Shown here in pieces: positions 1-64,000 of a DNA stretch of 64,000 nucleotides; position 1 is the first letter of the stretch, and every line of letters starts with the position of its first letter. A model generated the notes under the pieces. That model was given only the letters and a program-made list of their open reading frames with translations. It was not told the origin of the DNA and searched no databases. Source of the stretch: a virus; the IMG/VR virus record IMGVR_UViG_3300017769_000001, positions 1 to 64,000 of that record; one strand, given 5' to 3'. The translations under genes were made by a program, and so were the position numbers.

Positions 1-69
1 AACTCTTTGATGAACAACCGCTCACAGCTCAGAAGCGTCGTTCTATCCATGATGAGTTTGTGAGGTTTT

Positions 70-603
70 ATGATTTCAAAGATAACCGACTATTACATAA
101 ACGATGGAGACTTCCAAACTTATAGAGAATTCATCAATTTTGTTCATCGCTCTAAGAGTTATGACAAAGACATCGAAGACTACGTCTATGGATTGTGGGT
201 TTCTATTCGAGACGGTAGCTGTACTTTTTACAGGTCTGAAGTTAATGGGACTGCGGGCGAAATAAAGGAACTAAGCCATTCAGAAGTATACGGCAAGCTG
301 AAGGGAGTTGCACTCAGTATAACCTCCAAAAGATCAAACTTCGATTACCGGGTAGGTCGGGAATTCTTGTACAATACGAACATAGTACATAAAACCATTT
401 GGAATAAACTGGTCGATGATCGACACTTTGTTGAGTCGGTTATCGGGTTGGACATATCCACTGAGGGTGGCCGAATACAGTTACGTACCGAGATATCTAG
501 GTGGTCGAAGTATTTCATATACGGCGGTGTCGAAGATATTGACAACGCGCTATCCAGCGCAGAGAGTATCAAGGATATTATGAGATTGGAGTATCTTCTA
601 TGA
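70..603 (+). CDS. hypothetical protein (C-terminal Leu-tag family)
   Basis: 177-aa ORF with GAGG RBS, ATGA-coupled to primase; ends IMRLEYLL. Confidence 0.7.
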   Translation: MISKITDYYINDGDFQTYREFINFVHRSKSYDKDIEDYVYGLWVSIRDGSCTFYRSEVNGTAGEIKELSHSEVYGKLKGVALSITSKRSNFDYRVGREFLYNTNIVHKTIWNKLVDDRHFVESVIGLDISTEGGRIQLRTEISRWSKYFIYGGVEDIDNALSSAESIKDIMRLEYLL

Positions 604-1538
604 ACAGAGACGATGCGTTTGACGCATTGGCTGATGACATTCGTGGTGCGATAGGAAGTACGACAACCGGCTCCGGCTTTCATCCTATAAATTGCCCAAT
701 GTGCAAGAATCGAGAGCAAGGGCAGAAGAAAGGCGGATTCAAATTCGAGCACGAGCAGATAATCTATAACTGCTTTCGTGGTAGTTGTGATGCCACCACG
801 GTGTACACTAAGGGTGAGCCGATCCCTAAGAAATTCAGGGCATTGATGGACGTCCTCGGGGTCACTATTCCGATCCAGTTGCGCTCGTACAAAAAGAGAT
901 CATTCAAAGAAGAACAGCTTGATGATCGATTCGAGAAAAACGTCTATAAGACGATGACGCTGCCCGAAGAGTGTCGGGGTCGGAACCTCGGAGATAAATG
1001 GGTCGATTTTCTCGTAGGCCGGGAGTGTATCTATTACGATCTCGACTTTCGGGTCGTTACTGGTGGGCCTTATAAAGGGTCTCTGGTCATCCCCCATTAT
1101 TTCTACGATAAGCTCATAGGGTGGGTTTATGTCACAAAGTCTGGGAGGTATGTCACTGAGAAAGGCAGCAGCGAATCGATGTTGTTCATTCCTTCGAAAA
1201 TCATACCGGAGAGACCACTGATCATAGAAGGTCAGATGGATGCTTTGTGCTTTCCCGACACAGTAGCGACTTGCGGCCCTAAGATAACACCAAAGCAAGC
1301 GTATCACTTGAGACATTCAAACCCCATAGTGCTTCCTGACAGACATGGGAGTAAGCTATACGAATCGGCAAAAGAGTATGGGTTTGACGTCTCGTTGCCC
1401 ATGTGGTCTGAGAAAGATCTCAATGCGGCTGTGATAAACCGTGGGATTATGGTCGCAGCGCATATGATACACAAAGGGATAATGAAACCCGGCCCAAAAT
1501 CAGATATACTTTACAAAAGGTGGACGAAAAATAAATGA
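600..1538 (+). CDS. DNA primase (T4 gp61-like)
   Basis: N-terminal Zn ribbon CPMC...CFRGSC, TOPRIM-like IIEGQMDA and PD motifs; adjacent to helicase. Confidence 0.85.
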   Translation: MNRDDAFDALADDIRGAIGSTTTGSGFHPINCPMCKNREQGQKKGGFKFEHEQIIYNCFRGSCDATTVYTKGEPIPKKFRALMDVLGVTIPIQLRSYKKRSFKEEQLDDRFEKNVYKTMTLPEECRGRNLGDKWVDFLVGRECIYYDLDFRVVTGGPYKGSLVIPHYFYDKLIGWVYVTKSGRYVTEKGSSESMLFIPSKIIPERPLIIEGQMDALCFPDTVATCGPKITPKQAYHLRHSNPIVLPDRHGSKLYESAKEYGFDVSLPMWSEKDLNAAVINRGIMVAAHMIHKGIMKPGPKSDILYKRWTKNK

Positions 1539-2917
1539 GCAGCATTGACAAGAAACAGAAACTCCTGATCGAACGGATCCTGACAAACAGAGAACTGTTT
1601 GTTAAATGTGTTCGGATCTTGAAGCCGAAATACTTCGACGAGCCGATGGATCGTGTTGTTGAGTACATCGGTGAACATTTCGCCGAGTACAAGAACATCC
1701 CAAAGCTCGATGTGATAGACGCTGAAACTGGCGTTGAGCTTCGAGAATCTCCGGTAGACTCGGATGATATGAACTACGTCGAAAAAGAAATCGAGAAGTT
1801 CTGTCAAGAACAGGCGATGATGAACGCGGTTCTTGAAGGTGCTGATCTGATTCAGGACGGTGACATATCAGCCGTAGATGCATTGGTGAAGGATGCGCTT
1901 CGGGTTAAGCTCGACAACTCTCTGGGTACGGAGATATTCGAAAACCCGGAAGAGCGTATCAACACCATGGATGAAATGAAAGACCATCGTAAGATCGGTC
2001 TTGATTGTATTGACGACAAGATCGGTTATATCGGTCGCGGGGAACTCGGTGTTGTCGCAGCCGTATCCGGTGGCGGTAAGTCTGTGATGCTCGGCAATAT
2101 CGGGTATTATCTGGCAAGACAGAATCTGAATGTTCTTTTCATCAGTCTTGAGCTTGACGAGGGTCTGTACTCGAAGCGTCTTGATACGATCACTACGAAC
2201 TACGATATCGGAGAACACCGAGAAAGCGCCAAGCTGATCGCTGAAGAGCTTGGAAAGCTATCGACATCCATGGGTAGTATGCTGGTCAAACGCCTGCCAA
2301 ATGGAACAACAGCAAGCCAGATCAACGCGTATGTCATGGAATACTACATCCAGAGAGGATACTATCCTGATGTTCTGATTGTCGACTATCTGTCTGGCAT
2401 GGGCGTCGATGGAATGAAGTCTCTGGTTGGCGCAAACAAATACGATACAGACAAAGTGAAATCAGAAGCACTGCGTGAGATCGCCAACGATATCAACGCG
2501 TATGCGTTCACAGCCGCACAGATTAACCGTGAAGGTCAGGATGCGTACTCTGGTATCAATCCGATGCATATTCAGGGCGGTATCTCCTTGATCCAAACTT
2601 CCGATTGGACAATCGCGATGGTTGCAAATCAGGAAGACATCGATAATAATCAGTTCAAGACTGTCGAGTTGAAGCTCCGGAACGCGGCTGTTACTTACAA
2701 AATGCATACTGGGTATAAGAACCCTGATACACTCCGGTACACCAACAGTCCCGGTGGCTCTACAACAAAACGAAGTGGAAAGAGAACACTCGGATCATCA
2801 TCACCAGCAAAGAGCTTGAAATCTGCTCCGAAGGAAAGTAAGAAGGTCGTTCAAGAAGCGGACGACCCTGTTGAATCAAAGGTCAAGGGTGCTATGAAAG
2901 CACTAAGGAGGCGTTAA
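1535..2917 (+). CDS. replicative DnaB-family helicase (T4 gp41-like)
   Basis: Walker A AVSGGGKS, ISLEL, Walker B LIVDYL, TAAQINR. Confidence 0.92.
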   Translation: MSSIDKKQKLLIERILTNRELFVKCVRILKPKYFDEPMDRVVEYIGEHFAEYKNIPKLDVIDAETGVELRESPVDSDDMNYVEKEIEKFCQEQAMMNAVLEGADLIQDGDISAVDALVKDALRVKLDNSLGTEIFENPEERINTMDEMKDHRKIGLDCIDDKIGYIGRGELGVVAAVSGGGKSVMLGNIGYYLARQNLNVLFISLELDEGLYSKRLDTITTNYDIGEHRESAKLIAEELGKLSTSMGSMLVKRLPNGTTASQINAYVMEYYIQRGYYPDVLIVDYLSGMGVDGMKSLVGANKYDTDKVKSEALREIANDINAYAFTAAQINREGQDAYSGINPMHIQGGISLIQTSDWTIAMVANQEDIDNNQFKTVELKLRNAAVTYKMHTGYKNPDTLRYTNSPGGSTTKRSGKRTLGSSSPAKSLKSAPKESKKVVQEADDPVESKVKGAMKALRRR

Positions 2918-3202
2918 GTGGAAATCTCAAGAATTTCTCCGGGGGAATGGCACCGAGTAGTAAACCAAAAGCTCCCCAAAATGTTCAAGGGGATTGAGGG
3001 ATACTCTTCAAGTCAGACTCGAAGAGATATTGTCGCTCGATGGATTCGTCGGTTGATAAAGCAATCCCCATACAGTGCTGCCGTATCTCGCAGGATTATT
3101 AAAGAAGCGACATCAGTCGTTCAATTTGAATCTGGGCACCCGTTGGAAATTGTCATCGGACATGATGAAAAATGTCGAGAGGTCGTGAGGGTAAGATTGT
3201 GA
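2918..3202 (+). CDS. hypothetical protein (ends in Leu)
   Basis: GTG start after AGGAGG; coupled between helicase and deaminase. Confidence 0.6.
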   Translation: MEISRISPGEWHRVVNQKLPKMFKGIEGYSSSQTRRDIVARWIRRLIKQSPYSAAVSRRIIKEATSVVQFESGHPLEIVIGHDEKCREVVRVRL

Positions 3203-3714
3203 TTAAAGAAGAAAACTACGAATGGATCATCAGGCATCTTGAATCCGCAAAACATCGAGCAACATTCAGCAAAGATCCGTCTACGAAGGTCGGTGCTGTT
3301 CTGGTTGAGCCGGATTACAAGCGTGATCACTCATACGGGTACAACGGATTCCCGAGAGGCGTCAAGGATATAAATCTGACGGACAGGGATTACAAGTATC
3401 CGAGGACGGTTCATGCGGAACTGAACTGTATCCTGAATTCCGACAGGAATCTTAAAGGACATATCCTGTTCTGCACACTAGCTCCGTGTGCCGGGTGCGC
3501 AGCAGCGATAATCCAGAAAGAGATCGCCGTTGTCTATCACATTCAGGAGAACTTTACAGCTACAGACAGGTGGCATGAAAGCCATGCTGTTGCTATCTCC
3601 ATGTTCGAAGAAGCCGGGGTCGAATGTTACGGCGTTTATATGGATCGTGGTTCTATCCAATTCGTACCAATGCATCACCAGAAAATGATCATCGAATCAA
3701 ATCGGAGGTTGTGA
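3199..3714 (+). CDS. dCMP deaminase
   Basis: SKDPSTKVGA, GYNGFP, HAE and PCxxC Zn motifs; GTG start overlapping the upstream stop. Confidence 0.92.
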   Translation: MIKEENYEWIIRHLESAKHRATFSKDPSTKVGAVLVEPDYKRDHSYGYNGFPRGVKDINLTDRDYKYPRTVHAELNCILNSDRNLKGHILFCTLAPCAGCAAAIIQKEIAVVYHIQENFTATDRWHESHAVAISMFEEAGVECYGVYMDRGSIQFVPMHHQKMIIESNRRL

Positions 3715-4256
3715 TGAGCTGGAAAAACAGCGAGATTTATCGTTCCCGTGGGATCATAATGGCAATTGTCATTATGATTCTGATCATTTCTTGTGCTCCT
3801 GCTGCTGCGAGTCCGAAGACATCATGCGAACTCAACGGGTTTGAGAGAAGTATTGTGAGCCTTTCTTACAGCATCGGAGAACCATATGATCTGGGTGAGA
3901 CCATGGTTGCTATCGCTTTGGAAGAAAGTGAACTTGGGAGGTATCGGATATCACTATCAGACCCATCGGCTGGCGTTTACCACACGTTAATATCCCATGC
4001 TATCAAAGATTTGGGGTGGAAAGACAATTCGTACAACAGGAACAGAGCAGCACAACTTCTGATTGACGACCATGTATATGCCGCACACTTAGCCATAGGT
4101 GTTCTAAAGTGGTGGCATAACTATCGTGGCGGGGATTGGAAAGAGACCCTTTCCGGATACAACGGCGGACACAAAGGAAACCCGTCCTACGTTCGCCGAA
4201 TTGCAAACCATATCAAGCACATAAGACAATGTAAGTGGGTGGAATCTTTTTCATGA
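3714..4256 (+). CDS. lytic transglycosylase (SLT-like) with N-terminal hydrophobic anchor
   Basis: AIALEES catalytic Glu, GVYH, YNGG and YVRRI motifs. Confidence 0.7.
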   Translation: MSWKNSEIYRSRGIIMAIVIMILIISCAPAAASPKTSCELNGFERSIVSLSYSIGEPYDLGETMVAIALEESELGRYRISLSDPSAGVYHTLISHAIKDLGWKDNSYNRNRAAQLLIDDHVYAAHLAIGVLKWWHNYRGGDWKETLSGYNGGHKGNPSYVRRIANHIKHIRQCKWVESFS

Positions 4257-5158
4257 AAGTATATTTTGACGAAGCTGGTTATATCGGACTGTTGGCGGAC
4301 ATTCTCAGGAACGGCGTCAGCGTTCCCGATAGAACTGGAGTGGGAAGTATTGCTGTTTTCGACCGGAAACTCGTATTCAATGCCGGGAAACAATTTCCCT
4401 TCAGGACTGTCGAGGCGGCTCCACTGCGGTACTCCTATGAAGAGTTCTGGATGTTCCTCAGAGGTGAGACGCAAACAAAGCAGTTAGAAGTGAAGGGGAT
4501 CAACTTCTGGAAGGGGAACACAAGCAGGCAGTTCCTCGACAATCGTGGATTGTTCTATGTCGATGAGGGCGACATGAATAAGGCATATGGATTCCAGTTT
4601 CGGGGGTTCGGCGGCGAAAAATCCCCGACGACTGATGGTGTTGATGGCGGTAAAGATCAACTCAAAGATCTGTTCGCCAATCTCAAGAAAGACCCATACA
4701 GCCGTAGACATTATGTTACTTTCTGGAATCCCGCTCAGTTAGACGAAATGGCACTGACGCCATGTTGGCATTCACATCAGTTTGTGGTATTGCCTGACGA
4801 AAACGGCGATGACACGCTTCATCTGAAGATGTTGAACAGAAGTCTGGACACCGTTTACGGCTGTATGTTCGCTGTACAGCAGTATGCGCTGTACCAAAAA
4901 GCCATCGCAGAAATTTTCGGATTCAAAGTCGGAACCATCTCGTGTGACCTGACTCAAGTTCATATCTACAATAACCAGATCGAATATGCGAAGGAACTGG
5001 TGGCTCGGAAGCTCGGAAAGCCGGGTGAAGTTCGATTCAAGAAGAAACTCAAAGATCTCGACGATCTTCTTAATCTGAAGTGGGAAGACATTGAAGTCAC
5101 TGGTCTGGAAGTCAATAAGGAACCGTTCAAGACACCCAAACCACCGATGGCTAAATAA
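4253..5158 (+). CDS. thyA: thymidylate synthase (divergent active site)
   Basis: DRTGVG, YGFQFR, SRRH, WNP, LTPC, RSxD, HIY and C-terminal PMAK. Confidence 0.88.
   Translation: MKVYFDEAGYIGLLADILRNGVSVPDRTGVGSIAVFDRKLVFNAGKQFPFRTVEAAPLRYSYEEFWMFLRGETQTKQLEVKGINFWKGNTSRQFLDNRGLFYVDEGDMNKAYGFQFRGFGGEKSPTTDGVDGGKDQLKDLFANLKKDPYSRRHYVTFWNPAQLDEMALTPCWHSHQFVVLPDENGDDTLHLKMLNRSLDTVYGCMFAVQQYALYQKAIAEIFGFKVGTISCDLTQVHIYNNQIEYAKELVARKLGKPGEVRFKKKLKDLDDLLNLKWEDIEVTGLEVNKEPFKTPKPPMAK
5151..5157 (+). promoter_or_regulatory. T4-like late promoter CTAAATA
   Basis: same heptamer at 11107, 17231, 18942, 34952 and 39074, each just upstream of a gene start; resembles T4 TATAAATA. Confidence 0.65.
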
Positions 5159-5185
5159 GAAGACAACAAGTAAGAGTCTTTTCAA

Positions 5186-5800
5186 ATGCATGTGAATGAA
5201 CTATACGACCTCAAAGAGATTGACGAGTCTGTTGAAATCGAATCGTTCTTTAACGAAATGATTTTCGAGGGCATCGTCGAATCTCGTGAAGAAGCACAAG
5301 TTCTCACTGAAAGCCGGGTGAACAAAGTAATTCAAGACTACGTTCGTCGATATGGGGGATCTGCTCCCCCTGAAGCGATGGTATTTCAGGATGTGAGAAA
5401 CCCGAAACATTACGCCATACTGGCGGCTGGCGATGGCACTTTCTTCCGTTTTGATGTGGTGAACGACAAGGTTGTGAATGAAGAACGATATCGTGATTTC
5501 CGGGAACTGATGGATGAACGAGAAGTTCTGACAAATGGAACCTTTCGCCCGGTAGACACCAGAACATACCTTCAGAAAAATTGGAAGCGTCTTCTGATGT
5601 GGCTGATTGGTGGTACTGCTGTTGCACTTATCGGAGCACCGATACTCTTCGCATGGCTGATGTCAATTGCAAGCGCGGTGTCATTTGTCGCAAAAGTTGC
5701 AGTCGGTGTTGCTGCTGTCGCCGGGACTGGATGGCTGATGCAACGTCTCTCTGGTAACGATGGCGCAACGGATCGCTGGAACGCATCAGGGAGAATGTGA
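5186..5800 (+). CDS. putative internal virion protein with C-terminal transmembrane segments
   Basis: MHVNELY start, several I/L-x-E sites, two Gly/Ala-rich hydrophobic helices; late promoter upstream. Confidence 0.55.
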   Translation: MHVNELYDLKEIDESVEIESFFNEMIFEGIVESREEAQVLTESRVNKVIQDYVRRYGGSAPPEAMVFQDVRNPKHYAILAAGDGTFFRFDVVNDKVVNEERYRDFRELMDEREVLTNGTFRPVDTRTYLQKNWKRLLMWLIGGTAVALIGAPILFAWLMSIASAVSFVAKVAVGVAAVAGTGWLMQRLSGNDGATDRWNASGRM

Positions 5801-6285
5801 TGAGAGTCGACGAAGTATTACAGATTGAGTCGTCTGATGAGATCATGGAATCTTTCGCAATCGCGAAGATTCGGAAGGAAGTCACTAAGTATAGCGGGAA
5901 GAACGCCAATGTGAAAATTCTTCAGTCTCCAAAGAAACGATCCCATTACAGGATCTTCGTAGAGGATGATGGTAAAGTAAAGACTGTGGAAATGATTGAC
6001 GGGAAGTTCGACAATACATCTTCGCAGTCGTTGTCTTCGTCGGCAAAGGAAATCACGATGCTCGAACTCCGTGGGTGGGCTGACATCGATCCCCGGAGTT
6101 GGGTTGAGAAGCACAAGACTGCTCTCATTATGGGCGCGGCAGGTCTCACGACAGCGATTGCTTTGGGGTCTGCTGGGCTCATACCAGTAACTGCCGTTCT
6201 CATGCCAATCATATCGACGTTCCTTGGTGTATTCGGAAGTTTGTTCAAAGATAATATCTCCGCCCCATTATCAACTTCTGATTGA
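5800..6285 (+). CDS. putative internal virion protein with C-terminal transmembrane segments
   Basis: MRVDEVL start; same layout as the upstream gene. Confidence 0.55.
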   Translation: MRVDEVLQIESSDEIMESFAIAKIRKEVTKYSGKNANVKILQSPKKRSHYRIFVEDDGKVKTVEMIDGKFDNTSSQSLSSSAKEITMLELRGWADIDPRSWVEKHKTALIMGAAGLTTAIALGSAGLIPVTAVLMPIISTFLGVFGSLFKDNISAPLSTSD

Positions 6286-6310
6286 CATCGATTAGATAAC
6301 ACCTCATAAT
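6282..6310 (+). promoter_or_regulatory. sigma70-type promoter
   Basis: TTGACA-17-CATAAT. Confidence 0.7.
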
Positions 6311-6343
6311 GAAACCTCACAAATATGTAAAAGAGGTTTCATT

Positions 6344-6793
6344 ATGAAAGAAATAATCAAATCCCTACTGGGTTACGTTTTCGCATTCTCCGTCACCGGC
6401 CTTCTTATCTGGTACTCCGAAATAATCGCCGGGATCTTCGTCGCGGTTGTTTACATACTGGCGGCTTTGATGACAGCTGGGGTCGCTAAGTTTTATAGTT
6501 CAAAAGAGAATGAACGCGTTCGCCTGTACACGGCTACTTTTAAGAGGTCAAGAAAAAGTAGCGGATTCGAATTCTTCAAATACCTTTGCGAGAACGACAT
6601 GGTTCGAATGGCATATCATACAAGCATCATCATTCTGACCTTTATTTCTTTTGCTGTTATTGCTATAGTTTCAGGAGAAAACCACGCCCTTTACTCTGCG
6701 TTTTGGTTGATGTTGGTATCTGTTATTGTTGCCGAAAATCAATATCGTGGAGTGAAAGAATATTTTCTTGACAACCAGACAACCAACAAGTAA
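6344..6793 (+). CDS. multi-pass membrane protein
   Basis: four hydrophobic segments; GAGG RBS. Confidence 0.7.
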   Translation: MKEIIKSLLGYVFAFSVTGLLIWYSEIIAGIFVAVVYILAALMTAGVAKFYSSKENERVRLYTATFKRSRKSSGFEFFKYLCENDMVRMAYHTSIIILTFISFAVIAIVSGENHALYSAFWLMLVSVIVAENQYRGVKEYFLDNQTTNK

Positions 6794-6796
6794 TAT
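6768..6796 (+). promoter_or_regulatory. sigma70-type promoter
   Basis: TTGACA-17-TAATAT. Confidence 0.6.
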
Positions 6797-6830
6797 CTCA
6801 ATTCAAGAAACAAATAAGGATCAATGACTT

Positions 6831-7790
6831 ATGACAAAGCCAGCAAAATCAAATTCCCCCGGAGTTGCAGTCATCCAACAGACGAAACCGTTTCGTCTGG
6901 AGGAAAGTGACGGAATCGCTCGACTGTTCCTTCACGGAAAGTTTGAAAGTGTTGAGGATAACACTAAGTTGGTGTCTGACCTCCACGACATTTCAAAGAA
7001 GTTCAATATCATCGAAGTGTGGGTCTCTTCTGATGGTGGTTACGTTACAATCCTGACAGAGATCATCGAAGCACTTCGTAACTTCAAGACGGTTGTAACC
7101 ATCTGCAACTCTTCGGCATCTTCCGCTGGGGCTATGATCTGGTCTCTCGGCGACATCCGAGTCGTATCCCCGTTCTCACAGCTCATGTGGCACCGGGAAA
7201 GTTACGGCTACTATGGCAAGACAAACCAACACGAGGACGTTCTGGAAAGCCAGAAGAAGGTATTCCCAATCCTCATGGAGTACTGTGTTGGTGATATCCT
7301 GACTCAAGAAGAGAAGGATAAAGCCATGTACACCGAAATCCACAAATCCGGCAAGGAAATGATCGAAAGCGGGTTCGCAATCGAATATCAGGATTATCAA
7401 CAGCGCGTTCATGAAGCTGATCATGGCCGATTCTCTCAGATTGGTATCATGTATTACGACAATCTGAGACAAGTAACTATGATGTCCACGCCAGATGGTA
7501 TGGTGTCTATCGTCGGAGCAATTGACACCTCCCCGTACCGTGCATCATTCTATGACATCGGCGTTGCGGATAACATTCGAGTTGAACTTCCGAATCATGA
7601 TGATATGATGATTCTGAGCGCAGAAGAATACTGCGACATGGAGCAGAAGTACTTCGACGATGTTTCTGAGAAATACAAGAAACTCGAAGAAGAAGTGAAG
7701 AAAGGCGGAACTACCCGCAAACCAACAAAGAAGCGAGCAGTCAAGAAGGCCGCTCCACGTAAAACCACCAAAGCACCAAAAGAGGCGTAA
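6831..7790 (+). CDS. ClpP-like serine protease with C-terminal extension
   Basis: VSSDGG (cf. INSPGG), ASSAG nucleophile Ser, LMWH catalytic His; basic tail. Confidence 0.75.
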   Translation: MTKPAKSNSPGVAVIQQTKPFRLEESDGIARLFLHGKFESVEDNTKLVSDLHDISKKFNIIEVWVSSDGGYVTILTEIIEALRNFKTVVTICNSSASSAGAMIWSLGDIRVVSPFSQLMWHRESYGYYGKTNQHEDVLESQKKVFPILMEYCVGDILTQEEKDKAMYTEIHKSGKEMIESGFAIEYQDYQQRVHEADHGRFSQIGIMYYDNLRQVTMMSTPDGMVSIVGAIDTSPYRASFYDIGVADNIRVELPNHDDMMILSAEEYCDMEQKYFDDVSEKYKKLEEEVKKGGTTRKPTKKRAVKKAAPRKTTKAPKEA

Positions 7791-7792
7791 TT

Positions 7793-8035
7793 ATGTCCCG
7801 TTACCAACGTAAAGAGAAGCCGCACAAACGCATCATCGCTCAGATGAAAGAGAATTACTTCGCCGCGAAGAGTGAGGCTCGCAATCGTTCTTTCACCAAG
7901 GAACAGGAAATTGAACTGTGTTATCTGGAAGATGAAATCGGGCGTCGATGGTTCCGATTCTTCGCAGATCACTATCTCACAGAAACTCTGAATGAGTACT
8001 GTGCCATCATCAACAATGCACCGAAGAGGAAGTAA
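7793..8035 (+). CDS. hypothetical protein
   Basis: 80-aa ORF in operon with GAGG RBS. Confidence 0.65.
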   Translation: MSRYQRKEKPHKRIIAQMKENYFAAKSEARNRSFTKEQEIELCYLEDEIGRRWFRFFADHYLTETLNEYCAIINNAPKRK

Positions 8036-8037
8036 TA

Positions 8038-8334
8038 ATGGCGAAAGATGCAAAGATCCGGGTAGCAGACCTTACCCCAAGTGAAACGGAGGAACTGAAA
8101 AAGTACCTCAAAGAAGCAACCGTCGCGAAAATCGCAATGAGCCAGTACAAGGAAAAGCTGGACGAAATTGCTGAAGTTGCATGTGACGCTCTGAATCTGA
8201 AAAAATCGGAGTTCAACAAGCACGCAAACATCGCGTACGAATCTCACAAGGCAAAAGAAGCCTTGGAGAAAGCTGAAGAAATCTACGGAAACGCGGTTCG
8301 CCTCGGTCTGATCGAAGACGACTACGAAGGCTAG
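8038..8334 (+). CDS. small helical protein, possibly T4 DsbA-like dsDNA-binding protein
   Basis: 98 aa, all-helical charged pattern; the DsbA resemblance is size and pattern only. Confidence 0.45.
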   Translation: MAKDAKIRVADLTPSETEELKKYLKEATVAKIAMSQYKEKLDEIAEVACDALNLKKSEFNKHANIAYESHKAKEALEKAEEIYGNAVRLGLIEDDYEG

Positions 8335-8399
8335 ACAGCTGGTCTGTAAGAGAGTAAAATAAAGGGGAGCTAGGCTCCCCTTTATTCGTTGGAGAAACC

Positions 8400-10145
8400 A
8401 TGTCAGAAGAAAATTTCGAATACCTTTACATTGACTCTGTCAAACAAGGAGGGCAGATCCATGTTTGGGTTCGTGACCCAGCTGGATTGAGCATCGATAC
8501 GTACGACGCACGAGACTTCTATTACTGTTTCATTCCAGACAACAGCGGATCCCCATCAAAGTACAAAGACCTTTGGGGCACACCGATGAAGAAGTGTAGC
8601 TTCGACTCGAACAGGGATCTTCGGGATTTTGCCCAGAGTGAGTCCTATGTCTGTGAATCGGATGTGCCATCGAAGTATAAGGTGTTGATTGACGAGTACA
8701 GCGATGCATCAGAAACCGGTCACTTCAACTACTGTCTTTACGACATCGAAGTCGATTTCGACCTGTCTCATGGGAAGGGATACCCAAAACCCGGTAATTC
8801 GTATGGCGAGATAAACCTAATCCAGTGCTGGGACAACCATTACAACCGATACACCATTTTCTGCTTGGATCATCTGAAGAACGTCATTGATCTCCGAGAC
8901 GAGAAGTTTGACGTCCATATTGTATGGTGCTGGAGTGAAAGAGATATGTTGCAAAAATTTGCAGACTATCTCGATCCGATTGATGTTCTTAGTGGTTGGT
9001 TCTCAGCAGGGTTCGACTTACCGTACATCATCGAGCGGTCGATCAAGCTGTTCGGAGAGAAACATGCCATGACGATGTATTGTCGGGATGGGTTTAAACT
9101 CTCATCCAGAGAGTACGTTGATGAATATGGCGAAGAACGAGTTGAATGGCAGTTAGTCGGCAGGAAACACGTCGATCTCATGGAGGTCTATAAGAAGTTC
9201 ATCCCCGGAGAACGTCCGTCATTCAGTTTGGATGCTATCTGTGAAGAAGACCTCGGAATGAGGAAAGTTCAGTATGAGGATGATGGCGACCTTGGTGAGC
9301 TATATCGACAGAATCCCCAGAAGTTCTGTGAATACGGTGTTCACGACGTTCGACTTCTGTATGAACTGAATGAAAAACACAAGCTCATGGATATGATGAG
9401 GACGGTTGCGATTGGTGGTTCTGTGTTGTTCAACGACGTGACTGGATCCGTAAAGCCAATCGAAATGGGGTTCATGAAGTTCTGTCGGGAGAAAGGAAAC
9501 ATCGTACTCCCAGACAAGAAACAACATGACAAGGAAAAGTTCCCCGGAGCTATCGTTTATGACACAATCCCCGGACGCCATGAATGGGTATTCGGCATTG
9601 ACTTGACGAGTCTGTATCCGCTGACGATGATCATGCTTGGATTGTCTCCAGAGACAATGATATTCCAGTGCGAAGGCAACGACGATGATTATGTCCGGGT
9701 AATAACTAGGGACGACTCTGGTGGGCCTATAACCGTGTACGATACGAATGACGGCGAGATAGAAGTGATACTTCCTTCTGAGCTTGAGACCGCCATAAGA
9801 GAGAACAACTGGACTATATCCGCGAATGGTACGATCTTCGACGGAACCATGGGTCTGCTTTCAGAGTATCTTGTGGATGGGTTCAAGAAGCGTAAAGAGA
9901 ACCAGCGGCTGAAGAAAGAGTATGATCGGGCTGGGGATGATAAGATGGCAGCGATTTATGATCTCAAGCAGAAAGTTCTGAAGGTCGCTCGATTGAACGC
10001 AATCTACGGCGCAACCGGTAACGAACACTTCCGCCTGTTCGATATACGGATGGCTAGAAGCGTAACACTCACCGCCCGAATGATATCAAGAGCACAAGCA
10101 TTCAAGTCGAATGACTTGATAGAAGAAGTCGAGAAGGAGTTGTAA
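8400..10145 (+). CDS. family B DNA polymerase, N-terminal subunit (exonuclease plus motifs A and B)
   Basis: ExoI YDIEV, ExoII FDLPY, ExoIII YGVHDV, DLTSLYP, K..LNAIYG. Confidence 0.92.
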   Translation: MSEENFEYLYIDSVKQGGQIHVWVRDPAGLSIDTYDARDFYYCFIPDNSGSPSKYKDLWGTPMKKCSFDSNRDLRDFAQSESYVCESDVPSKYKVLIDEYSDASETGHFNYCLYDIEVDFDLSHGKGYPKPGNSYGEINLIQCWDNHYNRYTIFCLDHLKNVIDLRDEKFDVHIVWCWSERDMLQKFADYLDPIDVLSGWFSAGFDLPYIIERSIKLFGEKHAMTMYCRDGFKLSSREYVDEYGEERVEWQLVGRKHVDLMEVYKKFIPGERPSFSLDAICEEDLGMRKVQYEDDGDLGELYRQNPQKFCEYGVHDVRLLYELNEKHKLMDMMRTVAIGGSVLFNDVTGSVKPIEMGFMKFCREKGNIVLPDKKQHDKEKFPGAIVYDTIPGRHEWVFGIDLTSLYPLTMIMLGLSPETMIFQCEGNDDDYVRVITRDDSGGPITVYDTNDGEIEVILPSELETAIRENNWTISANGTIFDGTMGLLSEYLVDGFKKRKENQRLKKEYDRAGDDKMAAIYDLKQKVLKVARLNAIYGATGNEHFRLFDIRMARSVTLTARMISRAQAFKSNDLIEEVEKEL

Positions 10146-11110
10146 TGGCGTGGAAAGATAAAGTAAAGCCGGGAACGACTGAGTTTGCAAAGGATCCCCA
10201 GAAAAACCCAGATGGGGTTGGGGAGAACCAGATTGCGTTCTTTGATTTCAGCAAGGAAATTCCGGAGTATCGCTATTATCATGTTTCTCATGGTGTTGCT
10301 GGCGATACCGACTCGATATATCTCAAACTTCCGAAGACAATCGCAGACACACTCGGGAGTCTCGATGAGATTGTCGGGTTTTGTGATGACGTCGGAAGAG
10401 AGACGGGTGCGTTTTTTCCTGAGTTCGTTACAAAGGCGTTCAACTGTCCGGAAGACCGGGTTCATTTCGTATCAACAGACCGGGAGGTCGTTTCTGACAG
10501 GGCGTTCTTCGTCACGAAGAAAAGGTATGCGATGCATATCGTCGATGATGAAGGGAAGCGGGTCGACAAGCTCAAAATCATGGGGCTTGAGGTCAAAAAA
10601 TCAGATACGTCCAAAGCCGTAAAGAGATTCTTGAGAAAGATCATCGACATGGTTGTTGACGGAACGACTGAACGGGAGCTGATGGCATATAAGAATGAAT
10701 TCAAAAAAGAGTTCTACCAGCTACCGATATCTGAGATAGGGATCCCAATGCCAGCAAAGAAACTCTCACAATACGAAAAAGAGTTTGCTGCTTCCGGGTC
10801 TATGAAAGGGTTCCCATATCACTACAGAGCCGCCATCTACTATAACAGTATGTGTGGGAATCTTGACAGAAAGATCTTCCCCGGTGAAAAGTTCTACGTC
10901 TGCAACATAAAAGACAAAGACTCAAATTACATCGGAGTGCCGGTAACAAGTAATAAAGTCCCGGAGTTTGTTGAGGATGTTGTAATTGATTACGACAAGA
11001 TGTGGAAGAAGGCGGATGTAAAGTTTGTGAACTACATGGAGTCTCTGGAGTGGGATTTGCAAAGCAAGATGAATCAACAGGCATCTGACATGTTCGGGGT
11101 CGGAGCCTAA
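10145..11110 (+). CDS. family B DNA polymerase, C-terminal subunit (motif C and thumb)
   Basis: GDTDS, KKRYA, MGLEVKKSD; TAATG coupling with AAGGAG RBS. Confidence 0.92.
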   Translation: MAWKDKVKPGTTEFAKDPQKNPDGVGENQIAFFDFSKEIPEYRYYHVSHGVAGDTDSIYLKLPKTIADTLGSLDEIVGFCDDVGRETGAFFPEFVTKAFNCPEDRVHFVSTDREVVSDRAFFVTKKRYAMHIVDDEGKRVDKLKIMGLEVKKSDTSKAVKRFLRKIIDMVVDGTTERELMAYKNEFKKEFYQLPISEIGIPMPAKKLSQYEKEFAASGSMKGFPYHYRAAIYYNSMCGNLDRKIFPGEKFYVCNIKDKDSNYIGVPVTSNKVPEFVEDVVIDYDKMWKKADVKFVNYMESLEWDLQSKMNQQASDMFGVGA

Positions 11111-11144
11111 ATAGAGTACATAAATCATTAATCGGGAGAAACCA

Positions 11145-11879
11145 ATGTACAAGGTTTTACAGCCACTTTACGAGTCTCAAGGACTTGACTACGACCCAGA
11201 AGCAGAGAAGGGTCTGACAGACTCAGAAGAGCTTCAAGAAGGGTTCAAAGAAATGATCCAAGCCGCTCGACTGAAGAAGTTTGAATCTCGTGTAATGCGT
11301 AAGGGTTCAACTTCAGTTTACTACGTTCGTGTACGCTCCAGTGGAAGCTTTGGTAAAGCTGTATTCGAAAGCGACAAAATGACAGAAGTAACTCGCTTTG
11401 ACACTATGGATGAAATGGAAGCCGACATTGGCATCCTTCAAGCCGAAGGCTACCAGATCGTCAAAGAGGCTGGTTTCAAATCGTTTGTCAGGCTCGTCAT
11501 TCGAAATCTGGGAAGAATGAAACAGTTCCTCGGTGTAACTGCATTCGTAATCGCCTCTATGCTCATTCTTGCGGCTATTGTGAGTGGTGGTGCTGCTCTT
11601 GGCGGTCTTGCTGCTATCGTGGGTCTGGAAGTCGCTATGAGCGGTACAATCGCTTATGGTATCGGCTGGATGATGGCAACTGTTGCTCCTTCTCGAAACG
11701 CACTTCGCGATGAACGCGGCACTGGAACTGAAGATGCAGTTCGGGCTCGCCTGTCTGAGAACCAGACTCTGGATATCTCCGACAAAGAAACAATGGAAGC
11801 GTCTATCCGAGATATGGTTCGTGCTACTATCAAAGATAAGACACGCGAAGTCATCAACGGCGAGCAGAAGCCAGCGTAA
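11145..11879 (+). CDS. putative internal virion protein with hydrophobic segments
   Basis: late promoter at 11107, LYE/LQE sites, Gly/Ala-rich hydrophobic region. Confidence 0.5.
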   Translation: MYKVLQPLYESQGLDYDPEAEKGLTDSEELQEGFKEMIQAARLKKFESRVMRKGSTSVYYVRVRSSGSFGKAVFESDKMTEVTRFDTMDEMEADIGILQAEGYQIVKEAGFKSFVRLVIRNLGRMKQFLGVTAFVIASMLILAAIVSGGAALGGLAAIVGLEVAMSGTIAYGIGWMMATVAPSRNALRDERGTGTEDAVRARLSENQTLDISDKETMEASIRDMVRATIKDKTREVINGEQKPA

Positions 11880-12385
11880 TGAGAATCGAAGAACTCCACG
11901 AAGCATTTGATAAAAGTACCTACTATCAGTCTTTTGATGGTAGGATTCGTAAGATGTGGGAAACAGCAAGCCGAAGAACCCGAAACAAGGGTCATAAAGG
12001 CAAGCTGATCCCACAGAGTGAGTTCTTCGATTACGCTTCTAAAGACGCGACCTACAAGAAGTTGTACAACCAGTGGGAAGACAGTGGGTTTCAATTAAAG
12101 TTGACTCCCACTCTTGATCGAAAGGATGCGAAAAAGGGGTACGTGAAAGGGAACCTCCAATTTCTCACATACAGCGACAACGTAATCAAGGGCAATCTCG
12201 AATACGATAAAAGACCATGGGAAGCTTCTCAAATCAAAGTATGTCTTGAAAGGGGAAAGCAGAAACGGAATTTCTCTTCTATGGCAGAAGCCGCAAAATT
12301 CCTTGGCGTTAATAAGTCAACAGTGACTCGTGCGTTTGCAGACAATAGAGAAATCGACGGCTGGCGATTGACACAAGGAAAATAA
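11879..12385 (+). CDS. MRIEE-tagged protein with endonuclease-like core and NUMOD1-type HTH
   Basis: PTLDRKD..KGY..GNLQ...DN motif and FSSMAEAAKFLG HTH. Confidence 0.55.
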   Translation: MRIEELHEAFDKSTYYQSFDGRIRKMWETASRRTRNKGHKGKLIPQSEFFDYASKDATYKKLYNQWEDSGFQLKLTPTLDRKDAKKGYVKGNLQFLTYSDNVIKGNLEYDKRPWEASQIKVCLERGKQKRNFSSMAEAAKFLGVNKSTVTRAFADNREIDGWRLTQGK

Positions 12386-12413
12386 AGCACTAATATAGAG
12401 GGATAGCGTAATA

Positions 12414-13970
12414 ATGGAGGTTCCTTTGTCCACGCTAAAATGCCCTAAGTGCTACAGCAGTAAAGTAAGACGACATTCGTACACAGAATCAAGAAAGCAA
12501 CGTTGGTCTTGTGGCGATTGTGGTTTCAGGACAGTAAATCCCCTCGGCATCGAGCAGTTCGATCAAACCATCGACCACACCGCAGTGTCAAATAAAATCA
12601 AGAGCGTAAAGAAATCAACCCGGTGGGTTATTGTTTCTGCTCAGAACGCAACTCCAGTCCACACTGGATTTTATGACACACTCAAATCATATTGCGAGCT
12701 CAACGACGCAGAACTGATTGTTATCCCGTTCCGGTATAAAAACCCGACATCCGTATTCACCGATAAGGAATACGAGTGGTGGCACGAGAGTATTGTCGAC
12801 CACATTGTCGACCGCCGATACGAGCTTTGTAAAGGCGTTGTTCTGTTGGGTGACATACAGATCCAACCAACAGCAAAATCACCTCTCAGCGGACTTGAGG
12901 GGTTCACTGGTGCCAAATCGTGTATCGTGGGTCACCCGAAGTACGAGTTCAAGACTGTTGCAACTCGCCAAGGCGAAATGGCGAAGATTATGACAACAAC
13001 TGGTGCAATAACTGTGCCGAACTACACTCGATCAAAAGCCGGTAAGACTGGACACCACCATCACCAATATGCGGCAACTGTTGTCGAGAGTGATGGGGAT
13101 CAATTCTACATTCGACAGGTAACCGCGAATGAAGATGGTTCGTTTATCGACTTGGATAAAGTATATCGTCCGAATGGAACCGTCGATGATGCTCCGCGAG
13201 CAGCAACTTTGGTACTCGGCGATTTACACCAGTGGTGGATCTCCAAAGAGGTTGATGAAGCTACCTTTGGCGACAACGGTCTTGTGAACCTTCTGAATCC
13301 TGAGAAAGTTTTCATTCACGATTCAGTTGACGGGTTCTCCATCAGCCATCACCATCGAAACGACCCGTTTATCATGCACGCAAAGCATCAAAACGGAACT
13401 GGAAACATCATGGATGAGTTGACGGACTTTTCTCAATTCATGAACGAGCGGATGCGGGATGATACAGACTATGTGGTGGTGACTTCAAACCATGACGATC
13501 ATATCACTCGATACATCAAAGAGACTGATTGGAGGAAGGATCCGGAGAACGCGGAGTTCTATCTGGAGACAGCTCTTGAAATGATTCGAGACAACCGGAT
13601 GGTAGAAGGAGGAACGTCTACAATCCGCCCATTCGACTATTGGATGGAACGATTGTCACCAGACCTCAATATCATCAATCGAGAAACAAGCTTCGAAGTT
13701 CTTGGTGTCGAGCACGCATATCATGGTGATATTGGGCCAAATGGAGCACGAGGGTCAACCAAGAACCTGAGCCAGATCGGGGTTAAAGTTACATCCGGTC
13801 ACGGACATTCTCCGAGAGTTATCGATGGTGCTTACACCGTTGGTGTGTCTACGGGAAGAATGGCTTATGCTTCTGGCGGGCCTTCTGGATGGTTGAACAC
13901 ACACTGTGTACTCTATGCAGATGGAAAGCGTTCATTGATTCACATCATAAACGGGAAGTTCCGATCTTAA
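12414..13970 (+). CDS. calcineurin-like metallophosphoesterase (T5 A1-like) with N-terminal Zn ribbon
   Basis: SAQNATPVH, GDLH, HD, SNHD, HGD and GHGH motifs; CxxC...CxxC N-terminus. Confidence 0.7.
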   Translation: MEVPLSTLKCPKCYSSKVRRHSYTESRKQRWSCGDCGFRTVNPLGIEQFDQTIDHTAVSNKIKSVKKSTRWVIVSAQNATPVHTGFYDTLKSYCELNDAELIVIPFRYKNPTSVFTDKEYEWWHESIVDHIVDRRYELCKGVVLLGDIQIQPTAKSPLSGLEGFTGAKSCIVGHPKYEFKTVATRQGEMAKIMTTTGAITVPNYTRSKAGKTGHHHHQYAATVVESDGDQFYIRQVTANEDGSFIDLDKVYRPNGTVDDAPRAATLVLGDLHQWWISKEVDEATFGDNGLVNLLNPEKVFIHDSVDGFSISHHHRNDPFIMHAKHQNGTGNIMDELTDFSQFMNERMRDDTDYVVVTSNHDDHITRYIKETDWRKDPENAEFYLETALEMIRDNRMVEGGTSTIRPFDYWMERLSPDLNIINRETSFEVLGVEHAYHGDIGPNGARGSTKNLSQIGVKVTSGHGHSPRVIDGAYTVGVSTGRMAYASGGPSGWLNTHCVLYADGKRSLIHIINGKFRS

Positions 13971-14041
13971 CACGTCAGAGGGTTTGAAAGTTAAATAAGT
14001 TCTGGGGGTGTCTCCAGAACTTATTTTATGAGGTACAGAAA

Positions 14042-14206
14042 ATGAACAACCGAAATCTAGTCCATAAGAACGCTTTGAAGTTCCAGAAATGCGAACAATT
14101 CAAAGACCGCAAGAAAGCCAAAAAGAAAGGCTACTTGAAGCACAAGCCCTCTAAATCGGAGGGTTTTTTATTGACTCTTATTTCTGTTTTCGGTATGTTC
14201 TCATGA
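14042..14206 (+). CDS. small basic ArfA-like protein (absent from the ORF track)
   Basis: GAGG RBS; MNNRNLVHKNALKFQKCEQFKDRKKAKKKGYLKHKPSKSEGFLLTLISVFGMFS; reads through a terminator. Confidence 0.55.
   Translation: MNNRNLVHKNALKFQKCEQFKDRKKAKKKGYLKHKPSKSEGFLLTLISVFGMFS
14144..14169 (+). terminator. intrinsic terminator inside the small basic ORF
   Basis: AGCCCTCT-AAATC-GGAGGGTT stem followed by a T run. Confidence 0.7.
14171..14199 (+). promoter_or_regulatory. sigma70-type promoter
   Basis: TTGACT-17-TATGTT. Confidence 0.55.
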
Positions 14207-14610
14207 CTTACGATCAGTGGAGAGAAACAATGGCAATGATCAGGTGGGCATCAGACTCAGATGTTTATGTGTATGAATCTTTCAACGGATATGTTGTGCA
14301 CATTGCTGGTGCTAGATGGAAGTTTTCTGAAGAATACCCATGTCCTGTACTGGGAGACTATATCAACACCGGAAGACTGAGTGAGTACAATAAAGACTGT
14401 ACGGAAGCTTATGAACATGCGGAGTTGATTGACATTGAAATGGAAGAAGCTGGAAGAACTTTCTCATTTGAAAACTTAATCAGTGTTCGAAGCCTGCTAT
14501 TGACTTTGAAGGAAGAAGGGTTCATGATACCTCAATATGGGTTGGATAGAATCCAACAAGAGATAGAGAGAACCTATGACAATCGAAAATCTGATAAAAA
14601 CCCTGAATGA
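14203..14610 (+). CDS. hypothetical protein
   Basis: 135-aa ORF; true start may be a downstream Met after GGAGAG. Confidence 0.65.
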   Translation: MTYDQWRETMAMIRWASDSDVYVYESFNGYVVHIAGARWKFSEEYPCPVLGDYINTGRLSEYNKDCTEAYEHAELIDIEMEEAGRTFSFENLISVRSLLLTLKEEGFMIPQYGLDRIQQEIERTYDNRKSDKNPE

Positions 14611-16028
14611 TGTAAAATCCAACACTTCGACCAAGAAGAAGGAAAAAATTCTCGTTCAGGCTTTTGAAGACGAGTCGGTAGCACCGCTTCTACATCAAGT
14701 TCTTACCCTCGCACTATCGCCATCATTTCAGTATGGGATGACGACAAGCGAAGACGAGGTGATGAACGTACCCCCAGCAAAAGATCCGATGAGTTTCATT
14801 GAACTGATGGATTATATTGAAGAAGAGGCTCCGTTCCGTTCCAATGATAAGAAGGCACATGTTCTTTCTTTGATTCGTTCTCTGGAATGCTTTTACCAAA
14901 CGTCAATTGCAATCGGAGTTATCAATAAGGACATCAACATCGGCATTGGTGCAACTACGATCAACAAAGCGATCAAATCAGCAAGAACGAATCTGCTACC
15001 TTTGCGTATTTTGAAGCCGATGAAAGCTTTCAGCGAGCGCGATATCGACATCGACAAATTCTTCGAAAAGAACGCCCTTTCAGTCATTCAACCGAAAATT
15101 GATGCTGCTCGTGCGTTTATGGTTATCGTTCCAAAAAAGAATATCGGATACTTCCTATCTGCAAATGGTCGGCGAATTGACTGTTTCACACACCTGACAG
15201 ATCCGGTGATCAAGCAGTTCCAAAACAGGTATAGTAGCGAGGGGTTCGAGTCATCCATCATTGACGGGGAGCTGATTGCTGGTGACTATACTTCCGGAGA
15301 ACTGGTCTATTACAACAGGCAGAAATCAAATGGGATGTTGAACAAGGCGATTCGTGGCACCATCGACGAACAGGACGCCAGAAAGTTCCACTTCATTGCT
15401 TGGGATCTGATTGATGGTATTGGAACTGAAGACGATCCGGAACTTCCGTTATATGACGATACGCGGATGCTTCAAGACCCGTACTACGACAGGTTTGAGC
15501 ACCTTGAAGATTTCATCACAGCTGCAAACGAAGAAACTGAAACTTCAATGTTATCTCTGGATCTGCAAGTTCATCTGATTGAGTCTCAGCTCGTTTACAA
15601 TGAACAGCAAGCCAGAGAATATGTTGAAAAGATTTTTCAACAAGGCGGCGAAGGTGCTGTACTGAAGGAAGCCAACCACCGATATACCCCGAAGCGGTCT
15701 CGTGATCTCATCAAGATGAAGAAGCAGTTCATGGCTGATGTTCGAGTCACTGGTGTCAATGAAGGGAAAAAACAAAGGAACCCTTGGGTCTGTTTCATAT
15801 GCAACCGATGATGGCTTGATTGTTGGTGATGTGTCCGGCATTGACGACGGAACCAAAGCGATGTGGTGGAATGACCCTGAGATCATCATCGGGAAGGTCA
15901 TCGAGGTTCGGTACATGGAAGTGACTGACGATAAACGGACAGGGTGTAAGACTCTGTATGGGCCTGCTGTGTTCATCCGGGTCAGAGACGACAAAGACGA
16001 AACTTCTTATCTGGAGGAACTGGTATGA
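14576..16028 (+). CDS. ATP-dependent DNA ligase, interrupted by a +1 frameshift near 15770
   Basis: motif I QPKID, IIDGEL, FIAWD, GEGAVLK, IKMK in 14576..15811; OB-fold GTLGS...VSG...IGKVIEVRY...FIRVRDDK in 15738..16028. Confidence 0.88.
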
Positions 16029-16411
16029 GTGACATCTTCAAACAACTCATTGATAGAGGGTACTCGTCTTTTAGAGTGCCACCCACAAAAAGTGCGAAGG
16101 AGGCTTACCAGAAAAGGGTGGAGGACTCCGTTGGGATAAAGTACTTTATAAATGCCTACATTTATGACAATGCTAAACTCCGTATCCACGAAGGGCATAT
16201 GGTTCGTTCGTATTCTGTCGAGTATGAGGTTCAGTTCTCGGAGTCTGAAGACGGTTATTTCGTAAACATTTCTCCAATGTGCGAGGAAGTTGAAAAAGTC
16301 GAGCAATTCTTCGAAAGCTTCTGGAACATCTACACCGAACTTGGTATAATCGACTACTACGACAAGTTCAACAAAATGGCATTTTACACGGCAACATTTG
16401 TGGAGAATTGA
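16025..16411 (+). CDS. hypothetical protein
   Basis: GGAGG RBS, ATGA coupling. Confidence 0.65.
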   Translation: MSDIFKQLIDRGYSSFRVPPTKSAKEAYQKRVEDSVGIKYFINAYIYDNAKLRIHEGHMVRSYSVEYEVQFSESEDGYFVNISPMCEEVEKVEQFFESFWNIYTELGIIDYYDKFNKMAFYTATFVEN

Positions 16412-16413
16412 AA

Positions 16414-16737
16414 ATGAGTGAGACAGAACGTAACAAAGGAACATTGACACCGGTTGATCCCGAGATTGTCAAACGCAAAGCCATCGAGCGGTATGGCGAC
16501 GTATTCGATGACGTCGAAAGCCAGATCAGTGAACTGATGTGTGATTCAGATTTCATGAAGATCAACGGCGTGTACTACCGCTGTGAGTACGAAGTTGAAG
16601 CAGAAACAGATGGATGTGATTTTGCAGATGTGAAAATGGACGGAAATAAAATCCATTTTCACACCATGCACTACAACGGTGGTGGAAGTCTGGAAGAAGT
16701 CCTCGAAGCCGCACTCAAATCAAAGGAGAACAAATGA
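16414..16737 (+). CDS. hypothetical protein
   Basis: GGAG RBS, start MSETE. Confidence 0.7.
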   Translation: MSETERNKGTLTPVDPEIVKRKAIERYGDVFDDVESQISELMCDSDFMKINGVYYRCEYEVEAETDGCDFADVKMDGNKIHFHTMHYNGGGSLEEVLEAALKSKENK

Positions 16738-17216
16738 AGAAATATGATGCAATGGCGGATATCGTCAAGTTTAACGAAACCGCTGGTAACGAAATAACAC
16801 CAAGGGAACTCGATCACCCGCTTGTTAAGCTTTATTTGAATCTGATCGATGAAGAGCTGAATGGCGAGAACGAACTTCTGGATTCGGTTCGCAAGGGGGA
16901 TATCCCCGGTGCTGCTGATGGCGCTGGAGATCTCATCGTTGTAACAGCCGGGTTTCTTCTTTCTCTGGGATACCATCCGAATGATGTAATGCGGCGTATC
17001 AACGGATCAAATCTTTCGAAGTTCTGCACATCCGAAGCGGACGCCCGGTTAAGTGTAGAGTCCTATGAAGACGATCCTCGTTATGTCGACGTCCATTACC
17101 AGCAGGTCGGAGATTACTATGTGATCTATGGTCGTAAGGCTGAAACTCCGAACGGAGCTTTCAAGATTCTGAAAGGCATCGATTACTTCGATCCACAGAT
17201 CCCCCTGCCATTCTGA
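16734..17216 (+). CDS. MazG/PRA-PH-like NTP pyrophosphohydrolase
   Basis: LIDEEL...E, ADGAGDL, SNLSK, KILKG motifs. Confidence 0.8.
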   Translation: MKKYDAMADIVKFNETAGNEITPRELDHPLVKLYLNLIDEELNGENELLDSVRKGDIPGAADGAGDLIVVTAGFLLSLGYHPNDVMRRINGSNLSKFCTSEADARLSVESYEDDPRYVDVHYQQVGDYYVIYGRKAETPNGAFKILKGIDYFDPQIPLPF

Positions 17217-17263
17217 CAAGGCTGGTTCGGCTAAATAATAGCAAACAGAATAAGAGGACACCA

Positions 17264-17731
17264 ATGTCAATTCTTATGGAAGCTATTGAGCCGAAAGAAG
17301 TTCCTTACGGCACGAATGAAGACGCAGATAACGGAGAGATCAGAACAACCGGTTCTGCTCAGTACACGTTTTTCAAAGACGGCGATTACTACTATGTGGT
17401 AGGCGTTGATGAGAATGGTGTATTTGGATTTGGTGCCAATATGGCATACAGTCCGAACATAGAGTCGTATAGCGTAGAGCGGGTACGTTCAGTATCCGCT
17501 TTTCGCGTTTTTTCGAAAGTGATGTATGTCCTATCTCAACTCGTTGCGTCGGCACGACGTCCAATCTACTACATCAAGTTTGCAGCAGCAGATCACAAGC
17601 TGGCTGGACTGTATACGAAAATGGTCAAGAATCGAAGATTGCTGGATGAAGTTCGCCGAATGGGATTCCGTTACGTTGGCGTGATGGAAGAACAGGGGAA
17701 AGAACGCTATATATTTGCAAGGACTTACTAA
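17264..17731 (+). CDS. putative internal virion protein
   Basis: late promoter at 17231; MSILMEA start. Confidence 0.55.
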   Translation: MSILMEAIEPKEVPYGTNEDADNGEIRTTGSAQYTFFKDGDYYYVVGVDENGVFGFGANMAYSPNIESYSVERVRSVSAFRVFSKVMYVLSQLVASARRPIYYIKFAAADHKLAGLYTKMVKNRRLLDEVRRMGFRYVGVMEEQGKERYIFARTY

Positions 17732-18357
17732 TGAGAGTTGAAGAACTGTTACTAGAAGCTCCACCCCTGCCAGATTCTTGGGACAGAGCGATATACGACC
17801 CGTCGGTTCCGTTTAAGAAACGTGTCGAATATGCAAAAGAACGAGCCGAGCAGGTCGGAAAGGGGTCTGCTCGCGTGGCTTTCAAGATACCGTATAAGGG
17901 CAAACCAACGATACTGAAGATCGCCATGAATCGAAAGGGTGCTGCTCAAAATGAAGCGGAAGCCCAGCTCATGGACGACTGGTATCTCAAAAATATCGGG
18001 ATTGTGGTTCCAGTTATCGATTATGACGAGGAATCATCCTACCCGACTTGGATCCACATGGAGTATGCTCCGAAGATATCACAGAGACAGCTTGAGAAAT
18101 TCTTTGATGGGGTTCCTATGATGAAAATCACCGCATATTTGGACTCCCTGCAAGGACGAAACAGTTTTTTGAACACTGGGATACCAGAAGAACTTCATGA
18201 AAATGAATACTTCCAAGCACTTCAGGATTTGGTATTGAACTTTGGAATCCCTGCTGCTGACTTCTCAAGAGCAGCAAACTGGGGGCTTTATAAAGGCGAC
18301 CCGGTAATCGTCGATATCGGGTTCACCAATGAAACAGCAAAACTTTATGGGCAGTGA
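17731..18357 (+). CDS. MRVEE-tagged protein-kinase-like protein
   Basis: GKGSARVAF Gly loop, LKIA Lys, NEAE Glu, D...ANWG, VIVDIG. Confidence 0.65.
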   Translation: MRVEELLLEAPPLPDSWDRAIYDPSVPFKKRVEYAKERAEQVGKGSARVAFKIPYKGKPTILKIAMNRKGAAQNEAEAQLMDDWYLKNIGIVVPVIDYDEESSYPTWIHMEYAPKISQRQLEKFFDGVPMMKITAYLDSLQGRNSFLNTGIPEELHENEYFQALQDLVLNFGIPAADFSRAANWGLYKGDPVIVDIGFTNETAKLYGQ

Positions 18358-18529
18358 ATGTTGACATTCTTACTCTTCCTCAGTTATCTTATAGTCATTC
18401 ATTCAATTGGCTGTATGGCTTTTAACAGGATTCAAGGGAAGAGTGTCAATGAACGCGCCATCCTCACAAGATTTGCAGTTCCGGCCACTTACATCGTCTG
18501 GTGGTGGTTGCATATCTAACATCCTCTGC

Positions 18530-18913
18530 ATGGTGTCATGGCAGATTCTAAAGCCGGTGAAGGGATACCCGTATTTCGTATCCAACACCGGCTTCGTTTA
18601 TTCCAATCTTTTCAAACAGAAATGTCATTACGACGACGGAAAGGGATACCGAAAAGTAGATCTCTACAAGAATGGAAAGAAGAAACGTTTCTACGTCCAT
18701 AGACTCGTGTACGAGACGTTTTGCGGGGAACTCCCACCAACCCATGAGGTTGATCACCATAATCGCGACAGAGGCTTCAATCGCCTTCACAATTTACGTC
18801 CGATGACACGAGCAGAGAACATGGCGAAGGTACACGAATGCAATCCTCATATTCTAAACAATCTTAAACAAAATCAACGATCCAATAGAAAAAATCAATC
18901 GAAGAAACACTAG
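18530..18913 (+). CDS. NUMOD4/HNH homing-type endonuclease
   Basis: W..VKGY.Y.VSNTG, VHRLV, VDHHNRDR.FN...NL...EN. Confidence 0.8.
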   Translation: MVSWQILKPVKGYPYFVSNTGFVYSNLFKQKCHYDDGKGYRKVDLYKNGKKKRFYVHRLVYETFCGELPPTHEVDHHNRDRGFNRLHNLRPMTRAENMAKVHECNPHILNNLKQNQRSNRKNQSKKH

Positions 18914-19027
18914 ATATTGGGTTATTTGTCGTATAGACTTACTAAATAAATTCCTCAAGTCGGAGAACATCATGTTTTATTACGCCTACGACATACGATC
19001 ACCTATACATAACGTGGAGGAAATCGT

Positions 19028-19231
19028 ATGTACTCAAGATCAAAACAGCCGGGATGGGTTCGGCTGTTCAAGCAAGTAGAAGTTTCTGAAGAAGATTACG
19101 CCGAATACGGTGTCAAAAAAATCCGGTTTAAGTCGTACTACGAGCAGATTAGTGTCGGGATCTGTTACGAAAGGCCGGGAAGATGGATTCAGAAATCGTG
19201 GAAGAAACACAGAAAAACCCAGTACAAATAA
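19028..19231 (+). CDS. small basic hypothetical protein (N-terminus possibly frameshifted from 18972)
   Basis: ends KSWKKHRKTQYK; GGAGG RBS. Confidence 0.6.
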   Translation: MYSRSKQPGWVRLFKQVEVSEEDYAEYGVKKIRFKSYYEQISVGICYERPGRWIQKSWKKHRKTQYK

Positions 19232-19232
19232 C

Positions 19233-19308
19233 GTGTCTGTAGCTCAATTGGTAGAGCCTCCCACTCATAATGGGCCGGTTACAGGTTCGAGCCCTGTCGG
19301 ACACACCA
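19233..19308 (+). tRNA. tRNA-CAT (Met or lysidine-modified Ile2)
   Basis: cloverleaf, CT-CAT-AA loop, CCA end. Confidence 0.9.
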
Positions 19309-19314
19309 CTTTAA

Positions 19315-19392
19315 GGGCGCGTAGCTCAGTTGGAACAGAGCAGAGGGCTTCTACCCCTCGGGTCGCAGGTTCGAGTCCTGCCGCGTCTGCCA
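19315..19392 (+). tRNA. tRNA-Arg(TCT)
   Basis: cloverleaf, GAGGG-CTTCTAC-CCCTC, CCA end. Confidence 0.92.
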
Positions 19393-19413
19393 AACAAACT
19401 CGTGAGGTGCAAT

Positions 19414-19899
19414 ATGCAAGTAATCAAGGATCTGGTGAGTTGGAATTGGGGAGACCCTATCACACGGTCGATGATCGACTATTACGATGCTCTTTTGACA
19501 TTCGGCGGTAGTGTGGTCATCATCTCCGCTGCTGTGTGGGTATTGGCTAAAATTCATGCCTACATCATGGATTGTGAGACGGTATACCCGTTCAGCGCCA
19601 AGGAGAGGTACAATTCCAAATGGAACAAAATTCGCATTGGAAATTGCTTTCTCGACCATTCCTGTGTCGGGGTGTTCGGAACACTATTTGTAGGTTCTGT
19701 GTTTTTCTTTTGTATTATGGCGTGGGAAACCGTGTTGACGGTTTCGGTAATTTACGGCTTAATACGCACTGCTCGCGGAGTAGTTCGTTTGAAGAAAGCA
19801 CTGAACAAGCATGTCGAAGATAAGATTGCCCATCCTGCCGAGCCAGAGCCGCCATGTGGCGATCTTCCGACGCAGACTAGGATGTCGGTAATTGATTAA
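19414..19899 (+). CDS. membrane protein
   Basis: GAGGTG RBS; hydrophobic segments. Confidence 0.65.
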   Translation: MQVIKDLVSWNWGDPITRSMIDYYDALLTFGGSVVIISAAVWVLAKIHAYIMDCETVYPFSAKERYNSKWNKIRIGNCFLDHSCVGVFGTLFVGSVFFFCIMAWETVLTVSVIYGLIRTARGVVRLKKALNKHVEDKIAHPAEPEPPCGDLPTQTRMSVID

Positions 19900-19976
19900 G
19901 CGGGTGTAGGCGAATTGGCATAGCCACCAGTTTTAAGCATTGGTGTTTGTGGGTTCGAGTCCCACCACCCGTACCA
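19900..19976 (+). tRNA. tRNA-Leu(TAA), short variable loop
   Basis: cloverleaf, TT-TAA-GC loop, CCA end. Confidence 0.9.
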
Positions 19977-19980
19977 AAGT

Positions 19981-20010
19981 AACCCCTTCCTACATCGGGA
20001 GGGGTTTTTT
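19981..20010 (+). terminator. intrinsic terminator
   Basis: CCCCTTCC/GGGAGGGG stem plus T6. Confidence 0.8.
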
Positions 20011-20030
20011 ATGAACCAACAGGAGAACTG

Positions 20031-22274
20031 ATGATAAAGTACATCAAAAAGCGCAGCGGTGAGATTGAAGAATTTCAACCTGCAAAGGTCAATAAATGGG
20101 GGGAGTGGGCAAGCAAAACCCTCGGGAAGTACGTAGACTGGTCAAGCATCGTACTCCAAGCAGTATCAACCTGCCCAGAAACATGCTCATCACAACTTCT
20201 GCAAGAGCGTCTGATCAAAACTTGCCTTGATCAAGATAGCTGGTCGTATAACAGGATGGCCGGTCGTCTCTTCGCAGCCTACCTGAACAAAACAATTCAT
20301 GGAGATCATGTTCCGACTGTCAAGGAACTTCATCGAAAACTCCAGAATGTAGGGCTGATGAAATACCTGTCATACTCTGACGAAGAATACGAACAGATCG
20401 AAAAGATGATCGATCATCGTCGGGATTTCAAAGCATCGCATTTCGAATTAAAACAAGTTCGAGAGAAGTATGCTCTTCGGAACCGAGTAACGAAGCAGGA
20501 ATTCGAAACCCAGCAATTCGTCTACATGCGAATGGCGATGGCATTGTCAGAAGATCAGCCACGCGAACGCAGGATGAATGACGTCCAGAATTTCTATAAC
20601 CTGTTTTCGAAGAAGAAGATCAACGCCCCCACTCCGAATTATGTAAACCTTGGGACTCCACATAATGGATTGGCGAGTTGTTGTATCTACAAATCCGGTG
20701 ATAGTGCTGCGTCTCTCGCTGCCGGGGATCACATTGCCTACACAATGACTTACATGAGTGCTGGCATTGGATCCTACATCGAAAGTCGTTCCCTCGGCGA
20801 TGCGGTTCGTGGTGGTTCTATTGAACATCAAGGAAAACTTCCGTATTACAGGGCGCTGGATGGAGCGGTTCATGCAAACCTGCAAGCTGGACGTGGTGGT
20901 GCATGTACGACCTACTTCTCTGCATTCGATCCAGAGGTTTCTGATATTGTTCGATTGAAGAATCCAATGTCGACAAAGGACAAGCAGATTCGTGGTCTTG
21001 ACTACGCGTTGATCCAGAGCAAGTTTTTTGCAAAGAAAGTAGCGAAGAACGAGGACGTCTTCCTGTTCAATGTAAAAACAGCACCGGATCTTACTCGCGC
21101 CTTGTTTGATGGGGATCAACAGAAGTTTGAAAAGCTGTACGCTGAGTATGAAGCCAACGGCAACTTCAAAAAGAAATATGTTAATGCTCGTGAGATCCTC
21201 ATTTCACAACGCAATGAGGCTTACGAAACCGGAAAGGGATATCTCTTCTGGGCGGATGAAGTAAACCGACACACTCCGCACAAAGATCCCATCCACAGTT
21301 CGAACTTGTGTCTGGAAGTATGCGAACCGACGCTCGAATACCAATCAACGGAGGATCTGTACTCTACTTCTGAGGAACGGATTGGTGAGGTCGCCATGTG
21401 TAACCTTGCCGCCATCGTACTTCCGAACATCGAGGATGACGAAGACTACTTCTTGGCTTGCTATTATGCCCTTCTGATGATCGACAAGACGATCCATATG
21501 GCAGATTACCCGCTGAAGCATATCGGAGTCACTGCAAAGGCTCGAATGAATGCTGGTATCGGTATGGTCGGAATGGCTCATTACTTGGCGAAGAAGCACC
21601 TGAAGTACAGTTCCGATGAAGGTAAGAAAGAAATTGATCGTGTTGCCGAGCGCCACGCGTTCAAGACCATCGAAGCTTCGTTGGAGTTGTCAAAGGAACT
21701 TGGTGTCGCTCCTTGGATGCATCGTACTAAGTGGCCGGAAGGTTGGTTACCGATTGATACTTACAATCGAAATGTCGACTCGGTGGTTCCATTCGAATCG
21801 CGGTATGACTGGGAAGGTCTGAGATCTGATATCATCGAAAACGGCGGGATTCGTAACAGTAGCCTGATCAACCACATGCCGTGTGAAAGCTCTTCTAAAG
21901 CATCTGGAACTACGAACGGAATCTATCCGATTCGGGAACTGACGCTACTGAAGACGGATCTTCGAAATACGATCTATTGGGCTGCTCCGGAAGGCGAGCG
22001 TCTGAAAGCGTATTACGAAAGTGCATGGGACATATCGACAAAGGATCTGATCGATGCATACGCGATTGTTCAGAAATGGACTGACCAGTCTATCTCTGCG
22101 GATCTGTACAGGAAGATTGTCGGTAGTGATGTAGTAACATCCAGTGAAATGGTTGGGGATTACATCTACATGACGAAGATGGGTATGAAAACTCAGTACT
22201 ACGTCAACAGCTATACTGCGAATGGTGGCAGTCTGAACACAAATGACGATCAATGCGAATCGTGCACACTGTAA
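20031..22274 (+). CDS. nrdA: ribonucleotide reductase class Ia alpha subunit
   Basis: ATP cone, PTP, SCC, SNLCLE, CNL, YY and C-terminal CESC. Confidence 0.95.
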   Translation: MIKYIKKRSGEIEEFQPAKVNKWGEWASKTLGKYVDWSSIVLQAVSTCPETCSSQLLQERLIKTCLDQDSWSYNRMAGRLFAAYLNKTIHGDHVPTVKELHRKLQNVGLMKYLSYSDEEYEQIEKMIDHRRDFKASHFELKQVREKYALRNRVTKQEFETQQFVYMRMAMALSEDQPRERRMNDVQNFYNLFSKKKINAPTPNYVNLGTPHNGLASCCIYKSGDSAASLAAGDHIAYTMTYMSAGIGSYIESRSLGDAVRGGSIEHQGKLPYYRALDGAVHANLQAGRGGACTTYFSAFDPEVSDIVRLKNPMSTKDKQIRGLDYALIQSKFFAKKVAKNEDVFLFNVKTAPDLTRALFDGDQQKFEKLYAEYEANGNFKKKYVNAREILISQRNEAYETGKGYLFWADEVNRHTPHKDPIHSSNLCLEVCEPTLEYQSTEDLYSTSEERIGEVAMCNLAAIVLPNIEDDEDYFLACYYALLMIDKTIHMADYPLKHIGVTAKARMNAGIGMVGMAHYLAKKHLKYSSDEGKKEIDRVAERHAFKTIEASLELSKELGVAPWMHRTKWPEGWLPIDTYNRNVDSVVPFESRYDWEGLRSDIIENGGIRNSSLINHMPCESSSKASGTTNGIYPIRELTLLKTDLRNTIYWAAPEGERLKAYYESAWDISTKDLIDAYAIVQKWTDQSISADLYRKIVGSDVVTSSEMVGDYIYMTKMGMKTQYYVNSYTANGGSLNTNDDQCESCTL

Positions 22275-22284
22275 GAGGAACCAA

Positions 22285-23379
22285 ATGATAGATTCGAATT
22301 TTTTCAATACCGAAAAGACGGACTATCAGACTCCCTCTCTCTTCTTCGGAGAGAGGGCAGGTCTGTTTGACACCGTCAATAAGAAGTACCCGGAGATTTG
22401 GGACATCTACAAGACAATCAAATCGCTGGACTGGGACGAGAACGAATTTAATTACAGTAGTTGTGTTGCTGATTTCAAGACGTGCGACAAGTCGACGTAC
22501 GATATGATGATCAAAACTCTGGCGTGGCAGTGGGAAGCCGATTCATTCGCTTCTCGCATCAGCCCACTGGTAGGCTCTGTAGTAACCTCTAGCGAGCTTT
22601 GGGCAGCATGGCAGCGTCTGAGCGACCAAGAAGTCGTCCATGCGGCCACATATTCCGAAATTGTCAGAAACAGCTTCGAAGATCCTTCTGTCATACTTGA
22701 CGAGATTCTCTCGGTAGAACAGTCACTTAGTCGTTTGGAGACTGTATCTAAGGTTATGGGCAGAGCCCACAAAGTTGCACACGAACATGCCCTTGGAATG
22801 ACAAAAGGAACTCAGGAAGAATACAACGCGATTTTCATGTTTGCGGTCGGTATGTTGGTTCTCGAACGTATCCAGTTCATGAGCAGCTTCGCGGTGACAT
22901 TCGCGATCTGTGATACTGGGTTGTTCCAACCTATCGGAAAAGCAATTCAGAAAATTGCACAGGATGAATTCGAAACTCATGTGGAGCTTGATAAAGCTGT
23001 AATTCGAAATGAGTTGAAATCGGAGCGTGGGAAGATTGCCTTTGAACAATGCCGTGGAGAGATTGAGGAACTGATTGATGAAGTTCTTGAATCTGAATTC
23101 GCATGGGTTGACTATCTGTTCTCTGAAGGTCGGGAACTGATTGGTCTGAACGCAGACATTCTGAAAGAGTGGTCTAAGTTCTGTGCGAGGGACGTCGTGA
23201 AATTCATGAAGGTTCAGTCGAAGCATAAACTACCAACATCGAATCCGTTGAAGTTCATGGAGAATTGGCTTAACATTGGCAAGTCTCAGGGTAGTCCTCA
23301 AGAAGAAGACATTGCCCAGTACAAAGTGAACGTAATGCGTCGTGATGACGATGGTATTGAATTCGATACCGACTTTTAG
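22285..23379 (+). CDS. nrdB: ribonucleotide reductase class Ia beta subunit
   Basis: EVVH...Y, LERIQF, DEFETH di-metal motifs. Confidence 0.93.
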   Translation: MIDSNFFNTEKTDYQTPSLFFGERAGLFDTVNKKYPEIWDIYKTIKSLDWDENEFNYSSCVADFKTCDKSTYDMMIKTLAWQWEADSFASRISPLVGSVVTSSELWAAWQRLSDQEVVHAATYSEIVRNSFEDPSVILDEILSVEQSLSRLETVSKVMGRAHKVAHEHALGMTKGTQEEYNAIFMFAVGMLVLERIQFMSSFAVTFAICDTGLFQPIGKAIQKIAQDEFETHVELDKAVIRNELKSERGKIAFEQCRGEIEELIDEVLESEFAWVDYLFSEGRELIGLNADILKEWSKFCARDVVKFMKVQSKHKLPTSNPLKFMENWLNIGKSQGSPQEEDIAQYKVNVMRRDDDGIEFDTDF

Positions 23380-23387
23380 GAGAACGT

Positions 23388-23645
23388 ATGGCTAAGAATT
23401 ATGTGGTTTATGGGAAATCCGGGTGTCCTTATTGCGTCAGGGCAGTTGATCTTCTGAAGTCAGAAGGACTCAAGTATGTCTACATCAATCTGGAAGCGTT
23501 CCCGGAGAAAGTCGATCAGCTGAAAGCCATGGGGTGTAAATCTGTCCCACAGATCTTTCTGGAAGACGACGAAACTGAAGAATCCGAACACATCGGCGGG
23601 TTTGATCAGCTGTGTGAGCATCTGGGGAAGAGCTACCAGTGTTGA
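23388..23645 (+). CDS. glutaredoxin
   Basis: CPYC, SVPQIF, IGGF. Confidence 0.93.
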   Translation: MAKNYVVYGKSGCPYCVRAVDLLKSEGLKYVYINLEAFPEKVDQLKAMGCKSVPQIFLEDDETEESEHIGGFDQLCEHLGKSYQC

Positions 23646-23670
23646 CATAGTAGATCGATTCAGAGACAAT
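23642..23670 (+). promoter_or_regulatory. sigma70-type promoter for the small-gene array
   Basis: TTGACA-17-GACAAT. Confidence 0.55.
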
Positions 23671-23673
23671 AAA

Positions 23674-23699
23674 CGGAACTTCGGTTCCGTTTTTTTTTT
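23674..23699 (+). terminator. intrinsic terminator
   Basis: CGGAAC-TTCG-GTTCCG plus long T run. Confidence 0.85.
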
Positions 23700-23704
23700 G
23701 GAGA

Positions 23705-23953
23705 ATGATAATGGCTATGCGATATTTGACGAACGTTATGGATCGGTATGGGAAACTACCGAAGACGCAGCGTGATTTGTTCTATGACAGAGCTAAAAAG
23801 CGGAAACGGTATACTCCATATTCATTATATTCTTCGTCTCCAAAAACAGTTCGTTTCCGAAAAGACTTCAACCGCTGTATGGACGACCCAACTGCATACA
23901 AAAAGCTCATGGTCAATATCAGACAAATCAAGAAAATGGACGATCTGTTGTGA
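23705..23953 (+). CDS. hypothetical protein (Leu-tag family)
   Basis: coupled ORF, ends KKMDDLL. Confidence 0.6.
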   Translation: MIMAMRYLTNVMDRYGKLPKTQRDLFYDRAKKRKRYTPYSLYSSSPKTVRFRKDFNRCMDDPTAYKKLMVNIRQIKKMDDLL

Positions 23954-24282
23954 AAACTTTTGACCTTCTGATGGAAGTTATCAAGTCCGGATCTCAACAT
24001 GAGACTACGGAAACTGGGTATGTATCAACCGGGTTTGTGAAATCAGGAGTCAATATCTTCATCGACGTTTATGATTTTGGAGAGCCGATTGTACGCATTC
24101 GCGATGAGAGGTTAAGGAATGGTAAACTATCCTTGGTTTATTCATTTTCTGTTCTTAACACCCAAAAAACTCGCGAACTCATACGTATGGGAGGCTCGAT
24201 CATGGGGGATATATCGCGTGAAGGTGATATTGAACGGTTGGTTGAATTTGTAAACCATCTTTACGACATGGATGCGTTGTAA
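23950..24282 (+). CDS. hypothetical protein (Leu-tag family)
   Basis: coupled ORF, ends LYDMDAL. Confidence 0.65.
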   Translation: MKTFDLLMEVIKSGSQHETTETGYVSTGFVKSGVNIFIDVYDFGEPIVRIRDERLRNGKLSLVYSFSVLNTQKTRELIRMGGSIMGDISREGDIERLVEFVNHLYDMDAL

Positions 24283-24611
24283 TGAGTATTTACGAAAAGC
24301 TGGTAGAAACTTTATACCTCGCTGACGATGTTAGAGTAGAAGACATACTGCAAGATCCATTGGTCGACGGTGAAGTTCTTGGAGTTTACGTAAAGTCTTC
24401 TATTCTGGAGAACCGAGTTTGCTCTGTTATTGTCTCCGTTATCGGAGAGTTTATGGTGGAATTCAAGTACAACCGAAGGGTAGAGTCTGTTGAAGAGTTC
24501 TACGAAAATTTCACGTGTGTGCCACAAATCACCAACGGAATTGAAGAAGAAGGAAAGACTTGCGAGCTGATCTCCATTGTGAGACAATTCAGGAAACTTT
24601 CGCCACTTTGA
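24282..24611 (+). CDS. hypothetical protein (Leu-tag family)
   Basis: coupled ORF, ends FRKLSPL. Confidence 0.65.
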   Translation: MSIYEKLVETLYLADDVRVEDILQDPLVDGEVLGVYVKSSILENRVCSVIVSVIGEFMVEFKYNRRVESVEEFYENFTCVPQITNGIEEEGKTCELISIVRQFRKLSPL

Positions 24612-24621
24612 GGTAAGAACC

Positions 24622-24813
24622 ATGCCATACATATCCGCATTTCTTTTTGCAGCTGCCTGTATCATCGGCAACAATTTCGCCGCTGGAGTTTTTGTTCTGC
24701 TGGGCACTCTTATTGCATTTTCTTGGATTGGTCGAATGTATCAAACAATCTGCAAAAACCAACAAACTTTATACGAACAGCAAAAAAAGATCATCAGGAA
24801 GATGGTAAGGTGA
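24622..24813 (+). CDS. small membrane protein
   Basis: GAGG RBS, two hydrophobic helices. Confidence 0.6.
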   Translation: MPYISAFLFAAACIIGNNFAAGVFVLLGTLIAFSWIGRMYQTICKNQQTLYEQQKKIIRKMVR

Positions 24814-24821
24814 GGGATGTG

Positions 24822-25079
24822 ATGACCCTACAGGAAGCAATGAACGCCGCTAGATCGGTGACAATATTCCGTAGGGGATGGGATGGTAAGGTTGAACTAT
24901 TGTCTGTCAAGAGATATTGCTTTATTGGTAGCGAGTTGAGCATATCTGTTCATATAAACGACAATACTGTCCTACTTTCAGCTATTGGCTTGGATGTCGA
25001 TATTGATCATGACTCCATTCGACAGATGTACTACGATGGAACCATAGACCAAATGTACCTTGCTCAGAAGAGGTTGTGA
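24822..25079 (+). CDS. hypothetical protein (Leu-tag family)
   Basis: likely start MTLQE; ends YLAQKRL. Confidence 0.6.
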   Translation: MTLQEAMNAARSVTIFRRGWDGKVELLSVKRYCFIGSELSISVHINDNTVLLSAIGLDVDIDHDSIRQMYYDGTIDQMYLAQKRL

Positions 25080-25348
25080 TGCTATCAACTTCATTACAAA
25101 CCATAGAAGAAGCAATCAACGCCAGCAGCGAGGTTCGAGTAGTAAGAGCCAGCGTTCCGTTTGACTATCAAATTTGGTGGACGAGAATCCCAAGCCGTAA
25201 CAGAAAATTACACTTCATTGGGATCAGCCACTATCGTATAACTTTTTACGACATACCAGATGAATGTACCATCAGAATCCCAAAACAACATGTTTTGGAC
25301 AACATTGAAATCATCGAAGAAATGCTTGAGGCCACTTCTTCACTATGA
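25076..25348 (+). CDS. hypothetical protein (Leu-tag family)
   Basis: ends LEATSSL. Confidence 0.62.
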   Translation: MMLSTSLQTIEEAINASSEVRVVRASVPFDYQIWWTRIPSRNRKLHFIGISHYRITFYDIPDECTIRIPKQHVLDNIEIIEEMLEATSSL

Positions 25349-25704
25349 GGGTATATACAGTGGACAATAAACAGAAAAGTGTGTTCGCGATCTTCCGGGA
25401 TATGGTTGTGGAAAGCGGCAATACAGTATCTTCGAACTTTGGGGGTGCGTTTCATAGCAACGAACCATTTTCTCTGGTAAGGAACGGCCATAACAACAGA
25501 AACGGGTTGCGTGTTCTCTCTGTCATAGTATCAGATCCAAAAACTGGAAGGAATCTGAAAGTAATAGTCCATGATGTGTACGCCAACGACGACGCGATGG
25601 TGTTCGCAAACATAGAGAGCCCTATCAGGGAAATCCGAAAAAACGGGGATCTGGAGGCGTTTTCTGAACTCTTTGATAGCCTGTACGGAATGGATCATTT
25701 ATGA
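25345..25704 (+). CDS. hypothetical protein (Leu-tag family)
   Basis: ends LYGMDHL. Confidence 0.65.
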   Translation: MRVYTVDNKQKSVFAIFRDMVVESGNTVSSNFGGAFHSNEPFSLVRNGHNNRNGLRVLSVIVSDPKTGRNLKVIVHDVYANDDAMVFANIESPIREIRKNGDLEAFSELFDSLYGMDHL

Positions 25705-26054
25705 CGGAAGCCGAGAAAATCATAGAAATACTGTCAAAAGCAAATGTAGTTGACATTTACTGGAGCCATCCGATAGAGAAAAGGGAAGACGCGAAGGTCA
25801 CTATCGATATCTGGCTTTCAACGATCCCCGGTATGTCTATTATCATTGCGGTATTTTATGGTTCAACCGAGTTTCATGACAATGGGCACACAGCCGACTA
25901 CATTGAGTTCGGTCTTGATATTCGGGAAAGTGGATTACTCCACAACCACCAAAGAAATCCTTCAGTCGTCCTCAGTGCGATGCACCGCGACAAATCCATT
26001 GACCAATTCAAAGATTTCATTTACAATCTCATCATCACTGAAAGTTCTCTGTAA
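25701..26054 (+). CDS. hypothetical protein (Leu-tag family)
   Basis: ends IITESSL. Confidence 0.65.
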   Translation: MTEAEKIIEILSKANVVDIYWSHPIEKREDAKVTIDIWLSTIPGMSIIIAVFYGSTEFHDNGHTADYIEFGLDIRESGLLHNHQRNPSVVLSAMHRDKSIDQFKDFIYNLIITESSL

Positions 26055-26067
26055 TATGGAGTAGGTT

Positions 26068-26445
26068 ATGAGTCGATTGGAGCTTCTTCAAGATGTTATC
26101 AACCTGAATATGAAGTTTCATAGAAGGTCTGAACGCTCGTTCACCCCAAGCCAGATCTTCCAATCAGCCGAAATGAAGAATGATGGTACTGGGGTTACGG
26201 TTTCTTTCGCCACAGAACGAGTCGTTGGTAGTGACAGTTATCCCCACTTCATTAAAATAAGCAGTGATCTTTATACAACTTCCGGACATTTCAGACGATC
26301 CATTGAGTTTCGTGCAAAACTAACTGACATAGACCGCGAAGAGTTCATGAAGTACAAGTGTCTAAGGAAACCTGCGGAGTTTTATGAAGATACTAGGAAG
26401 GAGAAGCAATTATTCGACGCGCTTTGGGAAACATGTGACCTATGA
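26068..26445 (+). CDS. hypothetical protein (Leu-tag family)
   Basis: ends LWETCDL. Confidence 0.65.
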   Translation: MSRLELLQDVINLNMKFHRRSERSFTPSQIFQSAEMKNDGTGVTVSFATERVVGSDSYPHFIKISSDLYTTSGHFRRSIEFRAKLTDIDREEFMKYKCLRKPAEFYEDTRKEKQLFDALWETCDL

Positions 26446-26783
26446 AACGCCCACAAACGCCCCTTTATGACGAGATTATGGCTTCTATCAGTTCCGCGAA
26501 ACGATTCTCCGCAGTGGAGTCTGTACGTTCTGATAAGAAAAAGGCATACTATTCAAACACATTGATCGTATCTTATGGATTTTTCTGCGGGGATCCAACT
26601 CTCAGATTTCGACTGACGAGATCTGGGATGTCCTACGGGGTCGTCGTTTTTGTTTTGAATTCCCCGAATTGTTTCATTGACAAGCACAGATACAATATTT
26701 TAAGCTCACTGAAATGTGAGGGAACACGCGATGCCCTTGAAAAAGTAATCAAAGAATATTTCAAAATTGGAGTGATGTTATGA
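26442..26783 (+). CDS. hypothetical protein (Leu-tag family)
   Basis: ends FKIGVML. Confidence 0.65.
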   Translation: MKRPQTPLYDEIMASISSAKRFSAVESVRSDKKKAYYSNTLIVSYGFFCGDPTLRFRLTRSGMSYGVVVFVLNSPNCFIDKHRYNILSSLKCEGTRDALEKVIKEYFKIGVML

Positions 26784-27121
26784 CTGGTTACAAATACAGT
26801 CAGGAATTGATCGATCAGTCGATGGCAACTTTGCTCGTACACTTCTTTCAAAATGCGGAAAGAATCATAACTGCGGGAGACATTGATACTCATTATAGGG
26901 GGTATTTCACTGTTCGCCCTGCGGCGAGCATTCCAAACGCAGTTTACGTAGATCTCGTCACCGACAATGTCAATATATGGGGTGTTGTCAAAAAATCAGA
27001 TGAAATCATCGGGGCTTGTGCTGTTTTAGAAAGCTGCGATATACTCACCGACCAAACCTTCGAGGCATTGAAATTCAATGAAGAACTCATCAAAAATCTC
27101 AGACAGCTTCGAGAGCTTTGA
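26780..27121 (+). CDS. hypothetical protein (Leu-tag family)
   Basis: ends LRQLREL. Confidence 0.65.
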   Translation: MTGYKYSQELIDQSMATLLVHFFQNAERIITAGDIDTHYRGYFTVRPAASIPNAVYVDLVTDNVNIWGVVKKSDEIIGACAVLESCDILTDQTFEALKFNEELIKNLRQLREL

Positions 27122-27509
27122 AGTAGCAAAGAAAAGAATCGAAACTGCTGCATGTGGGTGCGTCCAGAGAATGATCAACGGCATCAGTAATGGCAGTATT
27201 ACGGATTACGATGTGCTGATTAACGAATCTCACCTGATAAGAAGTGAAGACTGCCGTATGTTATTTCTGGAGGCACTCGGATGTTTTCTCATTGAGTTTT
27301 GGGCTAGAGGCAACATATGTGCTGTCGTAGTAGACCTTAGAAAGTGCGATCCGACGATCTCTAATGAGGTATGCCTTAATAGCATTTCCGCTGTGTTTTC
27401 ATCGGAACGAAAGCATACCAGTGAAGAAGAATCTCGGAAGCTTGCTTCGAATATCTTCAGAAAGAACCGGGAAGTTTTTATTAACGCATACGACTTAGCA
27501 TCGTTATGA
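27078..27509 (+). CDS. hypothetical protein (Leu-tag family)
   Basis: ends AYDLASL; start uncertain. Confidence 0.6.
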   Translation: MKNSSKISDSFESFEVAKKRIETAACGCVQRMINGISNGSITDYDVLINESHLIRSEDCRMLFLEALGCFLIEFWARGNICAVVVDLRKCDPTISNEVCLNSISAVFSSERKHTSEEESRKLASNIFRKNREVFINAYDLASL

Positions 27510-27814
27510 TTGATCTGAATTATTTGATAAAAGATGCGGAATCGTCTAAGGCTTACCTTGATCCATGTCAGGGAGTCCCAAACCAAGTTCCTTACATAGC
27601 AGTGTTTTCCTATAGGGTGTTGTTCTCGGACTACGATTCCGAGAATGAAATGGATCGAACCGTTGTGTTTGTGATCCCAAAAGAAGCCGGATTTTGTTCC
27701 TATGAGGACAGATTGAAGTTCGAAGAAATGTTAAACGGAACTATCAAGAACTGTGGTCTTCTGTCGGAAATCAGCAGAGTCATTGACGAATACGTTGAAT
27801 TGAAATTACTATGA
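27506..27814 (+). CDS. hypothetical protein (Leu-tag family)
   Basis: ends YVELKLL. Confidence 0.65.
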   Translation: MIDLNYLIKDAESSKAYLDPCQGVPNQVPYIAVFSYRVLFSDYDSENEMDRTVVFVIPKEAGFCSYEDRLKFEEMLNGTIKNCGLLSEISRVIDEYVELKLL

Positions 27815-28083
27815 ACGCATATGAAGCTCTCGCGACGATTATTGTTGAATCTGAGTTAACGAAACGAAAGCAGACTGAGGAAGCAGTAGACTCGATTTTC
27901 ATTTCGAAGTACCATGTTTACATCTGGCTAAACGGTGTTAATTATGTTATCCTTATTTCTGATGAAGTTCGGTCGGTTCTTGAAACCTACAAGTGCGAGT
28001 TTATAGATGAAGAATTTCAATCATCGTGGTTGACTGACGAGAGAGTCATTGATGCGATCAGGATTGCGGAGATGGGTGGTTGA
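27811..28083 (+). CDS. hypothetical protein
   Basis: coupled ORF, ends IAEMGG (tag-like helix without the Leu). Confidence 0.62.
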   Translation: MNAYEALATIIVESELTKRKQTEEAVDSIFISKYHVYIWLNGVNYVILISDEVRSVLETYKCEFIDEEFQSSWLTDERVIDAIRIAEMGG

Positions 28084-28402
28084 TATGGGTATGTATCCAG
28101 AAGGGTACGGAATCAAAGACGCGTGCAAGGACTTTGTGTTCATAGTCTCCAATTCCACACAGGTACAAAGTGCGCCAGCCGATTGCGATTTCGATATAAT
28201 GTTCTCTTCGTATGTGAACAGTTACGGAGACACACGCCACAAGCTTTATGTCTGGAGTGATGGGGTCGGATATCTGTTAGACTTCGCGAACCACGAGGAA
28301 TCCATACTCGCTTACGAAAGAATTCATCGTGGTGTCACGAAGACTGCAATCGTTGAAAATAAAAATCTGATAGAAGACGCAATAAAGTGTCTGTCATTGT
28401 GA
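28049..28402 (+). CDS. hypothetical protein (Leu-tag family)
   Basis: ends AIKCLSL; real start probably MGMYP near 28085. Confidence 0.6.
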   Translation: MMRSGLRRWVVDMGMYPEGYGIKDACKDFVFIVSNSTQVQSAPADCDFDIMFSSYVNSYGDTRHKLYVWSDGVGYLLDFANHEESILAYERIHRGVTKTAIVENKNLIEDAIKCLSL

Positions 28403-28409
28403 GGTCAAC

Positions 28410-28904
28410 ATGAAAGTAATCTGGAAGAAACAGAACATCATCAAGTTCATCGAAAGCTTTGAAGAGAAGCACAACCTGTTTGTTGCCCATGGTTGTAACT
28501 GTTTTTGCACTATGGGTGCCGGTGTTGCCCTTGCCTTGACGGAGTACACCAATGGCGAAGTCTATAAAGCAGACGTCGATAACGGTCGGTTCGGTGACAT
28601 CAATAAGCTCGGGACATTCTCGAAGTGCATCGATAACGATGTAGAGTACTACAACTGCTACACCCAGTTTGGAATTAAACCTCCACATGGTCGTGGAGTG
28701 TATGTTCACTGGGATTCTGTATTCAAAGCATTGGCGACAATTATCAATCAGCGGATGCATGACGGCGATACGCTGGTAATCGTTCCGATTGGGACTGGAC
28801 TTGCCGGTGGTAGTGTTGTAAACTTCGAGAGTGTGATTTCAAAGCTGTCGAAACTCGCAAAACCAGATGTGACGCTTGTTATCTGTGACAACTCAAAAAA
28901 GTGA
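28410..28904 (+). CDS. macrodomain protein (ADP-ribose binding/hydrolase)
   Basis: HGCNC..TMGAGVA, YTQF, PIGTGLAGG motifs. Confidence 0.85.
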   Translation: MKVIWKKQNIIKFIESFEEKHNLFVAHGCNCFCTMGAGVALALTEYTNGEVYKADVDNGRFGDINKLGTFSKCIDNDVEYYNCYTQFGIKPPHGRGVYVHWDSVFKALATIINQRMHDGDTLVIVPIGTGLAGGSVVNFESVISKLSKLAKPDVTLVICDNSKK

Positions 28905-28911
28905 AACTGGC

Positions 28912-29316
28912 ATGAATCAGAAATATGGAATACTTTCGACTCTCCTTGAACATGCAACGTTCACATGGGTTATTGAGTCGAATAGGCCCAAATTCCCTCG
29001 TACTTCGGATTACCAGTGTATGAGGTTCAGCCATCTTCCTGCTAAGAAACAAGACAAGCATTATAGATTCCGGTCATTTGTTCATTCTGTGAGAAAAGGC
29101 GAAGATCACCTGTACTCATATGCTACCCACATCTACATCAGAGATGACATTCTGGAGATTGGTTATGGGTTTAACAGCCACTCAGAATTAGTAAGATTCA
29201 GAAATAATTACATCCCAAACTCCGTAGAAGACGTGCGAAAATTTCAGAAAGAATGTGAAATGCTGGCGAACGACCCAGAAACACTATCTTTAATTTTGAA
29301 AATCGGAGAACTGTAA
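28912..29316 (+). CDS. hypothetical protein (Leu-tag family)
   Basis: ends ILKIGEL; shares P...E....FQ.ECE.L with the next gene. Confidence 0.65.
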   Translation: MNQKYGILSTLLEHATFTWVIESNRPKFPRTSDYQCMRFSHLPAKKQDKHYRFRSFVHSVRKGEDHLYSYATHIYIRDDILEIGYGFNSHSELVRFRNNYIPNSVEDVRKFQKECEMLANDPETLSLILKIGEL

Positions 29317-38309: not shown

Positions 38310-39037
38310 GGTAATTCTTCTCCGTCAATTACCTCTTTCGTCTCCAGATTGATAATGTCATCGGAGTTCAGAGTCGGTTTGTTTTCTTCATAGACACGCA
38401 GGCGGATATCTTCAAGTGGATCCGTGTCTTTGAGAGGGTATGAAATTCTTACAGGAACACTGAACTGCAACGTCATTTCAGCAGCACGATGAGATTGTCC
38501 GAGTGGTCTGGTTATCTCATTAGAGATTCCCTCCATACGAATTGATGTGATATAATCAGGATCAAACGCATTGGTTGATTTTTGAATAACAACCTCTGGA
38601 TGGAAAGTCAGCAGGATCTTTTCCAAGATTTCCATCAATTGGCTGACAGACGATGCATAAATGCTAAGGTCGACCCCCAGTCGAAGTGGAACCCCGGACA
38701 ATCGGTTGACGTTCGTCATCTGACCGTCGGACGCTTGGCGATATCCAACCTCCATCTGATGGTACGGATTCATTCGAGATTCGTCATCCAGTTCGATACT
38801 TGAGAGGTTCACAGCCATCAGAGGCACTTTCACGTTTTTGTATTCAGTGTCTTTGTTCAATATTGCCGCAACAACGCGAGAGGGCGACCCGAACATAACC
38901 GGGACTTTTTCTTCGTATTGCTGTCCGTTCCTCACAACACCATCTTTCACGGTGAATGTAGAGAACGCTCTTATCACTTGAGACAGATATCTTTCTATCT
39001 GATTCTCATAAAATGTTTGGTCTTTTGTGCTACTCAT
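38306..39037 (-). CDS. tail sheath stabilizer/terminator (T4 gp15-like)
   Basis: FY..QI.RY...F..F.V, VP..FG, VP..L...LSIY....Q..EILEKIL..F.P. Confidence 0.8.
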   Translation of the reverse strand: MSSTKDQTFYENQIERYLSQVIRAFSTFTVKDGVVRNGQQYEEKVPVMFGSPSRVVAAILNKDTEYKNVKVPLMAVNLSSIELDDESRMNPYHQMEVGYRQASDGQMTNVNRLSGVPLRLGVDLSIYASSVSQLMEILEKILLTFHPEVVIQKSTNAFDPDYITSIRMEGISNEITRPLGQSHRAAEMTLQFSVPVRISYPLKDTDPLEDIRLRVYEENKPTLNSDDIINLETKEVIDGEELP

Positions 39038-39064
39038 GGAGAATACATCTCTAGGCTTTTCCCC

Positions 39065-39080
39065 TATTTAAGCCTAAATA
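39065..39080. promoter_or_regulatory. back-to-back late promoters
   Basis: TATTTAA (TTAAATA on minus) and CTAAATA between divergent structural operons. Confidence 0.65.
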
Positions 39081-39107
39081 CTCACTATGATATAAAGAAG
39101 GTATGTA

Positions 39108-39815
39108 ATGAGTGTTCGCCGGTTTTCCGTAACAAGTGTTCTCGACGTCAGTTCCCTAGAAGGGTATTACGGACGGCTTGATGTGTACGCATCGTTCACC
39201 GATGATGGTGAGTTCGATATGTACGGAGCCGTCGATGGCAATCTACGTCCTTATGGGGTGTTTGCTTACATGATCAACGACGTGGTTGGTCGTAGGTCTC
39301 GTGAAAGTACACTGTACGCCCGTGTGTTCAGATACCGAGAGAGATCAAAGCAACCACTGAATGTCCAGCAATATACCATGGACGATTACGAACTGGACTA
39401 CCAGAAGATGTTGAGAATGTTTCCGGATCATGAAGAAGTCCTCGATGAAATTTATACTCTGGTTCCGGGACAGCTTTCAATTAAAAATGCTTTCGCACAC
39501 ATCTGGCAGCTGACATTCCGGTTTGCAGCCAAGCTGTCCAAAGGACTGAAATCGATCAAAGAAACATGGGCTGAATTGTTCCAGAAATTGGAATATGATG
39601 CTGTTATCGACAAGCGTGGCACTGGCATTATCGACTCCGACAGAAAACCGTGCCTGATCGTTCTTGGTGATACTGCTGGGCAGCTGATAGAAGATCTGGA
39701 GATTGTGAGCACTCAGGTCTACAAGAAAGAACAGAACAGTCGAATTTACTTCAAGATTGCTCGCTTCAATCGACTGACGGCTGTTGCAAACGCACGAAAT
39801 AGGATCAAGAAATGA
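39108..39815 (+). CDS. hypothetical late protein
   Basis: first gene of the neck operon. Confidence 0.65.
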   Translation: MSVRRFSVTSVLDVSSLEGYYGRLDVYASFTDDGEFDMYGAVDGNLRPYGVFAYMINDVVGRRSRESTLYARVFRYRERSKQPLNVQQYTMDDYELDYQKMLRMFPDHEEVLDEIYTLVPGQLSIKNAFAHIWQLTFRFAAKLSKGLKSIKETWAELFQKLEYDAVIDKRGTGIIDSDRKPCLIVLGDTAGQLIEDLEIVSTQVYKKEQNSRIYFKIARFNRLTAVANARNRIKK

Positions 39816-40516
39816 AGACTGCAAAGATCGGAGTCTATGGTGGAAGAACCAGAAAACTCCAGAAGAAACTTTCATATGAAGCAACTTCCATGACGTGGAA
39901 GATCGCAAACGTTTACAAGTATCTTGGTAGTAGGGCAAGCGTCAACCCAAGCCTGAATGATATTCAGGTAACGACGTTCATGGAAGTTCCTGATCGTGCA
40001 TATGACAAATACCCGGTGCCAATCAACATTTATTTCGAGCCTGCTCCAGAACAAGTGACAGACTATTCTCAGTTTGGGATTATAGACCCCATCGGAACTG
40101 ATCAGATCATAAAGGTTCATGTAAATTCCTATGACGACCTTGGTCGTTCTCTCGTAGAGGGAGATGTCATAGAGGTTCCTTTCTTCAAAAATCCCAAGCA
40201 TGACGCCATGTGGGAAGTTGTTGATGTTGATGGCAGTCAGGAATTCGAAAAGTTTTACACTGTTGTTAAGCTTCGTGTTCTTGAAGACAGTCGCAAGACT
40301 CGTGAAATCGATATCACTGGTTCCATTGGGCCTGAACTCGATGACATTGTCGACCAACACAACCAGCACGCGAATGACTATGTTGGTCATGACGGTGTTG
40401 ATGACACTGGAATTGATAACGGAGAAACAAACCCAGACATCAACGAACCTTTCGATGGTGTTGAAGAAACCAGACGATCTTTCTTAGACGAATTTGATGG
40501 AGACCTATTACCGTGA
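39812..40516 (+). CDS. neck protein (T4 gp14-like)
   Basis: FME.PDR.Y, YSQFG, LGR.L.EGDVIE.P motifs; adjacent to gp13-like gene. Confidence 0.72.
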   Translation: MKTAKIGVYGGRTRKLQKKLSYEATSMTWKIANVYKYLGSRASVNPSLNDIQVTTFMEVPDRAYDKYPVPINIYFEPAPEQVTDYSQFGIIDPIGTDQIIKVHVNSYDDLGRSLVEGDVIEVPFFKNPKHDAMWEVVDVDGSQEFEKFYTVVKLRVLEDSRKTREIDITGSIGPELDDIVDQHNQHANDYVGHDGVDDTGIDNGETNPDINEPFDGVEETRRSFLDEFDGDLLP

Positions 40517-41247
40517 GCGTGAATCTGAGTAACGAATTTATTGATGATGTCGTAACCATGCTGAGTGGTACGCTTGTTGACGTGGAGTTGGACACTCCTG
40601 ACATCGAAACCGCGTACCGTATGGCGAAGAAAACATGGAAACAGAAGGGGAATGATAACCTGAATCACTCATTCTACCAACTCGATGTTGTGTCTGGGCA
40701 GAATGAATACCAGCTTCCAGCGGAGATTACTGATGTGGTCAGTGTGATCACGATGAGCAACGATGCATTCACCATGGAAGATCCGTTCGCCATGGCATCC
40801 TTTCAGGAAACGTTCACCTATGGAATGGGCGGGGGTGTGAGTGGGGATTTCTTCTACATCTACGATATGACTCGCCAGATCATCGATAACAACAAAATGT
40901 ACACCGCCGAAGAGCCCAACTTCAGATTCAACAGACGCTCGAATACGATCTACCTGTTCAATCCCCCGTCTGTTGACAGAAAATGGGTCTTAGAGGTATA
41001 CAGACAGTCTACAGACGAAGAATACCAGAATAACCTCTGGATCCTTAACTGGACTATTGCAGAATGTAAGCAGATCCTTGGTCGCGCTTACCGCAAGTTC
41101 GGGTCGCTTCCATCTCCAACCGGTGAATCCCAGATTGACGGCGATCAGCTGGTTCAGGAAGCACAGAGGGAGAAGGAGTTACTTCTTGAAGAAATCGACA
41201 ACTTTGTTGACGGTGATCCTGACGGCATGGGAGTGTACATCGGATGA
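40513..41247 (+). CDS. neck/head-tail adaptor (T4 gp13-like)
   Basis: L.G.LVDVEL, WI...T.A..K..LG....KF..LP.P.G...DG..L..EA, C-terminal IG. Confidence 0.82.
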   Translation: MSVNLSNEFIDDVVTMLSGTLVDVELDTPDIETAYRMAKKTWKQKGNDNLNHSFYQLDVVSGQNEYQLPAEITDVVSVITMSNDAFTMEDPFAMASFQETFTYGMGGGVSGDFFYIYDMTRQIIDNNKMYTAEEPNFRFNRRSNTIYLFNPPSVDRKWVLEVYRQSTDEEYQNNLWILNWTIAECKQILGRAYRKFGSLPSPTGESQIDGDQLVQEAQREKELLLEEIDNFVDGDPDGMGVYIG

Positions 41248-41681
41248 GAATTGAAGAAATATGGACTCCGGGGGAGCAAGAGTACGACGATCTTACACTG
41301 GAGATTAAGGAAGTCTACTCTGGGAGGCTTCTACTAAACTTTGACGATGAACAGGTCAAATATTTGTATCGTGGCGTGTCGAAAGAAGAATACGAAGACA
41401 TCGTCGAAAGCGGAGTCATCAAGCCTTCTAAATTTTATGGAAGGATCCATGCTTCTGCTATCCCTGTGATCGTCGACAGCGACGTATACGTGGTGCTGAA
41501 GATAAAGTACGTACCTTCGGACGGGTGGAAGCCAAAAGCTGCTTCTACAGGCGTATACGCGGTCACAGGAAAGGAAATCCCCAAGGATCGGATCATGGAT
41601 AAGATCCCGGTAGGAATTGCAAGAACTGAAGTCCTTCTCAGGAAAACAAGAATGAGTCAATTCATGGAGTTTCAAACGTGA
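41244..41681 (+). CDS. MRIEE-tagged protein, ART-like fold
   Basis: LYRGVS..EY..I..SG.I, IHAS; paralogue of the 42972 gene. Confidence 0.55.
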   Translation: MRIEEIWTPGEQEYDDLTLEIKEVYSGRLLLNFDDEQVKYLYRGVSKEEYEDIVESGVIKPSKFYGRIHASAIPVIVDSDVYVVLKIKYVPSDGWKPKAASTGVYAVTGKEIPKDRIMDKIPVGIARTEVLLRKTRMSQFMEFQT

Positions 41682-42493
41682 GAGTTGAAGAGATATTCGA
41701 AGGAATCAGCAATGTTTTATTTCATGGGACTTCTATAGAGGCCGCAGCGTCAATTCTCAAAAGGAATGAGTTCCGCCTGATTCCAGAACTCGCCACCGGG
41801 GAGTTTAAAATGAATGGCAGGCGCAACTCTGAATACGTTTACTTCATGTCTACAGCAAGGACAAAGCAGTCTGATTTTACATCAAAAACCGAAGTGATAT
41901 TTCGTCTCGACGGTCGTAAACTTTCCGCAAATTACACAGGGAGCCCAGTCAGCTTCTTCGGAGACAAATCCGCTATGGATGAAAGCGAAGATCGGATATA
42001 CTCGATGAACCCGACTATAAAAAGAGCATCCCAATACATCACTGCTGTTGAAATGTATAGTATGTTCGGGTCATTTGACGACACAGAGTCCTTCATCATT
42101 CAAACATCGATGAAGATGGGGATTCCTGTTCGGGTTTATGATTCAAAAGAAGATATGGCATCAAATCAACGTCCGTGGTCAGAAGAGAAGGTAATATCTT
42201 CTCTGGAGGGAGAACCGAGGATCCCAGACAGAGGGATGAACAAAGATGCAGAAGAAGTTGGGGATCTTGTTGTTCGATTATTCAAAGGAAGATTTTTTGA
42301 TGATTCAGAAAACAAGTTAAAGAAAGCGTTGCGATACAATGAATTCGACAACCTGATCAACGAATTGTTGCGTAAAGGGTCTGACAACACTCGACACGAA
42401 ATAATGCGGGAAATGAGATTGAATAAGATCCAAAGCATATCTGGGTTGAGAAAGTGGGTTCACGACGAAATGCGCAAGAGAGGTGAAATGTGA
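41678..42493 (+). CDS. MRVEE-tagged protein, ART-like fold
   Basis: LFHGTS....IL, FMSTAR, LDGRKL, ESEDR. Confidence 0.6.
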   Translation: MRVEEIFEGISNVLFHGTSIEAAASILKRNEFRLIPELATGEFKMNGRRNSEYVYFMSTARTKQSDFTSKTEVIFRLDGRKLSANYTGSPVSFFGDKSAMDESEDRIYSMNPTIKRASQYITAVEMYSMFGSFDDTESFIIQTSMKMGIPVRVYDSKEDMASNQRPWSEEKVISSLEGEPRIPDRGMNKDAEEVGDLVVRLFKGRFFDDSENKLKKALRYNEFDNLINELLRKGSDNTRHEIMREMRLNKIQSISGLRKWVHDEMRKRGEM

Positions 42494-42972
42494 GAGTTGA
42501 AGATATTTTCGAAAGCGTTAGAACGTCCGGAGTTTTCTATCACGGCACTAATAAGAAATTCACGACGTTTGACGTTAACGCGGTGCCTGTTAACAGGGCG
42601 ACTAACGTTTCTGGTGCTTACTTTACCCCTAGCATGGTCGAAGCTGGTGAGTACGGTGGACGGATTATCAAAGTAGAAATCAATCCAAGAAAACCTTTCT
42701 TCTCCATGCAGAAGAACCAAATCACCGAATCAATGGTTCGTAAAGCGAAAGAACTTCTTTTGAAGTTTACGACTTACAAGGAAGGTTGGTTGGACAGTGC
42801 CATACTTCCCGCTTTCGTTGAGAGAGGTAATTTCGGCGGACTTTCTGATATCAGTGGTGACATAAAGAGAGATATTCTTTTAGCAGGCGGGTACGATTCG
42901 TATGTAGATGGTCGTCATGTTGTTATTCTTGAGCCAAGTCAAAGATCGGTTAAAATTGTTGGGGAATTCTGA
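42490..42972 (+). CDS. MRVED-tagged protein, ART-like fold
   Basis: FYHGT..F..F, GAYFT....A..YG, GYDS. Confidence 0.65.
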   Translation: MRVEDIFESVRTSGVFYHGTNKKFTTFDVNAVPVNRATNVSGAYFTPSMVEAGEYGGRIIKVEINPRKPFFSMQKNQITESMVRKAKELLLKFTTYKEGWLDSAILPAFVERGNFGGLSDISGDIKRDILLAGGYDSYVDGRHVVILEPSQRSVKIVGEF

Positions 42973-43409
42973 TGAGAGTGGAAGAGCTTTATGAGGGCAT
43001 CGATGATGGCATGTATGATGATATTACTCTTGAGATTGAAGACCGTTCGGGGCGTTTAATGACGAATCTAGGGGAACCTGTAAAATACCTCTATCGAACC
43101 ATCTCCAATGAAGAGTATGCCGATATCAAAAAATCTGGCATGATAAAGGCCGGTGGTTTTTATGGAAGGATTCATGCTGCCGATATTCCTACGGGTGGAG
43201 ACGGCAATGCGGATCGCGTCATTAAAATCAAATACGATCCTTCTGATGGATGGACACCAAAACGAGCCAGCACTGGCGTTTATGCTACTACTTGGGAAAA
43301 CGTTTCTGCTGATAAAATCGTGGACACTATTCCTTTATCAATTGTTAAGACGAATTGGATGTTGCTAAAAACTTGCTTTAGTCAATACATGGAGTACCAG
43401 ACGCGATGA
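42972..43409 (+). CDS. MRVEE-tagged protein, ART-like fold
   Basis: LYRTIS..EY; shares FYGRIHA and GW.PK.ASTGVYA with the 41244 gene. Confidence 0.55.
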   Translation: MRVEELYEGIDDGMYDDITLEIEDRSGRLMTNLGEPVKYLYRTISNEEYADIKKSGMIKAGGFYGRIHAADIPTGGDGNADRVIKIKYDPSDGWTPKRASTGVYATTWENVSADKIVDTIPLSIVKTNWMLLKTCFSQYMEYQTR

Positions 43410-44257
43410 AAGTAGAAGAACTGTTCGAAGCAACCGTTATTGGAACGGGGCACAAGAGTCCACTGTCGGACTCGGACACCATTAGAGTCTATCATGGGAC
43501 TGATGACCCTAACTTTTTATTGACCGCCGTTACAAAGGGTCTCAGTGGCGGAATGCGAGCCAACCGCCGTTATTCGTATGAAGCAAACAACAATCCGAAA
43601 GGACTGTTTGTCACCCCTGATCTCAAGACCGCGAAAGACTTCGGTAGTTACATCATAGAATTCCACACCAGAGTTCGAGACTTGGAATCTCCTGTATGGC
43701 CGAATGGGACTTTCACGGGTCAGGGTCAAATGAGTGGAGTTTTTGGTGACGACGCCGACAGGGAACAAGAGAGAATCCGCCAAAGGATGAACTGGAGTGA
43801 ATCGGAATTTGAGTTCGTTAGAAACAGTAGCAGGCCGGAAGTTGCTGCTATGCTACTCGTCTCAGGTGAGCGACAAGCCCTGTTCACCGGAGATTTGAAT
43901 CGCAACTCAATCAGGGCAGTTTGGGTTTCTTCAGATCCTACAAGGATAAATCAACCATACGAACGATTACATCCAAGAGAGCTTCTGAAGCGAGTCAAGG
44001 ATGAAGGACTGATGGATAAGTTCGGAAGTCGTGTAGGGGGCGTTGACAAAGAGTCTGAGATTTTCAGGAACATAAATGGTAAACTCGTTCAGCCTCGCGA
44101 CGACGTGACATTCGAAGATCTTGTTATGGCAGTGAAACGTAAGCGTCCTTTCGTCGACGAAGAAACAATTCGAAGTGTTCTGAGGGACAATGAGGATTAC
44201 ATAAGAAGGTACGTGTGGAGTGACAGGCAGTTCAATCAAGTTATCAGGACAATGTGA
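43406..44257 (+). CDS. MKVEE-tagged protein, ART-like fold
   Basis: VYHGT, GLFVTPD...A..FG, E.QA. Confidence 0.6.
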   Translation: MKVEELFEATVIGTGHKSPLSDSDTIRVYHGTDDPNFLLTAVTKGLSGGMRANRRYSYEANNNPKGLFVTPDLKTAKDFGSYIIEFHTRVRDLESPVWPNGTFTGQGQMSGVFGDDADREQERIRQRMNWSESEFEFVRNSSRPEVAAMLLVSGERQALFTGDLNRNSIRAVWVSSDPTRINQPYERLHPRELLKRVKDEGLMDKFGSRVGGVDKESEIFRNINGKLVQPRDDVTFEDLVMAVKRKRPFVDEETIRSVLRDNEDYIRRYVWSDRQFNQVIRTM

Positions 44258-44709
44258 TGAGAGTTGAAGAAATATTTGAACAACAAAACCAATTGTTCGA
44301 ATCTAAAAAGGAAGTCGTGATATTCGGAGAGAATCATTTTAAATTCGATGAGGTTTCTCGCATCCGGCAGGCAATCGTTGATTTCAATCCGTCCGTCATC
44401 GCTCATGAATTGTATTGGGAAGAAGAAAGCTACTTCAAGCGACATCTCCCCGACGTAAAAGTTCTCCCATTGGAGAAGGAGGTCGGAAAGTTTGACAACA
44501 TGAAGGCTCAATTCAAATCAAGAGAACGTTCTATGATCAATCATCTAAAACGTTACTTCAGGAAATACAATCGGGTCGCTGTTGTGATCGGGGATACCCA
44601 TCTCCGGACAATTGAGACGGAAGAGCTTGGAAGAAAGAGCCCAATCATGGAATGGGCTAAAAGAGTCGGCGCTACGGTTGTAAGAAGCAAATACAGAGAA
44701 ATAAAGTAA
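44257..44709 (+). CDS. MRVEE-tagged protein, possible EreA/ChaN/TraB-like metallohydrolase fold
   Basis: VIFGENH, IAHE, RE..M, VAVVIGDTHL. Confidence 0.5.
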   Translation: MRVEEIFEQQNQLFESKKEVVIFGENHFKFDEVSRIRQAIVDFNPSVIAHELYWEEESYFKRHLPDVKVLPLEKEVGKFDNMKAQFKSRERSMINHLKRYFRKYNRVAVVIGDTHLRTIETEELGRKSPIMEWAKRVGATVVRSKYREIK

Positions 44710-44742
44710 TTATCATCCACAGATGATGTTAAAGAGGAAACA

Positions 44743-45387
44743 ATGAAAGTAACCGACATTTTTTCAGAAGACTCGACGATGACGACAATCGCCAATCTTC
44801 CAAACACCCCGTTCGTTCGTCCTAAGAAGAAAAAGAAAAAGAAGAAAGAGAACGACAAGCTGTACGAAGGTCTTTCTCCCGTTCTCTTTCATGCGACAAG
44901 TTTGAAGTCATTCGTTCAGATAATGAACACCAACGAGATCCGGTTGTCAAAAGACCCCCTGAACAAAGGAAACTTCTACATGTCGTTCTCTAGGAATAGA
45001 ACTAATGACTTCCTAAGATACCTCAATGACATGAGAGATCATGAGCTGGATGAAGAATCGTTCAACCCAAGGGAAGATGCGTTTGTTGTAATGCAGATGG
45101 ACGGGCGGGCACTGTCTTCAAACTTCTCTGGTGGGGCGTTTGATACGTTCGCGTACGATGGGGATGATTATGGAAGACCAGACGCATCTGATTTCATGGA
45201 AGACCGCTTGGTGAGTAACTCCCCGTCGATCAAAAACGCTTCTCGCTACATCAAGGCGGTATCGCTGGTTAATGGGTCTGAAGTTCCAGATTCGACTCTC
45301 GTCAAGTTGGTGGGTCTTTTCGGTGCAAATTTTGCTATGTACGATACACTACAAGACTACATGAAAAACAGGGTGAGGGAGCGTTAA
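44743..45387 (+). CDS. MKVTD-tagged protein, ART-like fold
   Basis: LFHATS, MSFSR, MDGR.L, MEDR; paralogue of the 41678 gene; poly-Lys linker. Confidence 0.6.
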   Translation: MKVTDIFSEDSTMTTIANLPNTPFVRPKKKKKKKKENDKLYEGLSPVLFHATSLKSFVQIMNTNEIRLSKDPLNKGNFYMSFSRNRTNDFLRYLNDMRDHELDEESFNPREDAFVVMQMDGRALSSNFSGGAFDTFAYDGDDYGRPDASDFMEDRLVSNSPSIKNASRYIKAVSLVNGSEVPDSTLVKLVGLFGANFAMYDTLQDYMKNRVRER

Positions 45388-45405
45388 AGCTCCCCCAGCC
45401 GAACA

Positions 45406-45873
45406 TCATTCATCGTCTTTGAATTCGATGATCGGACACACCTTCTCTTTTTTTGCTTTTAAGTATGAAGTAATCAGGCCGGGTTCTTTGTTTTTCTTTT
45501 TGGGCTTGATTTTGTCCCACCCGATAACCTTAGAAAATGTGGTTCCACGTTTTTGGAGAATCCAATCGATAATCCCGACAGCCGCTACCACGTTAAAGAC
45601 AACCCCGAGGGTTAACAGAATCTCAGCACCTTCGTCCTCCGTTACGATCAACGGAAGGCTGGTGAAATATGCGATTATCTGATACAGCGGAGACAACATC
45701 ACGACAGCGATAGCGGCGATGAGTACACCAATAGCAAGCCACATCAGACACCCAGCAACAACCATCCAAAACAGCGAGCACAGCGACACACGCCCATTAG
45801 AACGGATTTCCGCCTTTGCGGACGTGCTGAGGATGTGTTGATATATAAAAGAGGATCTTTTCAATTCTACCAT
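45406..45873 (-). CDS. membrane protein
   Basis: AGGAG RBS, two hydrophobic segments, C-terminal K.KVCP.IEF. Confidence 0.7.
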   Translation of the reverse strand: MVELKRSSFIYQHILSTSAKAEIRSNGRVSLCSLFWMVVAGCLMWLAIGVLIAAIAVVMLSPLYQIIAYFTSLPLIVTEDEGAEILLTLGVVFNVVAAVGIIDWILQKRGTTFSKVIGWDKIKPKKKNKEPGLITSYLKAKKEKVCPIIEFKDDE

Positions 45874-45902
45874 AGTATTTCTCCTTTGAGGTTTGTACCC
45901 GC

Positions 45903-45931
45903 ATCTTAACTCTCTATTGAAGTAGTGTCAA
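45903..45931 (-). promoter_or_regulatory. sigma70-type promoter
   Basis: TTGACA-17-TAAGAT. Confidence 0.65.
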
Positions 45932-45970
45932 CTGAAAAGATAAATAACATCAAACTAATAAGGTAACCTC

Positions 45971-47155
45971 ATGCTGAGTTCTGATTACATCCGATCAATC
46001 GTTCGAGAATCTATCAAAGAATCTTATCAAACCATTCTTTTTGAAAACTTTGGTCTTCTGGAAGACACTCTGATGTCGGCTATGGATGTCGGGTTTGCTG
46101 GAGAAATGGTTCGTGACTTCGAAGAAGTGGTCGACGCCGCAACGAAAGCCGTTGGATTCAATTCGATGGCGATGGATGCAGAAGAATACGTACAGGAAGT
46201 CGTCGAAATTTACAGAACGCTGGTTAAACGTGGAGTAAAGTTCGTTGACTCGGGCGGCAGGGAAGTAAGACAGGGGAATGACTCCAGTTTCTGGATCGGA
46301 CAGTTGAACCGAAATATGGATATGCGGTCTGTTGATAGAGTCGTATCCATATTCTGTGCAATGCTTGTGTCTACCATGAGAATGATCAAAGAGCGAAAGG
46401 ATTTCAAAGACAACAAAGAATCGTACAAGATCATCCATAAGGGATCAAACTTCACTGTGTTCAAACCAGAACACAAAGCCGCAGCGTGTAGACTTGGAGC
46501 AAACACCAAATGGTGTATCTCGGCCAGAGGATCCGACAACTACTTCGACGATTACAATGCACGTGGGGAAGTGTACATCATCCATACCAGAAATGATAAA
46601 TACGCGATCATTATGGCTGATGGGCGTGTGAAAGAGATTCAACATTCTGGGAATACGTACGACGAGCAAAACTACGGGCAGTATGAAGAATTCGTCAGTA
46701 TGATGCGCGGTGATGGAGTTGACCTAGAACTTCTCGATTCTCTGATAGGGAGCAATCTTTCCAAGATCAGGAAAAAGAAGGAATTCCGTATCGAGAGTAT
46801 GGAGTTGATCGGTGATCTTGAAAAGAACATGGCGGTTACTGATACACTCGGATTTGACGATATCGAAAACTTTTATTTGAGCCTTTCTATGGATGGTGAG
46901 ACGCATGAGGTCGACGGTATTATTGTTGCGAAGAAAGCATCAGAAACTTTCATGACAACAATACACAACCCCCACATCGCACCAATAAACGGAATCGCAC
47001 TGGAGTTACTGCCTAAGTTCAATGATGGCAGGTTCCCGGATGATAATGTGATGAACAAATTTTCCGCAGAATTGAGAAAAGTTGTCGAAAAGCGCGTTGG
47101 TGACTTTGAAACAGTAAGACTTCAGCAATTCGTGAAAATTGCTGAAGAGGATTGA
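45971..47155 (+). CDS. putative internal virion protein with PcfJ-like domain
   Basis: AAC.LG..TKWCIS motif; VRES/IKES/LFE sites; ATAAATA upstream. Confidence 0.55.
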   Translation: MLSSDYIRSIVRESIKESYQTILFENFGLLEDTLMSAMDVGFAGEMVRDFEEVVDAATKAVGFNSMAMDAEEYVQEVVEIYRTLVKRGVKFVDSGGREVRQGNDSSFWIGQLNRNMDMRSVDRVVSIFCAMLVSTMRMIKERKDFKDNKESYKIIHKGSNFTVFKPEHKAAACRLGANTKWCISARGSDNYFDDYNARGEVYIIHTRNDKYAIIMADGRVKEIQHSGNTYDEQNYGQYEEFVSMMRGDGVDLELLDSLIGSNLSKIRKKKEFRIESMELIGDLEKNMAVTDTLGFDDIENFYLSLSMDGETHEVDGIIVAKKASETFMTTIHNPHIAPINGIALELLPKFNDGRFPDDNVMNKFSAELRKVVEKRVGDFETVRLQQFVKIAEED

Positions 47156-47518
47156 TCAAAGAGTATTCAGTCTGTGTCGTTCTTTAATCAGGGTGGCGAC
47201 TTCTCGAAATCTTTCTACGGCAGGAGTCGTCCCGAGATAAATCGATTCCATCAGAATTGATGTAGCAGAAAAAACATCGTCGAAGCTGGTGTCCTTGGCA
47301 ATGATATCATTCATGAATAACAGGTTATCCATCAGATCGACCGTTGCAGTTGTGGATACTGCAACTTCAGAACTTCCGATCTCACCGATTTGTTTGTTGA
47401 GGATATACTCCATACACACTATAGCGTGATGGTATGAAGAAACCGAGTTTACGGACTGAGATCTGTTAGCGTCTTCTACCGCTTCGATCACTTCATCGAA
47501 TGTTCTCACAGTACTCAC
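47156..47518 (-). CDS. hypothetical protein (Leu-tag family)
   Basis: ends RHRLNTL. Confidence 0.62.
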   Translation of the reverse strand: MSTVRTFDEVIEAVEDANRSQSVNSVSSYHHAIVCMEYILNKQIGEIGSSEVAVSTTATVDLMDNLLFMNDIIAKDTSFDDVFSATSILMESIYLGTTPAVERFREVATLIKERHRLNTL

Positions 47519-47889
47519 AGTTCTTTCTCCATTCTTAGGACTGACAATACGGTTTCAAGGCGATCAAGAGATCCTTTATTGAATGCCGAATAGTGTTTCA
47601 GAACCCATTTGAGGGAATCAATAAACTGATTCTCATCGTAATGATATAGACCTTCTGCGAGGTTTTCAACCATATCAAGAAGAACTATGTGTCCCGTGTC
47701 TGGAAAATTGACAGAGGCTGTTACATCCACTCCGGTGATGTAATAGCACAGCTCCACGGTTCTTCTGCTGTAGTTCACCGATTCGACGGTACGGTTCACT
47801 ACCGGATGCATTTTGACGTCATCCGTCAGAGCCGTTCTTAGAAACCCGTCGATTATCGGATCTGTGTCAACGGACATAGAGCTTACCAT
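47515..47889 (-). CDS. hypothetical protein (Leu-tag family)
   Basis: ends LRMEKEL. Confidence 0.62.
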   Translation of the reverse strand: MVSSMSVDTDPIIDGFLRTALTDDVKMHPVVNRTVESVNYSRRTVELCYYITGVDVTASVNFPDTGHIVLLDMVENLAEGLYHYDENQFIDSLKWVLKHYSAFNKGSLDRLETVLSVLRMEKEL

Positions 47890-48337
47890 GAATCTTGCAA
47901 TTCAAATCCACGTTCATCAAACCAGTACCCCAGTACCAATCTTGGTTGTCCATCTTCCCACAGGTACACCCTTTGATCTCTGTTTGATATCGATGGAACC
48001 TCTCGTCTTGATTGAATCCCCATGCAGATTGCAGTTCAAACTCCAATTGGCGGACGGTTTTGATGATGTCTTCAAACGAATCCGGGTTCTCCAGAGCATA
48101 CATCAGACGATCACCGATGATCTGGATCTCGTTAATCTGATCATCGGTCAGCCCGAATTTGTTCGCAAGATCCATGTTGATCTTGTACTTTTTCCGCGAC
48201 CGAAGCTCACCTCCAATCAAATTTACCATAGCCTTAGCTTCTTCTAGTTCGCTGGAAAGCTTGTTAACGACAGCCTTCCAGCTTTTCAGAGAATGTTCCA
48301 GCATTTCCGGACTACACTCTTTCAGTTGCTTTTTCAT
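47867..48337 (-). CDS. hypothetical protein with Cys/His cluster
   Basis: GCTCGKMDN...C.IHG. Confidence 0.65.
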   Translation of the reverse strand: MKKQLKECSPEMLEHSLKSWKAVVNKLSSELEEAKAMVNLIGGELRSRKKYKINMDLANKFGLTDDQINEIQIIGDRLMYALENPDSFEDIIKTVRQLEFELQSAWGFNQDERFHRYQTEIKGCTCGKMDNQDWYWGTGLMNVDLNCKIHGKLYVR

Positions 48338-48341
48338 ATAA

Positions 48342-49481
48342 TCACCACTTAAATGAAAATGTTGCTCCAAACTCATCGCCGACTGCTGGATAGTTTGGAA
48401 CTTCCTCTACAGTGTAGTGTAAGCCCAACTCCAAGTTGCTGTCAACCCTATGTGTCAAAGAGGCAATCCAGCGATTCTCTTTCTGCGACATTACTGGATG
48501 GTTTCTGTCGAACTTCGCAACTTCTTGATAAGCAATGGCATCTGCCCTGTCAAGTTCTTCGTAGGTGACTCTCAGTGATGTTTGCCCATATGATAGAACT
48601 GGGGACACCCACCACCCGCTCCTTTGAATGTCATATGACTGTACACCGGATCGCTCCCCCTGAACTCCATTTTCAGTGAGTCCAACTAAGTAATCAACAT
48701 ATTGAAAGTCCATTGACAGGCTGACACCACCATCATAAAGATCCACAGACCCTCCGATAGCAGCCCGACGATCATTGTGCTTTCCGCTGTTGAAAGAGCC
48801 GGGGGCACTTCCTGTTTTATTGACGAGAAGCCAGCCATAGATATTCAATCTCCCGAAGTCATATCCAACATATCCTTCCACTACGGGCGTGTTATTTCCT
48901 TTCTCTTGTGGGTCTAGTGTCCCGTTGAGGTAGCAGTTGCCGCTAAGACATGGGCGATCCCTACCCCAAAGGACAGACAGAGAGGCTGTAAAGCCATCTA
49001 CGTACGAGATCCTATATCCATTGAAGATACCTGAGTTGTAGATGACGGCGTGTGGGGCATAAGGAGCAAATTCGAATACAGGATCGACGTATGTTGTCAT
49101 CCTGCCAAAGTATGATGTGGTTGATTGGGAGTGTTTGTAGAAGACTTTGGCTTCTCTTAACTGAGAGTTGCCGTAATAGTAGATAGATGTTCCAGAGTTC
49201 CTGTAGATGTCTTTTTTGGTGATATCTCCTTGCTTTACTTCGATCTGATCATTGGTCAGTGATGCTTCTATCAAAGCCCCGTACTGCTGGTTTTCTGCTT
49301 TGAGAGTGATAATAGCATCCGTCAGTTTCATTTGATGCTCTCTTCCGGACGAACCTGATCTGAGCTTTTCGTTGAAGAAAGCACCCCCTTTAAGTTCTAA
49401 ACCTAAAGAGGGCTCAACAGCATGTAGTGCGGTTGTGAAGAAAGTTAATAAAAGAGTCAAAGCGAATGTCAAGCGTTTCAT
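48342..49481 (-). CDS. outer-membrane beta-barrel protein (porin-like)
   Basis: signal peptide MKRLTFALTLLLTFFTTALHA, amphipathic beta strands, C-terminal FGATFSFKW beta-signal. Confidence 0.75.
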   Translation of the reverse strand: MKRLTFALTLLLTFFTTALHAVEPSLGLELKGGAFFNEKLRSGSSGREHQMKLTDAIITLKAENQQYGALIEASLTNDQIEVKQGDITKKDIYRNSGTSIYYYGNSQLREAKVFYKHSQSTTSYFGRMTTYVDPVFEFAPYAPHAVIYNSGIFNGYRISYVDGFTASLSVLWGRDRPCLSGNCYLNGTLDPQEKGNNTPVVEGYVGYDFGRLNIYGWLLVNKTGSAPGSFNSGKHNDRRAAIGGSVDLYDGGVSLSMDFQYVDYLVGLTENGVQGERSGVQSYDIQRSGWWVSPVLSYGQTSLRVTYEELDRADAIAYQEVAKFDRNHPVMSQKENRWIASLTHRVDSNLELGLHYTVEEVPNYPAVGDEFGATFSFKW

Positions 49482-49537
49482 GATAAGCCACCCGATTATT
49501 CTAGTAGTTATCATAGTTGTCTCAATCTCCAGATCTG

Positions 49538-49987
49538 TTAGAGTCCACTCATTTCCAGAACGCTTTCCACCATGGTGGCTTCCAATTTTTCTTTCAGCTC
49601 TTCGTCTTTTTTATTCGAAATGTGCTTTATCGATTTCACAACTTTATAACGAATGTAGTTGGCTGTTGACGGTGCTACCCATAAGTCAGCAGGAACTCCA
49701 TCGATATCTATACTCTGGAGATCGCCGTCATCATCAAATCCAGCGCGAACTTTCCCAAAAATATAAACCCCGTCAAGGTTACTCTCGTGAGACGCTATGG
49801 TTGCATGTTTGGTGGATGTTATTTTGAGATTTTTCTGTCTGAAATACCGCAGTATGTACGTATCCAGATCGGTCGTATACCCACTCTTTCTGAGGTATTG
49901 GTTTTTATTCCAAACCCGCAGATAAAGTAGACCGACAATGAGATAGTCCATAATGGTTTTTCTCTTAAAATTATACCGGTTACTCAT
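49538..49987 (-). CDS. hypothetical protein (Leu-tag family)
   Basis: GGAG RBS; ends VLEMSGL. Confidence 0.65.
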   Translation of the reverse strand: MSNRYNFKRKTIMDYLIVGLLYLRVWNKNQYLRKSGYTTDLDTYILRYFRQKNLKITSTKHATIASHESNLDGVYIFGKVRAGFDDDGDLQSIDIDGVPADLWVAPSTANYIRYKVVKSIKHISNKKDEELKEKLEATMVESVLEMSGL

Positions 49988-49998
49988 ATCACACTCCC

Positions 49999-50199
49999 TT
50001 AAACCCAGTCCCAGTTTTGAAGTTTGTGGCGGTTCTCTGTCAAAGCGTCCGCCACTTCGATGAGTTCTTGAATTGACGATACGGCTGTCTGTCTTTCCGT
50101 AGTACCGTCTAAGACGATAATGTCTCCTTCGGCAGTTACGTTAACATCCATGTTAGCACGCTTGCACAACTCGATGAGTTCTTCAATCTTGTCCGCCAT
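49999..50199 (-). CDS. hypothetical protein
   Basis: 66-aa operon ORF. Confidence 0.6.
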   Translation of the reverse strand: MADKIEELIELCKRANMDVNVTAEGDIIVLDGTTERQTAVSSIQELIEVADALTENRHKLQNWDWV

Positions 50200-50494
50200 C
50201 GTTTATAACCTTCATCTTCGATACGTTGGTTACGGTTTCTTCGGTGATGCATTCTTTTGTCAACTCTACGAAGTCATCAACAATTTGATCTGTGACTTCC
50301 TGCTTTACCTGAAGAAACCGCTTGTTTACTGGATGTCCGGTTTTGTGATCCCCGACAACAAGCATCGGCATCAGCTTGTTGTGTCCCAGATGAACCATCC
50401 ACTCACGACCATTGTAATCGAACGTCTTGATGACGTCAACCTCGTAGGAATGATTCTCCGGATCCAGACCGATGATTTTAGCTTTTGCTTTCAT
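50183..50494 (-). CDS. hypothetical protein
   Basis: 103-aa operon ORF. Confidence 0.6.
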   Translation of the reverse strand: MKAKAKIIGLDPENHSYEVDVIKTFDYNGREWMVHLGHNKLMPMLVVGDHKTGHPVNKRFLQVKQEVTDQIVDDFVELTKECITEETVTNVSKMKVINDGGQD

Positions 50495-50720
50495 CCCACT
50501 TCCTCACCTTGTTTGCGATTTGAAGAATCTCTGAATCAGTCAGAGAAGTGTTAACCGTTCTGCGTATTTCACAGCAAAGCTCTTCAAATGTCAACGTCGA
50601 TGTTTCTTCGGTTTTCTTCTTACCAAATATTCTGTCGTAGTTTTCGCTGTATGCCTGATAGGAAGAACTTCCTGCCCGTGTTTTAATACTGTCTCCAGTT
50701 ATGTCGTTTCTTGCTGCCAT
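50478..50720 (-). CDS. hypothetical phage protein
   Basis: NDITGDSIKT...Y.ENYDRIFG motif typical of small phage proteins. Confidence 0.65.
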   Translation of the reverse strand: MAARNDITGDSIKTRAGSSSYQAYSENYDRIFGKKKTEETSTLTFEELCCEIRRTVNTSLTDSEILQIANKVRKWDESKS

Positions 50721-51319
50721 TATAGTAGCTCCAGTCTCAGTTTTATAAATGAATGATCAATGTCGCTCATCGTAACATAATCGTGATCGAATGTTAATTC
50801 CAAATCAAGACACGAGTGATCCATGTGCGCCAAGTACTGATGATAAAAGAATTGCGAATACAAACTCTCCGAATGGAACTTATCGTAAGAGTTTAGAAAC
50901 TTACTATACAATTCACCGACCATGATCGTCATCCAATACGTCGGCTTGACTTTGAACGCCGCTACTGGTTTTTCGTATGTAAGATCTTCTCTATAGTACA
51001 TGAATGAAAGTGAGCACTGAGTTCCAGACAAATAGTCTTGATGGATCCCCACAATGAGACCTCCGATTTTGAAGAACGCCTCATGTGGAGTTCCAAAACA
51101 AATCCCGGCTCTTCTCATATCATCCATGTCTAGCCGTCTGATCTCATCAATGATACAGAATGCCTTGAACATTTCTTCGGAACCACCAAACCGCATCATA
51201 AACCGATTTGAAGTTATCAATCCGGGGAGTGCTATGTTGTATGCGAGATTGTACCAGCGCATTCTCCTGAAGAACTTCTTTCTCCGGTTCGTGAATATCG
51301 TCTGGTCGTTAAGATCCAT
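50720..51319 (-). CDS. hypothetical protein (Leu-tag family)
   Basis: ends KLRLELL; resembles the adjacent gene (EIR.L...G.L.V.I). Confidence 0.65.
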   Translation of the reverse strand: MDLNDQTIFTNRRKKFFRRMRWYNLAYNIALPGLITSNRFMMRFGGSEEMFKAFCIIDEIRRLDMDDMRRAGICFGTPHEAFFKIGGLIVGIHQDYLSGTQCSLSFMYYREDLTYEKPVAAFKVKPTYWMTIMVGELYSKFLNSYDKFHSESLYSQFFYHQYLAHMDHSCLDLELTFDHDYVTMSDIDHSFIKLRLELL

Positions 51320-51320
51320 T

Positions 51321-51863
51321 TTACAAATCCTTCAGTTCATTCATGATGAAAGCTTCTTCCAATGCTTGTTTGAGTTCGTTGCTGTCTTCTATTGCTTCAA
51401 ACCTTTTATTGAAGAAATGTTCGTGGAATCTCAGATACCCTTTATTATTCAACGCCGAGGTTTCTTTAATGACTTTTCTAACAGCCCTCAGAGTAGGATA
51501 ATCCGGATATAATTCTCTATCGCCTAGTAGTGGATTCGGAATTGCTTTCAAAGCACCGCTAGTCCTAAAAACGGTGATCGAACCGTCGGCATATGGGTGG
51601 TTCCCATACCATATATGCACCACTAGCCGACCAATGACAATGATTTTCTGCATATTACTTTCGTAAAAATCATCTATTCTTCCTTCCGATATCAACTTCC
51701 TGATCTCGCACAACATACAATAGAGAATCATCATGGTCTCTTTGTCTTTTGATATCCTTTTGAGTCGCCGATTAAAGAATATACACATGATGAAGTCTGG
51801 TGTTAAATACTTCTGGATCTTCCACCTTCTGCATCTTGCAGGCGTCATAAAGGATAGCATCAC
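51321..51863 (-). CDS. hypothetical protein (Leu-tag family)
   Basis: ends MNELKDL. Confidence 0.65.
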   Translation of the reverse strand: MMLSFMTPARCRRWKIQKYLTPDFIMCIFFNRRLKRISKDKETMMILYCMLCEIRKLISEGRIDDFYESNMQKIIVIGRLVVHIWYGNHPYADGSITVFRTSGALKAIPNPLLGDRELYPDYPTLRAVRKVIKETSALNNKGYLRFHEHFFNKRFEAIEDSNELKQALEEAFIMNELKDL

Positions 51864-52129
51864 CGACCCCGGATAGTTTTAGTGATCTCCGCTTCTGCTT
51901 GCTTCACTGCGTCGATCAGCTGGTTGAGATTCTGTGCTGCTTCCATCGCATTCATACACTCTCGCTTCATCAGCTTGGTGGCAATTGCCTCGTATGAAGG
52001 ATGAAACGTCCTTGACTCAGTGATCTTATCATCGCCATCACGAGTCTTTCCGACCTTACGCTCAACCAAAATGAAGTCGTGTTCTCTCGGGCCTACTTCA
52101 ATAGCCCACTTCTCATTGAGTTCGATCAT
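51860..52129 (-). CDS. hypothetical protein
   Basis: GAGG RBS, start MIELNEKW. Confidence 0.65.
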   Translation of the reverse strand: MIELNEKWAIEVGPREHDFILVERKVGKTRDGDDKITESRTFHPSYEAIATKLMKRECMNAMEAAQNLNQLIDAVKQAEAEITKTIRGR

Positions 52130-52278
52130 TTGAAATTCCTCTTGTTTGAATCCATTGTTCAACTGTTAGCCCATTATAGCACGAAAGATCCACATATCTC
52201 CAGCCCCTTTTGCTGTCCAAGTAAGCAAAAGATGTCTCGTCTATAAACGCGTAACGAACTCCCTTATACTCGCGTATT

Positions 52279-52473
52279 TCAGGAGTTCTTATGATAGTCG
52301 ACACCAAGCTCCAGCTCATTTAAAACCTCCTGTAGACGATCTGAGAGCCCTACACGACAGGAAGATATTTTAACCGGGTGGAAGCTCCCGCCATTAGGCG
52401 ATTCTTCTTTCGTATTCAGAATATCGAGAAGTTCAGTGACTGTCGCCTTGAGTTTCGCGTTATCTTGATTCAT
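52279..52473 (-). CDS. hypothetical protein
   Basis: AAGGAG RBS, 64 aa. Confidence 0.6.
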   Translation of the reverse strand: MNQDNAKLKATVTELLDILNTKEESPNGGSFHPVKISSCRVGLSDRLQEVLNELELGVDYHKNS

Positions 52474-52637
52474 TTTAATCTCCTTATGTCAATTGCATCC
52501 GCGTTATAGTCCCATGCAGCCCGGTCGATCTTATTAGTCGCCGTCCAAGCACTTTGAAAGAACCATACTCTTGCGATAGCATATCCAACAGGAACTCCGT
52601 TACGAACCAAGTTGGCAGTGTAAAATTTCTTGAACAT

Positions 52638-52683
52638 AAAAAAATCCCCTTTAAAATCCTAATATCGGATTCTAAAGGGGATT
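52638..52683 (-). terminator. intrinsic terminator closing the tRNA array; a sigma70 promoter (TTGACA-17-TAGAAT, 52669..52697) overlaps its 5' arm
   Basis: AATCCCCTTTAGAATCC/GGATTTTAAAGGGGATT stem plus T run. Confidence 0.8.
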
Positions 52684-52702
52684 GCAGTAGATGTCAATAC
52701 GA

Positions 52703-52822
52703 GAGTGATGTGAGAATCGAACTCACCAGAACATCAGAAGCGCATTTCCGGCGTCCCTCCAGTCAACCACTTCTCACAAACCACCAACGCGCTGATGACT
52801 GTGATGTCAGACCTTATCACCC
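52703..52822 (-). ncRNA. tRNA-like RNA with extended central arm
   Basis: 7-bp acceptor GGGTGAT/ATCACTC, T arm GTGAG-TTCGATT-CTCAC, no D stem or anticodon loop. Confidence 0.6.
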
Positions 52823-52828
52823 ATAAAA

Positions 52829-52906
52829 TGGTGCCCATGGCATGGATTCGAACCTGCGACCTATCGCTTACAAGGCGATTGCTCTAACCAACTGAGCTAC
52901 ACGGGC
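52829..52906 (-). tRNA. tRNA-Thr(TGT)
   Basis: cloverleaf, CCA end, one extra base in the T stem. Confidence 0.9.
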
Positions 52907-53091
52907 TTAAAAAATATGATGTAGTACACTGCTCCAACTGAACAGAAACTCATCGCAACATAAAACAAACAACGAGCAACAACCGCTTTAACTGACATGG
53001 TGTTGAATATCACTTCTGGTATGATTGCTATCAAATTAGCTACACAGCAAATCGAAACAAATAACAGAATCACCACAATCATCATTGTCAC
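52897..53091 (-). CDS. small membrane protein
   Basis: two hydrophobic helices; lies between tRNAs. Confidence 0.45.
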   Translation of the reverse strand: MTMMIVVILLFVSICCVANLIAIIPEVIFNTMSVKAVVARCLFYVAMSFCSVGAVYYIIFFKPV

Positions 53092-53104
53092 CGTAGTTAT
53101 GTAA

Positions 53105-53179
53105 TGGAATCACTGACCGGACTCGAACCGATGTATTACGGGTTGCAACCGCACGCATAACCAACTCTGCCACAGTGAT
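53105..53179 (-). tRNA. tRNA-Cys(GCA)
   Basis: cloverleaf, U73, CCA end. Confidence 0.9.
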
Positions 53180-53180
53180 A

Positions 53181-53256
53181 TGGAAAGGGTGCTCGGACTC
53201 GAACCGAGGATTACCAGAATCAAAATCTGGTGCCTTACCAACTTGGCTACACCCTA
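53181..53256 (-). tRNA. tRNA-Gln(TTG)
   Basis: cloverleaf, CCA end. Confidence 0.9.
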
Positions 53257-53352
53257 TCAAAATGTGGGAGTGAACCGCAAATCCTCCCTACCCTGTGGTT
53301 CGGCTAAAGCTAGAAGACAAAAAGGCCGATTGCAGGTTTTCAAGTTGTTTAT

Positions 53353-53455
53353 CGCATCGCCAGTCAAGGACTCGAACCTTGTCTCCCGGTTGTCTCCTTC
53401 CCTAGTGTTGGGCGAGTCCAGCCAGTTTGCTCCAATACACCACATAGGCGATGCG
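53353..53455 (-). ncRNA. tRNA-like RNA
   Basis: 9-bp closing stem CGCATCGCC/GGCGATGCG and T arm CAAGG-TTCGAGT-CCTTG. Confidence 0.5.
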
Positions 53456-53471
53456 TCTTACTCGAAGGGCA

Positions 53472-53831
53472 CTACCCCTTCTTTCTGAAATCGTTCAACG
53501 TTTTCTTTGAAACGTCGAGTATTTTCAATGTTTCTTCGGGCTTCCAAGTCACGCAACTCGGCTCACTCGAAGGTTCATATCTGTTAGAGTACACGTATCC
53601 GTTAACCGAGTCAACCTCTTTTTCGAAAACAGACCGCCAGTCATAACCGTGATCAATTTCCTCTACAAACCGACTCGTATCAACTTCTACTCTGTGAAGG
53701 AAAAACTCAGAGTTCCTTCCGATCTTCCGAGCAACCGCTTCCAGAGCACTTTCCAGAGATCCAACATGAACACCCTGTTCTGTACACCGGAATCGACTTA
53801 TGAGTACCGGCGATGCATGATACGCTATCAT
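53472..53831 (-). CDS. small ART-fold-like protein
   Basis: AYHAS....F....GVHVG...A and Y.N.YE motifs. Confidence 0.5.
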   Translation of the reverse strand: MIAYHASPVLISRFRCTEQGVHVGSLESALEAVARKIGRNSEFFLHRVEVDTSRFVEEIDHGYDWRSVFEKEVDSVNGYVYSNRYEPSSEPSCVTWKPEETLKILDVSKKTLNDFRKKG

Positions 53832-54109
53832 GGTGCTGGTTTCTCTGCGGATCCTTTCCTTCCCTCTGCAACGTATCCGGATTCGAAATTCGGAAGCTGC
53901 ATTACAGGTTCAGTACTGATAACCTCCAGCCGCGTTACATCCATCCATGACGACATGTTATACTCGCCTTTCTCATCGGCTTTCATAGTCAACACAGCCT
54001 GAATGCATCCGTAAAGGTCAAAGGAAACCGTGGTGACAACCCCTTCGATACCAGTTACTTTGTCTTTCGCACGATAACCAAGAAGATTCAGATGACTGTT
54101 TACGCTCAT
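53828..54109 (-). CDS. hypothetical phage protein
   Basis: LG..AKDKVTG.EG.V.....LYGC.Q...W.D..RL. Confidence 0.7.
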   Translation of the reverse strand: MSVNSHLNLLGYRAKDKVTGIEGVVTTVSFDLYGCIQAVLTMKADEKGEYNMSSWMDVTRLEVISTEPVMQLPNFESGYVAEGRKGSAEKPAP

Positions 54110-54141
54110 AATGCTTACTCGTTTGGTTGTGTTTAACGGTA

Positions 54142-54243
54142 ATGCCCTTACAGGGTACGCCTGCCCGATTCACGAGAGTCACATGGCGCGCTTTCCATGC
54201 TTCGGCGGTTGTTTTGTTTCCGCCACGCACCCTGTAAGGACAC
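54142..54243 (-). ncRNA. four-way-junction RNA with ~19-bp closing stem
   Basis: GTGTCCTTACAGGGTGCGT/GCGTACCCTGTAAGGGCAT plus three hairpins. Confidence 0.55.
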
Positions 54244-54250
54244 TTTAAAT

Positions 54251-54344
54251 TGGTGGGGCCGGTTGGAATCGAACCAACGTTGTGTCATTGTGCCGGTTTT
54301 ACAGACCGGAGAGGAACATACACCCAGCGTCCTCAAACGTCCCC
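54251..54344 (-). tRNA. tRNA-Tyr(GTA), atypical D arm
   Basis: CCGGT-CTGTAAA-ACCGG, T arm, CCA end. Confidence 0.8.
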
Positions 54345-54348
54345 AAAA

Positions 54349-54426
54349 TGGTAGCGGGAGAGGGATTCGAACCCCCGTCATTTGGCTTATGAGACCAAGC
54401 TGGAACCAACTCCAGTCCACCCCGCG
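54349..54426 (-). tRNA. tRNA-Met(CAT), initiator-like
   Basis: CGCGGGG 5' end with unpaired position 1, CCA end. Confidence 0.85.
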
Positions 54427-54430
54427 TCAA

Positions 54431-54560
54431 ATGTTATTTGGCAATCGCTTGCTGGCCTGAATGGGCAGACCTTAACCTGTAGCCGAGTCAGGTTCCCTCT
54501 CCCTTTGCTCAACATCTTTCGGGCTATATTGCAAAGGAACAAGCGATTCCCAAATAACAT
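54431..54560 (-). ncRNA. multibranch RNA with ~21-bp closing stem
   Basis: ATGTTATTTGGGAATCGCTTG/CAAGCGATTGCCAAATAACAT plus three internal hairpins. Confidence 0.55.
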
Positions 54561-54561
54561 C

Positions 54562-54880
54562 TTTAGATCCGCCCTCGCCCACGACCCTTGCAAGGTTCGA
54601 TAATCGTGGGCTAGGACTTGCCAACTCACTTGATGGTTCCAAACAGGACTTGCACCCCTCGAACGCGCTATGCAGGAATCGAACCCAGCATCAAGATCGT
54701 TGACCATTTCGTTAGAACCCATTCTACACTGATGAATGAACTCTGTCAACTGGCGCCTCCGTTGTTTTTTACAAGGCGGAAGCAAACCTCCTTGAAGCAG
54801 TTCCCGTGGCTTACCCAACTCGTTGATCCGACGAGCCTAATACGCTTGCCACTTCGGTATACACCCATGCTTAGGGTATA
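54562..54880 (-). ncRNA. structured non-coding spacer with several hairpins and T-loop motifs
   Basis: GCCCACGA/TCGTGGGC, CTTGATG/CATCAAG enclosing GGTTCGATTCC and GGTGCAAGTCC, GTTGAC/GTCAAC, CTCGT/ACGAG. Confidence 0.45.
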
Positions 54881-54882
54881 TT

Positions 54883-54960
54883 TGGTAGGGGCGGTGAGAC
54901 TCGAACTCACGACCTACTGGTTAAAAGCCAGTTGCTGCTAACCAACTGAGCTACGCCCCT
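54883..54960 (-). tRNA. tRNA-Lys(TTT)
   Basis: cloverleaf, CCA end. Confidence 0.92.
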
Positions 54961-54975
54961 ATGTCCTTATTAATT

Positions 54976-55051
54976 TGGTAGTCGGAGTAGGAATCGAACC
55001 CACGTAGAACGGTATGTAAAACCGCCGCATAAGCCACTCTGCCATCCGACT
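54976..55051 (-). tRNA. tRNA-Val(TAC)
   Basis: GCGGT-TTTACAT-ACCGT, A73, CCA end. Confidence 0.85.
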
Positions 55052-55055
55052 GAAT

Positions 55056-55134
55056 TGGTGTGAAGGACGAGAATCGAACTCGCGTATACAAGGGTCACAA
55101 CCTTGCGCCTTAACCAACATCGGCCACCTTCACC
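55056..55134 (-). tRNA. tRNA-His(GTG)
   Basis: cloverleaf, encoded G-1, CCA end. Confidence 0.9.
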
Positions 55135-55140
55135 ACAACG

Positions 55141-55401
55141 TTACTTTACGCTGTAACATGCTGTTCCGGTTGCATTCTCGTTCCCAGCGACGAAAACACA
55201 CCGAACGTCGTCGCTGAAAGCAGGCGTCCATTCATAGACGCGAACATCGAACCCATGGGTCTCCAGTTTATACTTCACATCGGAATCCCGAGTAGTCCAT
55301 GACATCGTCACTGCACTGTCAAGCCACCCCGCGTTTACAGCTGCGATTGATGAAAAACTGATCGCAACTGCTGCCAGTACTACAAAGAAAAGCTTCTTCA
55401 T
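55141..55401 (-). CDS. small exported protein
   Basis: GGAG RBS, signal peptide MKKLFFVVLAAVAISFSSIAAVNA, two Cys. Confidence 0.7.
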   Translation of the reverse strand: MKKLFFVVLAAVAISFSSIAAVNAGWLDSAVTMSWTTRDSDVKYKLETHGFDVRVYEWTPAFSDDVRCVFVAGNENATGTACYSVK

Positions 55402-55427
55402 TACTCTCTCCTGCTTTGGTTGTGGAT

Positions 55428-55560
55428 TGTGACGACTCAAGCTTACAAGGAATCCCGCTTAACGCTTCACACGGCATAAGACTCACACTAACCGTGTACC
55501 CTGCCACACCGGAGTCCCGGCGTTTCTTGATAAGGCATTACTCAAATGAGTGCCGTCACA
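55428..55560 (-). ncRNA. multibranch closed-stem RNA
   Basis: TGTGACGGC/GTCGTCACA ends; ACGCCGG/CCGGTGT and ACACGG/CCGTGT hairpins. Confidence 0.5.
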
Positions 55561-55563
55561 AAA

Positions 55564-55639
55564 TGGTGCTAGGATCTGGATTCGAACCAGAGACCAATCG
55601 CTTATCAAGCGAACGTTCTACCAACTGAACTATCCTAGC
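55564..55639 (-). tRNA. tRNA-Ile(GAT)
   Basis: cloverleaf, CCA end. Confidence 0.92.
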
Positions 55640-55856
55640 GCAAACGTTTGTCGTTAACACGAACAAAATCAAAAACCAATCGATGTAGTGATGTAAGTTC
55701 TTCTTCACTCATTTCTTTCTTACGACCGCACCGCTCACAAACTTTGTATTTCGTAACTCTCAGTAGAGACCGATACGGGTGACTGGGGTCGATCCGAAGC
55801 TTTTTATACTTATGGAATCCAACCACACACTTAAACGGTTTCATTTCTAACACCAT
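55635..55856 (-). CDS. small Zn-finger-like phage protein
   Basis: C..GFHKY...CERCG. Confidence 0.6.
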   Translation of the reverse strand: MVLEMKPFKCVVGFHKYKKLRIDPSHPYRSLLRVTKYKVCERCGRKKEMSEEELTSLHRLVFDFVRVNDKRLR

Positions 55857-56124
55857 CTACTTCGTCGATATACCGCTGTGGTACTTTCTGACCAGAACAA
55901 AACTGGGTCGAAATCTCTGACTTGGAGTTCACATAAACATACCCACGTTCAATAACTCCGACTTCCTCGTTATAACGGTCGCGTACCAGTGCGATGTCTT
56001 TCCGATGATAATCCTTCTCTTCCATCAGAGCTTCTGAATAACTGTCGACTTTGTAGGTGTCTTGAATATCACCATGTTCGTCCACCTGCTCGACAACCCA
56101 TTCATAGGAAACTTTGTTTTTCAT
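55831..56124 (-). CDS. hypothetical protein
   Basis: GGAG RBS, own promoter upstream. Confidence 0.65.
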   Translation of the reverse strand: MKNKVSYEWVVEQVDEHGDIQDTYKVDSYSEALMEEKDYHRKDIALVRDRYNEEVGVIERGYVYVNSKSEISTQFCSGQKVPQRYIDEVDGVRNETV

Positions 56125-56154
56125 GACATCTCCCAGAAGTTCTAGTGAGATTGA

Positions 56155-56183
56155 ATTATTTCACAATAGAGTTTCGATGTCAA
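56155..56183 (-). promoter_or_regulatory. internal sigma70-type promoter
   Basis: TTGACA-17-AATAAT. Confidence 0.6.
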
Positions 56184-56192
56184 CAAGAATTT

Positions 56193-56269
56193 TGGTCGGA
56201 GTAGTAGGACTCGAACCTACGACCCTCTGCTCCCAAAGCAGATGCGCTACCAGACTGCGCTATACTCCG
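56193..56269 (-). tRNA. tRNA-Pro(TGG)
   Basis: canonical cloverleaf, CCA end. Confidence 0.95.
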
Positions 56270-56273
56270 ATGT

Positions 56274-56353
56274 TGGCACCCCCGGTAGGAATCGAACCCA
56301 CATGTGTCCAGTTAGCCTTTCTACTGGTTCGTAGCCAGAGGGCATACAGGGGT
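56274..56353 (-). tRNA. tRNA-Arg(ACG)-like, lacking a D arm
   Basis: acceptor ACCCCTG/CGGGGGT, CTGG-CTACGAA-CCAG, T arm, GCCA end. Confidence 0.7.
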
Positions 56354-56359
56354 ATTAAA

Positions 56360-56435
56360 TGGTGGAACGACAGGGACTCGAACCCTGAACCTGAGCCTTG
56401 CAAAGACCCTGCTCTCCCAGTTGAGCTATCATCCC
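56360..56435 (-). tRNA. tRNA-Ala(TGC)
   Basis: cloverleaf with G3:U70, CCA end. Confidence 0.93.
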
Positions 56436-56539
56436 GAGTATACATTGATCCTGCCTCTATGGCAATCCAAGCGATTCGTATAGGTCAGTGCCAACCAACC
56501 ACAACACACGCCCAGTAAAGGCAGGATCAATGTATACTT
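56436..56539 (-). ncRNA. RNA with 21-bp closing stem
   Basis: AAGTATACATTGATCCTGCCT/AGGCAGGATCAATGTATACTC inverted repeat filling the inter-tRNA gap. Confidence 0.5.
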
Positions 56540-56543
56540 AAAT

Positions 56544-56642
56544 TGGCGGAAGGACAGGGATTCGAACCCTGACGTCTACTCACGTAAACCCTCGGTTTTC
56601 AAGACCGCTGCCGCTACCCAGACTCTTTCGGCTTACCCTTCC
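56544..56642 (-). tRNA. tRNA-Ser(TGA), enlarged D loop
   Basis: CT-TGA-AA loop, long variable arm, G73, CCA end. Confidence 0.88.
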
Positions 56643-56651
56643 AAAATTAAA

Positions 56652-56757
56652 TGCAGGTTGGTGTCTCAAACCAAGAAATCCCGAACCCTGAACTGAGACA
56701 TTGGCAGTCTGTCGCGAATCGACACTTCCGCTCAGTTCTTTGAGGATTTTACCTGCA
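56652..56757 (-). ncRNA. multibranch closed-stem RNA
   Basis: TGCAGGT/ACCTGCA ends; TGTCG/CGACA and TGTCTCA/TGAGACA arms. Confidence 0.45.
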
Positions 56758-56760
56758 ATG

Positions 56761-56832
56761 TGGCACTCTGTCAAGGATTCGAACCCTGCACGGCGAAGTT
56801 TGGAGCCTCGCCTGCCCCCAAGAGCCCAGAGC
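56761..56832 (-). tRNA. tRNA-Trp(CCA), atypical geometry
   Basis: GGCGAGG-CTCCAAA-CTTCGCC, T arm, GCCA end. Confidence 0.78.
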
Positions 56833-56838
56833 ATAAAT

Positions 56839-56914
56839 TGGCTGGCGAAACAGGGCTCGAACCTGTGACCGTCTCCTTAACAGGGAGCTGCTCTACCAAC
56901 TGAGCTACACGCCA
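56839..56914 (-). tRNA. tRNA-Asn(GTT)
   Basis: cloverleaf, G73, CCA end. Confidence 0.9.
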
Positions 56915-56925
56915 ATAAACTTACC

Positions 56926-57038
56926 TTTGAATAGAGATCTGATCGGACTTGGGTATCTAATCGACTCCGACCCCTCAAGTCTTCAACTCGATATTGGTCA
57001 GATCCCTAATCAAAACCCATCAGTTTACGCCTGATGGG
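56926..57038 (-). ncRNA. long irregular hairpin plus short hairpin
   Basis: TTTGATTAGGGATCTGA/TCAGATCTCTATTCAAA, inner GACTTG/CAAGTC; CCCATCAG/CTGATGGG. Confidence 0.45.
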
Positions 57039-57045
57039 ACGCGTT

Positions 57046-57121
57046 TGGTGGAACCGGCTGGGATCGAACCAGCGACCACAAGATCTTCAATCAAGCACTC
57101 TACCAGCTGAGTTACAGTTCC
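57046..57121 (-). tRNA. tRNA-Phe(GAA)
   Basis: cloverleaf, two U:U mismatches in the anticodon stem, CCA end. Confidence 0.85.
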
Positions 57122-57125
57122 ATGA

Positions 57126-57200
57126 TGGTATCCCTTACCGGATTCGAACCGGTGTTACCGCCTTGAAAGGGCAGCGTCCTAACCGCTAGACGAAAGGGAC
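57126..57200 (-). tRNA. tRNA-Glu(TTC)
   Basis: cloverleaf, CCA end. Confidence 0.93.
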
Positions 57201-57205
57201 ATAAT

Positions 57206-57282
57206 TGGCGACTCCTACCGGGATCGAACCGGTGACCTTCCGCGTGACAGGCGGGTGCTCTAACCATCTGAGCTAAGGAGCC
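57206..57282 (-). tRNA. tRNA-Asp(GTC)
   Basis: cloverleaf, G73, CCA end. Confidence 0.93.
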
Positions 57283-57306
57283 ATTGTATAGTGATAGAAG
57301 TTTGAA

Positions 57307-57335
57307 ATTCTACCATGATCCTATACAAAGATCAA
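57307..57335 (-). promoter_or_regulatory. possible internal sigma70-type promoter
   Basis: TTGATC-17-TAGAAT with extended -10 TG. Confidence 0.5.
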
Positions 57336-57351
57336 ACTTAATTTCTTATTT

Positions 57352-57440
57352 TGGCGGTGAGTGTAGGACTCGAACCTACGCACCCCTTTCGGGATGTACG
57401 ACTTAGCAGGCCGCTGCATTACCAACTCTGCCAACTCACC
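57352..57440 (-). tRNA. tRNA-Ser(GCT)
   Basis: cloverleaf with long variable arm, CCA end. Confidence 0.93.
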
Positions 57441-57446
57441 TAAAAA

Positions 57447-57523
57447 TGGTACGGGAGGTGAGACTCGAACTCACAAACTTCGGAACCTAAATCCGACGGC
57501 TATGCCAATTCGCCTACTCCCGC
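57447..57523 (-). tRNA. tRNA-Leu(TAG), short variable loop
   Basis: TCGGA-TTTAGGT-TCCGA, CCA end. Confidence 0.9.
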
Positions 57524-57524
57524 A

Positions 57525-57600
57525 TGGTTGTGGGTGCTGGACTCGAACCAGCGACCTATAGGATATGAACCTACTGCTCTACCAACTGAGCTAACCCACA
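57525..57600 (-). tRNA. tRNA-CAT (Met or Ile2)
   Basis: cloverleaf, TT-CAT-AT loop, CCA end. Confidence 0.88.
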
Positions 57601-57614
57601 AAACTTTCCAACAA

Positions 57615-57625
57615 TGTTAAAGAAC
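57615..57625 (-). promoter_or_regulatory. rrn-type boxA antitermination element
   Basis: GTTCTTTAACA versus boxA consensus GCTCTTTAACA. Confidence 0.6.
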
Positions 57626-57646
57626 GCGACACTAATGGTCAAAAAT

Positions 57647-57721
57647 TGGAGCGGGTAATCGGTCTCGAACCGATCCACGGAGGGTGGAAGCCTCCCGCTC
57701 TACCAACTGAGCTATACCCGC
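57647..57721 (-). tRNA. tRNA-Gly(TCC)
   Basis: cloverleaf, U73, CCA end. Confidence 0.92.
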
Positions 57722-57740
57722 AAAACTTTTTCAACTTCCT

Positions 57741-57818
57741 AAAACGAGAAAACCCTTCTTGTTTGAAGGGCTTTCAGAAAACTTACGTGTGTTTACTCTA
57801 CGTACGCTAGAAGCCCTT
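57741..57818 (-). promoter_or_regulatory. transcription attenuator (mutually exclusive antiterminator and terminator)
   Basis: AAGCCCTT can pair with upstream AAGGGCTT or with downstream AAGGGTTT, which is followed by TCTCGTTTT. Confidence 0.65.
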
Positions 57819-57923
57819 AATCTCTACCTCGCGATCACTCCAAATATTAAAGCCGAGCGACATCGCGGGATTATGATATCCCTTTGCCGGTTGTGCTTTT
57901 GTGTTGGAGTTCATAGTAAACAT
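57807..57923 (-). CDS. leader peptide of the tRNA array (38 aa, absent from the ORF track)
   Basis: MFTMNSNTKAQPAKGYHNPAMSLGFNIWSDREVEIKGF; last codons form the antiterminator 5' strand. Confidence 0.6.
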   Translation of the reverse strand: MFTMNSNTKAQPAKGYHNPAMSLGFNIWSDREVEIKGF

Positions 57924-57992
57924 ACTTAAATTCTCTGAGTATTCCCTTAGTTAGTGTTGAAAAACTATCAAAATTTAGACCTACTGAAAAAT

Positions 57993-58080
57993 TTTAGATA
58001 CCTCTGACTAGGAGTCGAACCTAGATCGAAAACGCGAAGCGAATTCCGGCATACCGTTAACCGCACCAAAGGCATCTAAA
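57993..58080 (-). ncRNA. tRNA-like RNA without a normal anticodon loop
   Basis: 14-bp closing stem, D-like arm, T arm CTAGG-TTCGACT-CCTAG. Confidence 0.55.
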
Positions 58081-58085
58081 ATTTT

Positions 58086-58243
58086 ACCTGAATGAAGGAC
58101 TCGAACCTCCATATCTACATTACGTTGCACTGTCAGTAGAAAGGTAGCTTTCGCCATGAGTGCAGAGTCGCTTATTAGTATTACACGACCCATTCATATC
58201 GGCTTAGGCCACACCCCCGTATACCAGTTCCGGCAATTCAGGT
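58086..58243 (-). ncRNA. 158-nt tRNA-like RNA with expanded centre
   Basis: ACCTGAAT/ATTCAGGT acceptor, Leu-type D arm GCCGGAACTGGTATACGG, T arm GGAGG-TTCGAGT-CCTTC. Confidence 0.6.
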
Positions 58244-58244
58244 G

Positions 58245-59131
58245 TTGGGTTTCGCATTCAACGTAACGTACAAGTAGCCGGTATTACTCGTTACTATCAA
58301 ATGCAGCTCGTTCCTATTGTACTACTTTCTTGGTAATCCACCCACAGCTTCCCAAGTTTCTTTGCTCCCCGGCCTTTTCACGCTCCGCTTTCACGGCTAC
58401 GGTCGAATCTCCGGTTTAGATCCCAATCCAACCCTTTCCGGGTTTGGCTCTAAGGGATCGTTCTGCCTATTCTCTCTATTTAGATAGCCACAATTGGCTC
58501 TGTCATCTATGAATGGAGACATCAGGCTTCGCTCCAATTTTATGGTGACGGGTTCTTCCTGCCTAAACCGTGTGATTAGCACGTTCACCATCTTCGTTAG
58601 ATCCGCCTCTCAAGGTCGCAGACCAGTAACCAAACACGCTACTCTAATAGGCTTCAATCATCCGGATGGCCGTCCGTCGATTTTCCACCTGTCTGAGCCG
58701 AACATACCCCGATATGCCAACCCAGACCCCTTTCGGGATGAAACGACCCTTTCAGGCCGATCCATTAAACGCTTTCGAGTATACGCTTGTAACGAGTATT
58801 CGGGGATCACAATATTCATCCCTACGATGATAGCATGATCGAATGTTAGTCATACTTCCCAGAACCGTTACCTTAACTGGGTAAGGAAGTCCAGAAACCA
58901 ACTTGGCGGTTGGCTCTTAAACACCCTTTATACTGGATCGGCTTTGTGCGCCAACACAACTACCAATCCGACACCGTTGTTGGGAGTAACTCAGCCAACG
59001 ACTTCTAACCTCCCTAGTGCCCTCACTATAAACAACCGCCTAAGCAATCATTTATGAAGCCCGTATGTAAGACTCCAATTTTACCTCCGGTGATCTCGGA
59101 GGGTTTCACCGCCGGGTTCCCCCGACTGCGT
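58245..59131 (-). ncRNA. candidate giant structured ncRNA (GOLLD/ROOL-like size and context)
   Basis: ~890 nt with no credible gene, own sigma70 promoter, many GAAA-capped hairpins, abuts the tRNA array. Confidence 0.6.
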
Positions 59132-59136
59132 AATCT

Positions 59137-59165
59137 ATTCTATTAAAGGCTCACTCCATTGTCAA
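59137..59165 (-). promoter_or_regulatory. sigma70-type promoter, proximal
   Basis: TTGACA-17-TAGAAT with upstream A tracts. Confidence 0.8.
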
Positions 59166-59247
59166 CACCTTTTTCGAATTTTTTCGTTGATTCGATTCAG
59201 AAGACTTATGCCATGCCTTGTCTGCTTCCTAAGATCAACGTTTGAAA

Positions 59248-59277
59248 ATTATAAGCTCTAGTTAGTGTTCGTGTCAA
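59248..59277 (-). promoter_or_regulatory. sigma70-type promoter, distal
   Basis: TTGACA-18-TATAAT with upstream A/T tracts. Confidence 0.75.
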
Positions 59278-59304
59278 CCAAAATTTGAAGAAAATTTGAA
59301 AATT

Positions 59305-59637
59305 TTACGATCCCATTCGGATTGCACACTGAACAAGAAGATCTATCACATCCTTAATATCAAAGGCGAACGATATGTCGGATGCTCCGAAGTTCTTCTC
59401 AGTGAACTCAAACAGCTTCTCAGTTCTTCGCTCTACAACGAGACTCCCATTGGTCACACTCTTTCCGACGTCCAATGAAAGAACCCTGCCAATAAAGGCT
59501 GCAATTCTTGTTTCTGGCGTTACTTCTGAGATTAATGCAGACTCATGATATATACTAGCGATACGAGTTCCATTGAATCTGTCAACAACAGAAACCCAGC
59601 TACCACGCAGAACCAGTCTGTTGTTACTCATAACCAA
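59305..59637 (-). CDS. hypothetical protein
   Basis: coupled ORF, ends AIRMGS. Confidence 0.6.
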   Translation of the reverse strand: MVMSNNRLVLRGSWVSVVDRFNGTRIASIYHESALISEVTPETRIAAFIGRVLSLDVGKSVTNGSLVVERRTEKLFEFTEKNFGASDISFAFDIKDVIDLLVQCAIRMGS

Positions 59638-59977
59638 TCTCGTCCAGACAATCTTCGATCATCTTGCATATAGCATCGGTATCAGGATCCGGATCTCTCA
59701 GCCGTTCTACGACTTCCTTAACCGTAGCAACCAACTGATGGTGGTTGTTTGCAGCCCTTACAATGTACTCCAGACGCTCCTGACGATTGTTGTAGATGTC
59801 GTCAAATCCGATTGCTTCTGGTACGATACAAACAACATTCCCATTCGAGTCCTTTATACTGGATGACGTTGTTCCGTATTCATCATCACAACAAAGGGTA
59901 TACGGTTCGTTTCCGATGTACTTTCCGCATTGTTTAAACATCCATGGAAGGCCGAGAATCTCTTCACTTTCGCTCAT
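59624..59977 (-). CDS. hypothetical protein
   Basis: GAGG RBS; PW...IV.A.N.H..LV motif. Confidence 0.65.
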   Translation of the reverse strand: MSESEEILGLPWMFKQCGKYIGNEPYTLCCDDEYGTTSSSIKDSNGNVVCIVPEAIGFDDIYNNRQERLEYIVRAANNHHQLVATVKEVVERLRDPDPDTDAICKMIEDCLDEIGYE

Positions 59978-60146
59978 TCTGATTACCCTCAGTCTTGATT
60001 TTCAACAGCTGGTCTTCGAGATTCCATTCACGCTCGCTAACCAACTCTTCAGATAGCTTGATTTTGGCTATCAGTTTTCTCGCGACCACATCGTCGTCAA
60101 CTTCATCCATGACCATCTTACGAATTTCATCGAAGCTCTGCTTCAT
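59964..60146 (-). CDS. hypothetical coiled-coil protein
   Basis: GAGG RBS, 60 aa. Confidence 0.55.
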   Translation of the reverse strand: MKQSFDEIRKMVMDEVDDDVVARKLIAKIKLSEELVSEREWNLEDQLLKIKTEGNQNERK

Positions 60147-60184
60147 GATTGTTTCGATGCCTCAATTGCGTTTTAGATTTCAAG

Positions 60185-60303
60185 TTAACCGGCACATTCG
60201 GGATCGAACCGGGACACCATCGAATGATTGTCGCTACTCAGTTAAGATGCTACCTCGTCTCCCTTGCAGAGTCAACAGCACATCAAAGCCAGTGGCCGGT
60301 TAA
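60185..60303 (-). ncRNA. closed-stem RNA with T-arm motif
   Basis: TTAACCGGC/GCCGGTTAA ends; CGG-TTCGATC-CCG. Confidence 0.5.
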
Positions 60304-60305
60304 TA

Positions 60306-60432
60306 TGGCGTGTGATGGAAGGAGTCGAACCTTCGAACTAGCCACCCTCCACGAGAAGTCGTCCGCGCTTATGTCATAGTAGTCGAACCTACCCTTCTAC
60401 TACCGAGAAGCTCGGCGTGGAGATCATCACAC
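60306..60432 (-). ncRNA. 127-nt tRNA-like RNA with encoded CCA
   Basis: 8-bp acceptor GTGTGATG/CATCACAC, GCCA end, T arm GAAGG-TTCGACT-CCTTC. Confidence 0.65.
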
Positions 60433-60500
60433 TGCAAAGGAGTCTCGTAAAACCCCTTTACAGTGTGATCCCGGAATTATCCGGGATACACTGACTGGCT

Positions 60501-60890
60501 TTAGTCTCCCTTGCGGAGTTTAACCAGCTCTTCGATTGGCATGTTGCGCAGTTCCTCGTTTTGCTTCTCAGCAATGATCTGGTCGATCAGCTGGTTCTTC
60601 TGACGAGTTTCCGCTGCTTTCAGACGGGAAGCTTCCTGATCCTTACGAATTCGGATCACTTCCTTTACGACATCCATCTTCAGGTTCAGAGTGCTGTCTG
60701 TTGATGGGGTGTCGTCGACGAAAGAAATCTCCCCGGATTCTTTGATCTCAGAATACAGATCAGAAGCAACACTCTGAAGAGAAGTCTTACCCTTCATCGG
60801 AATGTCGAACAGGTCTTCGGTAGTCAGAAGTCCTTTCTGAGTTGCGAAGCGGATCTTCTTCTGTGCTGCTTTCAGGAAAATGTCACTCAT
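60501..60890 (-). CDS. hypothetical protein
   Basis: AAGGAG RBS; RF.T.KG.L..EDL.D.P motif and coiled coil. Confidence 0.75.
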   Translation of the reverse strand: MSDIFLKAAQKKIRFATQKGLLTTEDLFDIPMKGKTSLQSVASDLYSEIKESGEISFVDDTPSTDSTLNLKMDVVKEVIRIRKDQEASRLKAAETRQKNQLIDQIIAEKQNEELRNMPIEELVKLRKGD

Positions 60891-60901
60891 TTTATTGCTC
60901 C

Positions 60902-64000: not shown

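Follow-up and report, generated by a model that had tools for sequence, protein, structure and literature searches.

The first 64 kb of a 148,739-bp IMG/VR viral record (a 149-kb uncultured phage; this 64-kb stretch is referred to as the window) contain a mini-gene that belongs to the Pfam family DUF7230 (PF23876) and whose reading frame runs through an intrinsic terminator before the first stop codon is reached. The best reading of this arrangement, to which we give an about even chance of being correct, is that the phage makes a ribosome-rescue factor of the ArfA/BrfA type that is gated by tmRNA. New here would be that such a gated gene is phage-borne and lacks the GKGS loop. ArfA (YhdL, PF03889) is the RF2-dependent alternative ribosome-rescue factor of beta- and gammaproteobacteria. 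The features of the locus on which the argument turns are the following.

12414 to 13970, plus strand: A1-like gene (phage T5 A1, DNA transfer protein); phrog_1745, E 7.6e-151
13994 to 14025, plus strand: strong hairpin followed by a T-run; 14-bp stem, -18.4 kcal/mol, z -5.4
14030 to 14033, plus strand: GAGG ribosome-binding site, read from the sequence, 8 nt before ATG 14042
14042 to 14206, plus strand: DUF7230 ORF of 54 codons; the protein starts with MNNRNLVHKN and ends with GMFS
14042 to 14152, plus strand: conserved basic core, residues 1-37 (MNNRNLVHKNALKFQKCEQFKDRKKAKKKGYLKHKPS); PF23876, 30.2 bits versus a cut-off of 27
14144 to 14169, plus strand: intrinsic terminator in frame, encoding K-P-S-K-S-E-G-F-L; kept in 6/6 assemblies
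14170 to 14203, plus strand: putative read-through tail LTLISVFGMFS, a variable spacer with 45% nucleotide identity, insertions and deletions
14204 to 14206, plus strand: TGA, the first in-frame stop, 35 nt beyond the T-run
14219 to 14224, plus strand: GGAGAG ribosome-binding site of the phrog_13573 gene
14230 to 14610, plus strand: phrog_13573 gene, downstream and conserved; E 4.9e-10

The match of the ORF at 14042-14206 to DUF7230 lies above the gathering threshold of the family, and it connects ORF residues 1-37 to profile positions 1-35 of 42. When the phage's own genome was searched, the same ORF scored 29.3 bits on DUF7230. Judged by these matches, the ORF is a real gene that codes for a tiny and very basic protein of the DUF7230 family. 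The initial annotation had described the ORF with its GAGG site and a hairpin, and had stated that the frame crosses a terminator before any stop codon; all of this could be read directly from the sequence. Nine pairs are formed between 14144-14152 and 14158-14166 around a loop of 5 nt (14153-14157), the T-run extends from 14164 to 14169 and the stop follows at 14204. The in-frame hairpin has a folding energy of -11.9 kcal/mol (z -3.3), which was equalled by 1 of 200 shuffles. The reading frame is open through the terminator, and there is no in-frame stop upstream of the TGA. Transcripts ending in the T-run would encode a peptide of ~42 residues without a stop codon, and ~42 residues is also the length of the Pfam model of DUF7230. 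An AlphaFold2 model of the monomer showed three short helices at low confidence (pLDDT 68.5).

To judge the conservation of this layout we used the close relatives L005-L009, which are independent assemblies (76-80% identical), giving six assemblies including the window. Across these six, the coding core is 73% identical at the nucleotide level; the hairpin reaches 94%, and identity falls to 45% past the T-run. Within the core, variation at third codon positions is extensive (28 of 31), yet the peptide is kept. Three positions of the stem vary and all of them remain paired, with G.U replaced by A-U or G-C, and U.G by C-G. The hairpin and T-run were retained in all five relatives, and the frame is open through the hairpin in six out of six. 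Since the relatives thus keep the stop-less layout, the objection raised with the initial annotation, namely that homologues might stop before the hairpin, does not apply to the close clade. All relatives keep ...KHKPSKSEGF and then differ in both sequence and length, with whole ORFs of 48-70 amino acids. Nowhere in the locus are nucleotides better conserved than in the hairpin and T-run, and the tail drifts freely; on this comparative evidence we take the in-frame terminator to be under selection. Because the sequences of the relatives diverge directly after the T-run, the stretch 14170-14218 is read as a drifting spacer and the hydrophobic tail as its read-through, which does not appear to be selected. 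The tail had been put forward as an ArfA-like feature, a comparison that has to be given up considering that neither its sequence nor its length is conserved among the relatives.

The same comparison bears on the reality of the missing stop, for which the initial annotation had considered a sequence error. Homopolymer errors are possible, since the ligase gene of this assembly appears to be frameshifted within an A-run. Nevertheless, no stop precedes the T-run in any of the six assemblies, which were obtained independently from different samples, and one T fewer in the run would create a stop at TTTTTATTGA, which is still past the T-run. An assembly or sequencing artefact is therefore exceedingly improbable, and the apparent frameshift in the ligase gene does not touch the finding, as the six assemblies share the stop-less layout.

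The order A1-like gene, DUF7230 gene, phrog_13573 gene and ligase gene is fixed by the A1-like gene and was recovered in L005. The strong hairpin at 13994-14025 separates the A1-like gene from the mini-gene and probably serves the former as terminator; L005, L007 and L009 have a hairpin at the same place with a different sequence. We saw no convincing promoter in the interval between the terminators at 13994-14025 and 14144-14169, and the TTAAATA that had been noted with the ORF turned out to be placed inconsistently in the relatives. A search of Rfam recovered no known RNA family in the region 13.5-14.7 kb and no tmRNA-like match in the region 52.5-53 kb. The next gene had been assigned a start at ATG 14203, and the 135-residue ORF called from that codon overlaps the stop of the mini-gene. 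As the conservation of the protein begins at ATG 14230 in the alignment of L005-L009, and a GGAGAG site accompanies this codon, the data favour it as the codon at which the phrog_13573 gene really starts. The 'terminal repeat' of the record consists of a 123-bp overlap only (window 1-123 versus genome 148617-148739). It is an assembly overlap, consistent with a circular or permuted assembly, and the coordinate origin is consequently arbitrary.

ArfA and BrfA are both made from non-stop mRNA, which results from RNase III cleavage or from termination inside the ORF, and their products are tagged by tmRNA and then degraded (PMC8012679, PMC6881298). The Bacillus subtilis gene for BrfA (YqkK) has its rho-independent terminator within the ORF, ~9-12 codons ahead of the stop; the truncated peptide is the active product and its level is held down by trans-translation (PMC6881298). 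The window gene shares with BrfA the terminator within the coding region, but the sequences are unrelated (Pfam at E<=1 gave DUF7230 only) and organism and lineage are different. The likeness to ArfA is broader. It includes the tiny, stand-alone and very basic character of the protein, an N-terminal segment of the N-P-[VI]-A-K type, an aromatic residue, a C-terminal K/R-G...Y-x-[KR]-[KH]-x-K segment, and a hairpin that lies within the 3' end of the ORF or spans it and is expected to produce non-stop mRNA; moreover, bacterial DUF7230 copies end in an ssrA-like Y-x-x-A-A. Unlike ArfA, the window peptide has no PF03889 score and no GKGSY loop, the gene is phage-borne and the profile similarity is marginal (P 0.008-0.018 to viral ArfA and none to bacterial ArfA). 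Members of DUF7230/phrog_1359 match the window ORF in size and in their basic core. Many of them (Acj61 gp3 and several viral members) stop normally, whereas in the window clade the terminator precedes the stop.

On the model of these systems, RNA polymerase would stop at the in-frame terminator, around 14169-14173, and most transcripts would lack a stop codon. Ribosomes would then reach the 3' end with the finished peptide (...KGYLKHKPSKSEGF) still on the tRNA, and the host tmRNA-SmpB complex would tag the peptide, leading to its degradation. Were trans-translation saturated or blocked, possibly as a result of the infection flooding the cell with broken host mRNAs, untagged peptide would build up. 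In other words, the peptide would probably accumulate only when the tmRNA system of the host is overloaded. In analogy to ArfA and BrfA, it would then occupy the empty mRNA channel of stalled ribosomes and recruit a release factor, by which the ribosomes would be freed for phage translation. The early-gene context provided by the A1-like gene would fit a need for ribosome recycling during host shut-off, and the mini-gene may likewise be linked to the tRNA array. A closely trailing ribosome could suppress a terminator that lies inside an ORF, which counts against gating.

In fact, the gene could be of the ArfA type and yet be ungated. In that case the terminator would be leaky or suppressed, and a read-through product of 54 residues, or a normally terminated one, would be made constitutively in infection. 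The modest hairpin (-11.9 kcal/mol) would be in line with this, and the short phage forms of DUF7230 and ArfA that have ordinary stops (L001, L155, L160, L167) indicate that phages do not need gating. However, ungated expression is hard to reconcile with a hairpin and T-run that are the best-conserved part of the locus ahead of a drifting tail, and full-length ArfA has been found to be unstable in E. coli through its hydrophobic tail (PMC8012679). We consider it improbable.

The description of the ORF as ArfA-like stood up in part. DUF7230 could be tied to ArfA via an intermediate, gp3 of Acinetobacter phage Acj61, but the ORF itself gave no match to PF03889 (gathering threshold 25.5 bits) at E<=1. 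The same profile found no match anywhere in the phage genome, and the window ORF is outside PF03889. The K-G-K-G-S-Y-x-R loop is absent from the window peptide, which has KKKGYLKHK instead; the 19 bacterial and 13 viral ArfA sequences compared have G-K-G-S-Y and the next R without exception. Against bacterial ArfA, hhalign yielded a probability of 0.2%, the HMM scores versus the ArfA cores did not exceed those of shuffles, and pairwise global alignments gave z values of -1.3 to 3.1, meaning no detectable homology. The profile search that had been proposed as a check thus produced a DUF7230 match and no ArfA match, with the profile and shuffle tests against bacterial ArfA being negative.

The comparison with viral ArfA gave a different picture. 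Alignment of DUF7230 with viral ArfA by hhalign resulted in P values of 0.008 and 0.018, and pairwise comparison in z values of 2-3.6, the latter only for forms with an NPVAK motif. Acj61 gp3, annotated as hypothetical, has a DUF7230 score of 47.3 bits. It shares 63% identity (E 3e-11) with the viral peptide L158, which itself scores 41.7 bits on ArfA; the two differ by a 3-residue deletion in the GKGS loop. In addition, three viral ArfA peptides of 36 residues (MQNPVAKEVRTPKFRQRVVKPRKGKGSYSRKEKRNA and kin) had DUF7230 as the Pfam family ranking second (E 0.02-0.3). Since the viral sequences bridge the gap to ArfA, DUF7230 can be read as belonging to the ArfA superfamily, in which it would form a branch without the GKGS loop, and we regard this as likely. 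The link between gp3 and the window's own subfamily is weaker. A BLASTP comparison of the window peptide and gp3 found nothing, and the connection consequently rests on the model of Pfam together with a P of 0.0012 for gp3 against a family profile built around the window ORF.

A resemblance was also noticed to SmpB, of which the basic tail probes the empty mRNA channel (PMC8012679). The sequence FDKRQAIKQR in its C-terminal tail (DKR motif) resembles FKDRKKALKR of DUF7230 by eye only; the HMM score was no better than that of shuffles, making this a resemblance and not a relationship.

To outline the family, a profile was built from the relatives of the ORF and searched against 1.8 billion representatives. 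In this way 1603 clusters were recovered at E<=1e-3, mostly proteins of 40-70 residues. None of the papers in the literature searched mentions DUF7230, a search of NCBIfam returned nothing, and the solved structures gave no match when searched by sequence or by profile. Megablast, blastn and tblastn of the region or the peptide against the phage collection were without a match, the lysine-rich core probably having been masked by the low-complexity filter in those searches; tblastn with ArfA L068 or DUF7230 L001 was equally unproductive. The ESM Atlas provided a weak lead (0.82) to a viral cluster with ArfA in 18% of its members. Chromosomal copies were found in marine Gammaproteobacteria, with Arenicellales, Cellvibrionaceae, Oleiphilaceae, Hahellaceae and Marinobacterium among them. 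In genomes of the Cellvibrionaceae type the gene lies in the core context trxB-ftsK-lolA-rarA-crcB-DUF7230-serS. The bacterial DUF7230 is a stand-alone gene of the core genome (crcB-DUF7230-serS), and no partner gene is conserved around the 27 bacterial copies inspected.

These family data bear on the possibility that the ORF encodes a leader peptide acting mainly in cis, with translation through the hairpin setting the balance between termination and read-on into the phrog_13573 and ligase genes. The position of the ORF would suit such a role: terminators bracket it at 13994-14025 and 14144-14169, conserved early genes follow immediately downstream, and a ribosome on the hairpin would block the formation of the latter. 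A pure cis device would, however, not conserve the peptide in the way observed over 1603 clusters, and the family includes stand-alone bacterial genes that have their own terminators and no downstream operon. We therefore hold a leader function to be quite unlikely.

Sorting 63 distinct DUF7230 loci by the layout of their 3' end at the DNA level revealed three arrangements. Around 12 of the 63 have a hairpin and T-run directly past the basic core and a stop far downstream, like the window gene. The expectation formulated earlier, that homologues keep an in-ORF terminator, was borne out by all six members of the close clade and by the other lineages among these ~12 loci. The loci of this type carry unrelated hairpin sequences (L024, L055, L061, L062, L128, L047 and the window clade). 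In another ~14-17 loci the stop is placed within a long hairpin. The remaining loci, comprising about half of the family and including the phage copies L001, L120 and L129, have an ordinary stop 1-9 codons past KHK and no hairpin. Given that about half of the DUF7230 genes have ordinary stops, gating is not universal. Many of the best 146 representatives show the footprint ...KHK-P-x(5-9)-G-F-[FLS], with a junk tail behind it. The stop-less layout takes an extreme form at L047:706-1620 (minus strand), where a bacterial DUF7230 ORF has a hairpin past its core and the frame runs without a stop into the next gene, which is short-chain dehydrogenase-like and has a signal-like start.

For comparison we collected true ArfA genes. 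The bacterial set consisted of 22 PF03889-positive genes in 401 genomes of an order that was sampled around one DUF7230-carrying Cellvibrionaceae genome. These genes displayed the same three 3' layouts as DUF7230: a long hairpin with the stop in its loop, a hairpin of 12 bp within the ORF, or a hairpin and T-run 15 codons ahead of the stop (L081, L084, L085: KASKYSCSEAFFM...). Furthermore, 24 IMG/VR viral contigs (L148-L171, two of them of 151 and 158 kb) were found to encode ArfA-like GKGSY peptides; ten of these were checked, and all ten scored above the Pfam cut-off of ArfA. The phage ArfA genes L157, L153 and L166 have a terminator before the stop and those of L151 and L152 a stop within the T-run, and others are short forms with ordinary stops. 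No report of a phage-encoded factor of the ArfA type was found in the literature searched. The genomes carrying DUF7230 possess tmRNA and SmpB and lack ArfA. Within the 401 genomes the overlap between DUF7230 and ArfA was nil (0 shared of 21 and 24), which, with ~1.3 expected, is not significant. An ArfB-like third RF-1 domain protein occurred in two of five DUF7230 genomes, without a pattern.

A further parallel concerns the C-terminal ends. Many bacterial DUF7230 members end in Y-x-x-A-A (YQIAA, YSIAA, YPLAA, YRQAA), and ~20 of the best 146 representatives end in AA. The Y-x-x-A-A end, which resembles the ssrA tag YALAA, is shared by most of the loci whose stop falls within a long hairpin. 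In five carrier genomes, the tag encoded by tmRNA was ANDDNYALAA (three times), ANDESYALAA or ANDDNYGAQLAA. Likewise, most ArfA ORFs of the 401-genome set end in ...YRQAA, ...LLAA or ...KAA. Full-length ends of the Y-x-x-A-A type (YRQAA, YFLAA, YQIAA, YPLAA) are found in ArfA L064-L085 and in DUF7230 L034, L043, L051, L056, L057, L059 and L063. One ArfA and two DUF7230 genes have an identical stretch of 14 nt in common (TATCGCCAAGCGGC, encoding YRQAA), but the pairing register of their 3' arms differs. The last two positions are encoded by several different Ala codons, which points to selection on the peptide. The Y-x-x-A-A end looks like a degron built into the read-through product; the ArfA/BrfA literature examined contains no mention of such a degron of ArfA or DUF7230.

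In a number of cases the DUF7230 module occurs in the context of larger proteins. It was found C-terminal of, or inside, larger phage proteins (L003:1942-3111, L137:1-705, P0149, P0150, P0165), and in L003 it is situated behind a cytidylyltransferase-like domain together with a weak, sub-threshold match resembling the C-terminal part of phage ProQ. A second group is formed by lysine-rich proteins of 141-585 residues (P0046, P0095, P0106, P0121, P0135, P0144, P0169), in which the DUF7230 module comes first and is followed by repeats such as GLWxxIHxKRKRGE; by their sequences these look like true fusions. In one bacterial genome (L053:1471-2172) an RsmD-like 16S rRNA methyltransferase carries the N-terminal half of DUF7230 (as far as DRKKTAK) as an in-frame fusion, a single case that may be a gene-fusion artefact. 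With respect to the fusions to larger proteins, a general RNA- or ribosome-binding peptide fits as well as a rescue factor does.

Accordingly, one may suppose that the basic protein has another job, as a binder of RNA, DNA or the ribosome or as a modulator of host translation. The hairpin would then be an overlapping terminator or attenuator of the early unit, and the non-stop transcripts a tolerated by-product. Apart from the fusion of the module to unrelated larger proteins (L003; P0106, P0169), such a role would be compatible with the ordinary stops in about half of the family, with bacterial neighbourhoods that lack a conserved partner, and with a window peptide that has no direct similarity to ArfA. 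On the other hand, the stop-less layout recurs with unrelated hairpins in several lineages, the Y-x-x-A-A ends are frequent in both DUF7230 and ArfA and hard to explain without selection for regulation through tmRNA or proteolysis, and Acj61 gp3 ties the family to ArfA. On balance we consider another job unlikely.

Returning to the tmRNA-gated rescue factor as the preferred reading of the window gene, a more far-reaching proposal can be made for the family as a whole, which we advance tentatively as something short of an even bet. DUF7230 may represent a large and overlooked GKGS-less branch of ArfA, providing back-up rescue in marine gammaproteobacteria and in many phages, with a fail-safe of two layers. 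In the first layer, truncated messages would give rise to a product that is tagged by tmRNA; in the second, full-length messages would yield a product with a built-in Y-x-x-A-A degron. The only product to survive both layers would be the untagged, truncated peptide. The phage gene would then act as a sensor that turns the rescue factor on exactly when the infection saturates or disables trans-translation of the host.

If this is true, a large family of unknown function gains a testable role in ribosome rescue, and a virus carries its own back-up rescue factor, wired to the tmRNA state of its host. The non-stop-mRNA switch described for ArfA and BrfA would be widespread and, in bacteria, joined to an encoded ssrA-like degron. 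Trans-translation is an antibiotic target, and undetected back-up factors would bear on the question which bacteria tolerate its inhibition.

Finally, the ATP-dependent DNA ligase gene downstream of the mini-gene is split (window 14576-16028). The ORF at 14576-15811 corresponds to residues 6-374 of the L005 ligase (459 residues) and the ORF at 15738-16028 to residues 372-458, with the change of frame near 15770, within the A-run. The split could come from an assembly error in the homopolymer, from decay into a pseudogene or from programmed slippage.

Follow-up and report, generated by a model that had tools for sequence, protein, structure and literature searches.

A candidate leader-peptide attenuator in front of a phage tRNA array

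The tRNA array and the region upstream of it

The locus described here belongs to a 148,739-bp phage genome with terminal repeats, held in IMG/VR, whose first 64 kb form the window (the whole 64,000-nucleotide stretch that was analysed). The phage is a marine, distantly rV5-like one, and its conserved 671-aa protein shares no more than 51-56% identity with those of rV5-like, Klebsiella, Serratia and Vibrio myophages. On the minus strand, two promoters are followed in order by an 887-nt RNA, two tRNA-like elements, a 277-nt spacer and tRNA-Gly with the remainder of a tRNA array (Table 1). The first 14 tRNAs are, in transcription order, Gly, Met, Leu(UAG), Ser(GCU), Asp, Glu, Phe, Asn, Trp, Ser(UGA), Ala, Arg(ACG), Pro and Ile; the genes after the 14th specify His, Val, Lys, Met, Tyr, Gln, Cys and Thr. 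A preliminary description of this DNA had taken tRNA-Gly to be the first tRNA. It is the first canonical, CCA-encoding one, but the two tRNA-like elements upstream of it lack CCA. Three non-canonical CCA-ending tRNA genes are missed by ARAGORN at default settings (56544-56629, 56274-56353 and 54251-54344, all on the minus strand); the first of these, Ser(UGA), has two acceptor mismatches, and the last is a type-II tRNA with the loop CUGUAAA (Tyr-GUA).

Table 1. Positions of the leader elements and of the neighbouring features in the window
Feature	Position	Strand	Description
Near-consensus sigma-70 promoters	59277 and 59165	-	from a consensus scan; 1.2-1.3 kb upstream of the leader
ORF-free 887-nt RNA	58245-59131	-	GNRA tetraloop-rich; directly after a TTGACA-17-TAGAAT promoter
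tRNA-like element 1	58243-58085	-	without CCA; good acceptor and T arms; insertion of ~60-100 nt at the anticodon-region position
tRNA-like element 2	58073-57999	-	without CCA; good acceptor and T arms; poor anticodon arm, U33 absent
AU-rich linker	57939-57998	-	mostly unpaired; from tRNA-like element 2 to the leader; weak promoter-like site only
Spacer with leader ORF and terminator	57998-57722	-	277 nt
H5, 5' arm of closing helix	57915-57938	-	holds RBS AGAGAA, AUG (57923-57921) and codons 2-3
Leader ORF	57807-57923	-	MFTMNSNTKAQPAKGYHNPAMSLGFNIWSDREVEIKGF + UAG; 38 codons
Internal rod-like hairpin in ORF	57837-57910	-	3' arm overlaps roster codons
Roster	57828-57869	-	PAMSLGFNIWSDRE; codons 19-32, P A M S L G F N I W S D R E; one codon per each of the first 14 tRNA genes
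A, 5' arm of candidate antiterminator	57811-57818	-	AAGGGCUU; codons 36-38; near-copy of terminator 3' arm
H3, 3' arm of closing helix	57776-57800	-	just after the stop codon; within the antiterminator loop
B	57766-57773	-	AAGCCCUU; pairs with A in the antiterminator; also part of the terminator 5' arm
Intrinsic-terminator-like hairpin and tail	57741-57775	-	11 bp including 1 G-U; loop AAACAA; tail UCGUUUU
tRNA-Gly(UCC)	57647-57721	-	begins at 57721; first canonical (CCA-encoding) tRNA of the array
14 roster-listed tRNA genes	55564-57721	-	including Ser(UGA) 56629-56544 and D-armless Arg(ACG) 56353-56274
Second terminator-like hairpin	57016-57038	-	CCCATCAGGCGTAAACTGATGGG + TTTTGATT; right after tRNA-Phe; no leader
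Closed-stem inter-tRNA spacers (n = 6)	54142-54243, 54431-54560, 55428-55560, 56436-56539, 56652-56757, 56926-57014	-	terminal helices of 7-23 bp; z -2.5 to -7.8

The leader does not stand at the head of its transcription unit; the 887-nt RNA and the two tRNA-like elements precede it in the same unit. Our promoter scan found no strong promoter directly upstream of the leader ORF, the near-consensus ones being the two at the start of the unit, while the site in the linker (TCGACT-16-TAAAAT, 58018-57991) matches the consensus at 9 of 12 positions. The 887-nt RNA has a strong predicted fold (MFE -302 kcal/mol, z = -4.8) and matches no Rfam family, GOLLD and ROOL included. The tRNA-like elements between this RNA and the leader are possible processing handles for RNase P/Z. 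At the other end of the array lies a consensus promoter, TTGACA-17-TAGAAT (52643-52697, minus strand), whose -10 element falls within the 5' arm of a 17-bp hairpin that is followed by a T-run and an ATG. Between tRNA-Gly and tRNA-Met, a boxA-like motif (CGTTCTTTAACA, 57615-57626, minus strand) overlaps a weak promoter-like site, TTGACC-17-TAACAT; such motifs are no more frequent in the window than expected by chance (4 observed with at most one mismatch versus 1.6 expected).

Six other inter-tRNA spacers of the array are predicted to fold into closed-stem structures, several with stems that would be long enough to serve as RNase III substrates. The leader spacer folds in the same manner, with its ends paired in a long helix and a fold that beats those of its shuffles.

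Only identical copies of the locus were found (L055 and L056). DNA searches with the leader and the 1.6-kb unit, run against 50,697 phage genomes, returned matches to tRNA-Gly alone or nothing, tblastn of the leader peptide gave no match at E <= 10, and the exact terminator pattern had 0 matches in IMG/VR. Likewise, neither nhmmer of the unit against all retrieved loci nor blastn against the phage's own genome detected relatives or paralogues. The neighbouring 110-aa protein is an orphan, and the only other contigs that carry it are 100% identical. The 671-aa neighbour recurs at 53 viral and 80 metagenome loci, in no case with more than 56% identity or with a syntenic tRNA array; Vibrio phage 1.170.O, for example, has no tRNA array at the locus of its homologue. 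In distant relatives, two tmRNA genes lie near the 671-aa protein homologue (L013:7504-7892 and L017:21610-21954), one of them standard and the other flagged with an asterisk by ARAGORN and probably of the permuted type.

A reading frame that matches 14 tRNA genes

Every amino acid but Cys occurs in the leader ORF, 19 types in all, encoded by 28 different codons, and the ORF ends in AAG GGC TTC TAG, all as first described. From this diversity it had been proposed that the ORF serves an attenuator sensitive to every amino acid. On its own, amino-acid diversity is weak evidence, with 19 of 20 amino acids being reached by 1.9% of short frames, by 2.6% of windows from real proteins and by 9% of stop-free shuffles of the leader ORF itself. 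One part of the proposal that stands is the tie between the ORF and the array, and the sharper pattern behind it is a roster of 14 codons for 14 tRNAs: codons 19-32 specify the exact multiset of amino acids carried by the first 14 tRNAs, two Ser included.

This match was assessed with a statistic devised after part of the pattern had been seen, under which shuffles of the tRNA order gave a prefix match of at least 14 in 2 of 100,000 cases (P = 2e-5). When any contiguous run of tRNAs was allowed, 2 of 20,000 shuffles matched, and shuffling the leader peptide produced the roster match in none of 20,000. In a six-frame scan of the 148.7-kb genome (173,950 windows), the roster was the sole window of its kind, the runner-up reaching k = 6. 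It remained the sole match in the genome with two of the genes treated as wildcards, namely Ser(UGA) and Arg(ACG); the anticodon of the latter was assigned by eye, ARAGORN calling the gene only at relaxed settings and with an odd anticodon. Perfect-roster scans of seven other loci with at least four tRNAs found chance-level k = 4 matches only, and the tRNA cluster at 19233-19976 on the plus strand has no leader.

The codons themselves also suit the array. The two Ser codons of the roster, UCG and AGU, fit the two Ser tRNAs (UGA and GCU), while CGC fits Arg-ACG and CUC fits Leu-UAG, rather than the Arg-UCU and Leu-UAA of the other tRNA cluster. Decodability of the codons by the phage tRNA set has no power as a test, the set being complete, and the order of residues in the peptide is not correlated with that of the tRNAs (Spearman -0.12, P = 0.48). 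Taken together, the roster observations provide strong evidence that the leader ORF is functional and linked to the array. As a separate observation, where phage U34 tRNAs serve a four-codon box, the roster takes the C-ending codons CCC, CUC and GGC. Such codons are read least well by U34 and would be read best by host G34 tRNAs; their use may make the sensor extra sensitive, or may tune it to host tRNAs.

The leader ORF has never been annotated as a gene. No Shine-Dalgarno core lies upstream of it, and its ribosome-binding site AGAGAA (57935-57930) is weak, as previously cautioned. The accessibility of its start region is 0.227, the 1.6th percentile among 127 long ORFs of the phage, making it more paired than 98% of them; in the folding model, the start is nevertheless accessible in nascent RNA until H3 is made. 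A phmmer search of the leader peptide against 1.84 billion proteins found no small-protein homologue. Its matches, to a GFNIWS-like motif that is repeated in two giant beta-sandwich proteins, were judged spurious.

Two other accounts of the ORF must be weighed against these data. The first takes it for an ordinary small phage protein gene without a regulatory role, whose mRNA ends at the terminator and whose translation is limited by 5'/3' fold-back. The composite codon and amino-acid score of the leader ORF is indeed protein-like, in the top 2-3% of nulls, and small protein genes do occur among the tRNAs in other parts of the array. Those genes, however, carry a clear Shine-Dalgarno sequence, unlike the leader ORF, which moreover has no homologues and departs from gene-like usage in its choice among synonymous codons (P = 0.006). 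An ordinary protein gene also does not predict a one-to-one roster, and we regard this account as very improbable.

The second account sees a non-coding, closed-stem spacer RNA followed by a leaky terminator at which the strongly promoted unit of the 887-nt RNA would end, and attributes the ORF and its match to the tRNAs to coincidence. The missing Shine-Dalgarno sequence, the buried AUG, the synonymous codon usage and the lack of homologues and of a gene call all suit this account. It is further favoured by the closed-stem fold that encloses the whole ORF (z = -4.3) and by the distance of the strong promoters, which lie 1.2-1.3 kb upstream, beyond the structured RNA and both tRNA-like elements. 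Against it, a coincidence of ~2e-5 to 1e-4 is needed that is unique in the genome and has its place precisely in the 277-nt spacer that precedes the first tRNA, together with the pairing of P = 0.017 described below. A fortuitous ORF within a structured spacer was our initial reading; the roster statistics demoted it to a minor rival, and we now consider it quite unlikely.

Competing RNA structures and a predicted switch

The preliminary description had also pointed to a pairing between the last codons of the ORF and the RNA downstream. The two segments, AAGGGCUU (A) and AAGCCCUU (B), are perfectly complementary over 8 bp, and the hairpin that they close has an inner stem, UACGU/ACGUA. B is shared with the terminator-like hairpin GAAAGCCCUUC-AAACAA-GAAGGGUUUUC (57775-57748, -15.4 kcal/mol), which was likewise confirmed and was also recovered by a consensus scan. 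The ORF contains a near-copy of the terminator 3' arm (UUAAGGGCUUCU versus AGAAGGGUUUUC), and an 8-nt complement to the terminator 5' arm would arise by chance within the spacer with P = 0.017. The gap between terminator and tRNA-Gly is 19 nt, leaving no room for a promoter.

A third pairing brings together the two ends of the leader. By inspection, the 24-nt arms H5 and H3 form 20 Watson-Crick and 2 G-U pairs with 2 mismatches, and the predicted fold keeps 20-22 bp. This helix closes a 163-nt domain that encloses the ORF (-46.5 kcal/mol, z = -4.34), and the minus strand of the leader folds slightly better than the plus strand. H3 sits in the antiterminator loop, and H5:H3 and A:B are mutually exclusive. 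Modelling suggests that H5:H3 buries the weak ribosome-binding site and the AUG, and would keep the terminator locked on as long as the start region is unoccupied. Searches of the leader region against Rfam (E <= 1 and E <= 10) found no T-box or other cis-regulator except an rnk leader at E = 6.1, a chance-level match driven by the terminator.

Folding with and without ribosome-blocked regions, a check of the kind first suggested for this locus, gave a divided answer. The antiterminator appears in the nascent-RNA model only if H5 is occupied, but under equilibrium conditions all modelled states have the terminator formed to 96% or more; there, forcing A:B costs 11.4 kcal/mol and the pairing is never favoured. 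In RNA ending just after B, with H5 free (no ribosome, or a ribosome at codons 7-38), H5:H3 forms with a probability of ~0.87 and excludes A:B, the probability of the antiterminator being 0.000 with a ribosome at codons 7-38. With H5 blocked, the antiterminator reaches a probability of 0.80-0.89 in nascent RNA for A-site codons 2-32 and at most 0.02 from codon 33 to the stop, a boundary between codons 32 and 33 that depends on the assumed ribosome footprint. The claim that stalling at any codon frees the antiterminator is not supported as it stands: in the models it holds for A-site codons up to 32 while H5 is blocked, and fails when H5 is free and H5:H3 re-forms. Even with queued ribosomes, only ~40% of stall positions yield a substantial antiterminator probability. 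The stop codon lies, as proposed, where a terminating ribosome covers the antiterminator arm. The end of the roster coincides exactly with the masking boundary, such that the last roster codon is the last stall position that leaves the antiterminator free.

The best explanation for these features, which we hold with moderate confidence, is a leader-peptide (ribosome-mediated) transcription attenuator in front of the phage tRNA genes. We lean slightly towards a more specific form of it, in which the ORF is a checklist with a codon for each of 14 tRNAs, and the speed of the ribosome sets tRNA transcription through a switch between lock, antiterminator and terminator. Fast decoding of the roster codons would bring the lead ribosome to codons 33-38 or to the stop, where it covers arm A; the terminator would then form, and transcription would end ~20 nt before tRNA-Gly. 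A slow roster codon, its tRNA being scarce, uncharged or cleaved, would make the ribosome lag. A could then pair with B once B emerges, blocking the terminator and letting RNA polymerase enter the tRNA genes.

In this attenuator, the H5:H3 helix (20-22 bp) would act as a third element, an anti-antiterminator, a role that we infer from the folding models. Whenever the ribosome-binding site, the AUG and the first six codons are free of ribosomes, H5:H3 would capture H3, bury the start and make termination the default. Read-through would therefore need ongoing initiation combined with slow elongation. After the decision has been taken, the RNA would relax to the closed-stem form, as in the six other spacers of the array.

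An alternative that keeps the translated roster gives the switch another output than transcription termination. The ORF would still report tRNA supply, with ribosome occupancy deciding whether the H5:H3 stalk forms and thereby the processing of the polycistronic RNA (e.g. by RNase III-type cleavage of a ~22-bp helix) or the stability of the released leader RNA; the hairpin and its U-tract would be a constitutive, partly leaky terminator or a 3' stabiliser. The roster statistics, which tie the ORF to the tRNAs, also support this alternative, and H5:H3 dominates all thermodynamic models. The six closed-stem spacers (closing helices of 7-23 bp, z -2.5 to -7.8) are consistent with it too, as is the second terminator-like hairpin, at 57038-57016 before tRNA-Asn and tRNA-Trp. 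No ORF and no promoter-like site lies between that hairpin and the two tRNAs, so both also depend on read-through, and read-through of such hairpins must occur anyway. An output other than termination, however, does not account for the 8-bp A:B pairing that sits exactly under the last codons (P = 0.017), and leaves the coincidence between the end of the roster and the masking boundary unexplained. We think this alternative unlikely.

The reach of the proposed attenuator along the array would be partial. Internal promoters had been raised as a possible bypass at ~57320 and ~56170, and promoter-like sites are present there, at 57335 and 56183. In all, the 14-tRNA stretch contains near-consensus sites at 56774 and 56183 and weaker ones at 57642, 57335 and 56465. 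The switch would therefore gate part of the array only, adding to the expression of distal tRNAs and not fully controlling it. No transcription boundary was seen after the 14th tRNA.

If the attenuator is as proposed, a shortage of tRNAs at the ribosomes probably leads the phage to raise its tRNA production. The leader would then sense tRNA supply in a feedback loop, and might also help the phage to counter host defences that cleave tRNAs. Phage tRNA arrays are thought to offset the loss of host tRNAs during infection, including loss through cleavage by anticodon nucleases (PMC10264068, PMC11464382, PMC11555353). A leader ORF that lists its own tRNAs would sense decoding capacity directly and would carry trp-type attenuation beyond amino-acid supply to the supply of tRNAs. 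An exact list of 14 codons for 14 genes also offers a clean experimental handle, as well as a search rule by which leaders of this kind may be sought in further phages.

Comparison with known systems

The setting of the leader recalls the large ornate phage RNAs GOLLD and ROOL, which adjoin tRNA islands (PMC12286853). Here too, a strongly structured phage RNA of ~0.9 kb lies directly upstream, beside a tRNA array. The 887-nt RNA nevertheless matches neither family in Rfam, and we treat it as context and not as part of the switch. T-box riboswitches share with the proposed attenuator the sensing of tRNA status and the control of a choice between terminator and antiterminator. They differ in binding uncharged tRNA directly, with no need for translation.

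The modelled sequence of structures has counterparts in the antibiotic-responsive leader-peptide attenuators found by Term-seq and in the anti-antiterminator logic of pyr-type systems. As in these, a general slowing of the leader ribosome would turn the terminator off, and three mutually exclusive structures (anti-antiterminator, antiterminator and terminator) are involved. Their signal is a drug-stalled ribosome or a bound protein, whereas the signal proposed here is the speed of decoding along a list of codons together with the occupancy of the start site by ribosomes.

The proposed mechanism follows the logic of multivalent leader-peptide attenuators, known from enterobacterial operons for amino acids such as ilvGMEDA and thr; trpL, hisL, leuL and pheL are further leaders of these operons. 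In common with them, the terminator-like hairpin here comes after a short ORF, its 5' arm can pair instead with a segment that a ribosome at the stop codon would mask, the putative regulatory codons lie just upstream of that segment, and RNA structure would impose termination on an untranslated leader. By analogy, the logic of these attenuators would here be applied to tRNA genes and not to biosynthetic enzymes. Further differences are that the regulatory codons would be 14 different ones, one per downstream tRNA, in place of a run for 1-3 amino acids, that the lock formed without translation pairs the ribosome-binding site and AUG with a segment after the stop codon, where theirs pairs the regulatory codons, and that the ribosome-binding site is weak.

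To judge by a full-text literature search, which found no description of a tRNA-matched leader controlling tRNA genes, leader-peptide attenuation of such genes has not yet been published. A comparable arrangement can nonetheless be recognised in the unrelated Caulobacter phage phiCbK, where annotated rho-independent terminators stand before three tRNA blocks and short ORFs enriched in the amino acids of the block precede two of the three. One of these ORFs encodes 45 aa, of which 23 are Ser, Leu, Pro or Lys, and precedes tRNAs for Pro (two), Lys (two), Leu (three) and Ser (two); the other, of 32 aa and containing ...RQFVRQIQVVRNI..., precedes Phe, Val, Ile, Ile, Val, Gln and Gln. The present leader differs from these in lineage, in having no dedicated strong promoter, in its long-range helix that would sequester the Shine-Dalgarno region, and in matching an exact one-to-one list of 14 genes where phiCbK shows enrichment. 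In both phages, the amino acids of a tRNA block that lies behind a terminator are over-represented in a mini-ORF, and phiCbK thus provides a partial, independent check that the layout of leader, terminator and tRNA genes recurs.

Follow-up and report, generated by a model that had tools for sequence, protein, structure and literature searches.

Genomic Setting and Layout of the Locus

The phage genome in IMG/VR record IMGVR_UViG_3300017769_000001 is 148,739 bp long and has direct terminal repeats. The window analyzed in this study is the first 64 kb (positions 1 to 64,000) of this record. A 671-aa protein encoded 1.8 kb upstream of the RNA described below showed approximately 49% identity to Vequintavirinae-type phage proteins (Klebsiella, Serratia, Acinetobacter, and Vibrio). 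Among 5.8 billion proteins, its >90% cluster contained two members and its next nearest relative was only 57% identical, which indicates that this phage lineage is isolated in the databases. A total of 19 tRNA genes were annotated with ARAGORN and Rfam from 57721 down to 52829 on the minus strand, and the RNA region and the promoters are located on the same strand. The features of the locus are listed from the upstream end.

59248..59277, minus strand: promoter P1, TTGACA-18-TATAAT, matching the consensus at 12/12 positions
59137..59165, minus strand: promoter P2, TTGACA-17-TAGAAT, matching the consensus at 11/12 positions, with an A-rich tract in front
58245..59131, minus strand: non-coding RNA stretch of 887 nt between P2 and the tRNA-like element
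58527..59131, minus strand: abundant RNA core of about 600 nt, from RNA contigs; MFE −220.9 kcal/mol, z −4.29
59073..59083, minus strand: first copy of the 11-mer UAAAAUUGGAG, immediately 3′ of a hairpin
58683..58783, minus strand: tRNA-Ser(GCU)-derived module, from MAFFT alignment and blastn
58532..58542, minus strand: second copy of UAAAAUUGGAG, immediately 3′ of the AUGGUGA/UCACCAU stem, where the core appears to end on its 3′ side
58245..58526, minus strand: 3′ part of the stretch, with little or no RNA contig coverage and a 41-codon ORF inside
58086..58244, minus strand: tRNA-like element 1, 158 nt, from ARAGORN with introns allowed
57999..58073, minus strand: tRNA-like element 2, aberrant, inside a 19-nt inverted repeat (57988-58006 / 58067-58085)
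57748..57775, minus strand: terminator-like hairpin and U tract, 27 nt upstream of tRNA-Gly
57721-57647, minus strand: tRNA-Gly, the first canonical tRNA, 3′ of the terminator-like hairpin

The G+C content of the RNA stretch was 48.7%, which is similar to that of the tRNA array, whereas the flanks have 40-41%. Two ORF-free gaps (no ORF of at least 80 aa) are located outside the window at 81058-82615 (1558 nt) and 99800-100448 (649 nt), and an Rfam search of both gaps gave no match at E ≤ 1.

Absence of Coding Signal

The earlier note on this DNA saw no credible gene in the stretch, and ORF lengths, a recoding test, codon usage, and protein searches bore this out. The longest ORF has 114 aa and lies on the antisense strand; it had no Pfam match and no relative among the 5.8 billion proteins. 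The sense-strand ORFs have 41, 53, and 64 codons. The best-frame codon-usage score in the stretch was at most −0.10, against a mean of +0.19 and a 5th percentile of +0.056 for the real genes of the genome. A recoded gene was rejected, as no single stop-codon reassignment yielded more than 214 codons and no frame was opened. The 41-codon ORF (58522-58397, minus strand) stands behind GGAG-N9-AUG, and its codon usage is non-coding-like. Its position nearly coincides with 58381-58526, the only part of the stretch without an RNA contig.

Promoters and tRNA-like Elements

The near-consensus promoter reported in front of the stretch was found on the minus strand at 59165-59137. Its hexamers are TTGACA (59165-59160) and TAGAAT (59142-59137) with a spacing of 17 nt, and the start predicted from this promoter (P2) is an A at approximately 59131. 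P1 is located 112 nt further upstream than P2. Near-consensus promoters recur on the minus strand within 52669-59277, namely TTGACA-17-TAGAAT at 59165, 54749, and 52697, TTGACA-17-TAAAAT at 56774, and TTGACA-17-AATAAT at 56183. This recurrence makes the array look like several transcription units.

At its 3′-end, the stretch abuts a tRNA-like element (58244-58086), as had been described, although ARAGORN called this element only when introns were allowed. The element has acceptor, D, and T arms and a large insert. The 3′ tail of the RNA (58270-58259, 12 nt) is 92% complementary to a part of this insert (58127-58116). The stretch was also said to head the tRNA operon. It does adjoin the tRNA cluster on the upstream side, but the terminator-like hairpin at 57775-57748 precedes the first canonical tRNA. 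The position of this hairpin between the unit and tRNA-Gly suggests an upstream unit with read-through more than a single operon.

The 11-mer UAAAAUUGGAG has two exact copies 541 nt apart; when up to one mismatch was allowed, 4 matches were found in the window against 1.5 expected. The second copy, A/U-rich and presumably unpaired, is a candidate site for processing. An exact 11-bp direct repeat, AACACTAACTA (minus strand), is located at 59259-59269 in the spacer of P1 and at 57948-57958 just past tRNA-like element 2. The two copies flank the entire 1.3-kb unit; they may represent an operator or the scar of a cassette, or may have arisen by chance.

Low-scoring extra tRNA candidates, called only by relaxed or intron-allowing ARAGORN, were Ser(TGA) at 56544-56629, Tyr(GTA) at 54251-54344 with a 5-nt insert, and Val(GAC) at 53356-53451 with a 25-nt insert, all on the minus strand. 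Positions 56540-56611 were matched at high depth by RNA contigs of other organisms, as expected for real tRNA-like sequence.

Presence in Environmental RNA Libraries

One DNA run (a biofilm metagenome) and three RNA runs were examined out of the 18 public runs listed for the stretch. The RNA runs are two sediment metatranscriptomes from one study and one marine metatranscriptome from another. Nine of the remaining runs share only a small portion of their sequence words with the stretch and are uninformative as to habitat. The runs were picked for containing the stretch, and the contigs give no strand, true ends, or expression level.

Five RNA contigs at 97-100% identity and a depth of 4-43 lay on the core (58527-58792, 58763-59114, 58552-59084, 58632-58922, and 58921-59107). 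Two contigs on the 3′ side (58109-58315 and 58146-58380) had a depth of approximately 2.4, and both span 58245. Positions 58526-58381 were uncovered in all three RNA runs. No contig of the three runs lay on the coding genes at 59173-61000 or on the tRNA-array spacers at 56000-56166, 56668-56834, and 57837-58003. RNA-run matches to the tRNA genes were mostly less than 90% identical and came from other organisms. In the DNA run, by comparison, 58246-61000 was evenly covered at a depth of approximately 24. DNA contamination would cover the flanks, so the contigs represent RNA that is far more abundant than the neighboring mRNAs. A discrete stable transcript, the absence of which would have spoken against the earlier description, is thus consistent with contigs on the RNA and none on the flanking genes.

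The 5′-most contig ends were 59114, 59107, and 59084, which is 17-47 nt short of the P2 start. The 110 nt between the predicted start of P1 and P2 had no RNA contig (bins 59173-59339 at or near zero). The proximity of the contig ends to the P2 start and the lack of contigs toward P1 fit P2 as the working promoter. From the promoter and the folding asymmetry given below, we infer that the RNA is encoded on the minus strand.

The depth falls more than ten-fold between 58527 and 58380, and together with the uncovered positions this suggests that the accumulating species is the 5′ part of about 600 nt. The proposed RNA of about 890 nt therefore stands as a transcribed stretch, but the RNA contigs suggest that the abundant species extends only from 59131 to approximately 58527. 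The proposed 3′-end also needs revision: the contigs spanning 58245 indicate that at least some transcripts continue past this position into tRNA-like element 1.

Close Relative and Module Boundary

A close relative was found in the biofilm DNA run as a 20,283-bp contig with approximately 98.6% identity. It is fully collinear over 58246-59131. The adjacent 57969-58245 (277 nt, containing both tRNA-like elements) is replaced by 100 other letters, and this cassette junction at 58245/58246 falls exactly on the 3′ coordinate proposed earlier for the RNA. A piece of the tRNA array at 56551-56760 (210 nt) is replaced by 538 other letters in the same relative, which is a further case of cassette turnover.

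At least six substitutions were found in relatives within 58246-58783, of which 4 are at positions unpaired in the MFE structure and 2 break terminal pairs. None of the substitutions listed was compensatory, and relatives of at least 97% identity are uninformative on this point either way.

Predicted Folding

All the hairpins listed in the earlier note are present in the sequence and in the predicted fold of the minus strand. They are the hairpins GGCCU-GAAA-GGGUC, (AU)CCC-GAAA-GGG(GU), and AACCC-GGAAA-GGGUU, and the stems CCUCCG/CGGAGG, GCCAAC/GUUGGU, and AUGGUGA/UCACCAU. Further hairpins are GUCGGG-GGAA-CCCGGC at the 5′-end and CCGU-GAAA-GCGG. The predicted core starts with the GGAA-capped hairpin (59130-59107), followed by the CCUCCG/CGGAGG stem (59102-59084) and a chain of stable hairpins, and ends past the AUGGUGA/UCACCAU stem. 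The 3′ part (58245-58526) holds AACCC-GGAAA-GGGUU and CCGU-GAAA-GCGG. GNRA-capped hairpins with a stem of at least 4 pairs numbered 4, against 0.98 ± 0.99 in 2000 dinucleotide shuffles (P 0.018), and only 0.6% of the 887-nt windows of the genome have at least 4.

The MFE of the sense strand was −302.3 kcal/mol (z −4.83), compared with −234.6 kcal/mol (z −2.53) for the antisense strand, both against dinucleotide shuffles. The 5′ 612 nt alone had an MFE z of −4.29. Coding controls (13 windows of 612 nt from the same genome) ranged from z +0.78 to −4.68, and one of the 13 folds equally well relative to its own shuffles, so the z of the RNA is extreme yet within the control range. In 160-nt windows, the strongest values were z −5.1 at 58970-58811 and z −3.8 at 58570-58411, against a mean of −0.6 (SD 1.25) for 160-nt coding controls, and several sub-windows of the RNA were unremarkable. 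A global fold of the 1.39-kb unit was rejected. Its predicted long-range pairs differ with the folded length, and only the local helices are therefore taken as reasonably supported.

tRNA-Ser-Derived Module

The 22 tRNAs of the genome were aligned to the unit, and the only significant tRNA match inside the 887 nt was to the phage's own tRNA-Ser(GCU). By blastn, RNA positions 365-406 matched this tRNA at 34/42 positions (E 5e-6). In the MAFFT alignment, the likeness runs from the D loop to the T arm over approximately 100 nt (58783-58683). The variable-arm hairpin CAUCCCGAAAGGGGU is identical at 15/15 positions, and the anticodon loop CUGCUAA of tRNA-Ser(GCU) corresponds to CUGAAAGG in the module. 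An insert of 16-19 nt and the degenerate T arm form a predicted 15-bp hairpin with the helix 405-414/432-441. This hairpin contains several G-U pairs, at which the opposite strand would have A-C mismatches. The lack of an acceptor stem means that the module cannot function as a tRNA. Two of the three GAAA hairpins first noticed in the stretch fall in this module.

The rest of the 887 nt showed no tRNA likeness, and the tRNA covariance model found nothing inside at E ≤ 10. An array of tRNA pseudogenes was rejected, as only approximately 100 of the 887 nt can be aligned to a tRNA. A string of intron-bearing tRNAs was also rejected, as the relaxed ARAGORN calls are weak and input-dependent and occur equally on the wrong strand elsewhere.

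A 157-nt sediment RNA contig was approximately 81% identical (19 mismatches, 2 gaps) to 58683-58792 and reaches past the tRNA-Ser-like part on both sides. This contig may come from a homologue that has diverged in the central module.

Family and Homologue Searches

Membership of the RNA in an Rfam 15 family was not detected. At gathering thresholds, cmscan of the 64-kb window found only tRNAs. At E ≤ 10, the 1.8-kb region and a 641-nt core gave, besides tRNA-Gly, only chance snoRNA and leader matches with E of at least 4. The Rfam 15 families tested include group I/II introns, RNase P, tmRNA, 6S, OLE, HEARO, and raiA. The ROOL model (RF03087) had no match in the whole 148.7-kb genome at E ≤ 10, and control genomes were likewise without a match. 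The GOLLD model (RF02032), 3′ domain included, had no match in the whole genome at the same threshold. The earlier note had proposed that the RNA belongs to a class such as GOLLD or ROOL or to a new one. With cmscan returning only tRNA and with the dedicated searches empty at E ≤ 10, membership of GOLLD or ROOL is not supported.

The search for relatives yielded no diverged homologue in GenBank phages, IMG/VR, JGI, GTDB, or the protein set. BLASTN against 50,697 GenBank phage records gave none at E ≤ 1e-5 or E ≤ 5. None was found with nhmmer and blastn in 53 IMG/VR loci carrying the 671-aa neighbor or by BLAST of 42 full records, and the neighboring 117-aa protein, used as a lead in IMG/VR and JGI metagenomes, led to no RNA homologue. 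A twin-GAAA pattern occurred 0 times in IMG/VR, 20 times in JGI metagenomes, and 15 times in GTDB genomes; all of these were chance matches by nhmmer and blastn. The 18- to 21-mers from the 5′ region, a hairpin, and tRNA-Gly retrieved no diverged homologue from IMG/VR.

Interpretation

The stretch is a real, abundant non-coding RNA, an orphan that is GOLLD/ROOL-like in context only. We lean toward reading it as a functional, lineage-specific large RNA in the GOLLD/ROOL niche. By analogy, its most likely role would be that of a structural/scaffold or decoy RNA tied to tRNA biology. Host sigma-70 RNA polymerase would start at approximately 59131 from P2, and the transcript would open with a hairpin one base past the start. 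Hairpins of this kind at the 5′-end are known to protect transcripts from 5′-end-dependent decay, and the hairpin here may guard the RNA in this way. Judging from the RNA contigs, the first 600 nt or so accumulate far above the neighboring mRNAs and tRNA spacers, and the transcript runs a further 280 nt or so into the tRNA-like element at approximately ten-fold lower abundance. A cut in the UAAAAUUGGAG tract past the AUGGUGA/UCACCAU stem may create the 3′-end of the stable core, and the remainder may be trimmed by RNase P acting on the tRNA-like element. The alignment shows that the core was partly built from the phage's own captured tRNA-Ser, with the variable arm kept and the anticodon loop and T arm remade into new hairpins.

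We also considered a new large phage RNA class that does the job of GOLLD and ROOL with an unrelated sequence and an exapted tRNA-Ser, acting as a decoy, shield, or carrier; this we regard as quite unlikely. As a decoy, the type-II variable-arm hairpin and the tRNA-like elements in cis would serve as a shield against tRNA-targeting host defenses. One such defense, Septu, has been reported to cut tRNA-Tyr in its variable loop (PMC13096335). As a carrier, the RNA could self-assemble and transport the phage's own tRNAs.

The functional reading has to be weighed against an inert stable by-product: decayed tRNA genes and hairpins would form a leader or spacer of the tRNA unit that is driven by a strong promoter and hard to degrade. 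One segment is indeed a degenerate copy of tRNA-Ser, two aberrant tRNA-like elements lie directly downstream, and the tRNA region undergoes cassette turnover between near-identical phages. The lack of homologues outside the lineage and the overlap of the folding z with the coding controls also suit such a by-product. We nevertheless consider it rather doubtful. Most of the stretch does not resemble tRNA, the relaxed ARAGORN calls inside it being poor and unstable, and other spacers of the same array are absent from the RNA libraries. The tRNA-Ser piece is not merely decaying, since it keeps its variable arm intact and has gained a hairpin with strand-specific G-U pairs. The RNA also remained collinear in the relative while the adjacent cassettes were swapped. 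If the RNA is an inert leader, it would be a caution that stable by-products of tRNA operons can dominate the phage signal in metatranscriptomes.

A cis-regulatory leader, which by antitermination, attenuation, or RNase E/P entry would control how far transcription passes the terminator at 57775-57748 or how the downstream tRNAs are processed, is very improbable in our view. The unit does have strong promoters on one side and, on the other, a terminator-like hairpin shortly before the first tRNA. However, a boxA leader was rejected because the sense strand has no boxA, and approximately 900 nt far exceeds known attenuators. The abundant species, moreover, ends approximately 750 nt upstream of the terminator, so the RNA that accumulates is not the regulatory junction.

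A cluster of small protein genes (the 41-codon ORF at 58522-58397, for instance, or the 53- and 64-codon sense ORFs) can hardly be credited: one ORF does have a Shine-Dalgarno-like GGAG and coincides with the gap in RNA contigs, but no window reached the 5th percentile of the in-frame codon-usage score of the genome, the 114-aa antisense ORF, which is the ORF that was searched, had neither a Pfam match nor a homologue, and the sole change in the 41-codon ORF among the differences listed in relatives is a double substitution, N to R.

Comparison with Known Systems

If the RNA is a functional large RNA, as we favor, its core would be a compact new target of approximately 600 nt for cryo-EM. The RNA is abundant enough that environmental RNA yields assembled contigs of it but not of the remaining phage genome, and the embedded tRNA-Ser fragment would offer a rare view of a large RNA being built from a tRNA gene.

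The tRNA cluster of phage T4 encodes rnaC and rnaD, which are stable non-tRNA RNAs consisting of single modules of 119-139 nt with unknown function. They are released from precursors that they share with the co-transcribed phage tRNAs. In contrast, the RNA described here exceeds them in size by a factor of 5-7, is preceded by its own promoter, and is located upstream of the array.

Polycistrons of irregular or allo-tRNA-like sequences, possibly regulatory non-coding RNAs, have been described in soil metatranscriptomes (PMC5389517). The likeness is that a non-canonical tRNA-derived sequence is seen as RNA in metatranscriptomes. The difference is that only approximately 100 of the 887 nt are tRNA-derived here, and that piece is without an acceptor stem.

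ROOL is an RNA of approximately 580 nt encoded in the vicinity of tRNA islands by phages and prophages; its abundance has been reported to equal that of 16S rRNA, and it has no known protein partner (PMC12286853). The core described here, at about 600 nt, is similar in size and exceeds the neighboring mRNAs in abundance, as judged from contigs that give no true ends, strand, or absolute level. The ROOL model does not match it at E ≤ 10. ROOL also has a pseudoknotted architecture, whereas only local helices are reasonably supported in the present RNA.

GOLLD is a large phage and prophage RNA, with many members longer than 800 nt; it is often encoded at tRNA islands, its linker sometimes contains tRNAs, and its expression rises during lysis of phage-infected cells (PMC12286853). 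Its 3′ domain has been called universally conserved, and GOLLD forms a 14-mer homo-oligomeric nanocage (PMC12286853). The RNA described here differs in having no match to the GOLLD model anywhere in the genome at E ≤ 10, 3′ domain included, and it is known from sequence and contigs with a fold that is only predicted. It resembles GOLLD in being a phage RNA of 0.6-0.9 kb that adjoins an array of 19 tRNAs, is present in RNA libraries, and has a module derived from a tRNA within it as well as a tRNA-like element in cis. According to recent work, GOLLD and ROOL, which are encoded at the tRNA islands of phages, are nanocages made of RNA alone, with a function that is unknown (PMC12286853). If the functional reading is true, the RNA would be a third unrelated large RNA in this niche, which would suggest that placing a big stable RNA beside the tRNAs is a strategy that recurs among phages and is not peculiar to two families.
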